Positions 1 through 64,000 of a stretch of 64,000 nucleotides of DNA are shown here, piece after piece (positions within the stretch are counted from its first letter, which is position 1; each line of letters begins with the position of its first letter). The notes beneath the pieces were generated by a model. The model saw nothing but the letters and a program-made list of their open reading frames with translations. It did not search any database and was not told the origin of the DNA. Source of the DNA: Candidatus Eiseniibacteriota bacterium. GTDB taxonomy: Bacteria > Eisenbacteria > RBG-16-71-46. The DNA lies in assembly GCA_963707915.1 (NCBI GenBank), contig OY970178.1:2624001-2688000 (forward strand). The letters run 5' to 3'. The position numbers were made by a program, and so were the translations under genes.

Positions 1-1
1 C

Positions 2-112
2 GTCCTCCACAGCGCGCGGCTGGTGAACGCGGCGGTCATGTTCTTCGCGTTCGTGGCGGTGGTCTTCGGCGTCGCGCTGGCCTGGGTCGCGGGGCTCGTC
101 ACGTCCCGGTGA
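2..112 (+). CDS. 3' end of a membrane protein (partial, truncated by window edge)
   Basis: Frame 2 reads VLHSARLVNAAVMFFAFVAVVFGVALAWVAGLVTSR* with GC3-rich codons; hydrophobic helix. Confidence 0.55.
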   Translation, partial: VLHSARLVNAAVMFFAFVAVVFGVALAWVAGLVTSR

Positions 113-185
113 GCCCTGCCGCCCGCCCGCGGGGGCGGGTGAAGTCCGCCCCGCCGGCCGGCGCACGGCCCGTCGTCACCGGCCG

Positions 186-1364
186 TCAGCGCGCCCGTGC
201 CCCGGGCGGGCCCGGACCGGAGTCCCCCGCGCGCGCGGCCGCGCCGAAGCGCGCCACGACCCAGACCAGGAAGGTGTGGGCGAAGGCGAAGTAGGAGATG
301 TCGAAGTCGTCCTGGACCAGGATGTAGTTCCAGCCCTGGAGCGCGACGGACCAGGCGAACAGCGCGGCGATCACGCCGAACAGGATCCACACGACCCCGA
401 GCCATGCCTGCAGGGCCGAGCGCGCCAGCCCGCCCCACGCCAGCGCCGCGGCGAGGACCCCCGCCAGCAACGGCCGGGGGATGTACTGGAGCTGCATGGC
501 GAAGGGCCCGAATTGCGCGAAGCGGCGCGCGTCCCAGAGCACGAACGGCGCCAGCGTCGCCAGGAAGGTGACCGCGCACCACGCCGCCGTGACGGCCCCG
601 GCGCGCAGGTCGCCGCGGTAGCGCCACGGCAGGAAGACCGCGTAGGCCAGCCCGACGATCCCGCGGGTGGACAGCAGCAGCCCCGCGGCGATGCCCCGCC
701 ACGCGGCGGCCGCGGGCCGCGCGTCCCGCTCGATCCAGGCGAGGAAGAGCAGCACGAGCGTCATGTTGCTGAACAACTCGCTGCGCGTGACGACCTCGTA
801 GAGGAAGAGCGGCGCGGCGAGCAGCAGGCCGAGCGCGAACCACGCCGTCTCCGGGTGCGCGCGCGCGGCGCGGTGGCAGGCCCAGGCGAACGCCGCGAAG
901 GCCGCCACCTGGAGGAGGCCGAGGTCGCCGAGCAGGTAGAAGGGCAGCGCGACCAGGAACAGCACGGGGAACGCGGACGGCAGCACGGCCGAGGCGTACG
1001 GGAAGCGGCCGTGGAGCAGGTGGCCGAGCCACTCGCGGATCGCGGGGTAGCGCGTCACCCGCAGGGACTCCGGGTCGAACCGCGTCATGAGCAGCGCCAG
1101 GGCGATCGCGGCGACGGTGGCGACGACGGCGAAGCCCCGGCCGCCGCGGTCGCGTCGCGCGCACGCCCGCGCGAGGCGCGGACCCGCCAGCCACAGCGTG
1201 GCCGCGAAGGCCACGTAGAGGGCGGCGGCCAGCAGGCCGTGCCCGCCGGCGCGCTGCGGGTACTTGTAGGCGAACGGGACGTTGGCGGCGACGTAGAGCC
1301 CGGCGAGCGCGAACCGCGCGCCGCGGCCGAGGCGTTCGGGCGTGGGGATGGTGGCGCTCCTCAT
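186..1364 (-). CDS. Polytopic membrane protein, possibly GT-C/GT87-like glycosyltransferase
   Basis: 392 aa, many hydrophobic segments, 'GRFPY...P' loop motif; family assignment tentative. Confidence 0.6.
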   Translation of the reverse strand: MRSATIPTPERLGRGARFALAGLYVAANVPFAYKYPQRAGGHGLLAAALYVAFAATLWLAGPRLARACARRDRGGRGFAVVATVAAIALALLMTRFDPESLRVTRYPAIREWLGHLLHGRFPYASAVLPSAFPVLFLVALPFYLLGDLGLLQVAAFAAFAWACHRAARAHPETAWFALGLLLAAPLFLYEVVTRSELFSNMTLVLLFLAWIERDARPAAAAWRGIAAGLLLSTRGIVGLAYAVFLPWRYRGDLRAGAVTAAWCAVTFLATLAPFVLWDARRFAQFGPFAMQLQYIPRPLLAGVLAAALAWGGLARSALQAWLGVVWILFGVIAALFAWSVALQGWNYILVQDDFDISYFAFAHTFLVWVVARFGAAARAGDSGPGPPGARAR

Positions 1365-1695
1365 CGGGTGCGGGCTCCGGAGACCGCCGCCGGCCGCGCC
1401 GTGCGGTCGTCGGCCTGCGCGTCGCGCGCCGACGCGTTCGGCGCGCGCCCGGCGGGAGACGGCGTCCGCGCTCGCGATCCGGGCGCAGGGCAGACTACGA
1501 CCCGTGCGCGGCCGGTGTCCATGCCGTGGGCGGAGGCGGTCGGGCGGCCGTCCTCCGCAGTACCGGGGGCGGTCGTCCGGTCTGCGCGGACCGGCGCGAC
1601 GGCGGCGGGCTGTGGACGGCGGTCGGGAACGAGGTTAGGTTCGCGGCCGCACGCATTGGAATCCCTTCCCATCCGTCCCACGCCGAGGTGAGCCC

Positions 1696-4421
1696 GTGCC
1701 ACGATTCCGACTCTCGCCCATGGTGGTGATCGCGGCCCTCGCGGCCGTCTTCTTCGCGTTCCCGGCCTTCACCGGCCTGCTCACCGACTGGTGGTGGTTC
1801 CGGGAGATCGGCTACCAGGTGGTCTTCACCCGGGAGATCCTCACGCGCTCCCTGATCTTCCTGGTCGTCGGGGCGGTCACCACCGTCACGCTCTACCTGA
1901 ACCTGTGGATCGCGCAGCGCCGTCGCGTGGTCCCCCCCGTGTTCATCGAGGTCGGGCCGGCGGCGCCGCAACTGGACCTGACGCGGGCGCTGCGCCGCCT
2001 GAGCCTGCCGGTCTCGCTGGTCCTGGGCCTGCTGGCCGGGCTCGGCGCGGCGCCGGCGTGGGAACTCGTGCTCGGGGCGGTCTACCGCACCCCGTTCGGG
2101 ACCACGGACCCGGTCTTCCTGCGCGACATCGGCTTCTACGTGTTCACGCTGCCCGCGCTCTCGGCCGCGCTGGGCTTCCTCTCCAGTCTCGCGATCGGCT
2201 GCCTGGTCCTGCTCCTGCCCGTCTACCTGCTGCGGGGCGACATCCACGCGAGCCCTCCGCTGTTCCGCATCGAGCGGCCGGCGGGGCTGCACCTCGCCGT
2301 CGTGCTCGCGGTGCAGTTCCTGCTCATGGCCGCGCGGTCGTGGATGGTGGACGTGCCCGGGCTGCTGTACTCGTCCACCGGGCCGCTGGTCGGGGCGAGC
2401 TACACCGACCTGATGGCGCGACTTCCGGCGCTGCGCGTCTCGGCGATCGCGGCGGTGGCCGCCGCCGCCCTGGTGGTGGTCGGCGGCCTGCGGGGACGGC
2501 TGCTGCGCAGCGCGCTGGTGGCGGTCGGCGGTTTCGCGATCGTGTCCATCCTCGGGGGCGTCGTCTTCCCGCAGGTGATGCAGAAGTTCGTGGTGGCGCC
2601 CACCGAACTGACCCGGGAGACGCCCTACCTGCGCTACCACATCGCCGCGACCCGGCTGGCGTGGGGGCTGGACAGTGTCGAGGTCCGCGAACTGGCCGCC
2701 GATTCCAACCTGTCGCTGGCCGACATCCGCGCCAATGCGCCGACCATCGAGAACGTCCGCCTGTGGGAGCGCGAGCCGCTGCTGCAGACCTTCGGGCAGC
2801 TCCAGGAGATGCGCACCTACTACGACTTCGTCTCGGTGGACGACGACCGGTACTGGATCGACGGGCGGTACCGGCAGGTGCTGCTCTCGCCGCGCGAGCT
2901 CAACGCCGCGTCGCTGCCGACGCGCACCTTCATCAACGAGCACCTGACGTTCACGCACGGGATGGGGCTCACCCTCAGCCCGGTCAACCAGGTGACCAGC
3001 GAGGGCCTGCCGGTCCTGTTCGTGAAGGACCTCCCGCCCAGCTCGAGCGTGTCGCTGAAGGTCACGCGGCCCCAGATCTACTACGGCGAGCTGACCGACT
3101 CGTACGTCTTCACCGGCACCCGGCAGCGCGAGTTCGACTCCCCCTCGGGCGAGGAGAACGTCTACGCCGCTTACCGGGGCACCGGGGGCGTGCGCGTCGG
3201 CGGCGCGTGGCGCCGCCTGCTGCTCGCCGCGCGGTTCGGCTCCTCGAACATCCTGTTCTCGCAGGACATCGTCGGCGACAGCCGGGTGCTCTACCACCGC
3301 AACATCAAGGTGCGCGCGGCGAAGGCGCTCCCGTTCCTCCGCTTCGATCGCGATCCCTATATCGTGATCGCGTCCGACGGCACGCTCCAGTGGATCCTCG
3401 ACGCCTACACCCGCTCGAGCCGCTATCCCTACGCGCAGCGACTCGACGACGGCACGAACTACATGCGCAACAGCGTGAAGGTCGTCATCGACGCGTACGA
3501 CGGCTCGCTGAAGGCCTACGTCAGCTGCGCCGGGTGACCCGCTGATCCGCACCTGGGCCCGCATCTTCCCGGGGATCTTCGCGCCGCTGGACAGCATGCC
3601 GGCCGACCTGCGCGCGCACCTCCGCTACCCGGACGACCTCTTCCGCACGCAGACCGCCCTCTACACGACGTACCACATGCAGGCGCCGGAGGACTTCTAC
3701 CACCGCGAGGACCAGTGGCAGATCCCCACCGGCGACCCGGCGACCGGGGCGGTGCCGTTCATGCGCCACATCATCATGCGGCTGCCGGCAGGAATCGGCC
3801 GCCGAGTTCGTGTACATGGTGCCGTTCACTCCGCGGGGCAAGGACAACCTGGCGGCGTGGATGGTGGCGCGGAACGACGGCGCCGAGTACGGGAAGCTGC
3901 GGGTGTACCGGCTGTCACGGCAGAGCCTGGTGTTCGGCCCGACGCAGATCAAGAACCGGATCAACCAGAACACGGACATCTCGCGCCAGGTCTCGCTGTG
4001 GGACCAGCGCGGCTCCCAGGTCATCCGCGGGGACTTGCTGGTGATCCCGATCGAGGCCTCGCTGCTCTACGTGCAGCCGCTCTACCTGCGTGCGGAAGGC
4101 GGGCGCATCCCCGAGCTCAAGCGCGTGGTGGTCGCCTACCAGAACCAGGTGGTGATGTCCGAGACCCTCGACGGCGCGCTGACCGAGTTGTTCGGCGGCT
4201 CCGCCGGGACGCCCGCCCGGGCGGGCGCGGCGGTCGCGGCCCCGGCGGGCGCGGCGCCGGGGGGCGACGCGTCGTTCCAGGCGGCGGTGGTGGAGGCGCG
4301 GCGGCGCTACCAGAGCGCGCTGCAGGCGCAGCGCGAGGGCGACTGGGCCCGCTACGGGGAGGAGATCAGGCGGCTGGGCGAGCTGCTCGAGCGGCTCGGG
4401 GCCGGGGGCCCGCGGCGGTAG
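1696..4421 (+). CDS. UPF0182 family membrane protein, split by two +1 frameshifts (~3526, ~3788)
   Basis: [52 protein letters not shown] in ORF 1696; continues as [21 protein letters not shown], then PFTP..NLAAWM..YVQPLYL..IPELKRV in ORF 3810-4421. Confidence 0.9.
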
Positions 4422-4470
4422 CGGACGGGCGGCCCGGCGCCGGCGAGGCCGTGCGCCGGGCCCGTCCCGG

Positions 4471-6162
4471 TCAGAAGTCCTCGAAGCCGTCCGCGTCGCC
4501 GTCCGTCCCGGTGGCCGCGAGCCGCACCGGCGCGGACCTCGGCAGGGGAACCACGCGGGCGGCGGTCGCCGGCGCGGACGTCGCCGCCTCCGCCAACGCC
4601 CGATCGGCCAGCGTGAAGCGACCGACCTGGCGGCGCAGCTCGTCGGCCTGCCCGGCCAGCGTGTGGGCGGTGCTGTCGAGCTCCTCGGTCTGACCGGCGG
4701 ACTGCTGGGTGACGCGGTCCATCTGCTCCACCGCGCGGCTCACCTGTCCGATGCCGTGCGCCTGCTCGGCGGACGCCGCGGCGATGCCCGCCACCAGGTC
4801 CGCGACCTGCTTCACCTCGCCGACGATCGTGGTCAGCGTCTCGCCCGAACGGTCGACCAGGACGCTGCCCCGTTCGACCTGCGACACCGCGTCGGCGATG
4901 ACGCTCTTGATCTCCTTCGAGGCGGTCTTGGAGCGCTGCGCCAGCGCGCGCACCTCGCTGGCGACCACCGCGAAGCTGCGCCCCTGCTCGCCCGCCCGCG
5001 CCGCCTCCACCGCGGCGTTGAGCGCCAGCAGGTTGATCTGGAAGGCGATCTCGTCGATGGTCCCGCTGATGTCGCCGATGCGGTGCGACGCGGTGGTGAT
5101 CCCCGACATCGCTTCGACCGCGGCGCGCACGACCTGCCCGCCCGCCTCCGCCCGGTCGCGCGTGTGGGCGGCGAGCTGCTTGGCCTGCTGCGCGTGCTCG
5201 GAGTTGGCGCGCACCGTTTCGGTCATGGCCTGGAGCGAAGCCGTGGTCTGTTCGAGCGCGGCCGCCTGCTCCTGGCTGCCCGAGGCGAGCGTGGCCGCGC
5301 GCCGGGCCACGCCGTTCGACGCCACCTGCACCGCCCCGATCGTTCCGGCCAGCTCGCCCAGCACCGATGCGACCTGCACGCGCGTGTCCTCGATGGCCGC
5401 GGCGATGCGCCCGATCTCGGCCACCGCCCGCACCTTCAACGGCCGCGAGAAGTCGCCGCGGGCGAGCGGCTCGACCGCGGGCAGGAGCGCCGCCACCGGA
5501 CGCTTCACCGTGCCGGCGATCACCCAGAGCAGGCCGAGGATGGCGCACGTCATGATGAGCGCGAGCAGGCCGACCGCCTTGAAGGCGTCGGCGCGCGCGG
5601 TCGCCATGGCGCTGCCGAGCGGGACCTCGACCACCAGGGCCCCCATCGGGCGGCCCAGGGCGAGGCGGTGCTGGACCTGGCCCAGTTGCGAGGCATGGCA
5701 GTCCACGCACATCTGGACCACGGCGTTCTCCGCGCGGACGTACGACAGCGTGGGCTCGCCCTTCACGACGTGGACGCGGGAAGGCTCGCTCCGGGGATCG
5801 GCGAGCAGCCGCTCCAGGGCCCGGGTCTCGAACTCGTCCCGGGGCTTGTGCTCGGGATTGAGCGGCCACAGGCCCAGGGCGCTGACGCCGTAGAGGCCCT
5901 GGCCGTTCACGCTCATGCCGATCTCGTGGATGAACATCGGGTCGAGCCCGGCCGACTCCATCTGGCGGCTGTACTGCTCGCGGTCCTGCGCGATCTGGTA
6001 GGCGATCGACCGGGCCGACTGCCGCGCCTGGCTCTCGATGGTGCGGCGGGACTCGATCATGAGGTAGGCGGCGCCGAGCAGCGTGATGAGCGCCCCGCCG
6101 ATGACCACGGGCACCATCAGTCGGGTCGAGATCGAGTCCCGGAGAACGTCCAGCCTGATCAT
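4471..6162 (-). CDS. Methyl-accepting chemotaxis protein with periplasmic c-type heme (Tll0287/DUF3365-like) sensor domain
   Basis: TM-sensor(CVDCH)-TM-HAMP-MCP signal domain (IAFQINLLALNAAVEAARAGEQGRSFAVVASEVRALAQRS); start set at MIRLD. Confidence 0.9.
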   Translation of the reverse strand: MIRLDVLRDSISTRLMVPVVIGGALITLLGAAYLMIESRRTIESQARQSARSIAYQIAQDREQYSRQMESAGLDPMFIHEIGMSVNGQGLYGVSALGLWPLNPEHKPRDEFETRALERLLADPRSEPSRVHVVKGEPTLSYVRAENAVVQMCVDCHASQLGQVQHRLALGRPMGALVVEVPLGSAMATARADAFKAVGLLALIMTCAILGLLWVIAGTVKRPVAALLPAVEPLARGDFSRPLKVRAVAEIGRIAAAIEDTRVQVASVLGELAGTIGAVQVASNGVARRAATLASGSQEQAAALEQTTASLQAMTETVRANSEHAQQAKQLAAHTRDRAEAGGQVVRAAVEAMSGITTASHRIGDISGTIDEIAFQINLLALNAAVEAARAGEQGRSFAVVASEVRALAQRSKTASKEIKSVIADAVSQVERGSVLVDRSGETLTTIVGEVKQVADLVAGIAAASAEQAHGIGQVSRAVEQMDRVTQQSAGQTEELDSTAHTLAGQADELRRQVGRFTLADRALAEAATSAPATAARVVPLPRSAPVRLAATGTDGDADGFEDF

Positions 6163-6454
6163 GTGGGGGCCCTCTGCGTGTCGCATGCCACGGCGCGCCG
6201 CGCCCAATGCGCGGCCCAGCCGGGCTCCGTCCCTCCAAGTCTCGGTCGGTCCGGCCGGAACCTGAAGAGCCCGCCTGCCGCCCCGGGGGAGGAGGGCTTC
6301 CCCGGCGGCCGGGCCGCCGGCGGTTCACCTCCCCGCGCCCCCTGTGCGAGAATGGCGCCTCGTCGGGCCGCAGCCCGGGAGCGCCGGCGCGCGGTTGCCC
6401 CACGGGGCGCGGGGGCCGCCGGCTCCCGCACCGATGCCCATCCAGGAGGTGGCG

Positions 6455-6895
6455 ATGAGCCGAGTCGCGGACGTGCTTTCGCACAAGGGTCGTGAGGTCC
6501 ACACCGTCGGGCGCGAGACCACCACCTTCGAGGCGCTCGAGAAGATGGTCCGGCACAACGTCGGCGCCCTGGTGGTCACCGAGGGGGACGCCACGGTCGG
6601 GATCTTCACCGAGCGCGACTTCCTGAGGCGCGTCGTGCTCCAGGGGCGTGACCCGAAGGTCACGCGGGTGCGCGAGGTCATGACCGAGCGCCTGGTCTGC
6701 ACCGACCCCGACCGGCCGGTGGAGGAATGCATGGCCGTGATGACCCAGGAGCGCATCCGCCACCTGCCCGTGGTCGTCGCCGGGAAACTGGCGGGGATCG
6801 TCTCCATCGGGGACGTGGTCCGGCACCTCTCGGCCGAGCGCCACGTCGAGATCCGCTACCTCACGGACTACATCACCGGCAAGTACCCCGGCTGA
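6455..6895 (+). CDS. CBS domain pair protein
   Basis: AGGAGG RBS at 6444; VGALVV..GIFTERD and IRHLPVV..GIVSIGDVV motifs. Confidence 0.9.
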   Translation: MSRVADVLSHKGREVHTVGRETTTFEALEKMVRHNVGALVVTEGDATVGIFTERDFLRRVVLQGRDPKVTRVREVMTERLVCTDPDRPVEECMAVMTQERIRHLPVVVAGKLAGIVSIGDVVRHLSAERHVEIRYLTDYITGKYPG

Positions 6896-6997
6896 GCCGC
6901 GCACGATGACGCTCACCGCGGGCGGTGCGGGCTTCGCGGCACGCGCCGCGGCGGGGCGCGCGTCCGCCGCAAGGCCCGCCGCAGCGGACGACGCGGC

Positions 6998-8065
6998 GTG
7001 AGCGGCCGGCGCGCCCCGCTCGGCAAGATCGCGCCCGGGCAGTTCGAGCGCGTCATCGCTCCGCGCCTGGGGGCGGCGCGTGCCGAGGTGCTGGTGGGGC
7101 CGCGCGCGGGGCAGGACTCCGCCATCGTGAGGCTCGGCGGCGGGCGCGTGCTCGCCGTCACCACCGACCCGCTCTCGGTCGTGCCCGCGCTCGGCTTCGA
7201 GGCCTCGGCGCGGCTCTCCTGCCACCTGATCGCCTCGGACCTGTGGACCACCGGCATCGCGCCCGCCTGGGCCTCGGTCACCTTCAACCTGCCGCCGCAG
7301 ATGGGCGACGCCGAGTTCGCGACCTACTGGCGCGCGATGAGCGACGAGTGGGCGCGGCTGGGCGTGGCGGTCGTGACCGGGCACACCGGGCGCTACGAGG
7401 GCTGCGACTACTCGATCATCGGCGCGGGCACGCTGATGGGCGCGGGCGACGAATCCGGCTACCTCACGCCGGCGATGGCCCGGCCCGGCGATCGCGTGAT
7501 CGTGACCAAGGGCTGCGCCATCGAGGCCACGGCGATCGCGGCGTGGCTGTTCCCGCTGCGGCTGGGCGACCGGCTGGGCGCCGAGGGCGTCGAGCGCGCC
7601 CGGACGCTGCTCGCCCAGGTCAGCGTCGTGGCCGACTGCCGGGCGGCGCTGCGCGTCGGCGTGCGCGAGCACGGCGTGACGGCGCTGCACGACGCCACCG
7701 AGGGCGGCGTGCTCGGCGGCCTGCTCGAGCTGGCGCTGGCCTGCGGGCACGACCTCGCGGTCGAGCGGGGGAGGATCCCGCTGGTGCCCGAGGCGCGGGC
7801 GGCCTGCGAGGTGTTCGGCACCGATCCGTACTGGACGCTCTCGGAAGGCACGCTGATCGCGACGGCGCGGCCGGCGCATTCGGCGGCCGTGCTCGAGGCG
7901 CTCGCCGGGGCGGGGATCGCGGCGGCCGACGTGGGCGAGGTCGTGCCCGGCAGCGGGAGATTGAGGCTCGCGGAGCCGGATGGCGGCACCAGCGTGTTCG
8001 ACGAGCCCCGGGCCGACCCGTACTGGCCGGCCTACCAGCGGGCGGTCGACGAGGGCTGGCGCTAG
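6998..8065 (+). CDS. AIR synthase-related (PurM/HypE/ThiL fold) protein
   Basis: GQDSAIV, TTDP, VVTGHT, PGDRVIVTKG, LHDATEGG motifs. Confidence 0.85.
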   Translation: MSGRRAPLGKIAPGQFERVIAPRLGAARAEVLVGPRAGQDSAIVRLGGGRVLAVTTDPLSVVPALGFEASARLSCHLIASDLWTTGIAPAWASVTFNLPPQMGDAEFATYWRAMSDEWARLGVAVVTGHTGRYEGCDYSIIGAGTLMGAGDESGYLTPAMARPGDRVIVTKGCAIEATAIAAWLFPLRLGDRLGAEGVERARTLLAQVSVVADCRAALRVGVREHGVTALHDATEGGVLGGLLELALACGHDLAVERGRIPLVPEARAACEVFGTDPYWTLSEGTLIATARPAHSAAVLEALAGAGIAAADVGEVVPGSGRLRLAEPDGGTSVFDEPRADPYWPAYQRAVDEGWR

Positions 8066-8183
8066 GCCCGCCGGACCGTCCCGCAGCGCGGAGCGCAGGG
8101 GGCCCCGGGGTGTCCCACCCCGGAGCCTCGTCTGCGCAGGCGGCGCCCGGGGCGAAGGACCCGGGCGCGCCGTGTCCCCGCCG

Positions 8184-8975
8184 CTATTCCGCCGTCAGCT
8201 GGATCTCTCCCACCGGCGTGACCTGCTGCGCAACGACGGCGACTCCGGCGAGCGACGTGTCGCGGTAGCCCGCCTCGGGATGGATGGCGAGCGTATAGGT
8301 GCCGGCCTTCAGCAGCGTCAGCACGAAGTGCCCGTCGAGGTTCGGCATCCCGGCCGCGAGGGTGTCGGCGCCGGAGATGGCATAGACCGATGCCGCCGTG
8401 CTGTCCGGCACCAGCGTGCCGGCGATGCCGCCCACGTCGGTCATCGGCAACACGCGGCAGGTGGGAGCGAGCATGTACCTGCCGTTGCCGGTCCGGTGGA
8501 TGGAGCGCGCGGCATCGAAGTCGAGGGCCAGCTCCAGCAGGCCGCTGGCGGGCACGTCGAACTCGCCCACCAGCTTGTAGCCGCTCTGCAGGCCGCTCGG
8601 CACCGTCAGCGGGTAGGTGACGCCGCCCACGACGACGTTCGAGCCCGGGCCGAGCTTGAGCCGGACCTGCGTGTAGTGGCCGGCAGGCGCGAGGCCTTCG
8701 GCGAGCGTGGTGAACAGGCCGTTGCGCAGCTTCATCAGGTCGTAGGTCGCGGCGCGATCGCTCAGGATCTCCCAGCCGCTGAGCGAGTCGGCCGACTCGC
8801 GGTGGATGGCGACCTGGTTGACCACCAGGTTCACGGCGTCGTAGGGACCGGGGGCATCGGTCATCCGGATGCGGACCGTGCCGGTGGTGGCGGTGGTCGT
8901 CGAGGTCGGCCTGGCCGAGCAGCCGACCAGCGCCAGCAGCGCGACGGCGGCGACAAGCGCAAGGAGCGGACGCAT
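8184..8975 (-). CDS. DUF4382-like lipoprotein
   Basis: Lipobox LVGC after hydrophobic stretch; MTDAP, G.YTQVRL, VPSG.QSG.K, LDFDAARS motifs. Confidence 0.8.
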   Translation of the reverse strand: MRPLLALVAAVALLALVGCSARPTSTTTATTGTVRIRMTDAPGPYDAVNLVVNQVAIHRESADSLSGWEILSDRAATYDLMKLRNGLFTTLAEGLAPAGHYTQVRLKLGPGSNVVVGGVTYPLTVPSGLQSGYKLVGEFDVPASGLLELALDFDAARSIHRTGNGRYMLAPTCRVLPMTDVGGIAGTLVPDSTAASVYAISGADTLAAGMPNLDGHFVLTLLKAGTYTLAIHPEAGYRDTSLAGVAVVAQQVTPVGEIQLTAE

Positions 8976-9225
8976 GCGGGTCACCTCGTGGGGGAAGGGA
9001 CAGGATCCGGGCCGGGCGCGTGGGGAGTCCGCGCCGACCCGTCGGCGGATGATACCCATCCTGGCCCGGTTGGATGCGCAGTTCCTGCGAAAAGTGCCGC
9101 GTCGCGCAGGGCCATTTCCCGCAGCCGCGTGCGGGCCGCCATCGGATCCCGGTATCCCTTGCGCCCCATGCAAGTCCACCGCCCGGACCGGCGCGGACGA
9201 GCCCGCTGTCCCGCGCGGTGACGCG

Positions 9226-11082
9226 CTACTTCTCCAGCACGTCCTCGGGCGGGATGCGCAGTGCCCGGGCGACCGGGACCAGGTCCTGCTCGGGGTCGGC
9301 CCACGGCGAGCGGCGGTAGAAGAACTCCAGCCGCTCGTGCGGGTCGCGGGCGAAGGCCGAGTCGCCGGCCACCCGCGCGCGGAACTCGCGGGCCAGCGCC
9401 GGGTCGTCCTGCATCATCCGGCGCGCCAGCGGCTCGACCACGTAGGCCTCGGCGTACTCCTTCTTCTCGAGCACGGTGTCGAAGAAGTTCCAGCGCGCGA
9501 GCGCGTCGGGCGCCTGCGCCTCGAGCAGGTGCACGGCCACCAGGGCCGAGCGCTGGTCGAGCGGCACCCAGGCGTCGCCGGGCCGGAACGTCCGCGGGCG
9601 CCGCACCGGCTCGACCCGCGCGATCTTGAGCGGGAAGTGCCCCTCGCTCGGCTCACCCTGCGCCCGCCATTCCACGATGCGCGCCTGCTCCACCGAGTCG
9701 CTCCAGGCCCGCGCGAAGCGGCGGTAGCGCACGCCGTGCACGTCGAGCCGGTCCAGCACCGATCGCCACTCCTGCGGGACGAGGTAGCCGACGGGCTGGG
9801 TCACGGTGATCGCCGGCACGACCTGCCCGAAGCTCGGCAGGAGCGTGTCCCACGGCGCGCTGCCGTAGCGGATGACCGGTGCGCCCGCGATGTCGCTCAT
9901 CTCGATGACCGGGCGCAGGCCCTTGAACTCGACCATCACGCTCTCCGGCGCGGTGGTCGTGGAGAGCACGACGCGGCGCCTGGCCGGGTCCGGCTCCCGC
10001 CCGCGCGCGACGATCCCGGCCTCGGCCGCTGCCACGGCGTCCGCGAGCTCCTGCGGGCGCGTGCTCACCTCGGCGAGCAGGGCCGAGACCAGGTCGTAGG
10101 TGGCCCGCACGCGCACCTCGTAGGGCTTGAGCATGTGGGTCTCGACCAGGATCGCGGGGCGGCCCTGGAGCGGCGGGTAGCCGGTCGAGAAACGCGGCGG
10201 CGCGTCGCCACCCCGCAGACCGCTCCGCAGGTCCGACCAGTCGCGGAACGAGATGTAGGGCGCCGCGAGGTGCCCCATCCGCTCGAGGGCGGGGACCACG
10301 CGGCCCGCGAAGGCCGTCTCCAGCCAGCCGGTCACGCTCGCGGGATCCTCGGGTCCGGAGTTGTAGCCCCAGGTCACGTCGTAGCGGTAGTCGGCACCGT
10401 CGGTGGTGTGGGTGTCCACCAGCAGGTCCGGCCACCAGCGCGTGAAGACGCGCGAGAGGAAGGCGCGCATCTCGGGCGCCTCGGCCTTCATGTAGTCGCG
10501 GTTCAGGTTCAGCCCGATCGGCGTGGTGCGCCAGCCCATCTCCTCGGGACCGTTCTGGTTGATGCGGTTGAAGCGACTGCGGCGCTCGTGGGCGTCCGGC
10601 GAGAACATCGGCACGACCAGCAGGATGCAGTGGTCGAGCAGGTCCTGCTGGCGGCCCGTGACGGCGATGTCCCGCAGCAGCGCCAGCATGGCGTCCTTGC
10701 CCTCGATCTCGCCGGAGTGCACGCCGCACTGGACCAGCACCACGGGCCGGCCGGTGAGGCGCGCGGCCTCGGGCGTGAACGCGCGGCCCTTCGCGGCGAC
10801 GACGAGCAGGAGCTCGCGTCCCTGTCCGCTCGTGCCGAATGACTCGACGTGGATCAGGGGCGAGGCGGCCTGCAGCCGGCGCACGTACTCGGCGGTCTCG
10901 TCGTACGTCGAAGTCAGGCGGTAGCCCGAGCGCTCGGCGCGCGTGGTCCAGTAGGTGGAGAGCTCCGCCACCGGCGCCATGGGCCGCGGCGCCAGCGTGT
11001 CGGCGCGGACCTGGGCGGCGGCCGTCCCGGGGACCGGCAGGGCGGCGAGGACCAGCGCGAGCGCGGCGACGAGCGGGAACAT
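9226..11082 (-). CDS. Secreted M14 zinc carboxypeptidase family protein
   Basis: Signal peptide; HSGEIEG, NLNRD, DTHTT zinc motifs. Confidence 0.9.
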   Translation of the reverse strand: MFPLVAALALVLAALPVPGTAAAQVRADTLAPRPMAPVAELSTYWTTRAERSGYRLTSTYDETAEYVRRLQAASPLIHVESFGTSGQGRELLLVVAAKGRAFTPEAARLTGRPVVLVQCGVHSGEIEGKDAMLALLRDIAVTGRQQDLLDHCILLVVPMFSPDAHERRSRFNRINQNGPEEMGWRTTPIGLNLNRDYMKAEAPEMRAFLSRVFTRWWPDLLVDTHTTDGADYRYDVTWGYNSGPEDPASVTGWLETAFAGRVVPALERMGHLAAPYISFRDWSDLRSGLRGGDAPPRFSTGYPPLQGRPAILVETHMLKPYEVRVRATYDLVSALLAEVSTRPQELADAVAAAEAGIVARGREPDPARRRVVLSTTTAPESVMVEFKGLRPVIEMSDIAGAPVIRYGSAPWDTLLPSFGQVVPAITVTQPVGYLVPQEWRSVLDRLDVHGVRYRRFARAWSDSVEQARIVEWRAQGEPSEGHFPLKIARVEPVRRPRTFRPGDAWVPLDQRSALVAVHLLEAQAPDALARWNFFDTVLEKKEYAEAYVVEPLARRMMQDDPALAREFRARVAGDSAFARDPHERLEFFYRRSPWADPEQDLVPVARALRIPPEDVLEK

Positions 11083-11131
11083 GCGCGCAGGATAGCACAC
11101 GGGTACGCGCGGATCGCGCCGGCGGGCCAGG

Positions 11132-11893
11132 CTAGAGCAACTCCTTCAGCCGCGCGTGGCCCGAGCGGCTCACGGGGATCTGGCGGCCGTCCTTGAGCAC
11201 GGCGACGTGGCTGTCCTTGGCGTACAACTCGAGCCGCGCGAGCCGCTCGACGTTGAGCACGTAGGAGCGGTGGACGCGCACGAAGCGCGCGGGGTCGAGC
11301 CCGGCCGCCGTCTCGGCCAGGCCCTGCGGCTTGAGGTGGGTCCGGCCCTCGGCGTGGATGCCGACGTAGTCGTCCTGGGCCTCGATCCAGTCCACGCGGT
11401 CCACCGGGATGACGTGCACGTTCGGGCCGTCCTTGACCAGCAGGCGTTCGACGAACGTGCCGGGAGGGCGCGCGGCCGCCGCGAGCGTGGCGGCCGGCGG
11501 GATCGAGGGCGGCGCCTCGGTGCCGAGGTGCGTGCGGGCGTGGGCGAGCGCCTCGCCGAGGCGCTCGCGGGTGACGGGCTTGAGCACGTAGTCCACCGCG
11601 TGCACCTCGAAGGCGCGCAGGGCGTACTCGTCGTAGGCGGTCACGAACACCACCGCAGGCGGCCGCTCCAGCAGCTCCAGCACCTCGAAGCCGTCGAGCT
11701 TGGGCATCTGGATGTCGAGGAACACCACGTCGGGCGCGGTCTCGCCGATGGTCTTGACCGCCTCGAAGCCGTTGGCGCACTCGCCCACGATCTCGACGTC
11801 GCCGGAGCGGGCGAGGTACTCGCGCAGCAGGGCGCGCGCGGGCGCCTCGTCGTCCACGACGACGACGCGCAGGGGACGGGACTCAGCCAGCAT
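11132..11893 (-). CDS. LytTR family response regulator
   Basis: VVDDE, FLDIQMP, FVTAYD, YVLKP receiver domain; FVRVHRSY..N LytTR domain. Confidence 0.95.
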   Translation of the reverse strand: MLAESRPLRVVVVDDEAPARALLREYLARSGDVEIVGECANGFEAVKTIGETAPDVVFLDIQMPKLDGFEVLELLERPPAVVFVTAYDEYALRAFEVHAVDYVLKPVTRERLGEALAHARTHLGTEAPPSIPPAATLAAAARPPGTFVERLLVKDGPNVHVIPVDRVDWIEAQDDYVGIHAEGRTHLKPQGLAETAAGLDPARFVRVHRSYVLNVERLARLELYAKDSHVAVLKDGRQIPVSRSGHARLKELL

Positions 11894-13004
11894 GCGTTCC
11901 TCCGGGGGTGGGGGCCGGCCGCGCGGCGGGCTGGGCGTGGACGCCCGCCACGAGCGCGGGCAGGGTGAGCGCGACGCGGAAGCTCTCGGGCCGCTCGAGC
12001 ACGTCGACGTGCGCGTGGCGCGGGTCGAGGGCGTTCAGGCGCCGGCGCACGTTCTCGAGCCCCAGTCCGCTGCCGCGACGCGCGGGAGCCTCGGGGTCGC
12101 GCGGGTTCTCGACCGCGATCTCGAGCGCGTCGCCGCGCCGGCGCGCCTCGATGCGCACCGTGCCGCCCTCGATGCGGTCGGCCACGCCGTGCTTCACCGC
12201 GTTCTCGACCAGCGGCTGGATGAGCAGCGGCGGCACCAGGCAGGCCAGCGCGGCGGGCTCGACCGCGCGCTCGACCACCAGGCGGCCGCCGAAGCGCACC
12301 TGCTCGACCGCGAGGTAGCGGCCCGCGAGCGCCAACTCCTCCTCGAAGGTGACGCGCTCGCGTCCGCCGAGCGACAGGCTGGTGCGCAGGAAGTCGCCGA
12401 GCAGGCCGCACATGGTGCGCGCGGCCTCGGCGTCCGCGCCGGCCAGCGCGCTGATGGAGTTGAGGCTGTTGAACAGGAAGTGCGGGTTGAGCTGGGCGCG
12501 CAGCGCGCGCAACTCGGCCTCGCGCGCGGTGACCTGGGTCTGCAGCAGGCGGCGCTCGGCCTCGCGGGCGTTCTCGAACGCCAGCACGAAGTAGTGGCCG
12601 ACCAGCGACTGCAGGTAGAGCACCACGCCGGCGACCCAGACCAGCACGAGGTCGGCGGCCAGTCCCTCGGTCCCCGGGCCCAGTCCGAAGCGCCGCCGCA
12701 GGAATACGTCCCAGGCCGCGGCGATGACCACCCACGCCAGGCTGGCCTGGATCGCCGCGCCGCCGCCGGCGCCGAGCAGGCGCAGCGCGGAGGTGCGCTC
12801 GATCGGGTGGGCGCGGCACACCCACCAGGCCGACAGGCAGATGAAGGCGTAGACCAGCGTGAGCGGCGCGGCGAAAGCCAGCGCGGCCCCGGCGCTCTCC
12901 CGCGCGCCCAGCCCGCCGAGCAGGGCGGTCAGCAGCGCGCAGATGCCGGCCCAGCCGAGCAGGTAGAGCGCGAGGCGCAGGCGGGTGCGGAACAGCGGGT
13001 GCAT
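11883..13004 (-). CDS. LytS/YehU-type sensor histidine kinase
   Basis: N-terminal TMs; LRAQLNPHFLFNSLNSI, QPLVENAVKHG, GLGLENVRRRL. Confidence 0.92.
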   Translation of the reverse strand: MHPLFRTRLRLALYLLGWAGICALLTALLGGLGARESAGAALAFAAPLTLVYAFICLSAWWVCRAHPIERTSALRLLGAGGGAAIQASLAWVVIAAAWDVFLRRRFGLGPGTEGLAADLVLVWVAGVVLYLQSLVGHYFVLAFENAREAERRLLQTQVTAREAELRALRAQLNPHFLFNSLNSISALAGADAEAARTMCGLLGDFLRTSLSLGGRERVTFEEELALAGRYLAVEQVRFGGRLVVERAVEPAALACLVPPLLIQPLVENAVKHGVADRIEGGTVRIEARRRGDALEIAVENPRDPEAPARRGSGLGLENVRRRLNALDPRHAHVDVLERPESFRVALTLPALVAGVHAQPAARPAPTPGGTHAG

Positions 13005-13783
13005 CAGTTCTTCACCTCGACGCCGCCCATCATGACGAGGCCCTTGACGACCAGGTGCCCACGGGCGTCCCCCGCCACGAGCCGCGTCGAGTCCTCGATG
13101 CCGCCCATGAAGGGCATGGCCTCGACGGTCACCCGCCAGTCGGCCGGCACGAACAGGTCCACGCCGCCCCACAGCACCAGCACCTCGATGACCGCCTCGC
13201 CGCCCGCCAGCCGCGCCTGGCGCAGGTCGATCTCGGCGCCGCCCATGACGGCGGTCACGTCGCCCCCGCGGAACTCCTGGCTCGCGACCTTGCGCTCGAG
13301 GCCGGACCACATCACGAAGGTGTTGAGCGTGGCGTCGGCCGCGCCGGTGCCGCTGCTCGCGGGCCCGAGCCCCATGGCGCTCGCGAACGCGCCGCCCGGT
13401 CCGCCGGCGGGTCCCGTGCCCCGGCTCGCGCCCGGCTCGTGCAGCCGCTGGCGCCGCATCGAGCCGCGCACCATCGAGAAGCCGATGCCGAGCAGCACGA
13501 ACGGCCAGAACAGGCTCCAGGGGTCGAACGAGACGACGTCGAAGTCGTGCAGCAGGAACAGCGCGCCCGCGACCGTGAAGATGGCGCCGGCGAGGGTGTT
13601 CTGCCGGCAGTTGAAGCCGGTCAGGCGCGCGACGCCGTAGAGGATCGGCACCAGCGGCCACCAGCGCAGGAACCTCCCGGCGTCGAGCAGGCCCACGCTG
13701 TCCAGCGTGAACAGCACGCCGAGCACGATGACGACCACGCCGAAGACCAGGCGGCCGTTCACCGGCATGCGGCTCTCAGGCAT
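13004..13783 (-). CDS. LiaF-like protein (DUF5668 TM domain + DUF2154-like beta domain)
   Basis: WWPLVPI and FWPFVLLGIG TM motifs; FRGG..VMGGAEIDLRQA..WGGVDLFVP..W.V. Confidence 0.85.
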   Translation of the reverse strand: MPESRMPVNGRLVFGVVVIVLGVLFTLDSVGLLDAGRFLRWWPLVPILYGVARLTGFNCRQNTLAGAIFTVAGALFLLHDFDVVSFDPWSLFWPFVLLGIGFSMVRGSMRRQRLHEPGASRGTGPAGGPGGAFASAMGLGPASSGTGAADATLNTFVMWSGLERKVASQEFRGGDVTAVMGGAEIDLRQARLAGGEAVIEVLVLWGGVDLFVPADWRVTVEAMPFMGGIEDSTRLVAGDARGHLVVKGLVMMGGVEVKN

Positions 13784-14048
13784 GACCCGTCCTCCTCTCC
13801 GCGTGCGCCCCCGTGCGCCACAGCAGTGCCAGCAGCAACGCCGCGCCCAGCGGGGCGGCCAGCAGCGCCGGCCAGCCGGCCTGGCCCACGGCCAGCGCCG
13901 CGCGCCCGGCGGCGCGCAGCACGGCGGCCAGCCCGGGGCAGTGCACCGCGCAGGCCCGCGCCGCGAGCACGGCGACCAGGGTGGACAGCCACGCCAGCGA
14001 CGTGGCGAGCACCGCGGTCACGGCGATCCACGCGTGACGTTCCCTCAT
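13776..14048 (-). CDS. Small hypothetical membrane protein
   Basis: MRERHAWIAVT..., two hydrophobic segments, overlaps the downstream start, fills the operon gap. Confidence 0.5.
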   Translation of the reverse strand: MRERHAWIAVTAVLATSLAWLSTLVAVLAARACAVHCPGLAAVLRAAGRAALAVGQAGWPALLAAPLGAALLLALLWRTGAHAERRTGHA

Positions 14049-14062
14049 CCGGCGCGCCCGAG

Positions 14063-14443
14063 TCAAAGCCCGCCTCCCACGCGGCGGCCGCACTCGCGCG
14101 ACTCGCCGGTCAGGGCGCGGACCACGATGCCGGCGCCGACCGCCACCAGCACGAGCCCCCACGAGTTGTCGTAGCGGAGGCCCCACCAGCCGGACTCGCA
14201 GGCCATGAACCAGCCCCCGAGCAGGAACAGGGTCAGGGCGGACCCGTGGCGCCGCTCGAAGACTCGCACGACCCCGATCGCGACGAGGATGAGCGGCCAC
14301 CACGCGGCCAGCCCGGCCCAACCGAAGATGCCGAGGTGCCCCACCAGGAACAGCGTACCCAGCGCGATCAGGAACACGCCCCAGACGATGCGCTTGGTCT
14401 CGCGGACCCCGTCTTGCTGCGCCATCTGCTCCATCTGCTCCAT
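14063..14443 (-). CDS. DUF5668/LiaI-LiaF-like transmembrane protein
   Basis: WGVFLIALG, WWPLILVAIG motifs; AAGGAGG RBS upstream. Confidence 0.8.
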   Translation of the reverse strand: MEQMEQMAQQDGVRETKRIVWGVFLIALGTLFLVGHLGIFGWAGLAAWWPLILVAIGVVRVFERRHGSALTLFLLGGWFMACESGWWGLRYDNSWGLVLVAVGAGIVVRALTGESRECGRRVGGGL

Positions 14444-14607
14444 CGCCTTCCTCCTTGGGCCGCGGTTGCGGCCTCCACGAGGAATCTACGGTCGGAACCC
14501 CCCGCGGTCGCGGTCGATTCGGCGGTTGGAGGCGGGGAACCGGCGAACGGCGGCAGGGGGGCGCGGGCGCGGGGGCGCCGGCGGAGCGCGGGCCCCGGGC
14601 GTGCGGC

Positions 14608-15831
14608 CTAGGTGGTGTAGTGGGCGTTGATGGCGACGTACTCGGCGCTCAGGTCGCACGTCCACACCGTGTCGTGCGCGTCGCCCAGCCCGAGGTCGAG
14701 CGTGACCTGCACCGGGTCCATCCGCAGCAGCGCCGCCGCGTCCCGCTCCTCGTGGGGCGCGCGCCGTCCTTCGGAGACGACCCGCAACCCGCGGTCCGAC
14801 GGCCCGAAGGAGAGCGCGAGCCGCCCGGGATCGAGCGCGACGCCGCTGGCGCCCGCGGCGGCCAGGATGCGGCCCCAGTTCGGATCGCCGCCGTGGATCG
14901 CGGCCCGGACCAGGCTCGAACGCGCGATGGCGTCCGCGACGGCGTGGGCCTGCGCCGCGTCCGGCGCGCCGGTCACGGCGATCTCGACCAGGCGCGTGGC
15001 GCCCTCGCCGTCGCGCGCGATCTGCCGGGCCAGCGAGACGCACGCCGCGGCGAGCGCCGCGGTGAACGCGGGCAGCCCGCCGTCGTCCACCTCGAGCCCC
15101 GAGGCGCCCGAGGCGAGCGCCAGCACCGTGTCGTTGGTGCTCATGTCGCCGTCCACGCTGATGCGGTTGAAGCTCGCATCGGCGGCCGCGCGCAGCGCCC
15201 GGTCGAGCCGGGCGGGCGACACGGCGGCGTCGGTCGTGAGCACCGCGAGCATGGTCGCCATGTTCGGATGGATCATGCCGGAGCCCTTCGCGAAGCCGCG
15301 GATCGCGACGCGCCCGCCGCCGAGCGCGGCCTCGCTCGCGGCGACCTTGGGCCGGGTGTCGGTGGTCATGACGGCCCGTGCCGCCGCCTCCGCGTCGGCT
15401 CCGAGCCGCGCCGCGGCGGCGCGCACGCCGGTCCCGAGGCGGCCCATGTCCAGCCGCGCGCCGATGACGCCGGTCGAGAGCACCAGCATCTCCTCCGGCG
15501 CGCACCCCAGCGCGTCCGCGGCCAGGGCGGCCATCGTGCGCGCGTCGGCGAGGCCCTCGGCCCCGGTGCAGGCGTTGGCGCACCCCGCGTTCGCCACCAC
15601 GCCGCGGAGCCCGGTGCCGCCGCGCGCGAGGACGGTGCGGTCGTGCAGGACGGGCGCGGCCGGCACCCGGCTGGTCGTGAACACGCCGGCGGCGGTGGCC
15701 GGCCGGTCGGCGGCGACGAGGGCCACGTCGAGCGCCCCGCTCGCCTTGAGCCCGCAGGCGGCCGCGCCCGCGCGGAAGCCCGGAGCGAGCCGGAAGCCCC
15801 TGGCGTCGTCGGTGCCGCGTGCGTCGTCCAT
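14608..15831 (-). CDS. argJ: Ornithine acetyltransferase / N-acetylglutamate synthase
   Basis: KGSGMIHPNMATML autocleavage motif, DGDMSTNDT, DGEGAT, WTCDLS..Y..INA.YTT. Confidence 0.97.
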   Translation of the reverse strand: MDDARGTDDARGFRLAPGFRAGAAACGLKASGALDVALVAADRPATAAGVFTTSRVPAAPVLHDRTVLARGGTGLRGVVANAGCANACTGAEGLADARTMAALAADALGCAPEEMLVLSTGVIGARLDMGRLGTGVRAAAARLGADAEAAARAVMTTDTRPKVAASEAALGGGRVAIRGFAKGSGMIHPNMATMLAVLTTDAAVSPARLDRALRAAADASFNRISVDGDMSTNDTVLALASGASGLEVDDGGLPAFTAALAAACVSLARQIARDGEGATRLVEIAVTGAPDAAQAHAVADAIARSSLVRAAIHGGDPNWGRILAAAGASGVALDPGRLALSFGPSDRGLRVVSEGRRAPHEERDAAALLRMDPVQVTLDLGLGDAHDTVWTCDLSAEYVAINAHYTT

Positions 15832-15881
15832 GCCCTTCCCTCCCGTCCCGGCCGCCGGGCGCCCGCCCGGCGCGTGCCGGC

Positions 15882-17835
<1,954 letters not shown>

Positions 17836-17846
<11 letters not shown>

Positions 17847-19161
17847 GATCCACCTCGGAGGGTGCGCGGTGGGGCGCCGCCGGACGGGCGGGCCCGCCGG
17901 CGGGGGCCGGCACCAGCGCGGCGGCCGGGTCGCCGGCCCACGCGGCCTTCCGCACCTCCGCGTCGCGCCGTGCGGCGGTCGCGAGCGGCAGGCCGAAGAG
18001 CCGGATGAAGCCCCCGGCGTGCGTGGCGTCGTAGCCGGTCATGTCGAACGAGGCGAGCGCCGGCCGGTAGAGCGACCAGGGGCTGGTGCGGGCGACGGCG
18101 CGGGCCTGGCCGTGCCCGATCTCGACCGTGACCTCGCCGGTGGCGGGCTCGAGCGCGCGGTCGGTGAACGACTGCAGTGCCTCGCGCAGCGGCGAGAACC
18201 ACTGCCCGTTGTAGACCAGGTCCGCGTAGCGCGGCGCCAGCTCGGCGCGCGTCCTCAGCAGGTCGTGCGGCAGCACCAGCGCGCACAGGTCCTCGAGCGC
18301 CTCGCGCAGCACGGTGCCGGCGGGGGTCTCGTAGACGCCGCGCGACTTCATGCCGACCAGCCGGCTCTCGACGATGTCCACGCGGCCGACGCCGTGCCGC
18401 CCGGCCCGCGCGTTCAACTCCTCGACCAGCGCCACGGGGCCGAAACGCGTGCCGTCGAGGCTCACCGGCACGCCGGACTCGAAACCGACGACGACCTGCT
18501 CCGCCTGTGCGGGGCGCAGGCCGGGCCCGTTCGTCAGGCGATGCATGCTCTCGGGCGCGACCGTCCCCGGGTCCTCCAGCGGGCCGCCCTCGTGCGAGAG
18601 GTGCCAGAGGTTGCCGTCGCGCGAGAACAGGTCGCGCGAGGTCTGCGCGACCGGGATGCCGTGCCGCGCGGCGTAGGCCAGCGCGTCCTCGCGCGAGACG
18701 ATGTCCCACTCGCGCCACGGCGCGAGCACGGTGAGCTGGGGGGCGAGCGACTGGTAGGCCAGCTCGAAGCGGACCTGGTCGTTGCCCTTGCCGGTGCAGC
18801 CGTGCGCGACGGCATCGGCGCCCAGCTCCAGCGCCCAGTGCACCTGGCGCGCGGCGATGAGCGGGCGGGCGAGCGAGGTGCCGAGCAGGTAGCGGCCCTC
18901 GTAGATCGCGCCGGCGCGCAGCGCCGGGAAGGCGAAGTCGCTCACGAAGGGCTGGCGCAGGTCCTCGATCACGACCTGGCTCGCCCCGCTCGCGTGCGCC
19001 TTGGCCTCGAGTCCCTCGAGTTCGGCACCCTGTCCGACGTCGGAGCAGTAGCACATCACCTCGCAGCCGTGGCGCTCGCGGAGCCAGGGCACGATGATGC
19101 TGGTGTCGAGCCCGCCGGAGTAGGCGAGCATCACCTTCTCGATCTTCCGTCCGTTCTTCAC
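17836..19161 (-). CDS. argG: Argininosuccinate synthase
   Basis: LAYSGGLDTS, LLGTSLARP, HGCTGKGNDQVRF, GMKSRGVYETP; GTG start overlaps the argD stop. Confidence 0.97.
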
Positions 19162-20408
19162 GATGCTCCGCCTTTCGTCTCGAGTCGGGTCACTGCGGCC
19201 TCGAAGCGCTCCACGGCGAGCGCGATCTGTCCGGTGGTCACGTTGAGGGGGGGCAGGAAGCGCACGGCGTGCTCGCCGCCGCGCACCAGCAGCAGCCCGT
19301 GCTCGCGCGCGGCCCGCACCAGCTCGGGCGGCGCGAAGGGCGCCCCGGGAACGATCTCGACGGCGCGCAGCAGGCCGAGCCCGCGCGTCTCCGCGAGCGC
19401 GCCGTGACGCGCCACGACCGCCGCGAGCGCGGCGTCCAGCTCGCGTCCGCGCCGCCGCACGCGCGCGAGGAATCCGGGCCGGCGCACCCGCGCGAGCACC
19501 CAGCTGCCGGCCGCGGCGACCGCCGGGCCGCCGCCGAAGGTGCAGCCGTGCATGCCGGGCGCGAGCGCCTGCGCGACCTCGTCCGTCATGAGCACCGCCC
19601 CGAGCGGCAGGCCGCCGCCGAGCGCCTTGCTGAGCACGACCAGGTCGGCGCGCACGCCGAAGTGCTCCGCGGCGAGCAGCCGCCCGCAGCGGCCCATGCC
19701 GCACTGCACCTCGTCGAAGACCAGGGCGGCGCCGGACGCGGTGCAGCGCGCGCGCAGCGCCTCGAGGAACCCGCGCGTCGCGGGCACGGCGCCGCCTTCA
19801 CCCTGCACCGGCTCGACGATGACCGCGCAGACGTCCGTGCCGAGCGCCTGGTCCAGCCCGTCGATGCGGTTGAAGTCGGCGAAGCGCACGCCGGGCACCA
19901 GCGGCTCGAAGGGCTCGCGATAGGCGGGGGTCCAGGTCGCCGAGAGCGCGAATCCGGTGCGGCCGTGGAACCCGCCGCGGAAGGCGAGGATCGCGCGCCC
20001 CGGGCGCCCCGCGTGCCGGGCCCGCGCGCGGGCGAACTTGAGCGCCGCCTCGACGCCCTCGGTGCCGCTGTTGCAGAAGAACGCCCGCGGGTACCCGGTG
20101 GCGGCGGTGAGCTCCTCGGCCAGCGCGGCGCCGGGCGGGCTGGCGAACAGGTTCGAGCAGTGCGCCAGCGTGCGCAGTTGCCGTGCCACGGCGCGCGCCA
20201 GCCCGGGCGGGGCATGACCGAACGCGTTGACGGCGATGCCGCTCACGAAGTCGAGATACTCGCGGCCGTCGGGCCCGGTGGCCCAGGCCCCGCGGCCCGA
20301 GACCAGCGCGGGACGCGGCAGAGGGTAGACGGGCGCGAGCACGCCGACCTCGGCTTCGGCCAGGGCGGATGGCGCGGCCGCGACCGCGTCGTGCGGGAGG
20401 AGCGTCAT
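19158..20408 (-). CDS. argD: Acetylornithine aminotransferase
   Basis: YLDF.SGIAVN.FGH, FCNSGTE, FHGRT, EPVQGEGG, DEVQCGMGR, SKALGGG; operon context. Confidence 0.92.
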   Translation of the reverse strand: MTLLPHDAVAAAPSALAEAEVGVLAPVYPLPRPALVSGRGAWATGPDGREYLDFVSGIAVNAFGHAPPGLARAVARQLRTLAHCSNLFASPPGAALAEELTAATGYPRAFFCNSGTEGVEAALKFARARARHAGRPGRAILAFRGGFHGRTGFALSATWTPAYREPFEPLVPGVRFADFNRIDGLDQALGTDVCAVIVEPVQGEGGAVPATRGFLEALRARCTASGAALVFDEVQCGMGRCGRLLAAEHFGVRADLVVLSKALGGGLPLGAVLMTDEVAQALAPGMHGCTFGGGPAVAAAGSWVLARVRRPGFLARVRRRGRELDAALAAVVARHGALAETRGLGLLRAVEIVPGAPFAPPELVRAAREHGLLLVRGGEHAVRFLPPLNVTTGQIALAVERFEAAVTRLETKGGAS

Positions 20409-21253
20409 GGGCGCGGCCCGCCGTGTCCGGGACGGCCGGGGCCGCTCCAAGGGGGGCCTCCGATCGTCGTGCACCGCGCCGAGCCTGCGAGGATGGAAGC
20501 CAGCGCGCCGGGGCCGCTCCACGCGGCGATGTGGACCCGGCCCACGCCTGCGGCCAGCGCGGCCTGCGCGGCGCGCAGCTTGGGTCGCATGCCGCCGGTG
20601 ACCTGGGGGTTCGCGAGCGCCGCGTCGAGGGCGTCGCCGTCGAGGTCCGCCTGGAGGGTCTCGTCGAGGACGAGGCCCGGCGTGTCGCTCAGGAGCACCA
20701 GGGAGTCGGCGCCGAGCGCGCCCGCGAGCGCGGCGGCGAGGTCGTCGGCGTTGAGATTCATCAGCGCGCCGTCGCAGGCGCCGATGCTCGCGAGCACCGG
20801 CGTGCGGCCCTGGGCGAGCAGGCTCTCGAGCAGCGCCGGACGCACGTCGCGCACGCTGCCCACCGCGCCCAGCCGCGCGGCGTCCGGGTGCGGCCCGACC
20901 TCGGCGATCCCGCCGTCGAGCGCGGAGAGGCCCACCGCGTCCACGCCGCGGGAGCGCAGGCGCGCGACCAGGCGCCGGTTGGCCAGCCCCGCGAGGACGG
21001 CGGTCGCGACCTCGATGGTCGGGGCGTCGGTGACCCGCAGGCCGTCCACGAAGCGGGGCTCGAGGCCCAGCCGGCGGCACCAGGCGCTCAATTCGCCGCC
21101 GCCGCCGTGCACCAGCACCGCCCGGCCCGCGAGCCCGGCGAGCTCGTCCGCCAGCTCGTCGGCCGCGCCGGGCGATTCGAGCGCGCGGCCGCCGAGCTTG
21201 ACGACCGTGGGCCGCGCGGTCGCGGCGGCGACGTGGGCCGGCGCCGCGCTCAC
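20405..21253 (-). CDS. argB: Acetylglutamate kinase
   Basis: VVKLGG, VHGGG, FVDGLRVTD, NLNADD, GGMRPK. Confidence 0.95.
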   Translation of the reverse strand: MSAAPAHVAAATARPTVVKLGGRALESPGAADELADELAGLAGRAVLVHGGGGELSAWCRRLGLEPRFVDGLRVTDAPTIEVATAVLAGLANRRLVARLRSRGVDAVGLSALDGGIAEVGPHPDAARLGAVGSVRDVRPALLESLLAQGRTPVLASIGACDGALMNLNADDLAAALAGALGADSLVLLSDTPGLVLDETLQADLDGDALDAALANPQVTGGMRPKLRAAQAALAAGVGRVHIAAWSGPGALASILAGSARCTTIGGPPWSGPGRPGHGGPRP

Positions 21254-22386
21254 CAGGGGCACCCGTGGACGGGCAGGCCGGTGGCCTCGGGCCAGCCCAG
21301 CACGAGGTTCAGGTTCTGGATCGCCTGGCCCGCCGCGCCCTTCACCAGGTTGTCGATCGCCGCCGCGGCCAGCAGCGTGGTCCCGCCGTGCAGCGTCGTG
21401 ACCGCGAGGTCGCAGCGGTTCGAGCCGCGCACGTGGCGCGTCTCGGGCCACTCGCCCGCGTCGAGCAGGCGCACGAAGCGCTCGCCGTCGTAGCGCTCGA
21501 GGTACGCCGCGCGCGCCTCCGCGGGGCTCACCGGGCGCGCGAGCGTCGCGCTGGCGGTCAGGAGGATGCCGCGCGCCATCGGGACGAGCTGCGGCGCGAA
21601 GGTCACCGGGTGCGCGGCCCCGGCGAGCCGGGCGAGGTTGCGCTCCATCTCGGGCACGTGGGGGTGTCCGGCGCCGGCGCGATAGAGCGCCGCGCCGCCG
21701 TCGAGTTCCACGAACGAGGTGCGCAGCGCGGACGCGCGCCCGGCGCCGCTGGCGCCCGAGACCGCGCTCACCATCACGGGCCCGGCGAGCCAGCGGGCGG
21801 CGGGCAGCAGGGCCAGCGTGGCGGCGGTCGGGTAGCAGCCCGGGTTCGCGATGCGGGAAGCCGGCGCGATCTCGTCGCGGAAGGCCTCGGGCAGGCCGTA
21901 GACGTAGGCCGGGCCCGGCGCGTGCGCCGCGTGGGCGCCGCCGTCGCGGAAGTCGGACGAGAGGTCCACGATGCGCGCCGGGCCCCGCGCCAGGGCCGGC
22001 CGTGCGGCGGCGAGCGCCGCCCACGCGCCGTGCGGCAGGCAGCAGACCAGCGTGTCGAAGGCGCCCGCGGCGAGCAGGGCCTCGAGGGCGGATGGATCCA
22101 CGACGGCGGGCAGGGCCGCCGCGCGCGGATCGAGGCCCGGGAGGAGGTCCGCCGCCGGCCGGCCGGCGTGCTCCCGCGAGACCAGCACGGTCACCTCGAG
22201 GCCGGGGTGCCCGAGCGCGAGGCGCGTCAGCTCCTGGCCGGAGTAGCCGCTGGCCCCGAGCAGCGCGAGGCGCGCCGTGCGGGGCGAAGCGTCCGCGGGC
22301 GCGACGCTGCCCGCCGGCGCGGAGGCGATGCTCCCGCCCCCGGCCGGACCCGAGCTCCCGGCCGTTCCCGGAACGGGGCAGCTCAC
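21250..22386 (-). CDS. argC: N-acetyl-gamma-glutamyl-phosphate reductase
   Basis: GASGYSG, LPHG, DLSSDFR, YGLPE, ANPGCYPT, SGASGAG, IDNLVKGAAGQA. Confidence 0.96.
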   Translation of the reverse strand: MSCPVPGTAGSSGPAGGGSIASAPAGSVAPADASPRTARLALLGASGYSGQELTRLALGHPGLEVTVLVSREHAGRPAADLLPGLDPRAAALPAVVDPSALEALLAAGAFDTLVCCLPHGAWAALAAARPALARGPARIVDLSSDFRDGGAHAAHAPGPAYVYGLPEAFRDEIAPASRIANPGCYPTAATLALLPAARWLAGPVMVSAVSGASGAGRASALRTSFVELDGGAALYRAGAGHPHVPEMERNLARLAGAAHPVTFAPQLVPMARGILLTASATLARPVSPAEARAAYLERYDGERFVRLLDAGEWPETRHVRGSNRCDLAVTTLHGGTTLLAAAAIDNLVKGAAGQAIQNLNLVLGWPEATGLPVHGCPW

Positions 22387-22859
22387 TTCCCGGTACCGGC
22401 CGGCTGGCCCTGGAGCGATTCGAGGCGGCGCTTGAAGCGCCGGGCCGCGGTCGTGTCCGCGGTCACCACGAGGATGGTGTCGTCGCCGGCCACCGAGCCG
22501 ACGATGCCGTCGAAGCCCGCGAGGTCGATGGCCCGCGCCACGGCGTTGGCGTGGCCCGGGGGGGTGCGCACGACCACGAGGTTCTGCGCCAGCCGGACGT
22601 CGTTGACGAAGGCCTTGAGGTCGAGGGACTGGCGCTCGCGGTCGAGGGCCTCGGTGGCGGGGCCCTGGAGCTCGTAGACCATGCGGCCGGAGGCGCCCGG
22701 CCGCTTGAGCACCCCGAGGCTGCGCAGGTCGCGCGACAGGGTGGCCTGGGTGACCTGGACCCCGGCGCGGGCGAGCGCCTTCACCAGCTCCTCCTGGCTC
22801 GAGAAGCGGTGCCCGGCGACGAGTTCGGCGAGCAACGTGAGGCGGCGCGGGCGCGGCAT
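22383..22859 (-). CDS. argR: Arginine repressor
   Basis: SQEEL, VTQATLSRDL, T.PG.A, GSVAGDDTI. Confidence 0.96.
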   Translation of the reverse strand: MPRPRRLTLLAELVAGHRFSSQEELVKALARAGVQVTQATLSRDLRSLGVLKRPGASGRMVYELQGPATEALDRERQSLDLKAFVNDVRLAQNLVVVRTPPGHANAVARAIDLAGFDGIVGSVAGDDTILVVTADTTAARRFKRRLESLQGQPAGTGK

Positions 22860-22874
22860 CGAGACCTCCGGGAG

Positions 22875-22912
22875 TTTGAATAGATATGCAACACTATGAA
22901 TAAGAACACATG
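22875..22912 (-). promoter_or_regulatory. Two tandem ARG boxes upstream of the argR operon
   Basis: ttTGAATagatATGCAac (22875-22892) and taTGAATaagaACACAtg (22895-22912), 2 bp apart, an AT-rich island in GC-rich DNA; TTGACG on the minus strand at 22924-22929. Confidence 0.8.
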
Positions 22913-23029
22913 AGCCCGGGAGCCGTCAAGGGGCGGGGCGGACGACCGGCGGCCCCGCTCCCCCGCGGCCGCGCCGCCGCGTGGCGGGCAGGGCCGCGCG
23001 ACTGTCGCGCGTTCGCGACAGCCGGGCCG

Positions 23030-23059
23030 CCGGGGAGCGCGTTGCGACGCGCTCCCCGG
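23030..23059. repeat. Perfect 13-bp inverted repeat
   Basis: CCGGGGAGCGCGT-tgcg-ACGCGCTCCCCGG in the argR/redox-operon intergenic region. Confidence 0.7.
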
Positions 23060-23289
23060 TCACCGCGGCGCACGCGCGAACGGCGCCGCCGCCGCGGTCC
23101 GGCGTGATGCGCGGGTCGAAGCAGAGCCCGCTTGGAGAGCGGTCCGGGACCGCCGGATCGCGGCTTGGATCGCGGGCCCGGCGCCCCGGCCTGGTCCAAG
23201 CGGATAGGCGCTGTTCGGGGGCCGCCGGGCATCGAAGGGTCGAACCCGCGAGCGGCCGGCGGGTAGTAGATGACGGCGGGATCGTCCCG

Positions 23290-23304
23290 TGGCACTCCTC
23301 TTGC
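23290..23304 (+). promoter_or_regulatory. Sigma54 (-24/-12) promoter of the redox operon
   Basis: TGGCAC-tcctc-TTGC, exact match to TGGCAC-N5-TTGC, ~90 bp before the probable first start codon. Confidence 0.75.
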
Positions 23305-23390
23305 GGGCACGGAGCGATCCTCACGAAACGACGACAACGCGCAGTCCGCGGAACACGACCCCCCGCATTTCGGCCGCGAGGAGTCGCAAC

Positions 23391-24308
23391 TTGCAATCCG
23401 CCGTGCTGGTCCACACCTCCAAGAGTGGCAGGACCCTCGCGATCCCCGCGGACCGCGCGGCGCTGGTGTGCCTGCTCGCGATCCCCCTCGGGGTCACCCT
23501 GCGATACCTGCCCTACTACGTGTCGGGCGTATCCAGCCGGGCGCGTGACCCGCTGCACCCCCTGCTGGGCCCGTCCGGGCCGGTCGGGATCTCGTTCGGG
23601 CTCGTGGGCGCAGCGCTCTTCCTGTTCATGTGGCTCTACCCGCTGCGCAAGCACCTGCCGGCGCTGCGCCGTGCGGGGAACCTGCGCACCTGGCTCCAGG
23701 TCCACATCCTGGCGGGTCTCGCGCTGCCGTTCGTGGTGGCCGTGCACGCGGGCTGGCGCTTCACCGGGCTCATCGGCCTGGGCTACGCCGCCATGGTGCT
23801 CGTGATCCTGAGCGGCGTCGTGGGGCGCTACCTGTACGGCCACATCCCCCGCCGGCAGGACGGGCTCGAGCTCTCGCTCGAAGCGGTGGCGAACGAACGC
23901 CGCGCCCTGCTCACCCGCATCGCCGCCGCCACCGGGCTCCATCCTGCCGAGGTGGATCACGCGCTCCACCCGGGCGCCGCGCCGGGCGCAGGCCGCGGCA
24001 TCGCGGGCACGCTCGCGCGCCTGGTCGCCGGCGACCTCGCGCGGCGGCGCGCGGTGCGCGAACTGGCGCGTCTCCGGGCGCAGCCACGGCCGGGCCTGCC
24101 ACCGCCGGACCCCCACGCGCTGGCCGAGGCCGTGAAGCTCGCCCGCCGGGAGGTGGCCCTGGAGCAGCAGGTCCGGATGCTGGGGGCCACGCAGCGCGTC
24201 TTCACCTGGTGGCACGTGGCTCACCTGCCGGTGGCGATCACGTCGTTCCTGGCCATCCTCGTCCACGTCGGCGTCGCCGTGCTCATCGGCGGCGTGATGC
24301 TGCGCTGA
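23391..24308 (+). CDS. His-rich integral membrane protein, cytochrome b/ferric-reductase-like TM module (start uncertain)
   Basis: LYPLRK, WLQVH..AG, VAVHAG, SGVVGRYLY, WWHVAHLP, ILVHV; TTG start after GAGGAG chosen because it lies downstream of the sigma54 site. Confidence 0.75.
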   Translation: MQSAVLVHTSKSGRTLAIPADRAALVCLLAIPLGVTLRYLPYYVSGVSSRARDPLHPLLGPSGPVGISFGLVGAALFLFMWLYPLRKHLPALRRAGNLRTWLQVHILAGLALPFVVAVHAGWRFTGLIGLGYAAMVLVILSGVVGRYLYGHIPRRQDGLELSLEAVANERRALLTRIAAATGLHPAEVDHALHPGAAPGAGRGIAGTLARLVAGDLARRRAVRELARLRAQPRPGLPPPDPHALAEAVKLARREVALEQQVRMLGATQRVFTWWHVAHLPVAITSFLAILVHVGVAVLIGGVMLR

Positions 24309-24312
24309 CGCC

Positions 24313-25800
24313 ATGAGCATGGCCCTCACCGTGCTCGGCTTCGCCGCGCTGACGGCGCTCTTCGCCTGGTGGCACGTGCGCGGCTCGGGCGCCGGCGTCA
24401 CGGCGTCCGACCTGCGGACCTGCCCGCGCTGCCGGGCCCGCTTCGCGGCCGGGGCCGTGTTCTGTCCGGGGTGCCGCGTGCCGGTGCAGGTCTACGAGCT
24501 GGTGAGCGCTCCGATCGCGGACGTCGCGGAGCCGCTCGACCTGGACGTGAAGCCGCACCCCATCGTGCGCACCGACCTGTGCGTGGGTTGCGGCACCTGC
24601 GTGGCGGCCTGCCCGGAGCCCGGGGCGATCCAGCTGGTGGACCACCACTCGTTCGTGGATCTCGACCGCTGCAAACGGCACGGGACCTGCGCGGCAGCCT
24701 GCCCGATGGGCGCCATCGTGATGGCGACGGGCGCGGCGGTGCAGCGCGTCGAAGTGCCGGACGTCGACGGCCACTTTCAGACCAACGTGCCCGGGCTCTA
24801 CGTGGTGGGAGAGCTGGGCGGGCGGGGGCTGATCAAGAACGCGATCAACGAGGGCCGCATCGCCATCGAGCACGTCGCGCGGGTGCTGGCGGCAGGCCGT
24901 CCGTGGCGGCCGGGCGAAGCCGGGCCGGCCGCTGCCGGATCGGACACGCCGGGCCCCTACGACGTGCTCGTGGTCGGCTCGGGCCCCGCGGGGCTCTCGG
25001 CCGCGCTCGAGGCGCAGCGCCTGGGCCTGCGTGCCGTCGTGCTCGAGCAGGGCTCGATCTCGGACACGATCCGCAAGTACCCCCGGCGCAAGCTCCTGCT
25101 CGCCGAACCCTCGCGCGTCCAGCTCTACGGCGGGCTGTGGGTGTCCGACGCCACGAAGGAGGAACTGCTGACGGTGTGGGAGACGATCATCGCGCGCGCC
25201 GGCCTGCGCGTGCGCACCGGCGAGCGGGTGGAGTCGCTGGACCACGACGGCGTGCTGTTCCGCGTGCGCACCCCGGGGACCGAGTACCAGGCCCGCAAGG
25301 TCGTGCTGGCGATGGGGCGGCGCGGCACGCCGCGGCGGCTGGGCGTGCCGGGCGAGGAGCTGGAGAAGACGCTCTACGACGTCGTCGAGATGGAGTCGTT
25401 CGCGGGCTGCCGCATGCTGGTGGTCGGGGGCGGCGACAGCGCGATCGAATCGGCGATCGGTCTCGCCGCCCAGCCGGACACCACGGTCACGCTCTCGTAC
25501 CGCGGGCAGGAGTTCCCGCGCGTGAAGGAGCGCAACCGCGAGAAGCTCGAGGCCGCGGTCCGGGCGTCCGGCAAGGACGGGGCGGGCCGCCTGGAGGTGC
25601 TGCTCGGCAGCCGCGCGGTCGAGATCCGCCCCGGGGTCGTGGCGCTCGACTGCGGGGGCATGGCCCGCCTGCTCCCCAACGACTACGTGATCGTCCGCAT
25701 CGGCGGCGAGCCGCCCTACCCGTTCCTCGAGCGCTGCGGCGTGCGTATCGTGACCAAGGAGATCGCGATCGAGACCGGCGCGGAAAGGCGGGCCGGGTGA
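24313..25800 (+). CDS. Membrane-anchored ferredoxin-containing FAD/NAD(P)-binding oxidoreductase (TrxB/YpdA-like)
   Basis: N-terminal TM, CPRC..CPGC, CVGCGTCVAACP, CKRHGTCAAACP, VVGSGPAGLSAA, VVGGGDSAIE. Confidence 0.88.
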   Translation: MSMALTVLGFAALTALFAWWHVRGSGAGVTASDLRTCPRCRARFAAGAVFCPGCRVPVQVYELVSAPIADVAEPLDLDVKPHPIVRTDLCVGCGTCVAACPEPGAIQLVDHHSFVDLDRCKRHGTCAAACPMGAIVMATGAAVQRVEVPDVDGHFQTNVPGLYVVGELGGRGLIKNAINEGRIAIEHVARVLAAGRPWRPGEAGPAAAGSDTPGPYDVLVVGSGPAGLSAALEAQRLGLRAVVLEQGSISDTIRKYPRRKLLLAEPSRVQLYGGLWVSDATKEELLTVWETIIARAGLRVRTGERVESLDHDGVLFRVRTPGTEYQARKVVLAMGRRGTPRRLGVPGEELEKTLYDVVEMESFAGCRMLVVGGGDSAIESAIGLAAQPDTTVTLSYRGQEFPRVKERNREKLEAAVRASGKDGAGRLEVLLGSRAVEIRPGVVALDCGGMARLLPNDYVIVRIGGEPPYPFLERCGVRIVTKEIAIETGAERRAG

Positions 25801-27575
25801 GGGCCGCGCTCCCCGCCACCCTGGTCATGCTCTCGCTTGCCGTCGCCCTTCCCGCCCGCGCGCAGCTCTCGCCCGGGCCGCTCAGCGAGGCCCACCACGC
25901 GCTCGAGGGCGTCACGCAGTGTCTCCAGTGCCACGAGCGCGGCGCCGGCGTGGCGGACGCGAAGTGCCTCGCGTGCCACACCGAGATCGGCTGGATGCTC
26001 GGCCGCGACCGCGGGCTCCATCCCCGCGTGCGATCCACGCCCTGCGCGAAGTGCCATCCCGACCACGCCGGTCGCGACTTCCGGTTGGTGCGCTGGGACG
26101 AGGGCGCCCCCGGGCGCTTCGACCACCGGCGCGCGGGGTTCGCGCTCGAGGGCCGTCACGGGAGCCTCCAGTGCGCCGAGTGCCACCAGCCGCGCTTCCA
26201 GGGGTCGGGCGCCGCCGCGCTCATCCGCAAGCGGGACCGCGCGGGGAGCTGGCTGGGGCTCGATCGCGCCTGCGCCTCGTGCCACCACGATCCCCATCGG
26301 GGCCAGCTGGGTGCCACCTGCACGGCCTGCCACGGGCAGGTGGCCTGGAAACCGGCCGCGGGCTTCGACCACGCGAAGTCCGCCTACCCGCTCACCGACC
26401 GGCACGCCAGGGTCGAGTGCGCGAAGTGCCACCTCTCCCCGCGGCTCCCGCTCACCGCCGATGCGCAGGGGAAGCCCGTGCCGCTCTGGAAGCCGCTGCC
26501 GCACGCCGATTGCGCGTCCTGCCACCGGGACCCGCACTCCGGCCGGTTCCCGGGCGCCTGCGCGAAGTGCCACACGACGCGGGGCTTCCAGGTCTTCGAC
26601 GCGAGCGTGTTCGACCACGACCGGACGCGCTACCCGTTGCGCGGCCGGCACGCCTCCGTCGCCTGCGCGAAGTGCCACGATCCGAAGAAGCCGGGGGTGT
26701 GGAAGCCCCCCTATGACCGCTGTGACCGCTGTCACCGCGACGCCCACGCCGGTCAGGCCACGCTGGCGGGCCGCCCCGCCGACTGCGCCGCCTGCCACGC
26801 CGTCCAGGGCTGGAAGCCCTCGACCTACACGGTGGCCGCGCACCAGGCCTCGACCTATCCGCTCGAAGGACGTCACGCCGCGACCGATTGCGCGAAGTGC
26901 CACACGTCGGAACCGGACTCCCTCGCCGCCCGCCCGGCCGGCACGCGGGTGCGATTGCGGCCCGCCCACGCGCGCTGCCTCGACTGCCACGCCGACCCGC
27001 ACCGCGGGCGCTTCGAGCCGGGCGGCGCCCGCGCCAAGCGGTCGAGTTGCCGCACCTGCCACACCATGGACGGCTACAGGCCCACCCTGGTGGACGCCGC
27101 CGCGCACGCGCGCCTGGGCTACCCGCTCGAGGGGGCGCACCGCGCCGTGCCCTGCCAGGGCTGCCACGCCGAGCTGAAGCCCGCGCCGTCCGCGGCCGAT
27201 CCGGCGGTCCGGGGGGCCGTGGCAGGGCGCGATTCGCTGCGCGCGCTGCTCTTCGCCGACGCGGTCTCCGGCTGCGCGGGTTGTCACCCGTCCCCGCACG
27301 GCGAGCAGTTCAAGGGCCGCGGCCCGCGGGTGAAGGGCGGGCTGGCGGGCGACGCCTGCGACGCCTGCCACGGGCTCGAGGCCTTCAAGCCGGCGGAACG
27401 CTTCCGCCACGACCGGGACTCCGCGTTCCGGCTCACCGGGGCGCACGAGAAGGTCGGGTGCGGAGGCTGCCACAAGTCCTCGCGGGACGCGCAGGGGCGG
27501 ACCTTCGTGGTCTACAGGCCCACGCCCGCCCGCTGCGAGGAGTGTCATGTCCATCGACAGCAGGGGGCGTCATGA
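25797..27575 (+). CDS. Secreted multiheme cytochrome c, 20 CxxCH
   Basis: GTG start overlaps the upstream TGA; signal peptide ending ARA-Q; 20 CxxCH counted by hand, with FDH..F.L.G.H spacers. Confidence 0.92.
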   Translation: MRAALPATLVMLSLAVALPARAQLSPGPLSEAHHALEGVTQCLQCHERGAGVADAKCLACHTEIGWMLGRDRGLHPRVRSTPCAKCHPDHAGRDFRLVRWDEGAPGRFDHRRAGFALEGRHGSLQCAECHQPRFQGSGAAALIRKRDRAGSWLGLDRACASCHHDPHRGQLGATCTACHGQVAWKPAAGFDHAKSAYPLTDRHARVECAKCHLSPRLPLTADAQGKPVPLWKPLPHADCASCHRDPHSGRFPGACAKCHTTRGFQVFDASVFDHDRTRYPLRGRHASVACAKCHDPKKPGVWKPPYDRCDRCHRDAHAGQATLAGRPADCAACHAVQGWKPSTYTVAAHQASTYPLEGRHAATDCAKCHTSEPDSLAARPAGTRVRLRPAHARCLDCHADPHRGRFEPGGARAKRSSCRTCHTMDGYRPTLVDAAAHARLGYPLEGAHRAVPCQGCHAELKPAPSAADPAVRGAVAGRDSLRALLFADAVSGCAGCHPSPHGEQFKGRGPRVKGGLAGDACDACHGLEAFKPAERFRHDRDSAFRLTGAHEKVGCGGCHKSSRDAQGRTFVVYRPTPARCEECHVHRQQGAS

Positions 27576-27615
27576 GGAAGGCAGGCGTCATCTCCGGGCA
27601 CGCGGAAGGTCGGCC

Positions 27616-29508
27616 GTGAGGCGCCCCGGCCGGCCGGCACGGATCGGCGGCGTGCGGCTCGCGGCGCTGCTCCTGGCGGCATTGCCGCTCGTCCCGCTCG
27701 GGCTCGCCGCCGTCGCGGCCGACCGGCCCGCCGCGCAGCCGGCGGGAGAGCCCGATTACCCGCACGGGGCCTTCCAGGGCGACTGCTCGGAGTGCCACGG
27801 GGACGAGGGCTGGAAGCCGGCGCGCATCAGCCGGAACTTCGACCACGCGCGGCGCTCGGGGTTCGCCCTGGCCGGGGCGCATGCCGCGCTCCGGTGTGCC
27901 GCCTGTCACGGCACGCTCGACTTCTCCCAGCAGCGCAAGCTCTGCGCCTCGTGCCACCAGGATCCGCACCTCGGGGAGCTCGGGCCCGAGTGCGGCCGCT
28001 GCCACACCTCGCGCAGCTTCCTCGACCGCGCGGGCATGGTCCGCATGCACCAGTGGACGCGCTTCCCGCTGGCGGGCACGCACGCGGGGCTCGACTGCGA
28101 GGACTGCCACCCCCTGACGTCGCAGGGGCACCTGCGCTTCGCCGCGACCCGTGCGGACTGCTACTCGTGCCACCGTGCCGAGTTCGAGGGGGCGACCCGC
28201 CCCGCGCACGTCGCGGGCGGCTTCGCGACCGAGTGCTCGGCGTGTCACACGCCGCTGGCCTGGCGCCCCGCTCGCTTCGACCACTCGGGAGCCACCGACT
28301 GCGTCTCGTGCCACCGGGCCGACTACGACCGCACGACGGGTCCCGCGCACGCTGCCGCGGGCTTCCCGACCGCCTGCGCGACCTGCCACACGACCCGCGG
28401 GTGGCAGCCCTCGACGTTCGACCACGCCGCCACGGTGTTCGCGCTCACCGGCGCGCACCGGCAGACGCTCTGCGCGAGCTGCCACGGGAGTCCCTGGCAG
28501 AACGCGCTGGCCACCGACTGCTACTCGTGCCACAGGCCGGCCTACGACGCGACGATCGCGCCCGCGCACGCCGCGGGCGGGATCCCCACGACCTGCACCA
28601 GCTGCCACAACACGGTGGCCTGGCAGCCGGCGACGTTCGACCACGCGGCCACGCCGTTCCCGCTCACCGGGGCGCACGTCCAGGCGCCGTGCGCGAGCTG
28701 CCACGGGAGTCCCTGGCAGAACGCGCTGGCCACCGACTGCTACTCGTGCCACAAGCCGGCCTACGACGCGACGGCCGCGCCCGCGCACGCCGCGGGCGGG
28801 ATCCCCACGACCTGCGCGAGCTGCCACAACACGGTGGCCTGGCAGCCGGCGACGTTCAACCACGCGGCCACGCCGTTCCCGCTCACCGGGGCGCACGTGC
28901 AGGCGCCGTGCGCGAGCTGCCACGGGAGTCCCTGGCAGAACACGCTGGCCACCGACTGCTACTCGTGCCACAAGCCGGCCTACGATGCGACGGCGGCGCC
29001 CGCGCACGCCGCGGGCGGGATCCCCACGACCTGCGCGAGCTGCCACAACACGGCGGCCTGGCAGCCGGCGACGTTCAACCACGCGGCCACGCCGTTCCCG
29101 CTCACCGGGGCGCACGTGCAGGCGCCGTGCGCGAGCTGCCACGGCAGTCCCTGGCAGAACACGCTGGCCACCGACTGCTACTCGTGTCACAAGCCGGCCT
29201 ACGATGCCACCACCGACCCCGCCCACGCGGCGGCGGGGTTCCCGGTCACCTGCGCCACCTGCCACACGACGACCACCTGGCTCGGGGCGACGTTCGACCA
29301 CACCTGGTTCCCGATCAGCTCGGGCCGGCACTCGGGGAACTCGTGCGCGAGCTGCCACAACGCCCCGGCCAACTACGCCTCGTTCACCTGCCTCACCGCG
29401 GGGTGCCATTCGCAGAGCAGCACCGACGGCCACCACGACAGCGTCTCGGGGTACCGGTACGACAGCGCTGCCTGCTACTCGTGCCACCCGCGCGGGGCGG
29501 CCGGTTGA
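27616..29508 (+). CDS. Secreted multiheme cytochrome c, 23 CxxCH + 1 CX4CH (start uncertain)
   Basis: Hydrophobic signal segment; hand count of motifs; internal 73-aa three-heme repeats. Confidence 0.92.
   Translation: MRRPGRPARIGGVRLAALLLAALPLVPLGLAAVAADRPAAQPAGEPDYPHGAFQGDCSECHGDEGWKPARISRNFDHARRSGFALAGAHAALRCAACHGTLDFSQQRKLCASCHQDPHLGELGPECGRCHTSRSFLDRAGMVRMHQWTRFPLAGTHAGLDCEDCHPLTSQGHLRFAATRADCYSCHRAEFEGATRPAHVAGGFATECSACHTPLAWRPARFDHSGATDCVSCHRADYDRTTGPAHAAAGFPTACATCHTTRGWQPSTFDHAATVFALTGAHRQTLCASCHGSPWQNALATDCYSCHRPAYDATIAPAHAAGGIPTTCTSCHNTVAWQPATFDHAATPFPLTGAHVQAPCASCHGSPWQNALATDCYSCHKPAYDATAAPAHAAGGIPTTCASCHNTVAWQPATFNHAATPFPLTGAHVQAPCASCHGSPWQNTLATDCYSCHKPAYDATAAPAHAAGGIPTTCASCHNTAAWQPATFNHAATPFPLTGAHVQAPCASCHGSPWQNTLATDCYSCHKPAYDATTDPAHAAAGFPVTCATCHTTTTWLGATFDHTWFPISSGRHSGNSCASCHNAPANYASFTCLTAGCHSQSSTDGHHDSVSGYRYDSAACYSCHPRGAAG
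28291..29300 (+). repeat. 219-bp intragenic tandem repeat (~4.5 units, 3 hemes each)
   Basis: GCCACCGACTGC recurs at 28291, 28510, 28729, 28948 and 29167; central units are nearly identical at DNA level. Confidence 0.93.
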
Positions 29509-31217
29509 GCGCGCCCCGCGTCCCGCGTCCGTCATGGCCGTGCCGGGGCCGCCGGGCCTGGCGCGCGCTGGCGTCATGCGCGGCGCTCGTCGCGCTGTCC
29601 CTGGCCGGTGGGCCAGTGGCGCAGGCGGCGGGGCGGGAGGCCCGCGTCAGCTACCTCGCCGGCGCATCGGTCTACGTGGACGCCGGCCGGGCGGAGGGCC
29701 TGCGGGAGGGCGACTCGCTGACGGTGGTGCGTGGGGGGAAGCCCATCGCCTGGCTGCGGGCCTCGTTCCTTTCCTCGCATCGCGCCTCCTGCGACACGCT
29801 GGGCACGCTCGCGCCCGTCCAGGTGGGCGACGTGGCGCGCTTCGTCCCCAGCCTCCCCGGTCTCGTCGATGCCGGGCGCGACTCCAACGCCGTGGCGCCC
29901 GGCGCGGCCCGGGCGATCGCCACGCCGCCTGCGGGTCCGCCCGTTCCCGGCCCGGCCCCGGGCGTTCCGCCGGGGATCGCCGCGTCCGTGGCCCCCGCGC
30001 CGCGCGTCGCGCGCGGCGGCGGACCGCTGCGCGGACGGCTCGGGGCGCGTTTCCTGACCGTGCAGAGCGACGGCGGCAACCGCCTCACCCAGCCGGCGTT
30101 CGACCTGCGGCTCGACGGTGTGAGCCTGGGCGGGGCGCCGGTCGACCTGGCGGTGGACTTCCGGGGCCGCCGCGTCACGCAGAGCGGTCCGGGGCGGACC
30201 CCGTCGAACCGGGACCGCGGCCTGTTCTACAGCCTCGCGCTCGCGACCCACGACGCGGGCGGACACTACCGGCTCACGGTCGGCCGGCAGCTCTCGCCGG
30301 CGCTCGCGCCCGTGAACCTGTTCGACGGCGCGCTGGTCGAGCGCCGCGGCGCGCGCTGGAACGCGGGGCTCTTCAGCGGCACGCAACCCGAGCCCCTCCG
30401 GCTTGGTCTGTCCGGGGCGATCGTCCAGGGGGGCGGCTACGTCGAGTGGCACCAGCCGCCGGGTGCGGCGCGGCGCTGGACCGTGAGCAGCGGTGCCATC
30501 AGTTCGTACGACCACGGCAACACCAACCGCGACTTCGGCTTCCTGCAGGGCTATTACCTGGACCGCGCGGTGAGCGCGACGCTCTCGCAGGAGGTCGACG
30601 TGAACCGCGGCTGGAAGCGCGAACGGGGCCAGCCCTCGCTCCAGGCGACGGGCACGTTCCTCACGACCAACGTGCGGGTCGGCTCCGCGCTCTCGTTGCG
30701 CGCCGGGTTCGACACCCGGCGGAACGTCTGGCTCTACCGGGACCGGACCACGCCCGAGAACCTGTTCGACGACCGCTACCGGCAGGGTGGCTGGGGTGGT
30801 GCGATGCTCGACGTCGCGCATCACTTCCGGCTCACGGGGGACGCGCGCACCAGCTCGATCGCGGGGGCCCGGCGCCAGGACGGCTGGACCGGCGGGCTCG
30901 AGGGCTACCGTTTCACCCCGCTCAACCTGGCGCTGCGCGCGCGCTACAGCCGGTTCACCGGCGGCGGCCAGGAGAACTCGCTGGCTTCGTTCGGGGCCGG
31001 TCTCGATCCGCTGGGCCGGGTGCACCTCGAGATGACCGGGGGGCAGCGCACCACGCGGGACGCGCTGGCCGGGGCCGGGGAGCGCTCGCAGTGGCTCGGC
31101 GCCGATCTCGATGTGATGCTGCCGGGTCGCGCCTACGCGAATGCCTCGTTCGAGAACGACACGGGTGGACTCGGCGCGTCGCGCCAGGCGTACTTCGGGC
31201 TGAGCTGGAGATTCTGA
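29505..31217 (+). CDS. Putative outer-membrane beta-barrel protein
   Basis: TTG start overlaps the cytochrome stop; signal peptide, small N-domain, Pro-rich linker, amphipathic strands, C-terminus YFGLSWRF (BAM-type terminal Phe). Confidence 0.75.
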   Translation: MSAPRVPRPSWPCRGRRAWRALASCAALVALSLAGGPVAQAAGREARVSYLAGASVYVDAGRAEGLREGDSLTVVRGGKPIAWLRASFLSSHRASCDTLGTLAPVQVGDVARFVPSLPGLVDAGRDSNAVAPGAARAIATPPAGPPVPGPAPGVPPGIAASVAPAPRVARGGGPLRGRLGARFLTVQSDGGNRLTQPAFDLRLDGVSLGGAPVDLAVDFRGRRVTQSGPGRTPSNRDRGLFYSLALATHDAGGHYRLTVGRQLSPALAPVNLFDGALVERRGARWNAGLFSGTQPEPLRLGLSGAIVQGGGYVEWHQPPGAARRWTVSSGAISSYDHGNTNRDFGFLQGYYLDRAVSATLSQEVDVNRGWKRERGQPSLQATGTFLTTNVRVGSALSLRAGFDTRRNVWLYRDRTTPENLFDDRYRQGGWGGAMLDVAHHFRLTGDARTSSIAGARRQDGWTGGLEGYRFTPLNLALRARYSRFTGGGQENSLASFGAGLDPLGRVHLEMTGGQRTTRDALAGAGERSQWLGADLDVMLPGRAYANASFENDTGGLGASRQAYFGLSWRF

Positions 31218-31218
31218 G

Positions 31219-31248
31219 CCGGGGGGGCGCGCGTTCGCGCCCCCCCGG
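31219..31248. terminator. Hairpin between convergent genes (probable terminator)
   Basis: CCGGGGGGGCGCG-cgtt-CGCGCCCCCCCGG, perfect 13-bp stem; no U-tract. Confidence 0.65.
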
Positions 31249-31249
31249 G

Positions 31250-33898
31250 TCATCGACCGACGACGGTCACGCGGGACGTGAGATGCCGGTCTCCCCGGGT
31301 CAGGCGGATGATGTAGACGCCCGGCTCCAGGGTCAGGCCCTCGGAGAGATCCACCACCTGGGGTCCGGCGACCGCCACCGTGCGCTCGCACACCCGGCGA
31401 CCGGCCACGTCGAGCAACTCCAGCCGGCCGGGCGCGGCGTCGGGCAGCGAGAGCGAGACGAAGACGCCGTGCGAGGCGGGGTTGGGCCGGGCCCCATCGA
31501 GGGCGAAGGCGAAGGCCGGCCCCGGCGGCACGACCGGCTCCGCGGGCACGTCCACCCAGACCTCGCCGCTCGCCTGCGGGCCGCTCCCGTCGATCCACGT
31601 GAGCCGGTAGGCGTAACGGCCGAGGGCGGTCACCGTGGTGTCCACGAAGACCAGCTGCCCGGAGCCGTCGGCCGCGCCCTCGCCGATGGCGGCGAAGCTG
31701 GTCGTCGGCTCGCGGCGCTCGATCGTCGCCACCAGGCTGCCCAGCGCGCTGGCGTACCAGGTCAGCGTCACGCGGTGGGGCGTGGCGGTGACGCCCGCGA
31801 GGCTGACCACGGCCATCGTGGTCAGCATCGGCACGGTCGCGGCGTAGATGTCGGGGTCGCCGTTGCGTCCGTCGCTCCAGGCCGCGTACAGGTTCGTGTC
31901 GTTCGCGAACAGGGACTGGTAGTCCCCCTGGTTGGGCGTGATGTTGCTGCCGACGTTGGTCCAGTTCGTCTGCACCGAGCTCAGGCTGCCGACCGAGGTC
32001 CAGGTGACCCCGTGGTCGTCCGAGCGCGCCAGGTTGAGGTTCGAGCCGCCGCCGCAGATCGAGGCCGATTCGCGCCAGTCGTACCACGTGCAGTAGGGCT
32101 TGCCCTCACCCACCCGGGCGTCGGCGTGATTCCCGCCCACGGCCACCTCGGGGAGCCAGTCGTCGTACCCGGCGGGGCTGTCGCTCGCCCGCGCGGGCGT
32201 GGACCAGGTCGCGCCGCCGTCCGACCAGGTCACGAACACGTCGCGGTGGTCGCGCGCGCGCTCCCCCGGCGTGGGGGTGTCGAGACCCGTGGAGATCCGG
32301 TAGGAGCCGGTGCTGTTGTCCCACGACGCGCAGCGCAAATAGTAGGTGCCGGTCACGGGCAGGGAGAAGCAGATGAAGTTGGTCAGCCCCTTGCCGGGCG
32401 CGGAGAGGGCGAGACGGGTCACGCCGTCGCTGCAGAAGAGCCGCAGCGACATGCTGAGGTTGGTGCTGATCGAGTCGGCGAAGAAGATCAGCGTCTGGCC
32501 CGCGGTGCCGCTGAAGCTGAAGAAATCGAGATCCGAGGGTGACAACAGGGTGCCCCGCAGGACCTTGCCGGGGGTGAACGCGTTGGCGTTGGCGGGCGTG
32601 CCGTTGGCCTCCGTCTCGGAGACGGATCCGGTCGTGCCCAGGGCATCGTCGTAGAAGTCGACGGACTCGTTCCACGCCAGGTAGACGCGGCCGCGATCCG
32701 CCCCGGCCGAGCGGTCCACCGCGATCGCGGGGTAGGTGATGCCCGTGCCGCGGTTGAACCCCGGCGCGCCGCTGCCGAAGTTCGAGTAGATCGATGCCGC
32801 GGTGACGGCCGGGGCGAAACCGGCGCCCTGGTCGACCGACTTGCGGATCATCAGGTGGTCCGCGTAGGGGCTCGTCGTGTCCATCGAGTGCCAGACCACG
32901 TAGACCTCGCCGTCGGGTCCCACCGCCGGGCGGGAGCCCTGCACGTACCCGGCCTCCGTGTTCGAGGAAAGGCGCTGGGGCGAGTCCCAGGCCGTGCCGC
33001 CCACCGAGGAGCGCTGGAAGACGATGGTGTCCGCCGAGACGGCGAAGACCGTGTAGGACAGGTAGAGCCGGCCGCTGAGCGAGTCCGCCACCAGCCAGGG
33101 CTTGTCGAAGAGCACCGAGGCGATGGCACCCGAGCGCACCAGCGTGGGCGTGCTCCACTGCACCGCGCCGGCGTTGAAGCGCGCCCGGGCGACGGCGATG
33201 CCATTCCGCGTGGAGTTGTCGTCCACCATGGCGCAGAACCAGAAATCGTCCGTCTTCTCGTCGACGGTGACGAGCGGGTCGCTGGCCCACCGCCAGCCCG
33301 CCGGCGCCGGAGGAGCGCCGCCGTCGGTGAAGGTGACCCCGCCGTCCACCGAGTAGCCGTAGCCCTGCGTGCTGGTGTACGGGGAGGTCGTGAATCCCAG
33401 CCCGTCGTTCCAGGCGACCAGGACGTTCGAGCCGTGGGCGGCGATCATCTGTTCGGCCTGCCCCACGTCGGTGGAGCCGGCGTCCTGCGCGCGGTCGTTG
33501 ACGAGCACGTCGGGGACCAGCGCCGCCGGGGCCTGCGCGGCAGAAGTCGCCAGGGGCGCGGCGGCGGGCGCGCCCGGGCCCTGCGTGCCGCCGGCCTCGT
33601 TCCAGTCGGCCGGTCGCCGGACGCGGGCGCCGGTCCGGGTCTGCCCGGGGTGCTTGCGGAGCGAGTGCGCGAGCGCCTTCGCGCGCGCCATCTTCGCGCG
33701 CGCCCCCTGCATGAGGAGCCGCTGCTGCAGGAGTTTGAGCGCGGGCGCGTAAGTGGAGACCTTCACCCCGTCCGCCGGCCGGGTCGCGTCGGCCCGCGCG
33801 AAGGACTGCCCGACGGCGGCCGGCGAGGTCGTGGCGACGAAGACCGCCAGCGCGAGCGCTGCGCGGAGCGTGGCGGTGTGCTGGATGCGCGACGGCAT
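31250..33898 (-). CDS. Large secreted BNR/Asp-box (sialidase-like) protein with PPC-like domain and T9SS-A/FlgD-like C-terminal domain
   Basis: Signal peptide; S.DGG.TF/W Asp boxes; E.E.N.T..A..D.DFFSF; C-terminal RPNP..LELLDVAGRRV..PGVYIIRL. Confidence 0.8.
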   Translation of the reverse strand: MPSRIQHTATLRAALALAVFVATTSPAAVGQSFARADATRPADGVKVSTYAPALKLLQQRLLMQGARAKMARAKALAHSLRKHPGQTRTGARVRRPADWNEAGGTQGPGAPAAAPLATSAAQAPAALVPDVLVNDRAQDAGSTDVGQAEQMIAAHGSNVLVAWNDGLGFTTSPYTSTQGYGYSVDGGVTFTDGGAPPAPAGWRWASDPLVTVDEKTDDFWFCAMVDDNSTRNGIAVARARFNAGAVQWSTPTLVRSGAIASVLFDKPWLVADSLSGRLYLSYTVFAVSADTIVFQRSSVGGTAWDSPQRLSSNTEAGYVQGSRPAVGPDGEVYVVWHSMDTTSPYADHLMIRKSVDQGAGFAPAVTAASIYSNFGSGAPGFNRGTGITYPAIAVDRSAGADRGRVYLAWNESVDFYDDALGTTGSVSETEANGTPANANAFTPGKVLRGTLLSPSDLDFFSFSGTAGQTLIFFADSISTNLSMSLRLFCSDGVTRLALSAPGKGLTNFICFSLPVTGTYYLRCASWDNSTGSYRISTGLDTPTPGERARDHRDVFVTWSDGGATWSTPARASDSPAGYDDWLPEVAVGGNHADARVGEGKPYCTWYDWRESASICGGGSNLNLARSDDHGVTWTSVGSLSSVQTNWTNVGSNITPNQGDYQSLFANDTNLYAAWSDGRNGDPDIYAATVPMLTTMAVVSLAGVTATPHRVTLTWYASALGSLVATIERREPTTSFAAIGEGAADGSGQLVFVDTTVTALGRYAYRLTWIDGSGPQASGEVWVDVPAEPVVPPGPAFAFALDGARPNPASHGVFVSLSLPDAAPGRLELLDVAGRRVCERTVAVAGPQVVDLSEGLTLEPGVYIIRLTRGDRHLTSRVTVVGR

Positions 33899-34097
33899 GT
33901 CGGATGTCCTTCTCAGGGTTGGGGGTCCGGACCCCGCGCACGTCCCTGTCCCGGGAGAACCGGCCCGGGCTCCACGGCGCCCGGCACCGCTGGACGCGGG
34001 GCGCTCCTGCGGTTCCCGCCGGGCAATCTTCGCACCCCCCGCGGTCGGGAGTCCACCCGGTTGCGGGTCCCGTTTCCTGGCGGGATCCGGCGCCGGC

Positions 34098-35969
34098 TCA
34101 GGGCGCCGGCGTGACGCCGAGGATCCGCGCCACGCGCAGGGCGTTCGCGTCCATCGGGTCGAGCGCGAGGCACTTGCCCAGGGCGTCCAGGGCGCCCGCA
34201 CGGTCACCGCGCTTCTGCGCGAGTATCGCCTTCAGCAGCCAGTAGCTGGGATTCAGCTCGTGGAGGCGGCCGCCGGCCAGGAGAAGCAGCGAGTCGGCGC
34301 GCGCGAGGTTCCCGGTGGTCAGGGCGATCTGGGCCTGGGCCAGGTTGACCAGGCCGTGGAAGGCGAGGCCCTCCCCCGGCTGGGCCCGCTGCGCCTCGAC
34401 CAGGAGCGATTCGCTCGCCTGCCAGGAACGCTGGAACATCCGATCGTAGCCGGCCTGGAAGAGCGCGAGCGCCCGGGGCTCGATGATCGTGGCCGGCCAG
34501 GGCCGGCCGGAGTCGTACTCGACCAGCGCGGCCCGCGGCGCGGTCCACCCGCCCATGCCGCCGAAGGGGGCCCAGGCCAGGGTGCTGTCCCGGTACCACA
34601 CCTGCAGCGCGGTCCCGGTGTCGAAGCCGATCTCGGCGAACTGCGGGAGGTTCCAGTAGCGCACGATCGAGCCGGGTTCCAGGCGTGGGTAGCGGTCGAG
34701 CAGGGCCGTTCGCGAGGAGCCCACGATGCGTTGCAGGCGCACGATGCGCGCCAGGCAGAGGTCGGAACCCGGTGGCGGCTCGCCCGTGACGAGGGCGGGC
34801 GCCGGGCTCGCGAGGAGCAGTGCCGCCAGCCGCAGCGCCACCAGCAGGCCCGCCAGCCACGGGGAGACCAGCGCGAGCCAGCCGGTCAGCGCGAAGGCGA
34901 GGCCGAGGGCGGCGACCGTGGTGCGCCAGGCGTTCCAGTCGGGGAAGATCATCGCCAGCGGCACCGCGCCGGCCACGAACCAGGCGAGGCCGCCCAGCAG
35001 CACGGGCGCCGCGTCCGCGATCCGCTTCCGGGCCGCGCGGGAGAAGGACCCGGCGAGCGCCACCGCCACCAGTAGCCCGCAGAGCGCGAGGTGCGGCCCG
35101 GACAGCGCCGGAGGGAGACCCTCGCCCCCCGTTTGCGCGACGAACGTCCGGACCACGACGCTCCAGAGCGCCTCCGCCGGCAGACCGGCCCCGGCCCCCG
35201 GTGGCAGGCCGACGCCGTGGGCCCGCGCGACCGCGTAGCCCGCCCCCCACAGCGCGGCGACCGCCGTCGTCCCCGCGCCCCAGCGCGCGGTCTCCCTCCA
35301 CGATCGGGTGCGGAACCACGCCACCAGCGGGAGCGTGGGCAGCACGACGATGGCCGCCTCGTTGCTGAGCAGCGCCAGCAGCGAAGCCGCGGCCGCGAAG
35401 GTCAGACGTCCGGCCGCAGCGCGCTCGACCGCGAGGGCGGCGAAGACCGTGGGGAGCAGGTGCTGGGCGGCGCTCGGCCAGGCCAGGAAGATGCGTGCGG
35501 GCTCGGCCAGGAGCGGGAAGCAGGCGATGGCGGCCGAGACCGGAGCGTCGAAGCGGCGACGCGCGAGCCGGTAGAGCACGGCATAGAGCGCGAGGAGCAG
35601 GAGCGCCGCCAGCAGGGGGGCGAGCCAGGGCGCGCTCATCAGCCACGGCCCCGCGAGCAGGAAGTAGAGCTGGCGGCTCACCGGGCGCCAGTAGTAGGGC
35701 GCGCCCATCGAGCCGAGGGGATCGAGCGTCGGGTCGAAGACGAGATGCCAGAGGAAGAAGTAGTCGTCGGCCACCGGCGTGCCCAGCGTCGGACCGCGAC
35801 TGGCCCAGAACAGCGGCAGGATGGCCAGTGCGCCCGCGAGCGCCCAGAGCATGGGGGCACCGGCACGGCCTGCCGCCGTCCGGTCCCCGTCCCGCCGTGC
35901 GGCACCGCCCGGCGCGTCATGCGCCCGGGCGAGCGGCTCGTGACGGCGCGCTCCGCGGCCCGGCGTCAC
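34098..35969 (-). CDS. Polytopic membrane protein with C-terminal TPR-like helices; possible GT-C (TMTC-like) glycosyltransferase
   Basis: DDYFFL and YWRP in the first loop, LLSNEAA, many TMs, ALDP..ANA ending; start could be 35852. Confidence 0.6.
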   Translation of the reverse strand: MTPGRGARRHEPLARAHDAPGGAARRDGDRTAAGRAGAPMLWALAGALAILPLFWASRGPTLGTPVADDYFFLWHLVFDPTLDPLGSMGAPYYWRPVSRQLYFLLAGPWLMSAPWLAPLLAALLLLALYAVLYRLARRRFDAPVSAAIACFPLLAEPARIFLAWPSAAQHLLPTVFAALAVERAAAGRLTFAAAASLLALLSNEAAIVVLPTLPLVAWFRTRSWRETARWGAGTTAVAALWGAGYAVARAHGVGLPPGAGAGLPAEALWSVVVRTFVAQTGGEGLPPALSGPHLALCGLLVAVALAGSFSRAARKRIADAAPVLLGGLAWFVAGAVPLAMIFPDWNAWRTTVAALGLAFALTGWLALVSPWLAGLLVALRLAALLLASPAPALVTGEPPPGSDLCLARIVRLQRIVGSSRTALLDRYPRLEPGSIVRYWNLPQFAEIGFDTGTALQVWYRDSTLAWAPFGGMGGWTAPRAALVEYDSGRPWPATIIEPRALALFQAGYDRMFQRSWQASESLLVEAQRAQPGEGLAFHGLVNLAQAQIALTTGNLARADSLLLLAGGRLHELNPSYWLLKAILAQKRGDRAGALDALGKCLALDPMDANALRVARILGVTPAP

Positions 35970-37783
35970 GGTCCGGTGGCCCCGTCCCGGGCGGGGTCGG
36001 GTGCCGCGCTGCGGTCCGGGCTCGCGCCGTCCACGGGGAACAGCGCTTCGCGCGCCGGCCCGCGCAGCGTGACGTCCAGCGAGTCGGCCGGCGGCAGGAG
36101 CGCCGGGTCGAGCCAGCCCTTGGCGATCATGGCCCGGCCGATGAAGTGCATCTGCGCGCGCTCGAAGGGCCGCAGCGCGCCGTCGGGGGCGAAGCGGTAG
36201 CGCCACCGGGTGGGCGCCGGCACCACCGTGGCGAGGAAGAGCGCCTCGGCCACCGTGACCCGCGCCGGGTCCTTGTCGAAGTAGTAACGCGTGGCCTCGG
36301 CCGCGCCGTGGACGTCGGGGCCCCATTCGATGATGTTGAGGTAGAGCTCGAGCAGGCGGTGCTTCGGGGCGACCGTCAGGTGCTCGAGCACCCAGGCCAG
36401 CACGACCTCCTGCGCCTTGCGGGAGAGCGTGCGCTCGTGGCCGAGCCACAGGTTGCGCACCAGCTGCATGGTGACGGTGCCCGCGCCGCGGCGCCAGGCG
36501 CCGGCCTTCACGTTGAAGGCGATGGCGAGCTGGATGGCGTCGGTGTTGAAGCCGCGGTGGCGGAAGAAACCGCCGTCCTCGTTGGTGAGCACGGCGTGGA
36601 CCAGGTTCGAGTCGACGGCCTCGAGCGGGCGGAAGAAGGGGTTCTGCGACGACATCTCGCGGGTGACCAGGCGCCCGTGCGGCAAGTGGATGGTGGCCAG
36701 GAAGGGCTGCTCGAGCCGGAACAGGTCGAGCGTGGTGCGCGCCGAGTCGAGGAAGAGCCCGTGCGGGACGACGTCGGCCTCGAAGCGGACGCTGTCGGGT
36801 CGCGCCAGGTCGAGGTCGAGCGCGAGCCGGTAGTCGAACGACCCGCGCACGGTGAGCCCGGTGAGGGGGCCCAGCACTTCGCGCGGCACGCTGGCCAGGA
36901 CCCGGCGCTCGGTGATGCCGTCGGCGGCGAGGCGGAAGGCGAGCCGGGGGCCGCGCCGCGCGAGCGAGCCGCCGAGCGTGATCGGCAGCTCGCCGAAGGA
37001 GACGCGCGTCGAGTCGGCGAGCCGCAGCACGCCCGCCCGCCGGTCCTGGGTGAGCGCACCGTCCACCGTGACGCGCAAGGGCCCGGCCGGTCCGCCCGCG
37101 GGCCCGTCGATCCGCAGCAGGGCGGCGCCCCGGAGGCGGTCGTCGTGCCCGTAGGAGAGCGCCACGTCGAAGGGGACCTCGTGCTCGAGGGCGAGCGTCC
37201 CCGCGGCGCGCAGGCGCATGCCGCCGGGGGCATGGTCGAGCGCGAGCCAGGCGAGCCGTCCACCGCGCAACGGCGTGTCCCCGCCGGCCGGCGCGGCGAC
37301 CACCAGGTCGCGCACCTCGAGGCGCGGCAGCCGCCGCGCGGGCGCCAGCAGCAGGCCGGTGAGCGACTCGGCCGCGCGGCGCAGCTTCGCGGCGCGCGGG
37401 CTGACGGCGGCGGGCAGGTCCTCCGGGGGGCCGAGCGTGTCGGGCAGGCTCGCCGGGCGCGTCACCAGGCGCAGGCGCGCGTGGGAGATCGCGAGGTCGG
37501 TGGCGCGGGGGCGCAGCACCAGCAGCGACCAGGGATCCATCGCGATCCCGAGCGAATCCGCGGTGATCAGCGTGTCGCCCCGGGCGCGTTCGCAGACCAC
37601 GATGCCACGCAGCCCGGCGCGCAGCGGGAAACGCACGCCCAGGTGGTCCCAGTGGACGGTGAGCCCGCGTTCGCGGGCGACGTGCCGGAGCCCCCAGGAG
37701 AGCGCCGCGGGTGCCAGCAGGCGCGTCGCGCCCAGCAGGGCGAGCAGCGCGGCAGCGGCGATCCAGAGACGTCGCGTGGACAT
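35966..37783 (-). CDS. Peptidoglycan transglycosylase (GT51) domain protein without transpeptidase domain
   Basis: ED..FF.H.G, GAGTVTMQLVRN, RKAQE, LELYLNIIEWG. Confidence 0.88.
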   Translation of the reverse strand: MSTRRLWIAAAALLALLGATRLLAPAALSWGLRHVARERGLTVHWDHLGVRFPLRAGLRGIVVCERARGDTLITADSLGIAMDPWSLLVLRPRATDLAISHARLRLVTRPASLPDTLGPPEDLPAAVSPRAAKLRRAAESLTGLLLAPARRLPRLEVRDLVVAAPAGGDTPLRGGRLAWLALDHAPGGMRLRAAGTLALEHEVPFDVALSYGHDDRLRGAALLRIDGPAGGPAGPLRVTVDGALTQDRRAGVLRLADSTRVSFGELPITLGGSLARRGPRLAFRLAADGITERRVLASVPREVLGPLTGLTVRGSFDYRLALDLDLARPDSVRFEADVVPHGLFLDSARTTLDLFRLEQPFLATIHLPHGRLVTREMSSQNPFFRPLEAVDSNLVHAVLTNEDGGFFRHRGFNTDAIQLAIAFNVKAGAWRRGAGTVTMQLVRNLWLGHERTLSRKAQEVVLAWVLEHLTVAPKHRLLELYLNIIEWGPDVHGAAEATRYYFDKDPARVTVAEALFLATVVPAPTRWRYRFAPDGALRPFERAQMHFIGRAMIAKGWLDPALLPPADSLDVTLRGPAREALFPVDGASPDRSAAPDPARDGATGP

Positions 37784-37855
37784 GGCGCGCGGCACTCTAC
37801 CCGCCCGGAGAGGACCGGGCCAACCGGGCGGGGGTCGCACCCATCCGGGCCCCGC

Positions 37856-38221
37856 TCAGTCTCCGCGGTAGGTGCAGCGTGCCGTGCAGGTCTCGTGCAC
37901 GGTGATGGCCGTGAGCCCGGGGAGGCCGGGTGCGAGCCGGCGCCACAGCCAGCCGCACAGCACCTCGGAGGTGGCGTTCTCGAGCCCGGGCACGTCGTTC
38001 AGCGTCCGGTGGTCCAGCTCGCGCCTGAGCACGGGCTCGACCACCGCCGTGATGCCGGCATAGTCCACCAGCCAGCCGGTCCCCGGGTCCACCTCGCCGG
38101 CCAGCGCGATCTCGATGCGGAACGAGTGGCCGTGCAGGCGGTGGCACTTGTGCTCGGGCGGCACCATGGGCAGGCGGTGCGCCGCCTCGAAGCGGAACTC
38201 CTTGGTCAGTTCGACTCGCAT
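37856..38221 (-). CDS. queD: 6-carboxytetrahydropterin synthase
   Basis: [29 protein letters not shown]. Confidence 0.95.
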
Positions 38222-38943
38222 GGTCCGCTCCGGGAAGTGGGCTCGGGGCCCCGGTCGTTCGTCGCATAGCGCACGGGGTCGGGCAGGCCGGCCTCGCGGA
38301 AGCCCTTCAGGCGCAGCCGGCAGGCATCGCAACGTCCGCAGGCGGCACCGTCGGGGGCCGGATCGTAGCAGGTGTGGGTGAGCGAGTAGTCGAGCCCGAG
38401 CGAGAGCCCGAGCCGGATCACCCCGGCCTTGTCGAGGGTCATGAGCGGCGTGTGCACGGTGAAGACCCGGCCCTCCGCGCCGGCGCGGGTGGCGACGTTC
38501 GCGAGCGCCTCGAAGGCGCGCACGAACTCCGGACGGCAGTCCGGGTAGCCCGAGTAGTCGAGCGCGTTCATGCCGGCCACGAGATCGTGCGCACCGAGCG
38601 TCTCCGCCAGGGCGAGAGCGAGGCCCAGCAGCACGGTGTTGCGCGCGGGCACGTAGGTGACGGGGATGTCCGAGCCCATCGCGTGCTCGTCGCGATCGCG
38701 CGGGACCTCGAGGTCGGCGGTCAGGGCCGAGCCCCCGATGGCGCGCAGGTCCAGCCGGAGCTCGCGGTGCCCGGCCGACCCGAGGGCCTGCGCCACGCGC
38801 CGCGCCGCCGCGAGCTCCACGCGGTGACGCTGGCCGTAGTCCACCGCGAGCGTCCAGCACTCGAAGCCCCGGTCGCGCGCCCAGGCGAGGCAGGTCGAGG
38901 AATCGAGCCCGCCCGAGAGCAGCACGACCGCGGGGGCGCTCAC
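38206..38943 (-). CDS. queC: 7-cyano-7-deazaguanine synthase
   Basis: [39 protein letters not shown]. Confidence 0.96.
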
Positions 38944-38953
38944 GCCGGGGCCC

Positions 38954-39625
38954 TCACACGCCCCGCCGCGCGCCCCACAGCCACACGTGGAGGCGCGGCG
39001 AGAGCCGGAAGCCGTGGCGCTTGCAGAGCTCGGCGAGCGCCACCGCGCGGTCGCGCAGCCCGTCGTCGGTGTAGCCCTCGGGCATGAGCATGACGCGCCC
39101 CGCCGGGATGGCGTTCTCCTCGATCAGGCGCAGTGCGTCCGCCGGGTCGGGGTCCTCGCCCACGACGATCTTGAACGCGGCGTTGGGCTCGGCGAGCCAG
39201 GCGGGGACATGGCTCCAGGTCCGCTCCCAGCGCGCGGTGGCGCGAGGCAGCTTGGGCGAGACGGTCCAGTGGAGCTGCTCGTGCGACAGCGGCGGCGGCA
39301 GCACGCCGGCGGTCTCGACCTCGACCCGCTCCCAGCGGTCGAGCGCGCGCTCGAGCAGCGCGCCCAGGGCCGGTGTCTCGAGCGGCTCGCCGCCGGTCAC
39401 CACCAGCAACGGGGCGGGACCGAGGGCGCGCAACTCGTCGAGCAGCAGTTCGGGCTCGCACTCGCGCCCGCCGCCGGCGTCCCAGGAGTACTTCGTGTCG
39501 CACCAGCCGCAGCCGACGGAGCAGCCCTGCAGCCGCAGGAAGTGCGCGGGCATGCCCGCCGAAGGGCCTTCGCCCTGCAGCGAGAGGAAGGTCTCGCTCA
39601 CGCGCACCGTGCGGGCGGCGGACAT
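38954..39625 (-). CDS. queE: 7-carboxy-7-deazaguanine synthase (radical SAM)
   Basis: [31 protein letters not shown]. Confidence 0.93.
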
Positions 39626-39627
39626 GA

Positions 39628-39810
39628 TCAGTGTCCGTCCCTGCGGCCGAGGTCGAACTCCTTGCTGCAGTTGAAGCACTTCCAGTGGAAGGTCGCCTGC
39701 GTGGCGGGCCACGCGACGTAGTCGTTGCGGCCGCAGCCGGGGCACGAGATGCGCGTGCGCTCGGTCTTGCCGTGGGCGGCGAGGGAGTCCTTCGAGATCT
39801 CCTGCATCAT
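39628..39810 (-). CDS. Small zinc-ribbon protein
   Basis: 60 aa, CPGC...CFNC, strong GC3 bias, ends 2 bp before the queE start. Confidence 0.7.
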   Translation of the reverse strand: MMQEISKDSLAAHGKTERTRISCPGCGRNDYVAWPATQATFHWKCFNCSKEFDLGRRDGH

Positions 39811-39898
39811 GGCTCGTCCCGGATCGGGGTGGGACCGCGTGGTGGAAGCGAACGGCGGAGTATAGGCGCGGGGAGCGAGGGGCGGAAATGGCGGACCC

Positions 39899-41266
39899 CT
39901 AGCCGCCTCCGCCGGGGCGGTCCACGTCGCTCCAGCCGTCCACGGCGGGCGCCCGGCCCCCGGCCGGGAGGCCGCGCGAGTCGCGCAGCTTCCAGGCCGC
40001 GCGCACGCCCACGAGGCCGGCGGCCGAGCACAGCGCGAACAGCACCGGGGCGTTGAGCCAGTCCACCAGCGCGCCGCCGAGCATGGGTAGCAGCATGGTG
40101 GGGCCGAGGAAGGTGTTGATGAGTCCGACGAAGGCCTGGCGGCGGCCGGGCGGAGCGAGCAGCAGCATGAGGCTCGAATACCCCACGCCGATCGCGCTCT
40201 GCGCGGCGCCGCCCAGGCCGATCACGGCCTCGAGGGCGAGCACCGCCGCGCCGGCGGGGAGCCAGTCCAGTCCCCAGGGCGAGGCGACGGCGATCGCGGC
40301 CGCGGCCAGCGGCAACGCGCTGCAGGCCGCCGCCCCGATGCGCAGCAGCACGCGGTCGCCGTGGCGGACCGAGAGCCGGTGCCAGAGCAGGTTCGAGAGC
40401 ACGAAGCCGGTCATGCGCACCAGCAGGAACGTGCCGGCGGTGCGTGCGCTGCCGCCCAGCTGGTGCACGGCGAACAACACGATGAAGGGCGCCGCCGCGA
40501 ACCACACCGAGAGCGTGGCGCGCGCGATCAGCAGGCGGCGGAAGTGCGCGTCGTGCGCCAGCATCGACAGCCCTTCGCGCAGCATGCCGAGCGGGCCGCC
40601 GGGCTCGGGGGACGGCGCGGCGGCAGGCTCGCGGATGACCGAGAAGCACCCGTACCCGAGCGAGACCAGCACGGCGGCGATGGCGAAGAGCATCGCGAAG
40701 CGCGGAGCGTCGGTCCCGCCCTGGAACAGCTGGCGCACGAACAGCCCGGCGGCGCCGGCGAACAGCCCGCCCCAGAACAGGCGCAATGCCCAGTAGGCCC
40801 CGAGTCGCTCGCGCGGCACGGTCTTGCCGACCACCTCCATGAAGGGGACTGCGGCCAGCCCCGAGCCGAACGCGTAGGCGCCGTAGCAGGACAGGAACGT
40901 GGCGAGCAGCGCGGTCGGGTGGGCCGCGAGCGGCACGATGAGCAGCGCGAGCAGCGTGAAGGCGAGCCCGCGCACCACGGCGGCGAAACGGTAGAGCCCG
41001 AGCGAACGGGGCCGGCGCGAGAGGAAGGGCACGGTGGCGAACTGCGGCAGGAACCAGCCGAGGTCCGGAAGCGCGGCGCTGAAGCCGATGAGCGCGTTCG
41101 AGGTGGTGAGCTTCGAGAGGAACACCGGGATGACGGTGTTCGCGTCGACGAAGCCCTCGCCGCCCTGGTAGAGCGCGCCGTTCCAGACCCCGAGCCGGAA
41201 GGAGCGGCGTTGCTGGGGGCCGGAGGTGCCGGCGACGGGGTCGGGCCTGGCGGTGGTGGGATCCAT
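39899..41266 (-). CDS. MFS-type transporter
   Basis: 455 aa, about 12 hydrophobic segments in two halves. Confidence 0.8.
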   Translation of the reverse strand: MDPTTARPDPVAGTSGPQQRRSFRLGVWNGALYQGGEGFVDANTVIPVFLSKLTTSNALIGFSAALPDLGWFLPQFATVPFLSRRPRSLGLYRFAAVVRGLAFTLLALLIVPLAAHPTALLATFLSCYGAYAFGSGLAAVPFMEVVGKTVPRERLGAYWALRLFWGGLFAGAAGLFVRQLFQGGTDAPRFAMLFAIAAVLVSLGYGCFSVIREPAAAPSPEPGGPLGMLREGLSMLAHDAHFRRLLIARATLSVWFAAAPFIVLFAVHQLGGSARTAGTFLLVRMTGFVLSNLLWHRLSVRHGDRVLLRIGAAACSALPLAAAAIAVASPWGLDWLPAGAAVLALEAVIGLGGAAQSAIGVGYSSLMLLLAPPGRRQAFVGLINTFLGPTMLLPMLGGALVDWLNAPVLFALCSAAGLVGVRAAWKLRDSRGLPAGGRAPAVDGWSDVDRPGGGG

Positions 41267-41308
41267 CGGACCGGGGAGGATGGCTCCGGGGGCGGGCGCC
41301 GCGCAAAC

Positions 41309-41344
41309 GGAACCGGCGCCCGGGTTGGACCGGGCGCCGGTTCC
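41309..41344 (-). terminator. Probable intrinsic terminator after the secreted-protein pair
   Basis: 15-bp perfect stem GGAACCGGCGCCCGG/CCGGGCGCCGGTTCC, 6-nt loop, followed by GTTT on the minus strand. Confidence 0.7.
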
Positions 41345-41357
41345 AATCGATCGAGGG

Positions 41358-42113
41358 TCAGCGATACAGGGTCTTGATCTTGCCCCACGTGGAGGACTGC
41401 GCCGGCACGATCGCGGGCGGGTCCCACTTGCCGTTCGGGTGGGCGCTCCAGCCGGTCGGCAGCGGACAGGTGCCGACCGGGGAACCGGCCGGCGGCACCG
41501 GGCACCAGAGGCCGTCCATCAGGTTGACGGAGTTGTCGACCCGGCCGAAGAGCGTCCCGCCGGTGCACTGGTAGTTCGCCCTGAAACTGCTGGTGTACGA
41601 CCCGAGGCTGCTCCGCGTGATGATCACGTTCAGCGAATCCGGGAACACCCCGCTCAGGATCAGGGTGCCGTCCACGAAAGCATCGGGGACGACCCCGGCC
41701 GCGGGAAGTGCCGGCAGCGTGGCCGTGGTCGGCGCGTTGCGCGGGGAGCCCGCGTAGATGCGGAAGCCGCCGCCCAAGTACTTCGTCGTGTACCTCGTGC
41801 TCGAGCCGAGGGCCCGGGTGACCGTCCCCTGCGAGACCAGGCCGTCCCAGACGAAGGTGTACTCGGTGTTGGGATCCAGCGGGTTGAGGTCGGTGAACGG
41901 ACTGCAGAACAGCGACACGATGCCCACCACCGTGAGCTGGCTGCCCGCCGCGGACGTCAGCGTCCCGGGCGTGTAGTTCGTCTCGTAGGCGAAGGCGTCG
42001 GCGTCGAACTTGATCATCGGCGGCGCGGAGCCGCACTGGGCGAGCGCCAGCGTCGCGGACAGCGCCGTGGCCGCCAACCCGACGACCACCGCCACCCCGA
42101 ACTTGCTCTTCAT
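41358..42113 (-). CDS. Secreted hypothetical protein with C-terminal STWGKIKTLYR
   Basis: GGAGG RBS; signal peptide MKSKFG..ALA-Q; paralog of the adjacent gene. Confidence 0.85.
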   Translation of the reverse strand: MKSKFGVAVVVGLAATALSATLALAQCGSAPPMIKFDADAFAYETNYTPGTLTSAAGSQLTVVGIVSLFCSPFTDLNPLDPNTEYTFVWDGLVSQGTVTRALGSSTRYTTKYLGGGFRIYAGSPRNAPTTATLPALPAAGVVPDAFVDGTLILSGVFPDSLNVIITRSSLGSYTSSFRANYQCTGGTLFGRVDNSVNLMDGLWCPVPPAGSPVGTCPLPTGWSAHPNGKWDPPAIVPAQSSTWGKIKTLYR

Positions 42114-42166
42114 AAGGATACCTCCATCACGAAGTCGCCCGGACATTGCCGGAAGCGGAGTCGAGG

Positions 42167-42847
42167 TTAGCGGTAGAGGGCCTTGATGGCGCCCCAGGTC
42201 TTGTGAGCAGCCGGCACCGGTCCGGGGATGCGGCACTCGCCGGAGATCTGGTGGTCGTAGCCATCGGGGATCGACGGGTTGGGCCGCCCGGCGAGACCGG
42301 AGAGCGTCCAGCCGTCGCGCTGCGCCGGGGGGATCTGGGCGAGCAGCGTGCCCTCGTCGAAGTGGATGTTCCCGGTGAATCCGCCCTGCTGGGCCACGTC
42401 GTCATAGCTCAGCACCATGGACTCGATATGCCCGCCGAGGATCACCGTGCCGTCGATGAACGACGACGGCGCCGTCGCGTTGGGCGGGATGACGCCGTAG
42501 GTGGCCGGCGTCACGTCGTCCTCGTAGAAGCGGCCGCGTCCCGGGTTCGCGAACACGACCTCGGTGTAGCCGCCTTCGTAGAAGTAGTCCTGCACGGTGA
42601 GGTCGTAGTAGAAGTACGTGTACTGCTTCGTGGCGGGGGACACGTACGGCGCGAGGTACGCGCCGAAGGAGCTCACGAAACCGAGCGCCTTGTAGCCTTC
42701 GCCGACCGCCAGGTAGGTGCCGGGGACGGTGTTCGGAGACTGGTAGTCGTAACCCGCGAATCCCAGCAGGAAGACGTCGGTCTGGGCGAACGCGGGCACT
42801 GCAAGCACGCTCAGGGCCAGAAAGAGCAGCAGCGTAGTACGCTTCAT
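42167..42847 (-). CDS. Secreted hypothetical protein with C-terminal KTWGAIKALYR
   Basis: AGGAGG RBS; signal peptide MKRTT..AFA-Q; shares F.DGT.IL.G with its neighbour. Confidence 0.85.
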   Translation of the reverse strand: MKRTTLLLFLALSVLAVPAFAQTDVFLLGFAGYDYQSPNTVPGTYLAVGEGYKALGFVSSFGAYLAPYVSPATKQYTYFYYDLTVQDYFYEGGYTEVVFANPGRGRFYEDDVTPATYGVIPPNATAPSSFIDGTVILGGHIESMVLSYDDVAQQGGFTGNIHFDEGTLLAQIPPAQRDGWTLSGLAGRPNPSIPDGYDHQISGECRIPGPVPAAHKTWGAIKALYR

Positions 42848-43101
42848 CAGCCACCTCCTCGAGGAGTCGGAGTCAGGAGCCTTGATCGGAAGGAAAGAGC
42901 CGGATGGTGCGACCATAAGAAGTAGCTGCGGAGTAGTGAGATGCGCTCCAGTCCGCCTTTCCGGGTCCATACCGCCGAGGCCAGCAGACCCACTGAAGGC
43001 ACGAAACGTCCCCCGCGTCGCGGGGAACCCGAGGGGGATGTGAGCGAACCGCCGCGCGAGGACTTCCCGCCCGCGTGCAGTGGCTCGGCCAACCTGCTGC
43101 G

Positions 43102-43129
43102 AGTATACGTCGGCGTCGAGAGGATGCAA
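43102..43129 (-). promoter_or_regulatory. Candidate sigma70 promoter for the TWG-tail pair
   Basis: TTGCAT-16bp-TATACT on the minus strand, ~250 nt before the ATG. Confidence 0.45.
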
Positions 43130-43310
43130 GACCTGAGAAGGCGCGCGGCGGATGAAGCCGCGGGCGGTCCGGCGAGCCGCGAGGGACCGTCTCCATCGGG
43201 AGACGTGGCCCGCGTCGGACGGTCGGCGGCCGCGCATCGCGCGGCGCCGGCGGGGGTTGCCCGCAGGTCCCTCGCCCCCGGGCCGCGGGGAGACGGTGCC
43301 CGGGCCCGGG

Positions 43311-44318
43311 CTAGGGCCGGGCGCCCAGCGCCAGCGCCAGCCTGGGGAGGCTCCGGTCGTACCGGTACGAGGTGTTCGTGTGCCCGTCGTCGAACTCCTC
43401 GTACTCGTGCGCGACGTCCAGTTCCCGCAGCCGCCGGCTGAAGAGCCGGGCCCCGTGCAGCAGGTTGAACTCGTCCCGCGTTCCGCAGTCGACGTGGAGC
43501 AGCCGCAGGGTTCGCAGCGCCGCGGCGCGCGACTCGAGCATGCGAAGCGGGTCGTGCTCGAGCCAGCGCTTCCAGACCTCCTCGCGGAACGCGCCGGTCT
43601 CGAGGTCGCAGGGCAGGTCGATGCCGAAGGGCGCCGAGCCCGGGTTCGGCGAGTAGGCCGCGGCCATGCCGAGGATGTTGAGCGCGAGCATGTCGTCATG
43701 GCCCTTCTGGCGGCGGGCGTGGAAGCGCGCGAACCAGGCCGCGAGGCCGCCGGCCTGCTGGACCTGGGTGCAGAACTTCGGGACGTCGCCCCGGTAGCAG
43801 TAGTCGAAGTACAGGTCGCCGCTGTGGCAGGCCACCGCGCCGAAGACCTCCGGATGCTTCATGCCGAGGGTGAGCGCCCCGTACCCTCCGGAGGACTTGC
43901 CCGCCACGCCGCGGTGGTCACGCGAGGCGAGCGTGCGGAAGCGCGCGTCGACCCAGGCGACGAGTTCTGCGGCCACGTGCGTCTCGTACCGGCCGGTGGC
44001 GCTCGAGTCCAGGTACTGCGAGCCGCCGAAGCGCGTGAGGCAATCCGGCATGACCAGGATCGCCTCCCCGCAGCCCGCGGCGATGAGGCCGTCCATGCGG
44101 TCGTCGAGCGCCGGCGACCAGGGATTGTCGTTGAGCAGCATGCGCCCGCGCCCGCTGAAGCCGGCGAGCACGAAGATCACCGGGAAGCGCCGCTCGGGAT
44201 CGGTCGCGTAGGACGGCGGCAGGTAGACCGGCACCGTGCGCGCGTGCGGGTCACCGGCGGGGTTGCCCAGCAGGACGGTGCTCTCGAAGCGTTCCATCAG
44301 GACGACGCCGCGCTTCAT
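43311..44318 (-). CDS. Putative esterase (Fes-like alpha/beta hydrolase)
   Basis: VYLPPSY, GKSSGG nucleophile elbow, DCG..DE, EF.DGH. Confidence 0.88.
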   Translation of the reverse strand: MKRGVVLMERFESTVLLGNPAGDPHARTVPVYLPPSYATDPERRFPVIFVLAGFSGRGRMLLNDNPWSPALDDRMDGLIAAGCGEAILVMPDCLTRFGGSQYLDSSATGRYETHVAAELVAWVDARFRTLASRDHRGVAGKSSGGYGALTLGMKHPEVFGAVACHSGDLYFDYCYRGDVPKFCTQVQQAGGLAAWFARFHARRQKGHDDMLALNILGMAAAYSPNPGSAPFGIDLPCDLETGAFREEVWKRWLEHDPLRMLESRAAALRTLRLLHVDCGTRDEFNLLHGARLFSRRLRELDVAHEYEEFDDGHTNTSYRYDRSLPRLALALGARP

Positions 44319-44474
44319 CGGTTCTCCTCCGGCAGGTGTCCCCCGGTCCCGGGGGAGCCCGGAAGATAGTCGCCCCGGGGTCCGAATCCCAATCCGGCGC
44401 GACCTAATCCCCGCGGAGGACCTGCCGATAACCTCCCGGGGCCCGCGACCGGGCACCTCCGCGGGACTCTCGCC

Positions 44475-46067
44475 ATGGAGCGCCTCCCGATGACGTCGCA
44501 ATCCGCATCCGGACTCGCCAGGCTCGATCGCCGAGCGTGGTCGCTGCTGCTGCTGACCTTCGTCGTGGTCATCGCCCTCGCGGCGGCGGTGCCGTTGCTC
44601 TACCTGCCCCAGGCCGGCCTGCTGCGCGAGGTCCCGGGCGGCGGGTTCACGCAGGAGCAGCTCCTGCCGATCGTGGCCCTGTTCGGCATGGTGATCGTCT
44701 TCTGCCTCTACACCGCGCTCAAGCAGCGCGAGCTCGACGCCATGCGCCGCCGCCTCGAGCAGGAGGAGCGCGAGAAGGCGAACGTCGGCACCCGTCTCTC
44801 GGAGCTGTCGGCCCTCTTCCAGCTCTCGACCACCCTGAACCTGCAGCTCCAGCTGGAGGACATCCTCGAGATCGTGGTGCGCCGCGTGGTCGCCACGCTC
44901 CAGGCCCAGCAGGCCTCGGTCATGATCCTCGATCCCGAGACCGGCCTGCTGGAGACCCGCGCCTCCTACGGTCTCGAGTCGGAATTCGCGCGCCACGCGC
45001 GCCGGAAGCTGGGAGAGGGCATCTCGGGCTGGGTGGCGGAGCGCCGCGAGGCGCTCCAGCTGGACTCGGGCGCCGGCATGGGCGCCTTCCAGGGCGAGCA
45101 CAAGGACAACCGGAACATCACCTCGGCGCTCTCGCTTCCGCTCCTGGTCGGCAAGCGCTGCGTGGGCGTGCTCAACGTCAACCGGATCAACCACCCCGAG
45201 AACTTCCAGGACCACCATCGCGAGGTGCTCCAGCTCTTCGCCGAGCACGTCGGCTCGGTCATCGAGCGCGCCGGGGCCATGGAGCGCCTCGGGAGCCGGA
45301 CCCGCGAGCTGGAGACCGCGAACCGGAAGCTGCTGGAGGTGAACCACCTCAAGGACGTCTTCCTCTCCACCGCCAGTCACGAGCTCAAGACCCCGCTCAC
45401 GTCGGTCATCGGTTACGCCGAGCTGCTCGACGACAACGACGAGCGCATGACCCACCAGCAGCGCGGCGAGTTCCTGCGGCGCCTGCGCGCCGAAGCGGGC
45501 CGCCTGCTGGGGCTGATCGACGACATCCTCGACCTGGCCCGGATCGAGGGCGGCAAGCTCGCGCTGCGCTGCGTCTCGATGTCCGTCAACGAGGTGGCGC
45601 ACTCGGCCGTGGAGACCACGCGCGTGCTCGCCCGGAAGCACGGGGTCGAACTGGTCGAGCGGCTCGATCCCCTCCTCCCGCACCTGGCGCTGGACGAAGT
45701 CAAGATGCGGCAGGCGGTGGTGAACCTGCTGGTGAACGCCGTGAAGTTCAGCCCGGAGGGCGGGGAGGTGGTGCTCGAGACCCTGCGGGACGGCGACTTC
45801 CTGCGGATCCAGGTGGTCGACCGGGGCGCGGGTATCCCGCCCGGGGAGTCGGCGCACATCTTCGAGCTGTTCGGCCAGGGCGAGCGTGGCGCGCGGGCGG
45901 GCGGGCTCGGCATCGGGCTCCACCTGGTCAAGCGCCTCACCGAGCTGCACGGCGGCCACGTGGGCGTGAACAGCAGCGTCGGCCAGGGCAGCACGTTCTG
46001 GCTGCGCCTGCCGCTGGAAGCGGTCGAACCCGCGGAGGCGGGCGAAGTCCAGCGCCAGGCGGCCTGA
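44475..46067 (+). CDS. GAF-domain sensor histidine kinase
   Basis: 2 TMs, GAF (GEGISGWV..GVLNV), SHELKTPL, NLL.NAVKF, D.GAGI, GLGIGL. Confidence 0.93.
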   Translation: MERLPMTSQSASGLARLDRRAWSLLLLTFVVVIALAAAVPLLYLPQAGLLREVPGGGFTQEQLLPIVALFGMVIVFCLYTALKQRELDAMRRRLEQEEREKANVGTRLSELSALFQLSTTLNLQLQLEDILEIVVRRVVATLQAQQASVMILDPETGLLETRASYGLESEFARHARRKLGEGISGWVAERREALQLDSGAGMGAFQGEHKDNRNITSALSLPLLVGKRCVGVLNVNRINHPENFQDHHREVLQLFAEHVGSVIERAGAMERLGSRTRELETANRKLLEVNHLKDVFLSTASHELKTPLTSVIGYAELLDDNDERMTHQQRGEFLRRLRAEAGRLLGLIDDILDLARIEGGKLALRCVSMSVNEVAHSAVETTRVLARKHGVELVERLDPLLPHLALDEVKMRQAVVNLLVNAVKFSPEGGEVVLETLRDGDFLRIQVVDRGAGIPPGESAHIFELFGQGERGARAGGLGIGLHLVKRLTELHGGHVGVNSSVGQGSTFWLRLPLEAVEPAEAGEVQRQAA

Positions 46068-46080
46068 CCGCCGCCCACCG

Positions 46081-47640
46081 CTAGGCGGCCAGCGGCATCC
46101 CGGGATACTCGTCCGCCGCGAGCGCGCGGGTCACGCCCAGCTCCGCCGGCAGCGGACGCAGCTCCTTCGCCTCGATCGCGGAGAATGGCACCCCGCACTC
46201 GTCCATGATCACCCGCACGTGGGGCCGCGAGAGGTCCTGCCGGTTCGGCGCGAGCACCACCGCGGTCCGGCCGTCGCCGAGCTCCACCAGCTGGCCCGGG
46301 GGGAAGAAGCCCACCGATCGCACCAGCGCCCACAGCGCGACCGGGTCGAAACGGTCCGCGAGAGGCCCGATCGTCGCGCCCAGCGCCTGGTAGGGGGTGA
46401 CGCTCCCGCCCCGCCCGCCGTGGTGGGTCTGCAGGCTCACGAAGCAGTCGGCGACCGCGACGACCGCGGAGAGCCGGCTGGTGCGCCAGCCCTCCGGAAG
46501 TCGCGGATACCCGGCGACCTCCGCCGGGGTGCCCGGCGCTCCGCCGTCCTGCGCGGCGCGTGCGGCGTGGTGTTCGAGCGCCACGCGCATGCAGCGCAGG
46601 GTGGAGGAGTTGAGCGCGGTCGAACGCGCGATGAGCTTCGCGCCCTCCAGCGGGTGGCTGTCGGCCAGCCTCCGCTCCTCCCCGGTCCGCTCCTCCAGCG
46701 GGTGGCGGATCCGATCGTAGACCGCCGACTTCCCCACGTCGTGGAGCAGGGCGGCGACCCCGAGGTCGGCGAGCGCCCGGCGGTCGAGCCCGAGGAGGTG
46801 CCCCATGGTCACGGCCACGACGCAGACGTTGACCGCGTGAACGTACGTCGGCTCGTCGTGGTGGCTCAGGCTCGAGAGCCCGACCACGACGGGCTCGTCC
46901 GCGAACGCCCCGTCGACGAGCGGCTGCACCACGCGCTTGGCGTGGTGCAGCTCCAGGCCGCCCTGCAGGGCGGTCGTGGTGAGCAGCGAGCGCGCACCGA
47001 GGATGGCCAGCGAGTAGCTCTTGCCCATGGTGGGCCGCACGTCGGCGGCGCCGCCGCCCCGGGCAAGGCCGGGCCCGCCGCCCGGTCCGGGCCTGCCGCC
47101 CGCGGCGGTCGCGTCCCCGTGGGACGCGGTCGCGAAGCCGTCCAGGACGACCGGGTCGGCCGGGTCGCTGGTCCGGGTCGAGGCGTGCACGACGGGCACG
47201 GCGTGGCCCAGGCCCTCGGCGGCGCAGGCCTCGAGGAGCGCGGTGCCGTGGTAGGTGTCGGGTTGCAGGAAGTAGCGGAAGAAGCCCTCGAGCTGGGGCT
47301 CCGTGACGCTCTCCAGGACGCGCACCCCCGCGATGCCGCGGCGCGAGAACTCCTGCATGAGCGCCTGGTGGAAGCGCAGGGTCGCGGCCTTGACCGGCAG
47401 CCTCACCCCGTTCAGGTACAGGTCGCTGTCGAGCGAGATGAGCACGGCTTCGGGCGCCTCGGCGAAGACCGGACCGAGCGATTCGAAGAAGGTGACCAGT
47501 TGCTGGCGGAAGACCTGGTTGTCGACCTGGTAGGAACGGCCGATGCGCACCAGCGCGAGGAAGCGCATGGTGATGGCGAGGCCCTGTTCGCGCAGCCGCT
47601 CGTCGCGGGGGCGGCTCGTGGGCGGAAGGCCGTCGCTCAT
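46081..47640 (-). CDS. HD-GYP-like domain protein
   Basis: YVHAVNV, ALLHDVGK, HP..GA, EHH, GYP, VADCF. Confidence 0.82.
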   Translation of the reverse strand: MSDGLPPTSRPRDERLREQGLAITMRFLALVRIGRSYQVDNQVFRQQLVTFFESLGPVFAEAPEAVLISLDSDLYLNGVRLPVKAATLRFHQALMQEFSRRGIAGVRVLESVTEPQLEGFFRYFLQPDTYHGTALLEACAAEGLGHAVPVVHASTRTSDPADPVVLDGFATASHGDATAAGGRPGPGGGPGLARGGGAADVRPTMGKSYSLAILGARSLLTTTALQGGLELHHAKRVVQPLVDGAFADEPVVVGLSSLSHHDEPTYVHAVNVCVVAVTMGHLLGLDRRALADLGVAALLHDVGKSAVYDRIRHPLEERTGEERRLADSHPLEGAKLIARSTALNSSTLRCMRVALEHHAARAAQDGGAPGTPAEVAGYPRLPEGWRTSRLSAVVAVADCFVSLQTHHGGRGGSVTPYQALGATIGPLADRFDPVALWALVRSVGFFPPGQLVELGDGRTAVVLAPNRQDLSRPHVRVIMDECGVPFSAIEAKELRPLPAELGVTRALAADEYPGMPLAA

Positions 47641-49394
47641 GGCCGGTTCCGCGCGCCGAGGGCTTCGAGGCACACCGCGCGCACTTCCTGGCTGCGGGCG
47701 TTCAGGCCGGCTTCGAGTGCGGACATCGCGGCGGGGGTGCCGATCTGGCGCAGGGTGCGGGCGACCGCCACGCGCTGGAAGGTGCGGCGCGCGAACCAGC
47801 CCCCCTTGTGCAGCAGCGCCTCGAGTGCCGGTACCGCGGGGTCGCCGGCGACGTCGCCCAGCGCGCCGAACAGCGTGCGCTGGTTGCCCTCGTCGCGCGA
47901 TTCGAAGTCGGGAGACTCGATGAGGGCCAGGATGGCGCGTGCGGCCCGCGGGCTCTTCTCCCGGGTCAGCATGTTGAGCGTGGCGGCCAGCAGCCTCTGG
48001 TCGCGCGTGTCGAGCTGCTCGAGGAGCAGCGGATGGCGCTCCTCGGGCGGGACCGAACCGAGCGCCTGGACCAGCTGGCGGCGCACGCGCGGCTCGGGAT
48101 GCCGGGCGACGGAGCGCAGCATCGGCACGATCGCCGGACCGCCGATCTGGCCGAGCACGAAGACGACGTTGCGCACCAGGTGCCAGCGCGAGTCGGCGAT
48201 CCAGGGCGCGAGCAGTTGCGGATCGTCGGCGCAGAGGTAGCACAAGGCGGTCGCGGTGGCGGCCCGCGTCCGCGCCTTGTCGGCCCGCGCCATGATGTCC
48301 ACGCAGAGGCCGACGGCCGGCGCGCCGAGCGCCACGATGAACGCGGCGAAGAGCCCCTGGTCGGAGGCCTCGCCTTCGTCGAAGCGGTCGGCGATGGCCC
48401 CGGTGTCGAGCCCCGCGAGCGCGGCGGCCAGCTCGTCGCCGACCAAGCCGCGGTCCGGATCGAGCTCGTTGAGCAGGTCGAGCGCGGACCGCGCCTCGCT
48501 CCAGGCCATCTGCTGGAGCGCCGAGGCGAGCCAGGTGATGACCGAGCGTCCGAGTGCCCGGCGCATGTCCTCCGACGGGTCGAGGGCCTGGAGGCCGCGC
48601 AGCAGGACCGGCGCCTGCTCGGTCCACGCGGCGGAGTCCTCGCGGTCCCAGTCCGCGAGGAAGGCGGAGCGGGTCGCCTCGGCCGTCGGGCCGAAGCGGG
48701 CGAAGGCGCCGGGCACGTCCACCGTCTCGTCGGGCAGGGGCCAGTCGTCGAAGGTGTCGCGATGGAGACCCGGCGCGCCCGCGGCCTGGCCCAGGTCGGC
48801 GCGGATCTCCGTCCCGGCGGGTGACCAGGCGAAGACCTGGCCCCGCCCGTCGGCATCGGCCCCTTCCGGGCCGCCGCCGGCCCGCGAGACGTAGATGGTC
48901 TGCTCGAGCGGTACCGCGTCGATCCGGACGTGCGGGAGGTTGGCCTGCCACAGGAGGGTGACGAGGTCGTCCTGCCGGCTGGTCTCGCAGGCGACGTCGC
49001 GAATGATCTGGAGGAACGTGTCCACCTCGCCGCGCGTGACGTCCGCGCCGATCGTGAGCCCGCGGATGCCGTCGCGGTAGAAGAGGAACGGCAACTGGTC
49101 CGTTACGCTGATGACGCGCTCGGCGTCATGGGTCGGCGGGGTGACGCGGACGATGGACTCGCCGTCGAGGAAGATCTGGGTGGCCGAGAAGCGGAGCTGC
49201 CAGTCACCATGGGCCGACACCAGGCCGGCCAGCGTCGCCGCGGCGGCGGCCTGGGCTTCCAAGGCGTTGGGATTGACCCAGTTATATAGTCGGAACAGGC
49301 GCAGCGAGCGTGCCAGCTGCCGGAACCAGGCGGTGGCCGCCTGGGCTTCCGGAGAGAGATCCCTCGGCGATTGCGTGCTGGGAACGGATGTCAT
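47637..49394 (-). CDS. HEAT-repeat protein
   Basis: [23 protein letters not shown] helical repeats; N-domain similar to that of the downstream HD protein; coupled stop/start. Confidence 0.78.
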
Positions 49395-49611
49395 GACGCT
49401 CCAGGACCTGGCCGACGGGGTGGATTCGACCATTTCGGGGGTCCGCACCCGGGCCGGGAGAGGGGGAGCCCTGGGCCCTCGAACAGTTCATCGGCAGCAC
49501 CCGGCCGGGTATTGAGGGGCGCAACCGGGGGGGCCAGGGCCGCGCTTTCCCGCGGGATCGGGGACCGTGGCCTCCCCCAGGGCCGTTCGCCGCCCCCGGC
49601 CGCGCGCCGCC

Positions 49612-49641
49612 TTGACTCGAGATGGGGCTCTCCCTTAACCT
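49612..49641 (+). promoter_or_regulatory. Candidate sigma70 promoter of rpmH
   Basis: TTGACT-18bp-TAACCT. Confidence 0.5.
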
Positions 49642-49694
49642 CCGACGCTCCTCAAGTCATCGCAATCCACTGTGCAATCGAGGTATCCCTACCC

Positions 49695-49844
49695 ATGCAG
49701 CGCACCTACCGCCCCCGCAATCGCCACCGGAAGAAGACCCACGGTTTCCGGCAGCGCATGAAGACCAAGGGCGGCCGCAAGGTACTTGCAGCCCGGCGCA
49801 AGACGGGTCGCAAGCGCTTGACCGTCTCGAAGCCGAAGTCCTAG
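49695..49844 (+). CDS. rpmH: 50S ribosomal protein L34
   Basis: [34 protein letters not shown]. Confidence 0.97.
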
Positions 49845-49997
49845 CGCGCGGCTCGTCATCCTTTGCGGTCCTTCCTTCTGGGTCACCAGCCCGTCATGGG
49901 CTGTGGGCTGGCACCTTTCGCATGTCTGGCCGTGGTCGCGCCGGGTCCCGATGACGGCGCGCCCGCGTTCCGGAGCCGGAGCACCGGACCGACCTTG

Positions 49998-50396
49998 ATG
50001 ACCGTGGAACGCCGCGAGCGGCTGACTCCCGAGCACCGGCTGACTTCGTCGCTGCACCACGCGGCGGTCAAGGAGTCGGGCGTCGCGTTCCGAGGCCGCT
50101 ACTGCCTGATGGTGGTGCTGCCGCGCCCCGGTGAGCCGACCCGTTTCGGCTTCGTCGCCAGCCGCAAGTCGGTGGGCGGGGCGGTCCAGCGCAACCGGGC
50201 CCGTCGCCGGCTGCGGGAACTGGTGCGTCGTCGCTGGCCGCGCCTGAGCGAGCACGGCTACTGGATCGAGTTCATCGCCTTCCGCGGAGTGCTCGCCGCG
50301 CCCCACCAGGAGCTGGCCACCGAAGTCGAGCACCTGCTGGCGCGTGCCGGCGCGCTCGCGCCCGCGCGCGTCCCGGGAGCCCTGGGCCATGCGTAG
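49998..50396 (+). CDS. rnpA: Ribonuclease P protein component
   Basis: [26 protein letters not shown]. Confidence 0.93.
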
Positions 50397-50598
50397 CCCG
50401 GCGCTCCTGCTGCTCCGCCTCTACCAGGTTCTGCTCTCGCCGGTCTTCCGCGGCTCCTGCCGGCACTTGCCCTCGTGCTCGGAGTACGCGCGCGAGGCCG
50501 TCGAACGCCACGGCGCGACTCGCGGACTGTGGCTTGCCCTGCGGCGCCTCACGCGCTGCCACCCGCTCGGTTCGAGCGGATACGACCCGGTGCCCTGA
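50389..50598 (+). CDS. yidD: Membrane protein insertion efficiency factor
   Basis: YQ..LSP..CR..PSCSEY..RCHP..GYDPVP. Confidence 0.95.
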
Positions 50599-50600
50599 CC

Positions 50601-52433
50601 ATGGATCGTCGCACGCTCGTCGTCGTCGTCCTGCTGATGCTGGTGTTCCTCTTCTACCAGCCGTTGCTGAAGCTGGCCGGGCTGGGCCAGTACCTCGAGC
50701 CGCCGCGGCGGCCCGTCCCCGCCGCGGTGGACACCACGGGCCCGGACCGCGCCGCCGTGCCCGTCCCGGCGCCGCCGCCCGCGCGGAACGCCGCCACCGA
50801 CGCCGCGCCACCGGTGCCCCCGCAGCTGGCCCCGCTCCCGATCGCGGCCACGACCGGGGTCATCGAGAAGCGCTGGACGATCGAGACGCCCCTGTACCGC
50901 GCCGAGTTCACGAACCGCGGCGCACGGCTCCTCACGATGGAGCTCAAGCGCTACGTCGCGGCCCACGGGGTCTCCGCGAAGGACGGCAGGCCGCTGCGCG
51001 TCCCGGCGGGGCGCGAGGTGCCGGCGGGCGACCGCGTGGTGCTGGCCGGCGGGCCGCTCTTCGGCATGGACCTCGGCTCGGGGGCGGGCCTCCGCTCGCT
51101 GGCGGACCTGGTCTACGCCGTCGAGGAGAGCACCGACGCCTCGGGCGCGACGCGGGCCCTCACCTTCACCGCGGGCGACAGCGCGGGGCTCGTCATCCGT
51201 CAGACCTGGCGCGTGCGGCCCGAGACCTACGCTCTCGACCTCGAGGTCGAGACGCGCGGGATCCCCGACGCCTGGCGGATGAACGAGTACTCGCTGACCA
51301 TGCGCTCGTGGCCGGCCTTCACCGAGACGGACCGCAAGACGGACATGAACGACGTGCGGGTCACGAGCCTCGTGGGCCGCAACCTCCACCGCGATCCCCC
51401 GCAGGGCCTGGTGAAGGGCCCGAAGTCGTACGACGGGATGGTCGAGTGGGCCGGCGTGCAGAGCCGCTACTTCCTCTGCGCCGCCGTCGTCGAGCAGGCC
51501 ATCCCGCGCAGCGCGGCGGCACGGGGCGAGGAGCAGCCGCTGACCGACGCCGAGACCCGCCTGCTCGCGGCCAACGAGAAGCCCGTGCGTCCCGTGGGAA
51601 TCGGCAGCCTGGTCGTGGGACTGCCGTCCTCGGCGCGGCCGGTCCAGCGCTTCGTCGTCTACGTGGGCCCGAGCGACCTGCGCGTGCTGTCGCGCCTGGG
51701 GCACGACCTGACGCGGGCGGTGGACCTGGGCTGGAACTGGATGCGGCCGATCAGCGAGCTGCTGCTGAAGCTGCTCGACTGGATCTTCGTCGTGGTGCGC
51801 AACTACGGGCTGGCGATCTTCTTCCTGGCGGTCCTGGTGCGCGTCGTGCTGCACCCGCTCAACACCTCGAGCCTGAAGAGCATGCGGGCCATGCAGCAGC
51901 TGCAGCCCGAGATCGAACGGCTGAAGGTGAAGTACAAGAACGACGCGCAGGCGATGAACACGGCGATGATGGCGCTGTACAAGGAGAACAAGGTGAACCC
52001 GGCGGGCGGCTGTCTGCCGATCCTGCTGCAGATGCCGCTCCTGATGGCGCTCTACCAGGTGCTGCTGAAGTCCATCGAGCTGCGGCAGGCGCCCTTCATC
52101 GGCTGGATCCACGATCTCTCGGCGCCCGACGTGCTGTTCAGCGTGAACTACGGCTCGGGGCTCTTCCCGATCCGCCTGTTGCCGGTGCTGATGGCGGGCT
52201 CGGGGTTCCTGCTGCAGAAGTTCACGCCGACGAACCCGCAGCAGGCGCCGACGCAGTACCTCATGAACGCCTTCATGCTGGTGCTGTTCTACAACCTGCC
52301 GTCGGGCCTGGTCTTCTACTGGACGGTGATGAACCTGGCCAGCGCGTTCCAGCAGTGGATGGTGCTGCGGCAGGACAGTTCCGCGGTGGTGGTTCCCGAG
52401 CCCGCGGGGGGCAGGAAGAAGAAGACCGCGTGA
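50601..52433 (+). CDS. yidC: Membrane protein insertase
   Basis: NYGLAI, LQPEI..K, KVNPAGGCLP..QMP, WIHDLSAPD, LPSGL.FYW. Confidence 0.96.
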   Translation: MDRRTLVVVVLLMLVFLFYQPLLKLAGLGQYLEPPRRPVPAAVDTTGPDRAAVPVPAPPPARNAATDAAPPVPPQLAPLPIAATTGVIEKRWTIETPLYRAEFTNRGARLLTMELKRYVAAHGVSAKDGRPLRVPAGREVPAGDRVVLAGGPLFGMDLGSGAGLRSLADLVYAVEESTDASGATRALTFTAGDSAGLVIRQTWRVRPETYALDLEVETRGIPDAWRMNEYSLTMRSWPAFTETDRKTDMNDVRVTSLVGRNLHRDPPQGLVKGPKSYDGMVEWAGVQSRYFLCAAVVEQAIPRSAAARGEEQPLTDAETRLLAANEKPVRPVGIGSLVVGLPSSARPVQRFVVYVGPSDLRVLSRLGHDLTRAVDLGWNWMRPISELLLKLLDWIFVVVRNYGLAIFFLAVLVRVVLHPLNTSSLKSMRAMQQLQPEIERLKVKYKNDAQAMNTAMMALYKENKVNPAGGCLPILLQMPLLMALYQVLLKSIELRQAPFIGWIHDLSAPDVLFSVNYGSGLFPIRLLPVLMAGSGFLLQKFTPTNPQQAPTQYLMNAFMLVLFYNLPSGLVFYWTVMNLASAFQQWMVLRQDSSAVVVPEPAGGRKKKTA

Positions 52434-52826
52434 TGCCGCGCCGGGTCGCGCGACAGCGGCGCCAGCGATGGCGCCCGACGTCGCGGGACCGCGCTCCCGG
52501 TCCGGCTCGCAACGCCGTAGTCAGGGAGGTCGTACAGGACTAGTCTGGAAGCACCCGAACGCGGTCGGTCCGGACCCGCCACGCTGGCACCTCGTGCCCG
52601 CCACGGTCACCCGGTCCGATTCCACCTCCGCCGCGCGGGCGTCTTGCGGTCCCTTCACGGGCACCTGGCGAGCGCTCCGGCGAGGCTGCGAGAGGGAACA
52701 CCCGCCGGCCAGGGGCCGGTGGGTCGGGGTCCGCCCCACCATTCGAAGGTTCGCTTGCAGCGCGAGGGCAGGCATTCCAGGGTTCGTCTTGCCGCCCGGA
52801 CGCGATGCGCAGGACTGAGGTGACCG

Positions 52827-54252
52827 ATGGCCCACAAGGGCGACGTTTTCGAAGGCAAGACACTGGATGCGGCGGTGACGAAGGGCCTGGAAGCACTGGG
52901 TCTCTCCCGTGCCGAAGTGATGATCACCATCCTCGAAGAGGGTTCGGGCGGCTTCCTCGGTCTCGGGGCGCGGCCCTACAAGGTGCGGATGATGCGGCGT
53001 CCCGGCGGCGCCCCGCTGGCCGACACCGACGACCGGGGCGGCCGTGGGCCGGGGCGTGGCCGTCGCGATCGCGAGCGCGGAGCAGGCGGCTCGCGGCCGG
53101 GCGAGGCGGGGCGTGGCCAGGGGGAGCGGCGCGATCGGCCGCGTGACCGGGGCGACGAGCGCAAGCGCGGCGAGCAGCGGCCGGAGCGTCCCGCCGGGCG
53201 CGACGAGCGCCGTCCGGAGCGTCCTGCCGGGCGCGGCGAGCAGCGGCCGGAGCGTCCCGCCGAGCGCGAGGAGCGTCGTCCGGAGCGTCCTGCCGGGCGC
53301 GGCGAGCAGCGGGCGGAGCGTCCGGTCGAGCGCGAGGAGCGCCGTCCGGAACGTGCCGCCGAGCGCCCGGCCCCGCCCGAGGCCCAGCGTCCCCGGACCG
53401 AGGCCGGAGGCGACGGGGAGCCGGGCGGTGGCGAGGGTCGTGGTCGTCGCCGTCGCGGCCGCCGCGGTGGCCGGCGGCGTCATGGTGAGCCGGGCGAGGG
53501 AGGCAGCGAGGCGGTCTTCCAGCCGCGCGAATCTGCCGCGGAGCGCGGGCCCGAGCGCGCGGAGCGGTCGCCCGAGCGCGCACCGATCCACGCCGAACCG
53601 CCGGTGGAGCGCGAGTTCCGCGCGGAGCCGCCGGCGACGCCCGCCGTGACCGCCGTGATTCCCGAGCGTTTCGAGGCGCCGGTGCGCCACGAGCCGCGAG
53701 AGCGTCCCGTCGGCGACTACCCCCGCGAGCCGCGACGCGAGGAGTTCGATGGGCCGGGGCTCTCGGCCGACGAGTTGATCGCCCAGAGCACGCGCCTGAC
53801 CGGGGACTTCCTCAAGGCCATGGGCTTCGAGGCCAAGGATCAGCGCCACGGTCGACGGCAACCACGTGGACGTCACGGCCGAGGTCGCGACGGACGAGGA
53901 ACTGCTCACCGGTCGCAAGGGCGAGGTCCGGCAGGCCCTCCAGCACCTGCTCAACCGCATCCTCAACCGGGGCGAAATCAGCCGCTACCACCTGCAGCTC
54001 GAGATCAACGATTTCTGGAAGCGGCGCGAGGAGGAGCTGCGCGGCATGGCCCGCTCGCTGGCCGACGAAGCGGTCGCCGCCGGCGGCGAGGTGATGACGG
54101 AGTACCTGAACGCGCAGGAGCGCCGCATCGTCCACGTCACGCTTCGCGAGGACCCCCGCGTGAAGACCTATGCCCTGGGCACGGACATGATCAAACGCGT
54201 GGCCATCGCGCCCGCCGATTTCGACGGCGGCACGAGAGAAGAGCGCGACTAG
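52827..54252 (+). CDS. jag: RNA-binding protein Jag/KhpB/EloR (Jag_N-KH-R3H), +1 frameshift at ~53838
   Basis: [17 protein letters not shown]-domain; [16 protein letters not shown] and ERRIVH R3H in the next frame. Confidence 0.9.
53169..53366 (+). repeat. 33-bp tandem repeat (~6 units) in the Jag linker
   Basis: (G/D/E)E(Q/R)RPERPA(G/E)R peptide repeats. Confidence 0.8.
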
Positions 54253-54270
54253 CCCGGGACGAACGGATTC

Positions 54271-54307
54271 GGCGCCGGGCTCCCTCCAGGGCCCGGCGCC
54301 TTCCTTT
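54271..54307 (+). terminator. Hairpin with pyrimidine tail between jag and mnmE
   Basis: GGCGCCGGGC-10nt-GCCCGGCGCC followed by TTCCTTT. Confidence 0.55.
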
Positions 54308-54319
54308 GGAGCGGTCACC

Positions 54320-55778
54320 TTGCTCGATCTCGACGACACCATCGCGGCCATCGCCACGGCCACCGGGGCCGCCGGCCTCGCCGTGGTGCGCGTGAGCGGA
54401 CCCTCGGCGCTCGCCGTGGCGCAGGCGGTGTTCGAAGGCCCGCGGCTGTCCCAGGTGCCCGGCGACACGCTCCACCACGGCTGGGCCGCGTGGCCGCAGC
54501 CGGCGGGCGAGCCGGGGGCCGACGGGCCCCCCGCCGCGGGCGACCCGGCACCGGACGTGCCGGCCGGGCCCGCGCCGGCGCCGCGCGCGCGACTCGACGA
54601 GGTGGTCGCCGCCGTCTTCCGTGCGCCGCGCTCCTACACGCGCCAGGACGTGGTCGAGTTCTCCTGCCACGGCGGGGGGATCTCCGCGGGCCGCGTGCTG
54701 GCGGCGTTGCTGGCGGCCGGCGCGCGCCTGGCGGGTCCGGGGGAGTTCACGCTGCGCGCCTTCCTCGGTGGGCGGCTCGACCTGGCGCAGGCCGAGGCGG
54801 TGGCCGACCTGATCCACGCCGAGACCGAGGGGGCGCACGCGCTCGCGCTGGGCCAGTTGCACGGGGAGCTCTCGCGCCGCCTCGCCGCGATCTGCGAGGC
54901 CCTGCGTGACGCCGCGGCCGAGGTCGAGGCGCGGGTGGACTTCGTCGAGGAGGTGGGCGGGGTCGAGGTGCCCGGGCACGTCCTCGACCGGATCGCCGGG
55001 GCCGCCGCCGCGCTCGCGGCGCTGCTCGAGGGCGCGGCCTACGGGCGCGCGCTGCGCGAGGGCGCAAGGGTCGCCCTGGTCGGCCGGCCCAACGTGGGCA
55101 AGTCCTCGCTGTTCAACGCGCTGGTGGGCGAGCGGCGCGCCATCGTCACGCCGGACGCCGGCACGACGCGCGACCTGGTGAGCGAGGCGATCGAGGTGGC
55201 CGGCGTGCGGGTGACGCTCGTCGACACCGCGGGCCTGCGCGACGACGGCGATCCCGCCGAGCGCGAGGGCGTGCTCCGCGCGCGCGCCGCGCTCGAGGGG
55301 AGCGCGGTCGTGCGTCTGGGTGGTGGACGCCTCGGCGCCGCCGGACGCGGAGGATCGCCGGATCGCCGCGCGGCTCGCGGACCGCCGCGCCATCCTGGCG
55401 CTGAACAAGTCCGACCTGCCCCGCGCCGCGGAGGCCGGGGTGCTGGAAGCGGCGCTCGGCGCCCCGCCCTTCGCCACCGTCGCGACCTGCGCGGTCCGTG
55501 GTGACGGCGTCGCGGAACTGCGCTCCGCGCTGGGACGGCTGCTCGCGGGCCCGGGCGGGTTCGCCGGCGCGGTCGCCAACCCGCGCCACGCCGAGGCGCT
55601 CGGTCGCGCGCGCGCGGCGCTCGGTCGCGCGCACGCGGCGGCCGTGGCCGGTGCGGCCGGTGAAGTCGTCTCGCTCGAATTGCACGAGGCGCTCCGGGCC
55701 GTCGGCGAAGTGACGGGCGAGACCGCGGACGAGGGGCTGCTCGAGCGCATCTTCAGCCGCTTCTGCATCGGAAAATGA
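54320..55778 (+). CDS. mnmE: tRNA modification GTPase MnmE/TrmE, +1 frameshift at ~55313
   Basis: [42 protein letters not shown] and IFSRFCIGK in the next frame. Confidence 0.95.
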
Positions 55779-57772
55779 GCGCGTACGACGTCGTGGTGGT
55801 GGGCGCCGGGCACGCCGGCTGCGAGGCCGCCGCCGCCTGCGCGCGGCTCGGGTTGCGCACCGCGCTGGTCAGCGCCGACCCCGACGGCACCGCGCGCATG
55901 TCGTGCAACCCGGCCGTCGGCGGCATCGCCAAGGGCCACATGGTCCGGGAGCTCGACGCGCTCGGCGGCCTGATGGGGCTCGTGACCGACCGCGCGGGCA
56001 TCCAGTTCCGCATCCTCAACCGCGGTCGCGGTCCCGCCGTCTGGTCGCCGCGCGCCCAGTGCGACAAGGCGCGATACTCGCTCGAGATGGCGCGCGCGCT
56101 CGGGCGCATCGCCGGCCTCGAGCGCGTGACGGGCGTGGCCGAGCGGGTGCAGCTCGAGCGCGGGGCGGTCGCGGCGGTCGGGCTGGCGGACGGCCGGGAG
56201 CTGCGCTGCCGCGCGGCGATCGTCACGCCGGGGACGTTCCTCAACGCGCTCATCCACGTCGGTCCGCGCAGGTCCGAGGGCGGGCGGGTCGGGGAGCACT
56301 CGTCGCGGGCGCTGAGCGAATCGCTCGCCGCGCTCGGGCTCGAGCGCGGGCGCCTCAAGACCGGAACGCCTCCGCGCCTGCACCGTGACTCGATCGACTG
56401 GGACGCGCTCACGCCCCAGTACGGCGACGAGCCGCCCGTGCCGTTCTCGCACTGGACCGACGCCCTGGAGGTCGAGCAGGTCCCCTGCTGGCTGACCCGC
56501 ACCAGCGCCCGCACGCACGAGGTGATCCGCGCCAACCTGCACCACTCGCCGCTGTTCTCGGGCGCGATCCGCGGACGCGGACCCCGCTACTGCCCGTCGA
56601 TCGAGGACAAGGTGGTGCGCTTCCCCGGGAACGCCTCCCACCCGGTCTTCCTCGAGCCCGAGGGCCGGGACGTGCCCGAGATCTACGTGAACGGGATGTC
56701 CTCGAGCATGCCCGAGGAGGTGCAGCTCGAGTTCGTCCGCAGCGTGCCCGGCCTCGAGCGCGCCGAGATGCTGCGGCCGGGCTACGCCGTGGAGTACGAC
56801 TTCGTGCTGCCGCACCAGCTCGCGCCGACGCTCGAGGCGCTGCGCGTCCCCGGCCTGTTTCTCGCGGGGCAGATCTGCGGAAGCTCGGGCTACGAGGAGG
56901 CTGCGGCCCAGGGTCTCGTGGCGGGGGTGAACGCCGCGCACCGGCTGCTGGGACGCGAGCCCTTCGTGCTGCGGCGCGACCAGGCCTACGCGGGCGTGCT
57001 GGTGGACGACCTCGTCACCCGCGAGCACGTCGAGCCGTATCGCATGTTCACCTCGGCCGCCGAGTACCGGCTGCTGCTGCGCGCCGACAACGCCGACGAG
57101 CGGCTGGCCGCGATCGGCCACCGGCTCGGCCTGCTGACGGCCGAACAGCTGGAGCGCGTGCGCGGGAAGTACGACGCGATCGAGGCGGAGGAACGCCGCC
57201 TGGCGCGCGTGACGGTCCGCGCGCCGGCCCCCGCGATCGCGGCCACGGTGCCCGGCGTGCCGGTGAACGGCGGCGGGGCCGGCGCGCCGTCCGGGACCGC
57301 ATCCGCGGCGGGAGCCATGGCCGCCGCGGATGGGGCGGCGCCGCGCGAGCCGGCGGAGGCGGTCGCCGTCCCGGCGTGGCCGACCGAACCGCGCGCCGGG
57401 ATGCGCGTCCCGGTCCGCGCCATCGAGTTCCTCGCGCGCCCGGGAGCCGCGTATCACGCGCTGCGATCGCTCGGCGTGGCCACGACCCTGCCCGCGGCCT
57501 GGGGCGAGTGCCTCGAGGTGCGCGTGCGCTACCGCGGCTACATCGAGCGCCAGCGTCGCGTCGCGGCGCAGTCGGCGCGGCTCGAACACCAGGCGCTGCC
57601 TGCGGCGCTGTGGGCCGCCGAGCTGAACGGCCTCTCCCGCGAGGCCCGCGAGAAGCTGGCGCACCGGCGACCCGCGACGGTCGGACAGGCGGCACGGATC
57701 GCGGGCGTGTCGCCGGCGGACGTCGCCGTGCTCCTGGTGCACGCGCGAAGGTTCGCGGACCGGTCCACCTAG
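55775..57772 (+). CDS. mnmG: tRNA uridine 5-carboxymethylaminomethyl modification enzyme
   Basis: [56 protein letters not shown]. Confidence 0.97.
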
Positions 57773-57963
57773 TCCGGGTCGATCGGGTCTCCCGGGCCCG
57801 GCCGCCCTCGCGACGCATCCGGGGGGCCGCGCCGGGCCGCGTTCGTCGATCCTGGGGCATCCTCGAGAGCCGCCATCCGGAGACGCGCCGTCGACGCGCA
57901 CGGCCTCCGACGTCCGATCCGCCACGATGTCGCGTGGCCCGGCGCGTGCTAGAGTGCGCGGTC

Positions 57964-59253
57964 ATGAGAGAGCGCCGTCCGAGACCCGCATCGTCGAAGG
58001 GATCACGTCCGCCTGCGCGGAGCGCTGCCACCGGGCGCACCGCCGGCCCGGGCACTGGCAGGCCGCCCCGCGCGGGCGAGCGTCCCGCGCGTCCGGGCAC
58101 CGGCAGGCCGCCGCGCGCGGGCGAGCGTCCCGCGCGTGCGGGCGCAGGCAGGCCGCCGCGCGCGGGCGAGCGTCCCGCGCGTGCGGGCACCGGCAGGCCG
58201 CCGCGCGCGGGCGAGCGTCCCGCGCGTGCGGGCGCAGGCAGGCCGCCGCGCGCGGGGGAGCGTCCCGCGCGTCCGGAAGCCGGCAGGCCGCCGCGCCCTG
58301 GCGAACGTCCCGCGCGTCCGGAAGCCGGCAGGCCGCCGCGCGCTGGCGAACGTCCCGCGCGTCCCGGTGTGAGCAAGCCGTTCCGCGCGGGTGCTCGTCC
58401 TGCGAGGAGGAGCGATTCATCGCGCAAGACCTTCGGCTCGAGGCCGGAGGGCGGCTCGTGGGTCCCGGACCTGCGCCCGTCGCAAGGGGAGCGCCGCTCC
58501 GCGGCGAGGTCATATAAAGCCAATATTGGTAATGGGTTGAACAGGCCGACATCGACCCGTCCCCCCCGGCGGGAGCTGCCGCGCGATATCGAGAAGGTGC
58601 TCAATCGACAGCCCTGGGACCTGCTCACGCCGCACCTGCTTCGCGCGGGGGCCGACATCGTCGAGGTGTTGCCGCGCATCCGGCGCTTCGCCGAACTCAT
58701 GCTGGAATGGAACCGTGGGTTCTCGAACCTGATCTCCACCAGCGACGAGAACCGGCTGGTGCAGAGACACATCCTCGAATCGCTCGAGCCGGCTCACTGG
58801 ATCAAGTCGAGCGGCGCCAGGCGCTGGATGGACTTCGGGTCGGGCGGTGGGGTGCCGGCGGTTCCGCTCGCGCTCGCGGGTATCGGTGAGAGCTGGACCC
58901 TGGTCGAGTCTCGCAGGAACAAGACGCTGTTCTTGCGTAAGGTGATTCAAGAGTTTGAATTGAAGAACATATCCGTGGAGCTGGCGCGGCTCGAGTCCCT
59001 CCCGGACGAGGCGGAGAGGCTGGGCCGGTTCGATGGTTTTACCTCGCGCGCGACATTGCGGCTCGGTCCCACGCTGGCGCTTGCCGCGGATTGGGTGACG
59101 CCCGGCGGCGTCGCGTACCTGTGGAAGGGCAGCCGGATGGCAGAGGAGATGGCCGAGGACCGCCGATGGAAGGCCTTCTGGGACCCGGACGGTTCATTCG
59201 CCATCGGCAACGGACCGACAGTTGTCGCTAGATTCATAAGGAATAAAGATTGA
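57964..59253 (+). CDS. rsmG: 16S rRNA m7G527 methyltransferase with long basic N-terminal extension (start uncertain)
   Basis: WN..NL, HILESL, DFGSGGGVP, LVESRRNK.FL, TSRA, KG; position after mnmG. Confidence 0.88.
   Translation: MRERRPRPASSKGSRPPARSAATGRTAGPGTGRPPRAGERPARPGTGRPPRAGERPARAGAGRPPRAGERPARAGTGRPPRAGERPARAGAGRPPRAGERPARPEAGRPPRPGERPARPEAGRPPRAGERPARPGVSKPFRAGARPARRSDSSRKTFGSRPEGGSWVPDLRPSQGERRSAARSYKANIGNGLNRPTSTRPPRRELPRDIEKVLNRQPWDLLTPHLLRAGADIVEVLPRIRRFAELMLEWNRGFSNLISTSDENRLVQRHILESLEPAHWIKSSGARRWMDFGSGGGVPAVPLALAGIGESWTLVESRRNKTLFLRKVIQEFELKNISVELARLESLPDEAERLGRFDGFTSRATLRLGPTLALAADWVTPGGVAYLWKGSRMAEEMAEDRRWKAFWDPDGSFAIGNGPTVVARFIRNKD
58048..58362 (+). repeat. 45-bp tandem repeat, 7 units
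   Basis: Encodes (PGT/AGA/AGT/PEA)GRPPRAGERPAR x7, in frame with rsmG. Confidence 0.92.
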
Positions 59254-59273
59254 TGCAGTGATTCGTTTCGCAG

Positions 59274-59289
59274 AGTTTCACGTGGAACA
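59274..59289. promoter_or_regulatory. parS site upstream of parA
   Basis: AGTTTCACGTGGAACA versus consensus TGTTTCACGTGAAACA. Confidence 0.85.
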
Positions 59290-59295
59290 ATCCCC

Positions 59296-59325
59296 TTGTT
59301 CCGCGCCGTTGCCTGCTGCTATCTT
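59296..59325 (+). promoter_or_regulatory. Candidate parAB promoter
   Basis: TTGTTC-18bp-TATCTT with extended -10 TG. Confidence 0.45.
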
Positions 59326-59390
59326 GCCCCGGCACCTCCCGCTCTGACCCAAGCCAGGTGGGCGGATGATCCGCCCCCGCACTCAAGGGA

Positions 59391-60152
59391 ATGGGACGAA
59401 TAATCTCGATTGCCAGCCAGAAGGGCGGCGTCGGCAAGACCACGACGGCGATCAACCTTGGCGCGTGCCTGGCGCAGGAGAGCCGGCGTGTGCTCATCAT
59501 CGACGTTGACCCGCAGGCGAACGCGACGAGTGGGCTTGGAATCAACGGCAACGATCAGAAGAACACGATCTACGAGGTCCTCATCGGCCATGCGGAACTG
59601 GCCGATTCGGTCCTCCCGACGGCGCTGGCGAACCTGGACGTGGCGGTCTCCGGGCAGCGGCTCTCCGGGGCAGAGGTCGAGCTGGTTGGGATGATGGCCC
59701 GCGAGACCAAGCTCAAGCACGCGGTCTCGAAGGTGCGCGACCGGTACGACTACATCCTGGTGGACAGTCCCCCTTCGCTCGGGCTGCTCACGGTCAACGC
59801 GCTCACCGCCTCCGATTCGGTGTTGATTCCACTGCAGTGCGAGTACCTGGCGCTCGAGGGGTTGACGCAGTTGATCGGGGCCATCCGGCTGGTCCAGGAC
59901 CACCTGAATCCAGGGCTCAGGATCGAGGGTGTCCTGTTGACCATGTACGACTCTAGGCTCAACCTCTCCCAGCAGGTCGCGGAGGAAGCGCGGAAGTTCT
60001 TCTCCGAGCGCGTCTATCGCACCGCGATCCCCAGGAACGTGAGACTGAGCGAAGCACCTTCCTTCGGCAAGCCGATAGTCCTGTACGATCCACACAGCAC
60101 GGGTGCCGAGAGTTACCGGGACCTGGCGCGGGAGGTCCTTGACCATGCATAG
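59391..60152 (+). CDS. parA: Chromosome partitioning ATPase ParA/Soj
   Basis: QKGGVGKTTT, D.DPQANAT, DSPPSLG, QCEY.ALEG, IPRNVRLSEAPSFG. Confidence 0.97.
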   Translation: MGRIISIASQKGGVGKTTTAINLGACLAQESRRVLIIDVDPQANATSGLGINGNDQKNTIYEVLIGHAELADSVLPTALANLDVAVSGQRLSGAEVELVGMMARETKLKHAVSKVRDRYDYILVDSPPSLGLLTVNALTASDSVLIPLQCEYLALEGLTQLIGAIRLVQDHLNPGLRIEGVLLTMYDSRLNLSQQVAEEARKFFSERVYRTAIPRNVRLSEAPSFGKPIVLYDPHSTGAESYRDLAREVLDHA

Positions 60153-61008
60153 GAAAGTACTGGGGCGTGGACTCGAGGCGTTGATCCCGCCATCCGACAG
60201 CGTTGCCGTGGCGCCAGAAGCTGCCCGCAGCGCGACGTTGGAGTTGCGGGTCGATGAGATCGTCGCGAACCCCTACCAGCCGCGGGTCAACTTCGACGAT
60301 GAGGCCATCCAGGAACTGGCAGCTTCCATCAAGGCCACGGGTGTTCTCCAGCCTGTCCTGGTTCGCCGCAAGCCTGGTGGCGGTGGGTACCAACTGGTGG
60401 CCGGGGAGCGTCGCCTCAGGGCGACCGTCGTGGCCGGGATCAAGCTGATTCCTGCGATCGTCAAGGAGGTCGCGGACCGGGAAATGATGGAGCTCTCGCT
60501 GGTCGAGAACATCCAGCGCGAGAACCTCAACCCGATCGAAGAGGCCAAGGCCTACCAGACCCTGGCCAAGGAGCTTGGACTGACCCACGACCAGATTTCC
60601 GAACGCGTTGGGAAACAACGTGTTTCTGTAACAAATTCGTTGAGATTGCTGGGCCTTCCTCCGGAGGTCCAGGAGATGGTTTCACGTGAAACGTTGAGCG
60701 CCGGGCACGCCCGGGCCCTCCTCGCCATCGACAAGGCCGCCGACCAACTGGCCGCGGCCCGCTACGTTCAGAGCAAGGGATTCTCGGTCCGCCGTACCGA
60801 GGCATTCGTGAGGCGCAAGCTGCGGCGGCTGCACTCGCGCCCCCGCGCCCAGAAGCTCGACGGGCTGCGTGAGTGGGAGATCCGCCTCCAGCAGAAGTTC
60901 GCCACGCACGTTGCGATCACGCCTGGGAGAAAGGGCGGCAAGGTCGAGTTCGAGTACTACGGGCAGGAGGACTTGGAACGCCTCTTCGAAATCTGGGGAG
61001 TGCTCTAG
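60145..61008 (+). CDS. parB: Chromosome partitioning protein ParB/Spo0J
   Basis: LGRGL..L, NPYQPR, AGERRLRA, ENIQRENLNPIEEA, GHARALL. Confidence 0.97.
   Translation: MHRKVLGRGLEALIPPSDSVAVAPEAARSATLELRVDEIVANPYQPRVNFDDEAIQELAASIKATGVLQPVLVRRKPGGGGYQLVAGERRLRATVVAGIKLIPAIVKEVADREMMELSLVENIQRENLNPIEEAKAYQTLAKELGLTHDQISERVGKQRVSVTNSLRLLGLPPEVQEMVSRETLSAGHARALLAIDKAADQLAAARYVQSKGFSVRRTEAFVRRKLRRLHSRPRAQKLDGLREWEIRLQQKFATHVAITPGRKGGKVEFEYYGQEDLERLFEIWGVL
60678..60693. promoter_or_regulatory. parS site inside parB
   Basis: gGTTTCACGTGAAACg, perfect 14-bp palindrome encoding VSRET. Confidence 0.88.
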
Positions 61009-61068
61009 CCAGGACGTGGGCGGCACACGCGGCCCCGCAGGTCGGCCGCATCGCGAGGAGAGGGCGGC

Positions 61069-61470
61069 ATGTTCCGTTCGCGAGCATCCAAGGTCGAGAC
61101 TCCGGCGCCCAGCGCGCTGGTCGGCGTTGGGGCGAGTTTCCACGGCACCTTGATGGTTCACGGCACGCTCCGCATCGACGGCGAATTCGAGGGCGACATC
61201 CTGGACTGTGACCGACTCGAGATCGGCGAGCACGGCATGATGAGGGCCGACGTCGAGGTGAAGGAGGCGGTGATTCGCGGCCGCGTCCACGGCAACATCC
61301 GAGCGCTGGGAGCGGTCGAGATGAAGCAGGGCGCCCACATCGAAGGCGACGTCGCGGCCGTCAACGTGGTGATGGAGTCCGGCGTCTACTTCACGGGTCG
61401 TTGCACGATGCTGGACACGGGGACCGAAGGCGTCCAGATCCAGACCGAGAACCCACGCTCCCGTAGTTGA
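61069..61470 (+). CDS. Bactofilin (polymer-forming cytoskeletal protein)
   Basis: G.L..GTLRIDG.FEG.I, G.V.GNI, G.YFTG.C.M beta-helix pattern. Confidence 0.9.
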   Translation: MFRSRASKVETPAPSALVGVGASFHGTLMVHGTLRIDGEFEGDILDCDRLEIGEHGMMRADVEVKEAVIRGRVHGNIRALGAVEMKQGAHIEGDVAAVNVVMESGVYFTGRCTMLDTGTEGVQIQTENPRSRS

Positions 61471-61608
61471 CGTTCGGGGCGCTGTGTCGAGTTCGCCTGC
61501 GGAGCGAATGGTGTCCCTGACATCCGACCGGATTCCAGCCTCCAGGCACGGGACAATCCCGGTTCCGAACCCGGCAGCTCCGCGTCGAATCGTCTCGCGG
61601 GGTGGCTG

Positions 61609-63084
61609 GTGCCGGTGAGATCCGGCCGCTGTTCGTCCCTGGATCCCGGGGCTGTCCTGCGCTCAGGCCCGGGAGCGCCGCCCGACTTCGAGCGCCCGTC
61701 CAAGCCGGTATCGCGATGGCCTCTGCGTCTCGTTTCAGCTACTGTTATATGTTGTAATATATTCAGTTATGGCATTTCGTCAGGACACGACTCGGCCCCG
61801 GCGCGCACCTCCGCCCCGGTCGTGGCGTCCGGGTGCGCGCCGGGTGGCTCGTTCGGCGGCGAGCTCACTTCCCCGTCGCCGCCGCTCGCCTCGCTGTCGT
61901 GGCCCGAGGGGACGCAGGTGCTCCCCTTCGAGGACCTCGAGGGGGCGATCCTCGTGCGTGCGAAGCTCGCCCCGGGTTCCGGGCGCGACACGAGCGGGGT
62001 CTTCGTGTTCGACACCGGCGCCGGATTCCTCGCCCTGGACCTGCCCCTCGCCCGCCTGATCGGCATCGCCGACGACGGCGCGAACCCGGCGGCGGTGGAC
62101 ATCGCTGCCCGCCCCCTCGCGCGCCTCGAGCTGGGTGGGCTCCAGATGGACCAGGTCTCGCCCGTCCTCACCGTGGACGCAGGGGTGATCCGGCGGGTCA
62201 CCGGCCGTCCCGTTCTGGGTCTGCTCGGGCAGTCGCTGTTCCGCGACCGGGTGGTGGTGCTGGACTACCTCGAGGAGGCCATGGCGGTCCTCCCTCCCGA
62301 GCACGACCCGGCCACCTCGACCCCTGCCTCGAGGCTGGCCCTGTCCACCGACGCCCGGGCGGTCCCCTTCCGCCTGGTCGGTGACGGGAAGGTGCTGGTC
62401 TCCGCCTGGATCACCGTCCGGGTCGGATCACCGGCCGAGCGGGTCACGCTGATCGTGGACACCGGCGCGACCAAGAGCGTCCTGTTCCGCTCGGCGCTCG
62501 ACCGGCGGCTCCCCGGTTGGAAGGACTGGCCGGCGCTCCGGGGACTCGGGGCCCCGACCCTCATCGGGGAGGCGAGCGCCGAGCTGGTCCGGGTCCCCGG
62601 GACCGAGCTCCGGGGGGATGGCGGGAGCGTCGGTCGCCCCGGGATGGACGCCGCCGTGCTCGACGGCGGACTGGCCAGGGTGCTCGAGGAAGACGTCGGG
62701 GAGCCGGTGGCCGGCCTGCTCGGGTACTCGTTCCTCAAGCACTACCGGATCGTCGTGGACTTCCCCCGCGGCGTGCTCTGGCTCGACTCCTCCCGGGGCG
62801 ATGTGGTGGACCGTCAGGACGAGTACTCCCACCCCGGTCTCCAGCTCGAGAGCGTGGGCGAAGCGATCCGGATCGTCGCCGTCGCGGACGGCTCGCCAGC
62901 CTCGCGTGCCGGCCTCCGCGCGAGCGACGAGCTGGTGGCGATCGACGGCGAATCGGTCTCCGGTCTCGACGTCGTCACCGTCGCGCGGAAGCTCGAAGGC
63001 ACGCCCGGAACCGGGCTCTCGCTGAGCGTGAAACGAGGCTCGCGCGAGTGGATCTGCCGGCTCGTGCGCAAGCGGCTGCTCTAG
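61609..63084 (+). CDS. Two-lobed aspartyl protease with C-terminal PDZ domain (start uncertain)
   Basis: FVFDTGA and LIVDTGA, GLLG x2, GSPA.RAGL..D.L.AIDG. Confidence 0.82.
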   Translation: MPVRSGRCSSLDPGAVLRSGPGAPPDFERPSKPVSRWPLRLVSATVICCNIFSYGISSGHDSAPARTSAPVVASGCAPGGSFGGELTSPSPPLASLSWPEGTQVLPFEDLEGAILVRAKLAPGSGRDTSGVFVFDTGAGFLALDLPLARLIGIADDGANPAAVDIAARPLARLELGGLQMDQVSPVLTVDAGVIRRVTGRPVLGLLGQSLFRDRVVVLDYLEEAMAVLPPEHDPATSTPASRLALSTDARAVPFRLVGDGKVLVSAWITVRVGSPAERVTLIVDTGATKSVLFRSALDRRLPGWKDWPALRGLGAPTLIGEASAELVRVPGTELRGDGGSVGRPGMDAAVLDGGLARVLEEDVGEPVAGLLGYSFLKHYRIVVDFPRGVLWLDSSRGDVVDRQDEYSHPGLQLESVGEAIRIVAVADGSPASRAGLRASDELVAIDGESVSGLDVVTVARKLEGTPGTGLSLSVKRGSREWICRLVRKRLL

Positions 63085-63377
63085 CCCGGAATCGCTTCGA
63101 AACGCGCCCGAAATCATGTCACGATATTTCGTGAATACGCCGCTATTGCGCCGCGAAGAAACCGTGCAATTGGCTGTCGTCCAACGCGATCTCACGTTCA
63201 CATGGAATCACGGCATATCGTGATTATCGCGGGCGACGGGACAACGACCGGCTCCGACTTGCCAGCGCCGAGGAAGCCCGAAATGGCCGGGTCCGGAGCG
63301 TCCCGTGGAGGGCTCTCCGGACCCGTGACAAGCGTCGTACTCGAACGTCCGCGATCGCGCCGCGGCGCGCGCCGCGA

Positions 63378-63836
63378 TCAACTCGCGGCAGCGAGATCCT
63401 CGTCCAGGGTATGCAGCGCGCGGAGTCTTCCACGCACCTTTTCGACCCTCGCCCCGCTCACCGTTTCCACCGAGTACGGCTCGTCCCAGATCAGGTTCCC
63501 CCGCAGCCAGACCCTCAGCTCCGGGTAGGCCTGGAGGAGGGCGAGGCCGGTCCGTCCCTTGAGCTGGCGGACCGCGCTCGCGACACTCTGGGTGGGGCTC
63601 AGCCCGAGCATCAGGTGGACGTGCTGAGGCGCCGCCGCGAACTCCACCAGGGCGAAGTCGAGGTCGTCGCAGGACCGCTGGATCAGGTCGCGCAGGGTCC
63701 GGGCGTGGCGCTCCCTCAGCACCGGCCGGCGGCTCCGCGTACTCCAGGTGATCACGTAGTGGAGCTGGCTCCGGTAGACCGGCTCCCAGCGTCCGCGCAA
63801 CGCTTCATCGACCTCGGGGGCGAACTGGCTGTCCAT
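63378..63836 (-). CDS. IS200/IS605 TnpA-like (Y1 HUH) protein, apparently lacking the catalytic Tyr
   Basis: HY.ITW.T..RR, HVHL, KG, YPEL, W..Y.VETV; the C-terminal helix has no Y...Q; AGGAGG RBS. Confidence 0.8.
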   Translation of the reverse strand: MDSQFAPEVDEALRGRWEPVYRSQLHYVITWSTRSRRPVLRERHARTLRDLIQRSCDDLDFALVEFAAAPQHVHLMLGLSPTQSVASAVRQLKGRTGLALLQAYPELRVWLRGNLIWDEPYSVETVSGARVEKVRGRLRALHTLDEDLAAAS

Positions 63837-64000
63837 GTTCCTGCCTCCTGTCTACTGAACATGCGTGCAGTATGCCGTCACAGTTATTGATGCCCTTCGA
63901 TGCTTGGGGGTTCACCCGATCGCGCGCGCCAGCGGTTCCCGGACGACGGGAGCCGGGGCCGGCCGCGGCCTCCTAGCCGCCCACCGTCCGCAGCACGCCG

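Follow-up and report, generated by a model that had tools for sequence, protein, structure and literature searches.

Five neighbouring genes in the window analysed here, a 64,000-nucleotide stretch of the genome of a Candidatus Eiseniibacteriota bacterium, probably make up a trans-envelope electron wire of the predicted PCC3 kind, together with a cytoplasmic flavoenzyme. The parts, their motifs, the outer-membrane barrel and the conserved linkage of the genes are apparent from sequence and fold. I favour, at roughly 55%, a reading in which a split NOX-like entry exports NADPH electrons across the envelope and acts as a valve or surface reductase more than in respiration; the coupling and the direction of flow I infer. 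A bolder version, which I would put somewhat below even odds, has genes 1 and 2 form a NOX-like NADPH dehydrogenase (5+1 TM, with a permuted TrxR-fold flavoprotein and a His-ligated Fe-S exit) wired directly to a chain of 40-100 hemes through the outer membrane. This would be quinone-independent EET for redox balance or surface reduction, not respiration; many Eisenbacteria and Gemmatimonadota would have it, and in an aerobic heterotroph it would be carried on a plasmid.

The gene cluster and its fit to PCC3

All five open reading frames lie on the + strand, with GC3 of 0.91-0.96: gene 1, a putative inner-membrane protein of 305 aa with five predicted TM helices (23391-24308); gene 2, an Fe-S flavoprotein with an N-terminal TM anchor (24313-25800); gene 3, a 20-heme cytochrome c (25797-27575); gene 4, a second cytochrome c (27616-29508, alternative start 27547); and gene 5, modelled as an outer-membrane 22-strand beta-barrel (29505-31217), whose product ends in YFGLSWRF. 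This layout bears out the sequence-only reading, as do the 43 CxxCH and one CX4CH (20 CxxCH in gene 3, 23 CxxCH plus the CX4CH in gene 4) and the two stop/start overlaps, GTGA at 25797-25800 between genes 2 and 3 and, provided that TTG is the start of gene 5, TTGA at 29505-29508 between genes 4 and 5. Judged by eye, genes 3-5 have hydrophobic N-terminal leaders, those of the cytochromes resembling plain Sec signals with no lipobox.

The proposed sigma54 site 5' of the cluster was recovered by a motif search of window and genome as a -24/-12 type sequence, TGGCAC-N5-TTGC (23290-23304, + strand), the sole copy in the 64-kb window and one of nine in the 3.62-Mb genome, which also encodes RpoN. 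Of 75 related loci, 6 have a similar site ahead of gene 1, against 3 of 1500 shuffles; the site is enriched among them but not universal. Although the reading frame of gene 1 is open from 23289, the sigma54 site overlaps its first GTG and the true start must therefore lie further downstream, presumably at TTG 23391, behind GGAG. The hairpin placed 3' of the cluster is a GC-rich 13-bp stem (31219-31248, not assigned to a strand) between convergent genes, and the 61-nt region folds at -40.1 kcal/mol (z -4.4), but it has no U-tail and drew no call in a terminator scan, which makes it a stable hairpin and not a canonical intrinsic terminator.

The same reading did not recognise the cluster as a characterised system, but, compared by published description, it appears to fit PCC3, a predicted porin-cytochrome system in which an inner-membrane protein (IMP), a periplasmic and an extracellular multiheme cytochrome and a porin follow in that order (He et al. 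2017, PMC5566968), represented in Sideroxydans ES-1 by Slit_1446-1449 (PMC5566968; Hoover et al. 2023, PMC10734462). Genes 1, 3, 4 and 5 of the window keep the order of Slit_1446-1449, with gene 2 inserted. The PCC3 IMP, about 300 aa long with five TM helices, carries WX3HX13H on each of TM3 and TM5 and SGxxG on TM4, and has been proposed to be a quinone-active di-heme cytochrome b (PMC5566968). Gene 1 agrees with it in length, in hydropathy, in both motifs and in SGxxG. Both WX3HX13H motifs occur, together with SGxxG, in 57 of the 58 rows of its alignment, H105, H119, H278 and H292 are invariant throughout, and its topology was read from hydropathy and the distribution of K/R; a trans-membrane di-heme b protein of the PCC3/PCC4 IMP type is thus predicted, in keeping with the heme-b-like protein suspected earlier. 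Gene 1 itself has no Pfam match and no relative by sequence in the PDB, and the Pseudomonadota-dominated ESM Atlas clusters of 311-320 aa (score 0.87) are no more than a lead towards homology with the reference Sideroxydans/Leptothrix PCC3 proteins.

PCC3 cytochromes have medians of 21 and 34 hemes at 22-39 aa per heme, the second being repetitive and rich in small residues (PMC5566968). Those of the window carry 20 and 23/24 hemes at 28.4 and 25.9 aa per heme, and gene 4 contains a tandem 219-bp repeat (28291-29301, + strand; 73 aa and three hemes per unit, 4.6 copies, 89% matches) and is 42.5% A+T+S+G. Gene 3 is basic (net charge +29) and of a fixed-length type with 20 or 23 hemes in relatives, while the gene 4 type ranges from 13 to 61 hemes in close relatives and reaches 85 in locus L102. 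Gene 3 may correspond to the periplasmic and gene 4 to the 'extracellular' cytochrome of PCC3, an assignment that is not firm because some related loci have one cytochrome type only. Gene 4 has no relative by sequence in the PDB.

AF2 with a 144-row alignment models gene 5 (pLDDT 87.1) as a small N-terminal beta domain, weakly FlgT_C-like (FlgT_C matched in 6 of 55 barrel rows), a disordered linker and then 22 strands in residues 134-528, with no TonB-type plug; the fold was read from this model, single-sequence AF2 (pLDDT 32.6) being unusable. This supports the barrel predicted for the last gene. The PCC3 porin of L. cholodnii likewise has 22 strands, beside cytochromes of 24 and 22 hemes, and many PCC3 porins have up to 42 (PMC5566968). 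Gene 5 has no relative by sequence in the PDB; in structure it comes closest to 22-strand TonB-dependent barrels and ushers (Z about 18-19), and MtrB (6r2q_B; Z 16.4, 8% identity) is a generic barrel match.

The flavoprotein and its linkage to gene 1

The apparent addition to PCC3 as described is gene 2, which encodes a flavoprotein with two [4Fe-4S] clusters and a membrane anchor and is almost always linked to the other genes. Its domains, assigned by domain, fold and motif comparison, are a TM anchor, a double zinc ribbon, a 2x[4Fe-4S] ferredoxin with CxxHxxCxxxCP as the second motif, and a circularly permuted TrxR-fold flavoprotein of YpdA/FNR type. The GGG[DN]SA motif and R397, invariant in 61 of 61 rows, I take to indicate a preference for NADP(H), so that the NAD(P)H-type ferredoxin-flavoprotein proposed earlier seems well placed. 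The best PDB sequence matches (E 6e-31; profile 1.5e-48) are YpdA/Bdr (7a76, 7a7b) and the TrxR-type FNRs (YumC, 2zbw, 3ab1), which share the TrxR fold without the redox CxxC but, unlike gene 2, are not permuted, ferredoxin-fused or membrane-anchored. Gene 2 is not a thioredoxin reductase, the redox CxxC being found at the TrxR position in 0 of 61 rows, nor a YpdA/Bdr, since it reaches 151.7 bits where the TIGR04018 cut-off is 339.9 and is not a soluble single-domain protein in canonical order. Nor is the permutation specific to conduits, because the same domain occurs in a stand-alone NapH/Fer4_5-fused membrane polyferredoxin family that had no gene 1 or multiheme neighbour in the four loci fetched.

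The five genes co-occur widely among relatives. In anchored counts that take in related, non-independent genomes and near-duplicate metagenome loci, with search profiles derived from the gene-2-anchored loci, gene 1 lies directly upstream of gene 2 in 80 of 80 gene-2-anchored loci, 57 of which also show the barrel (the remaining 23 break off in or ahead of the cytochromes); gene 2 adjoins gene 1 in all 20 top gene-1-anchored loci and in 15 of the 16 more distant clusters of full size, the sixteenth lying at a contig edge. Gene 2 takes four positions: after gene 1, in tandem before it, divergently before it, or after the barrel. L102 and L103 are accordingly not four-gene clusters, as gene 2 sits just past the barrel. 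Of 41 relatives, 15 combine a gene 2 orthologue (E<1e-150) with the barrel, one has gene 2 only, two have barrel fragments only and 23 have neither. L119 and L166 contain cytochromes and barrel; gene 1 is absent from the 7 kb or so upstream of these. No genuine fusion of genes 1 and 2 was found among the long matches: P0145, P0413 and P0232 contain off-frame stretches and were judged frameshift artefacts, which counts weakly against the favoured reading. P0414, in which an Fe-S protein is fused to a gene 1 relative, looks real and counts for it.

This linkage bears on the first alternative, that gene 1 is a quinone-active cytochrome b, the wire being fed by or feeding the quinol pool and gene 2 serving as an NADPH:quinone link or optional side input. 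It draws on the published PCC3 model and on the proteobacterial clusters, which are described as four genes, with no flavoprotein of gene 2 type, in the available text (PMC5566968; PMC10734462), and which suggest that gene 2 may be dispensable for the same membrane protein. In L124, which has gene 1, both cytochromes and barrel, gene 2 is missing from the 3.9 kb upstream and the 10 kb downstream, and 5 of 40 distant gene 1 relatives weakly match Ni_hydr_CYTB. Against this, gene 2 is kept near-universally through four gene orders, and small barrel-less gene 1 relatives adjoin NAD(P)H flavoproteins of other families in four of six loci examined (L113 and L201 have an FNR-type FAD_binding_6/NAD_binding_1/Fer2 protein, L112 has a truncated one and L200 a Pyr_redox_2 protein). 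I consider a quinone-active gene 1 rather unlikely.

Hosts of the cluster are Eisenbacteria, Gemmatimonadota, Krumholzibacteriota, Acidobacteriota and Bacteroidota, whereas PCC3 was described from Proteobacteria. Of 121 genomes of the phylum Gemmatimonadota (completeness at least 90%), 25 contain a gene 1 homologue; in a sample from a second phylum, probably Eisenbacteria, 54 of 150 genomes do. The full five-gene cluster is also carried on plasmid pEMTOL02 of the cultured Emticicia oligotrophica DSM 17448 (EMTOL_RS21090-21110, with ccsA adjacent), an aerobic heterotroph that is not known to perform EET; a literature search on EET in this species found nothing. The host of the window has, in addition, separate cytochrome b6-, NrfH- and NrfD-like proteins beside other multiheme cytochromes, so that quinone-linked entries may exist apart from the cluster.

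A proposed route for the electrons

In the favoured reading, an NADPH-fed export route, gene 2 would oxidise cytoplasmic NADPH at its FAD and send electrons one at a time through its two [4Fe-4S] clusters, of which the His-ligated one is a likely exit. Gene 1 (five TM, N-in/C-out) would move them over the inner membrane on two b hemes, held by H105/H278 on the cytoplasmic and H119/H292 on the periplasmic side, and the single TM and cytoplasmic dehydrogenase of gene 2 would take the place of TM6 and the dehydrogenase domain of NOX/FRE. The fixed-length 20-heme cytochrome may then span the periplasm, and the repeat-expandable 23/24-heme cytochrome continue through or beyond the barrel to acceptors such as Fe(III), humic quinones or other cells. 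Outward flow from NADPH would be downhill both chemically and electrically; it would spend membrane potential and conserve none, which argues for a redox valve or cell-surface reductase and not a respiratory chain. Of the earlier proposal that an NAD(P)H flavoprotein feeds the TM protein, the two parts have been found, and direct coupling and direction I infer. Complex prediction for genes 1 and 2 with two hemes and FAD gave a median of 0.24 (runs 0.44, 0.01 and 0.24) against a mark of 0.32, with controls not folded, and counts neither for nor against the pairing.

The electrons might instead not leave for outside acceptors at all. The cluster would then store electrons in the periplasm or at the surface, or be an assimilatory or maturation device in which genes 1 and 2 provide the reducing power to attach heme or release Fe(III), the barrel doing no more than anchor or secrete a cytochrome. 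The plasmid-borne cluster of the aerobic E. oligotrophica with its adjacent ccsA, the small barrel-less modules and YpdA, the nearest solved relative of gene 2 and a low-molecular-weight thiol reductase, are all consistent with this. It is nonetheless decidedly unlikely: the cluster contains no thioredoxin-like periplasmic gene, the barrel has no plug, and 26-28 aa per heme with repeat expansion to 61-85 hemes suggest wires tuned in length.

Reversed flow would draw electrons from extracellular donors (Fe(II), reduced humics, electrodes), with gene 2 making NADPH as a ferredoxin-NADP+ reductase. It appears very improbable: by textbook bioenergetics, inward transfer to NADP+ would have to overcome both the difference in redox potential and the membrane potential. 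Gene 2 is indeed related to TrxR-type FNRs, and PCC3 was defined in Fe(II) oxidisers (PMC5566968), but in Sideroxydans ES-1 the levels of the PCC3 proteins were alike across all samples, and detection failed for the extracellular cytochrome (PMC10734462).

Comparison with known systems

PCC4 has three periplasmic cytochromes of 4, 5 and 10 hemes (He et al. 2017, PMC5566968), and the cluster, with two of 20 and 23/24, is not a PCC4. In the available part of the same paper, PCC4 and the clusters of Suppl. Table 6 (IMP, multiheme cytochrome and 'other redox protein') share the IMP motifs of gene 1 and have further redox and Fe-S genes next to the IMP, as here, but the latter mostly lack a porin. 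Group-1 clusters of the Sterkfontein ghost-rock MAGs are possibly of the same family: as far as the accessible text goes, they have a porin of about 20 strands and, in 7 of 11, a nearby 'ferredoxin-NADP+ reductase', 'suggesting potential functional coupling', but a large decaheme cytochrome gene of 4-5 kb instead of 20-60-heme proteins, and neither IMP nor mechanism is discussed there (PMC13264449, 2026). The 8-13-heme clusters in the available part of Fiorito et al. 2026 do not fit, and the available passages of Suarez et al. 2023 and of the Bothnian Sea preprint do not describe the cluster. MtrCAB/MtoAB and Geobacter OmbB-OmaB-OmcB/Ext also pair a porin with multiheme cytochromes, MtrAB/MtoAB/PioAB being defined by a decaheme MtrA/DmsE with an MtrB-family porin. 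The HMM comparison with known porins that had been suggested gave no such link: none of the 55 barrels matched MtrB/PioB or other porin-cytochrome families in Pfam or NCBIfam, and with gene 4 at 36 bits against the TIGR03508 cut-off of 192, and 22 strands in the barrel, the cluster is not an MtrAB/MtoAB/PioAB.

Its entry resembles NOX/ferric reductases (FRD, PF01794), which likewise have two HX13H on TM3 and TM5 for a predicted trans-membrane di-heme. The NOX layout has six helices, with a cytoplasmic NADPH flavodomain after the sixth; here the enzyme is split over two genes, gene 2 having its own TM. Gene 1 relatives give only weak, sub-cut-off Pfam matches (Ferric_reduct in 11 of 40 more distant ones), the dehydrogenase combines a permuted TrxR fold and Fe-S clusters where NOX/FRD has an FNR-fold domain, and the acceptor would be the cytochrome wire. 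Characterised Gram-negative EET routes are not known to begin anywhere but at the quinone pool, and a wire leading directly from NADPH to the surface would depart from that design. If it exists, porin-cytochrome genes in soil and groundwater MAGs need not mean metal respiration or Fe(II) oxidation. The cultured E. oligotrophica makes PCC3-type function accessible to testing.

The five-gene locus and its host

The sequence-only reading described the plus-strand cluster (window 23391-31217) correctly: all five ORFs are present on inspection, motif counts give 20 heme motifs in gene 3 and 23 plus one CX4CH in gene 4, gene 5 ends in YFGLSWRF, and both the sigma54 site and the hairpin are there, the latter having no U-tail in a terminator scan. 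Gene 1 probably starts at TTG 23391, behind GGAG, since its first GTG is overlapped by the sigma54 site. Between genes 3 and 4 is a 15-codon ORF (window 27572-27619, plus strand) that overlaps the gene 3 stop with its start and GTG 27616 with its stop; it may serve translational coupling of the two genes, or reflect chance. An arginine biosynthesis operon (window 17836-22859, minus strand) diverges from the cluster, its argR and argC assigned by Pfam and its argB, argD and argG recognised by eye, and a secreted BNR/PPC protein is encoded convergently on the other flank. A minus-strand chemoreceptor (window 4471-6207) with a Tll0287-like domain and one CxxCH is a possible heme redox sensor.

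The cluster shares the GC content of the surrounding DNA, and among named relatives gene 2 is closest to those from Ca. Eisenbacteria MAGs (76-83% identity). The host genome has the genes for cytochrome c maturation and for RpoN; its match to heme-copper oxidase subunit I (COX1) falls into five pieces in alternating frames (G000:C1:1399300-1400573, minus strand), which suggests frameshifts or assembly errors. Host multiheme loci elsewhere include cytochrome b6-, NrfH- and NrfD-like proteins. A dense region just left of the window (L210, G000:C1:2604929-2621535) encodes a 13-heme protein with a cytochrome b (formate-DH-gamma-like) domain, 19-, 9-, 8-, 18- and 9-heme proteins, two cytochrome b6/ExtP-like proteins and an NrfD-like protein. 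A second candidate conduit (L211, G000:C1:3102491-3121589) comprises a DmsE-like decaheme protein, a 42-heme doubled-CxxCH protein, an NHL protein, 9- and 6-heme proteins, a 519-aa protein without a family, and CcmF/NrfE. These other loci, with their b6-, NrfH- and NrfD-like or DmsE-like and 42-heme proteins, could serve quinone-linked respiration.

Conservation of the cluster

The five genes also occur together elsewhere, in loci anchored on gene 2, on the barrel and on gene 1. Among kindred genomes and several near-duplicate loci, for which no statistic is claimed, gene 1 adjoins gene 2 in 80/80 of the best 80 of 231 gene-2-anchored GTDB loci; the barrel is present in 57 of these, and the remaining 23 are cut short. 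Of 310 barrel-anchored metagenome loci, 80 were kept: 22 have genes 1 and 2, four have gene 1 only (three cut by contig ends; L124 truly without gene 2 nearby), and 54 have neither, nearly all being too short. Two of these 54, L119 and L166, lack gene 1 in ~7 kb upstream. When gene 1 is the anchor, gene 2 appears in 20/20 top loci and 15/16 more distant clusters. Gene 2 takes four different positions among related clusters, which favours function over inherited gene order as the basis of its linkage. The Emticicia oligotrophica plasmid pEMTOL02 carries homologues of all five genes in the same order (blastp E 1e-11 to 1e-120). Two loci titled Hyphomicrobiales (L069) and Bacteroidota (L058) came from one phylum sample, so one title or both must conflict with the GTDB placement.

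Cytochromes were counted in 45 loci with two cleanly parsed cytochrome ORFs, of 53 examined; four further loci with frameshifts, truncation or inversion had been set aside in advance. The first cytochrome has 20 hemes in 10 loci and 23 in 35, and the second has 13-61, growing by a unit of 73 aa and three hemes; some loci keep one type alone. Gene 4 homologues at L102:12662-18877, a distant locus, and L103:1955-6946 have 85 and 68 CxxCH, the former equalling the maximum given by He et al. 2017 (PMC5566968). The cytochrome and barrel pair is duplicated in L146, L188 and the genome G172.

Gene 5, proposed earlier as a beta-barrel, is confidently predicted to fold as one, with 22 strands, no plug and a small N-terminal beta domain. 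Its structural neighbours are generic large barrels, and neither MtrB nor any other family model matched 55 homologues.

In barrel-less modules a 7-9-heme cytochrome accompanies a shorter relative of gene 1, and other NAD(P)H flavoprotein families flank these modules in 4/6 loci, matching the "other redox protein" column in Supplementary Table 6 of He et al. (PMC5566968). On the Bradyrhizobium BTAi1 plasmid (L112:4518-5153), a small relative of gene 1 has a flavoprotein partner that is apparently truncated by an IS3 element.

The membrane protein, the flavoprotein and a proposed electron path

Gene 1 has no match in Pfam or PDB and belongs to a large family (3357 clusters at 50% identity, E<=0.001); weak, below-cut-off Ferric_reduct matches occur in 11/40 more distant relatives. 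Four His are invariant across 58 aligned rows, two WX3HX13H motifs occur in 57/58 and SGxxG in 58/58. Five helices are predicted from hydropathy, and the loops that follow TM2 and TM4 are rich in K/R (~22 in the latter), which suggests an N-in/C-out protein with one heme near each face.

Gene 2 begins with a hydrophobic helix and basic residues, followed by a double zinc ribbon (missing from distant relatives), two Fe-S motifs, the second being CxxHxxCxxxCP in 60/61 rows, and Pyr_redox_3. Its nearest solved relatives are YpdA/Bdr and thioredoxin reductase (TrxR)-type ferredoxin-NADP+ reductases (FNRs). Residues 218-485 match YpdA 6-270, and the stretch at ~150-190 aligns with the FAD-binding segment at the C-terminus of thioredoxin reductase (7jyp 299-340, E 4e-4); all 60 matches listed for the latter stretch are disulfide-reductase-fold flavoproteins. 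These alignments show a circularly permuted fold. None of the 61 rows has CxxC at the TrxR position. A GGG[DN]SA motif and invariant R397 point to NADP(H), by the usual rules for the family. The permuted domain recurs in a separate Fer4_5-fused family (L204:8481-10700, L205:8396-10786, L206 and L207), with conduit genes nearby in 0/4 loci; such stand-alone Fer4_5 (NapH/FixG-like) polyferredoxin fusions with a permuted TrxR-fold domain, 740-830 aa long, are common in relatives.

In the simplest reading, electrons would pass from NADPH to the FAD of gene 2, its two Fe-S clusters, the two b hemes of gene 1, the 20-heme cytochrome, the 23/24-heme cytochrome and so to the outside. The five helices of gene 1 and the one of gene 2 would together give, in two genes, the helix layout of NOX/FRE. 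The favoured direction is outward, and such flow would draw down membrane potential; a role as valve or surface reductase therefore seems likelier than energy conservation.

Comparison with known systems

The sequence-only reading did not recognise a characterised system. The cluster has every testable defining feature of PCC3, the predicted porin-cytochrome system of He et al., compared by description rather than by homology to reference proteins. Literature searches found no paper describing the five-gene form or an NADPH-fed model. Gene 1 carries exactly the motifs listed for the PCC3/PCC4 inner-membrane protein (PMC5566968). PCC3 is itself a predicted system, its function putative (10.1101/2025.02.27.639646; PMC10734462; PMC11429942). 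FNR genes are reported beside 7/11 clusters with ~20-strand porins in a study of Sterkfontein ghost-rock MAGs (PMC13264449), so the flavoprotein-conduit association may already be in print. The cluster is a real, conserved and widespread variant of a predicted system, to which this analysis adds a folded barrel, a permuted flavoprotein whose Fe-S motif is of the His type, the persistence of gene 2 across four gene orders, the convergent use of flavoprotein partners and, in Emticicia oligotrophica, a cultured organism for testing.
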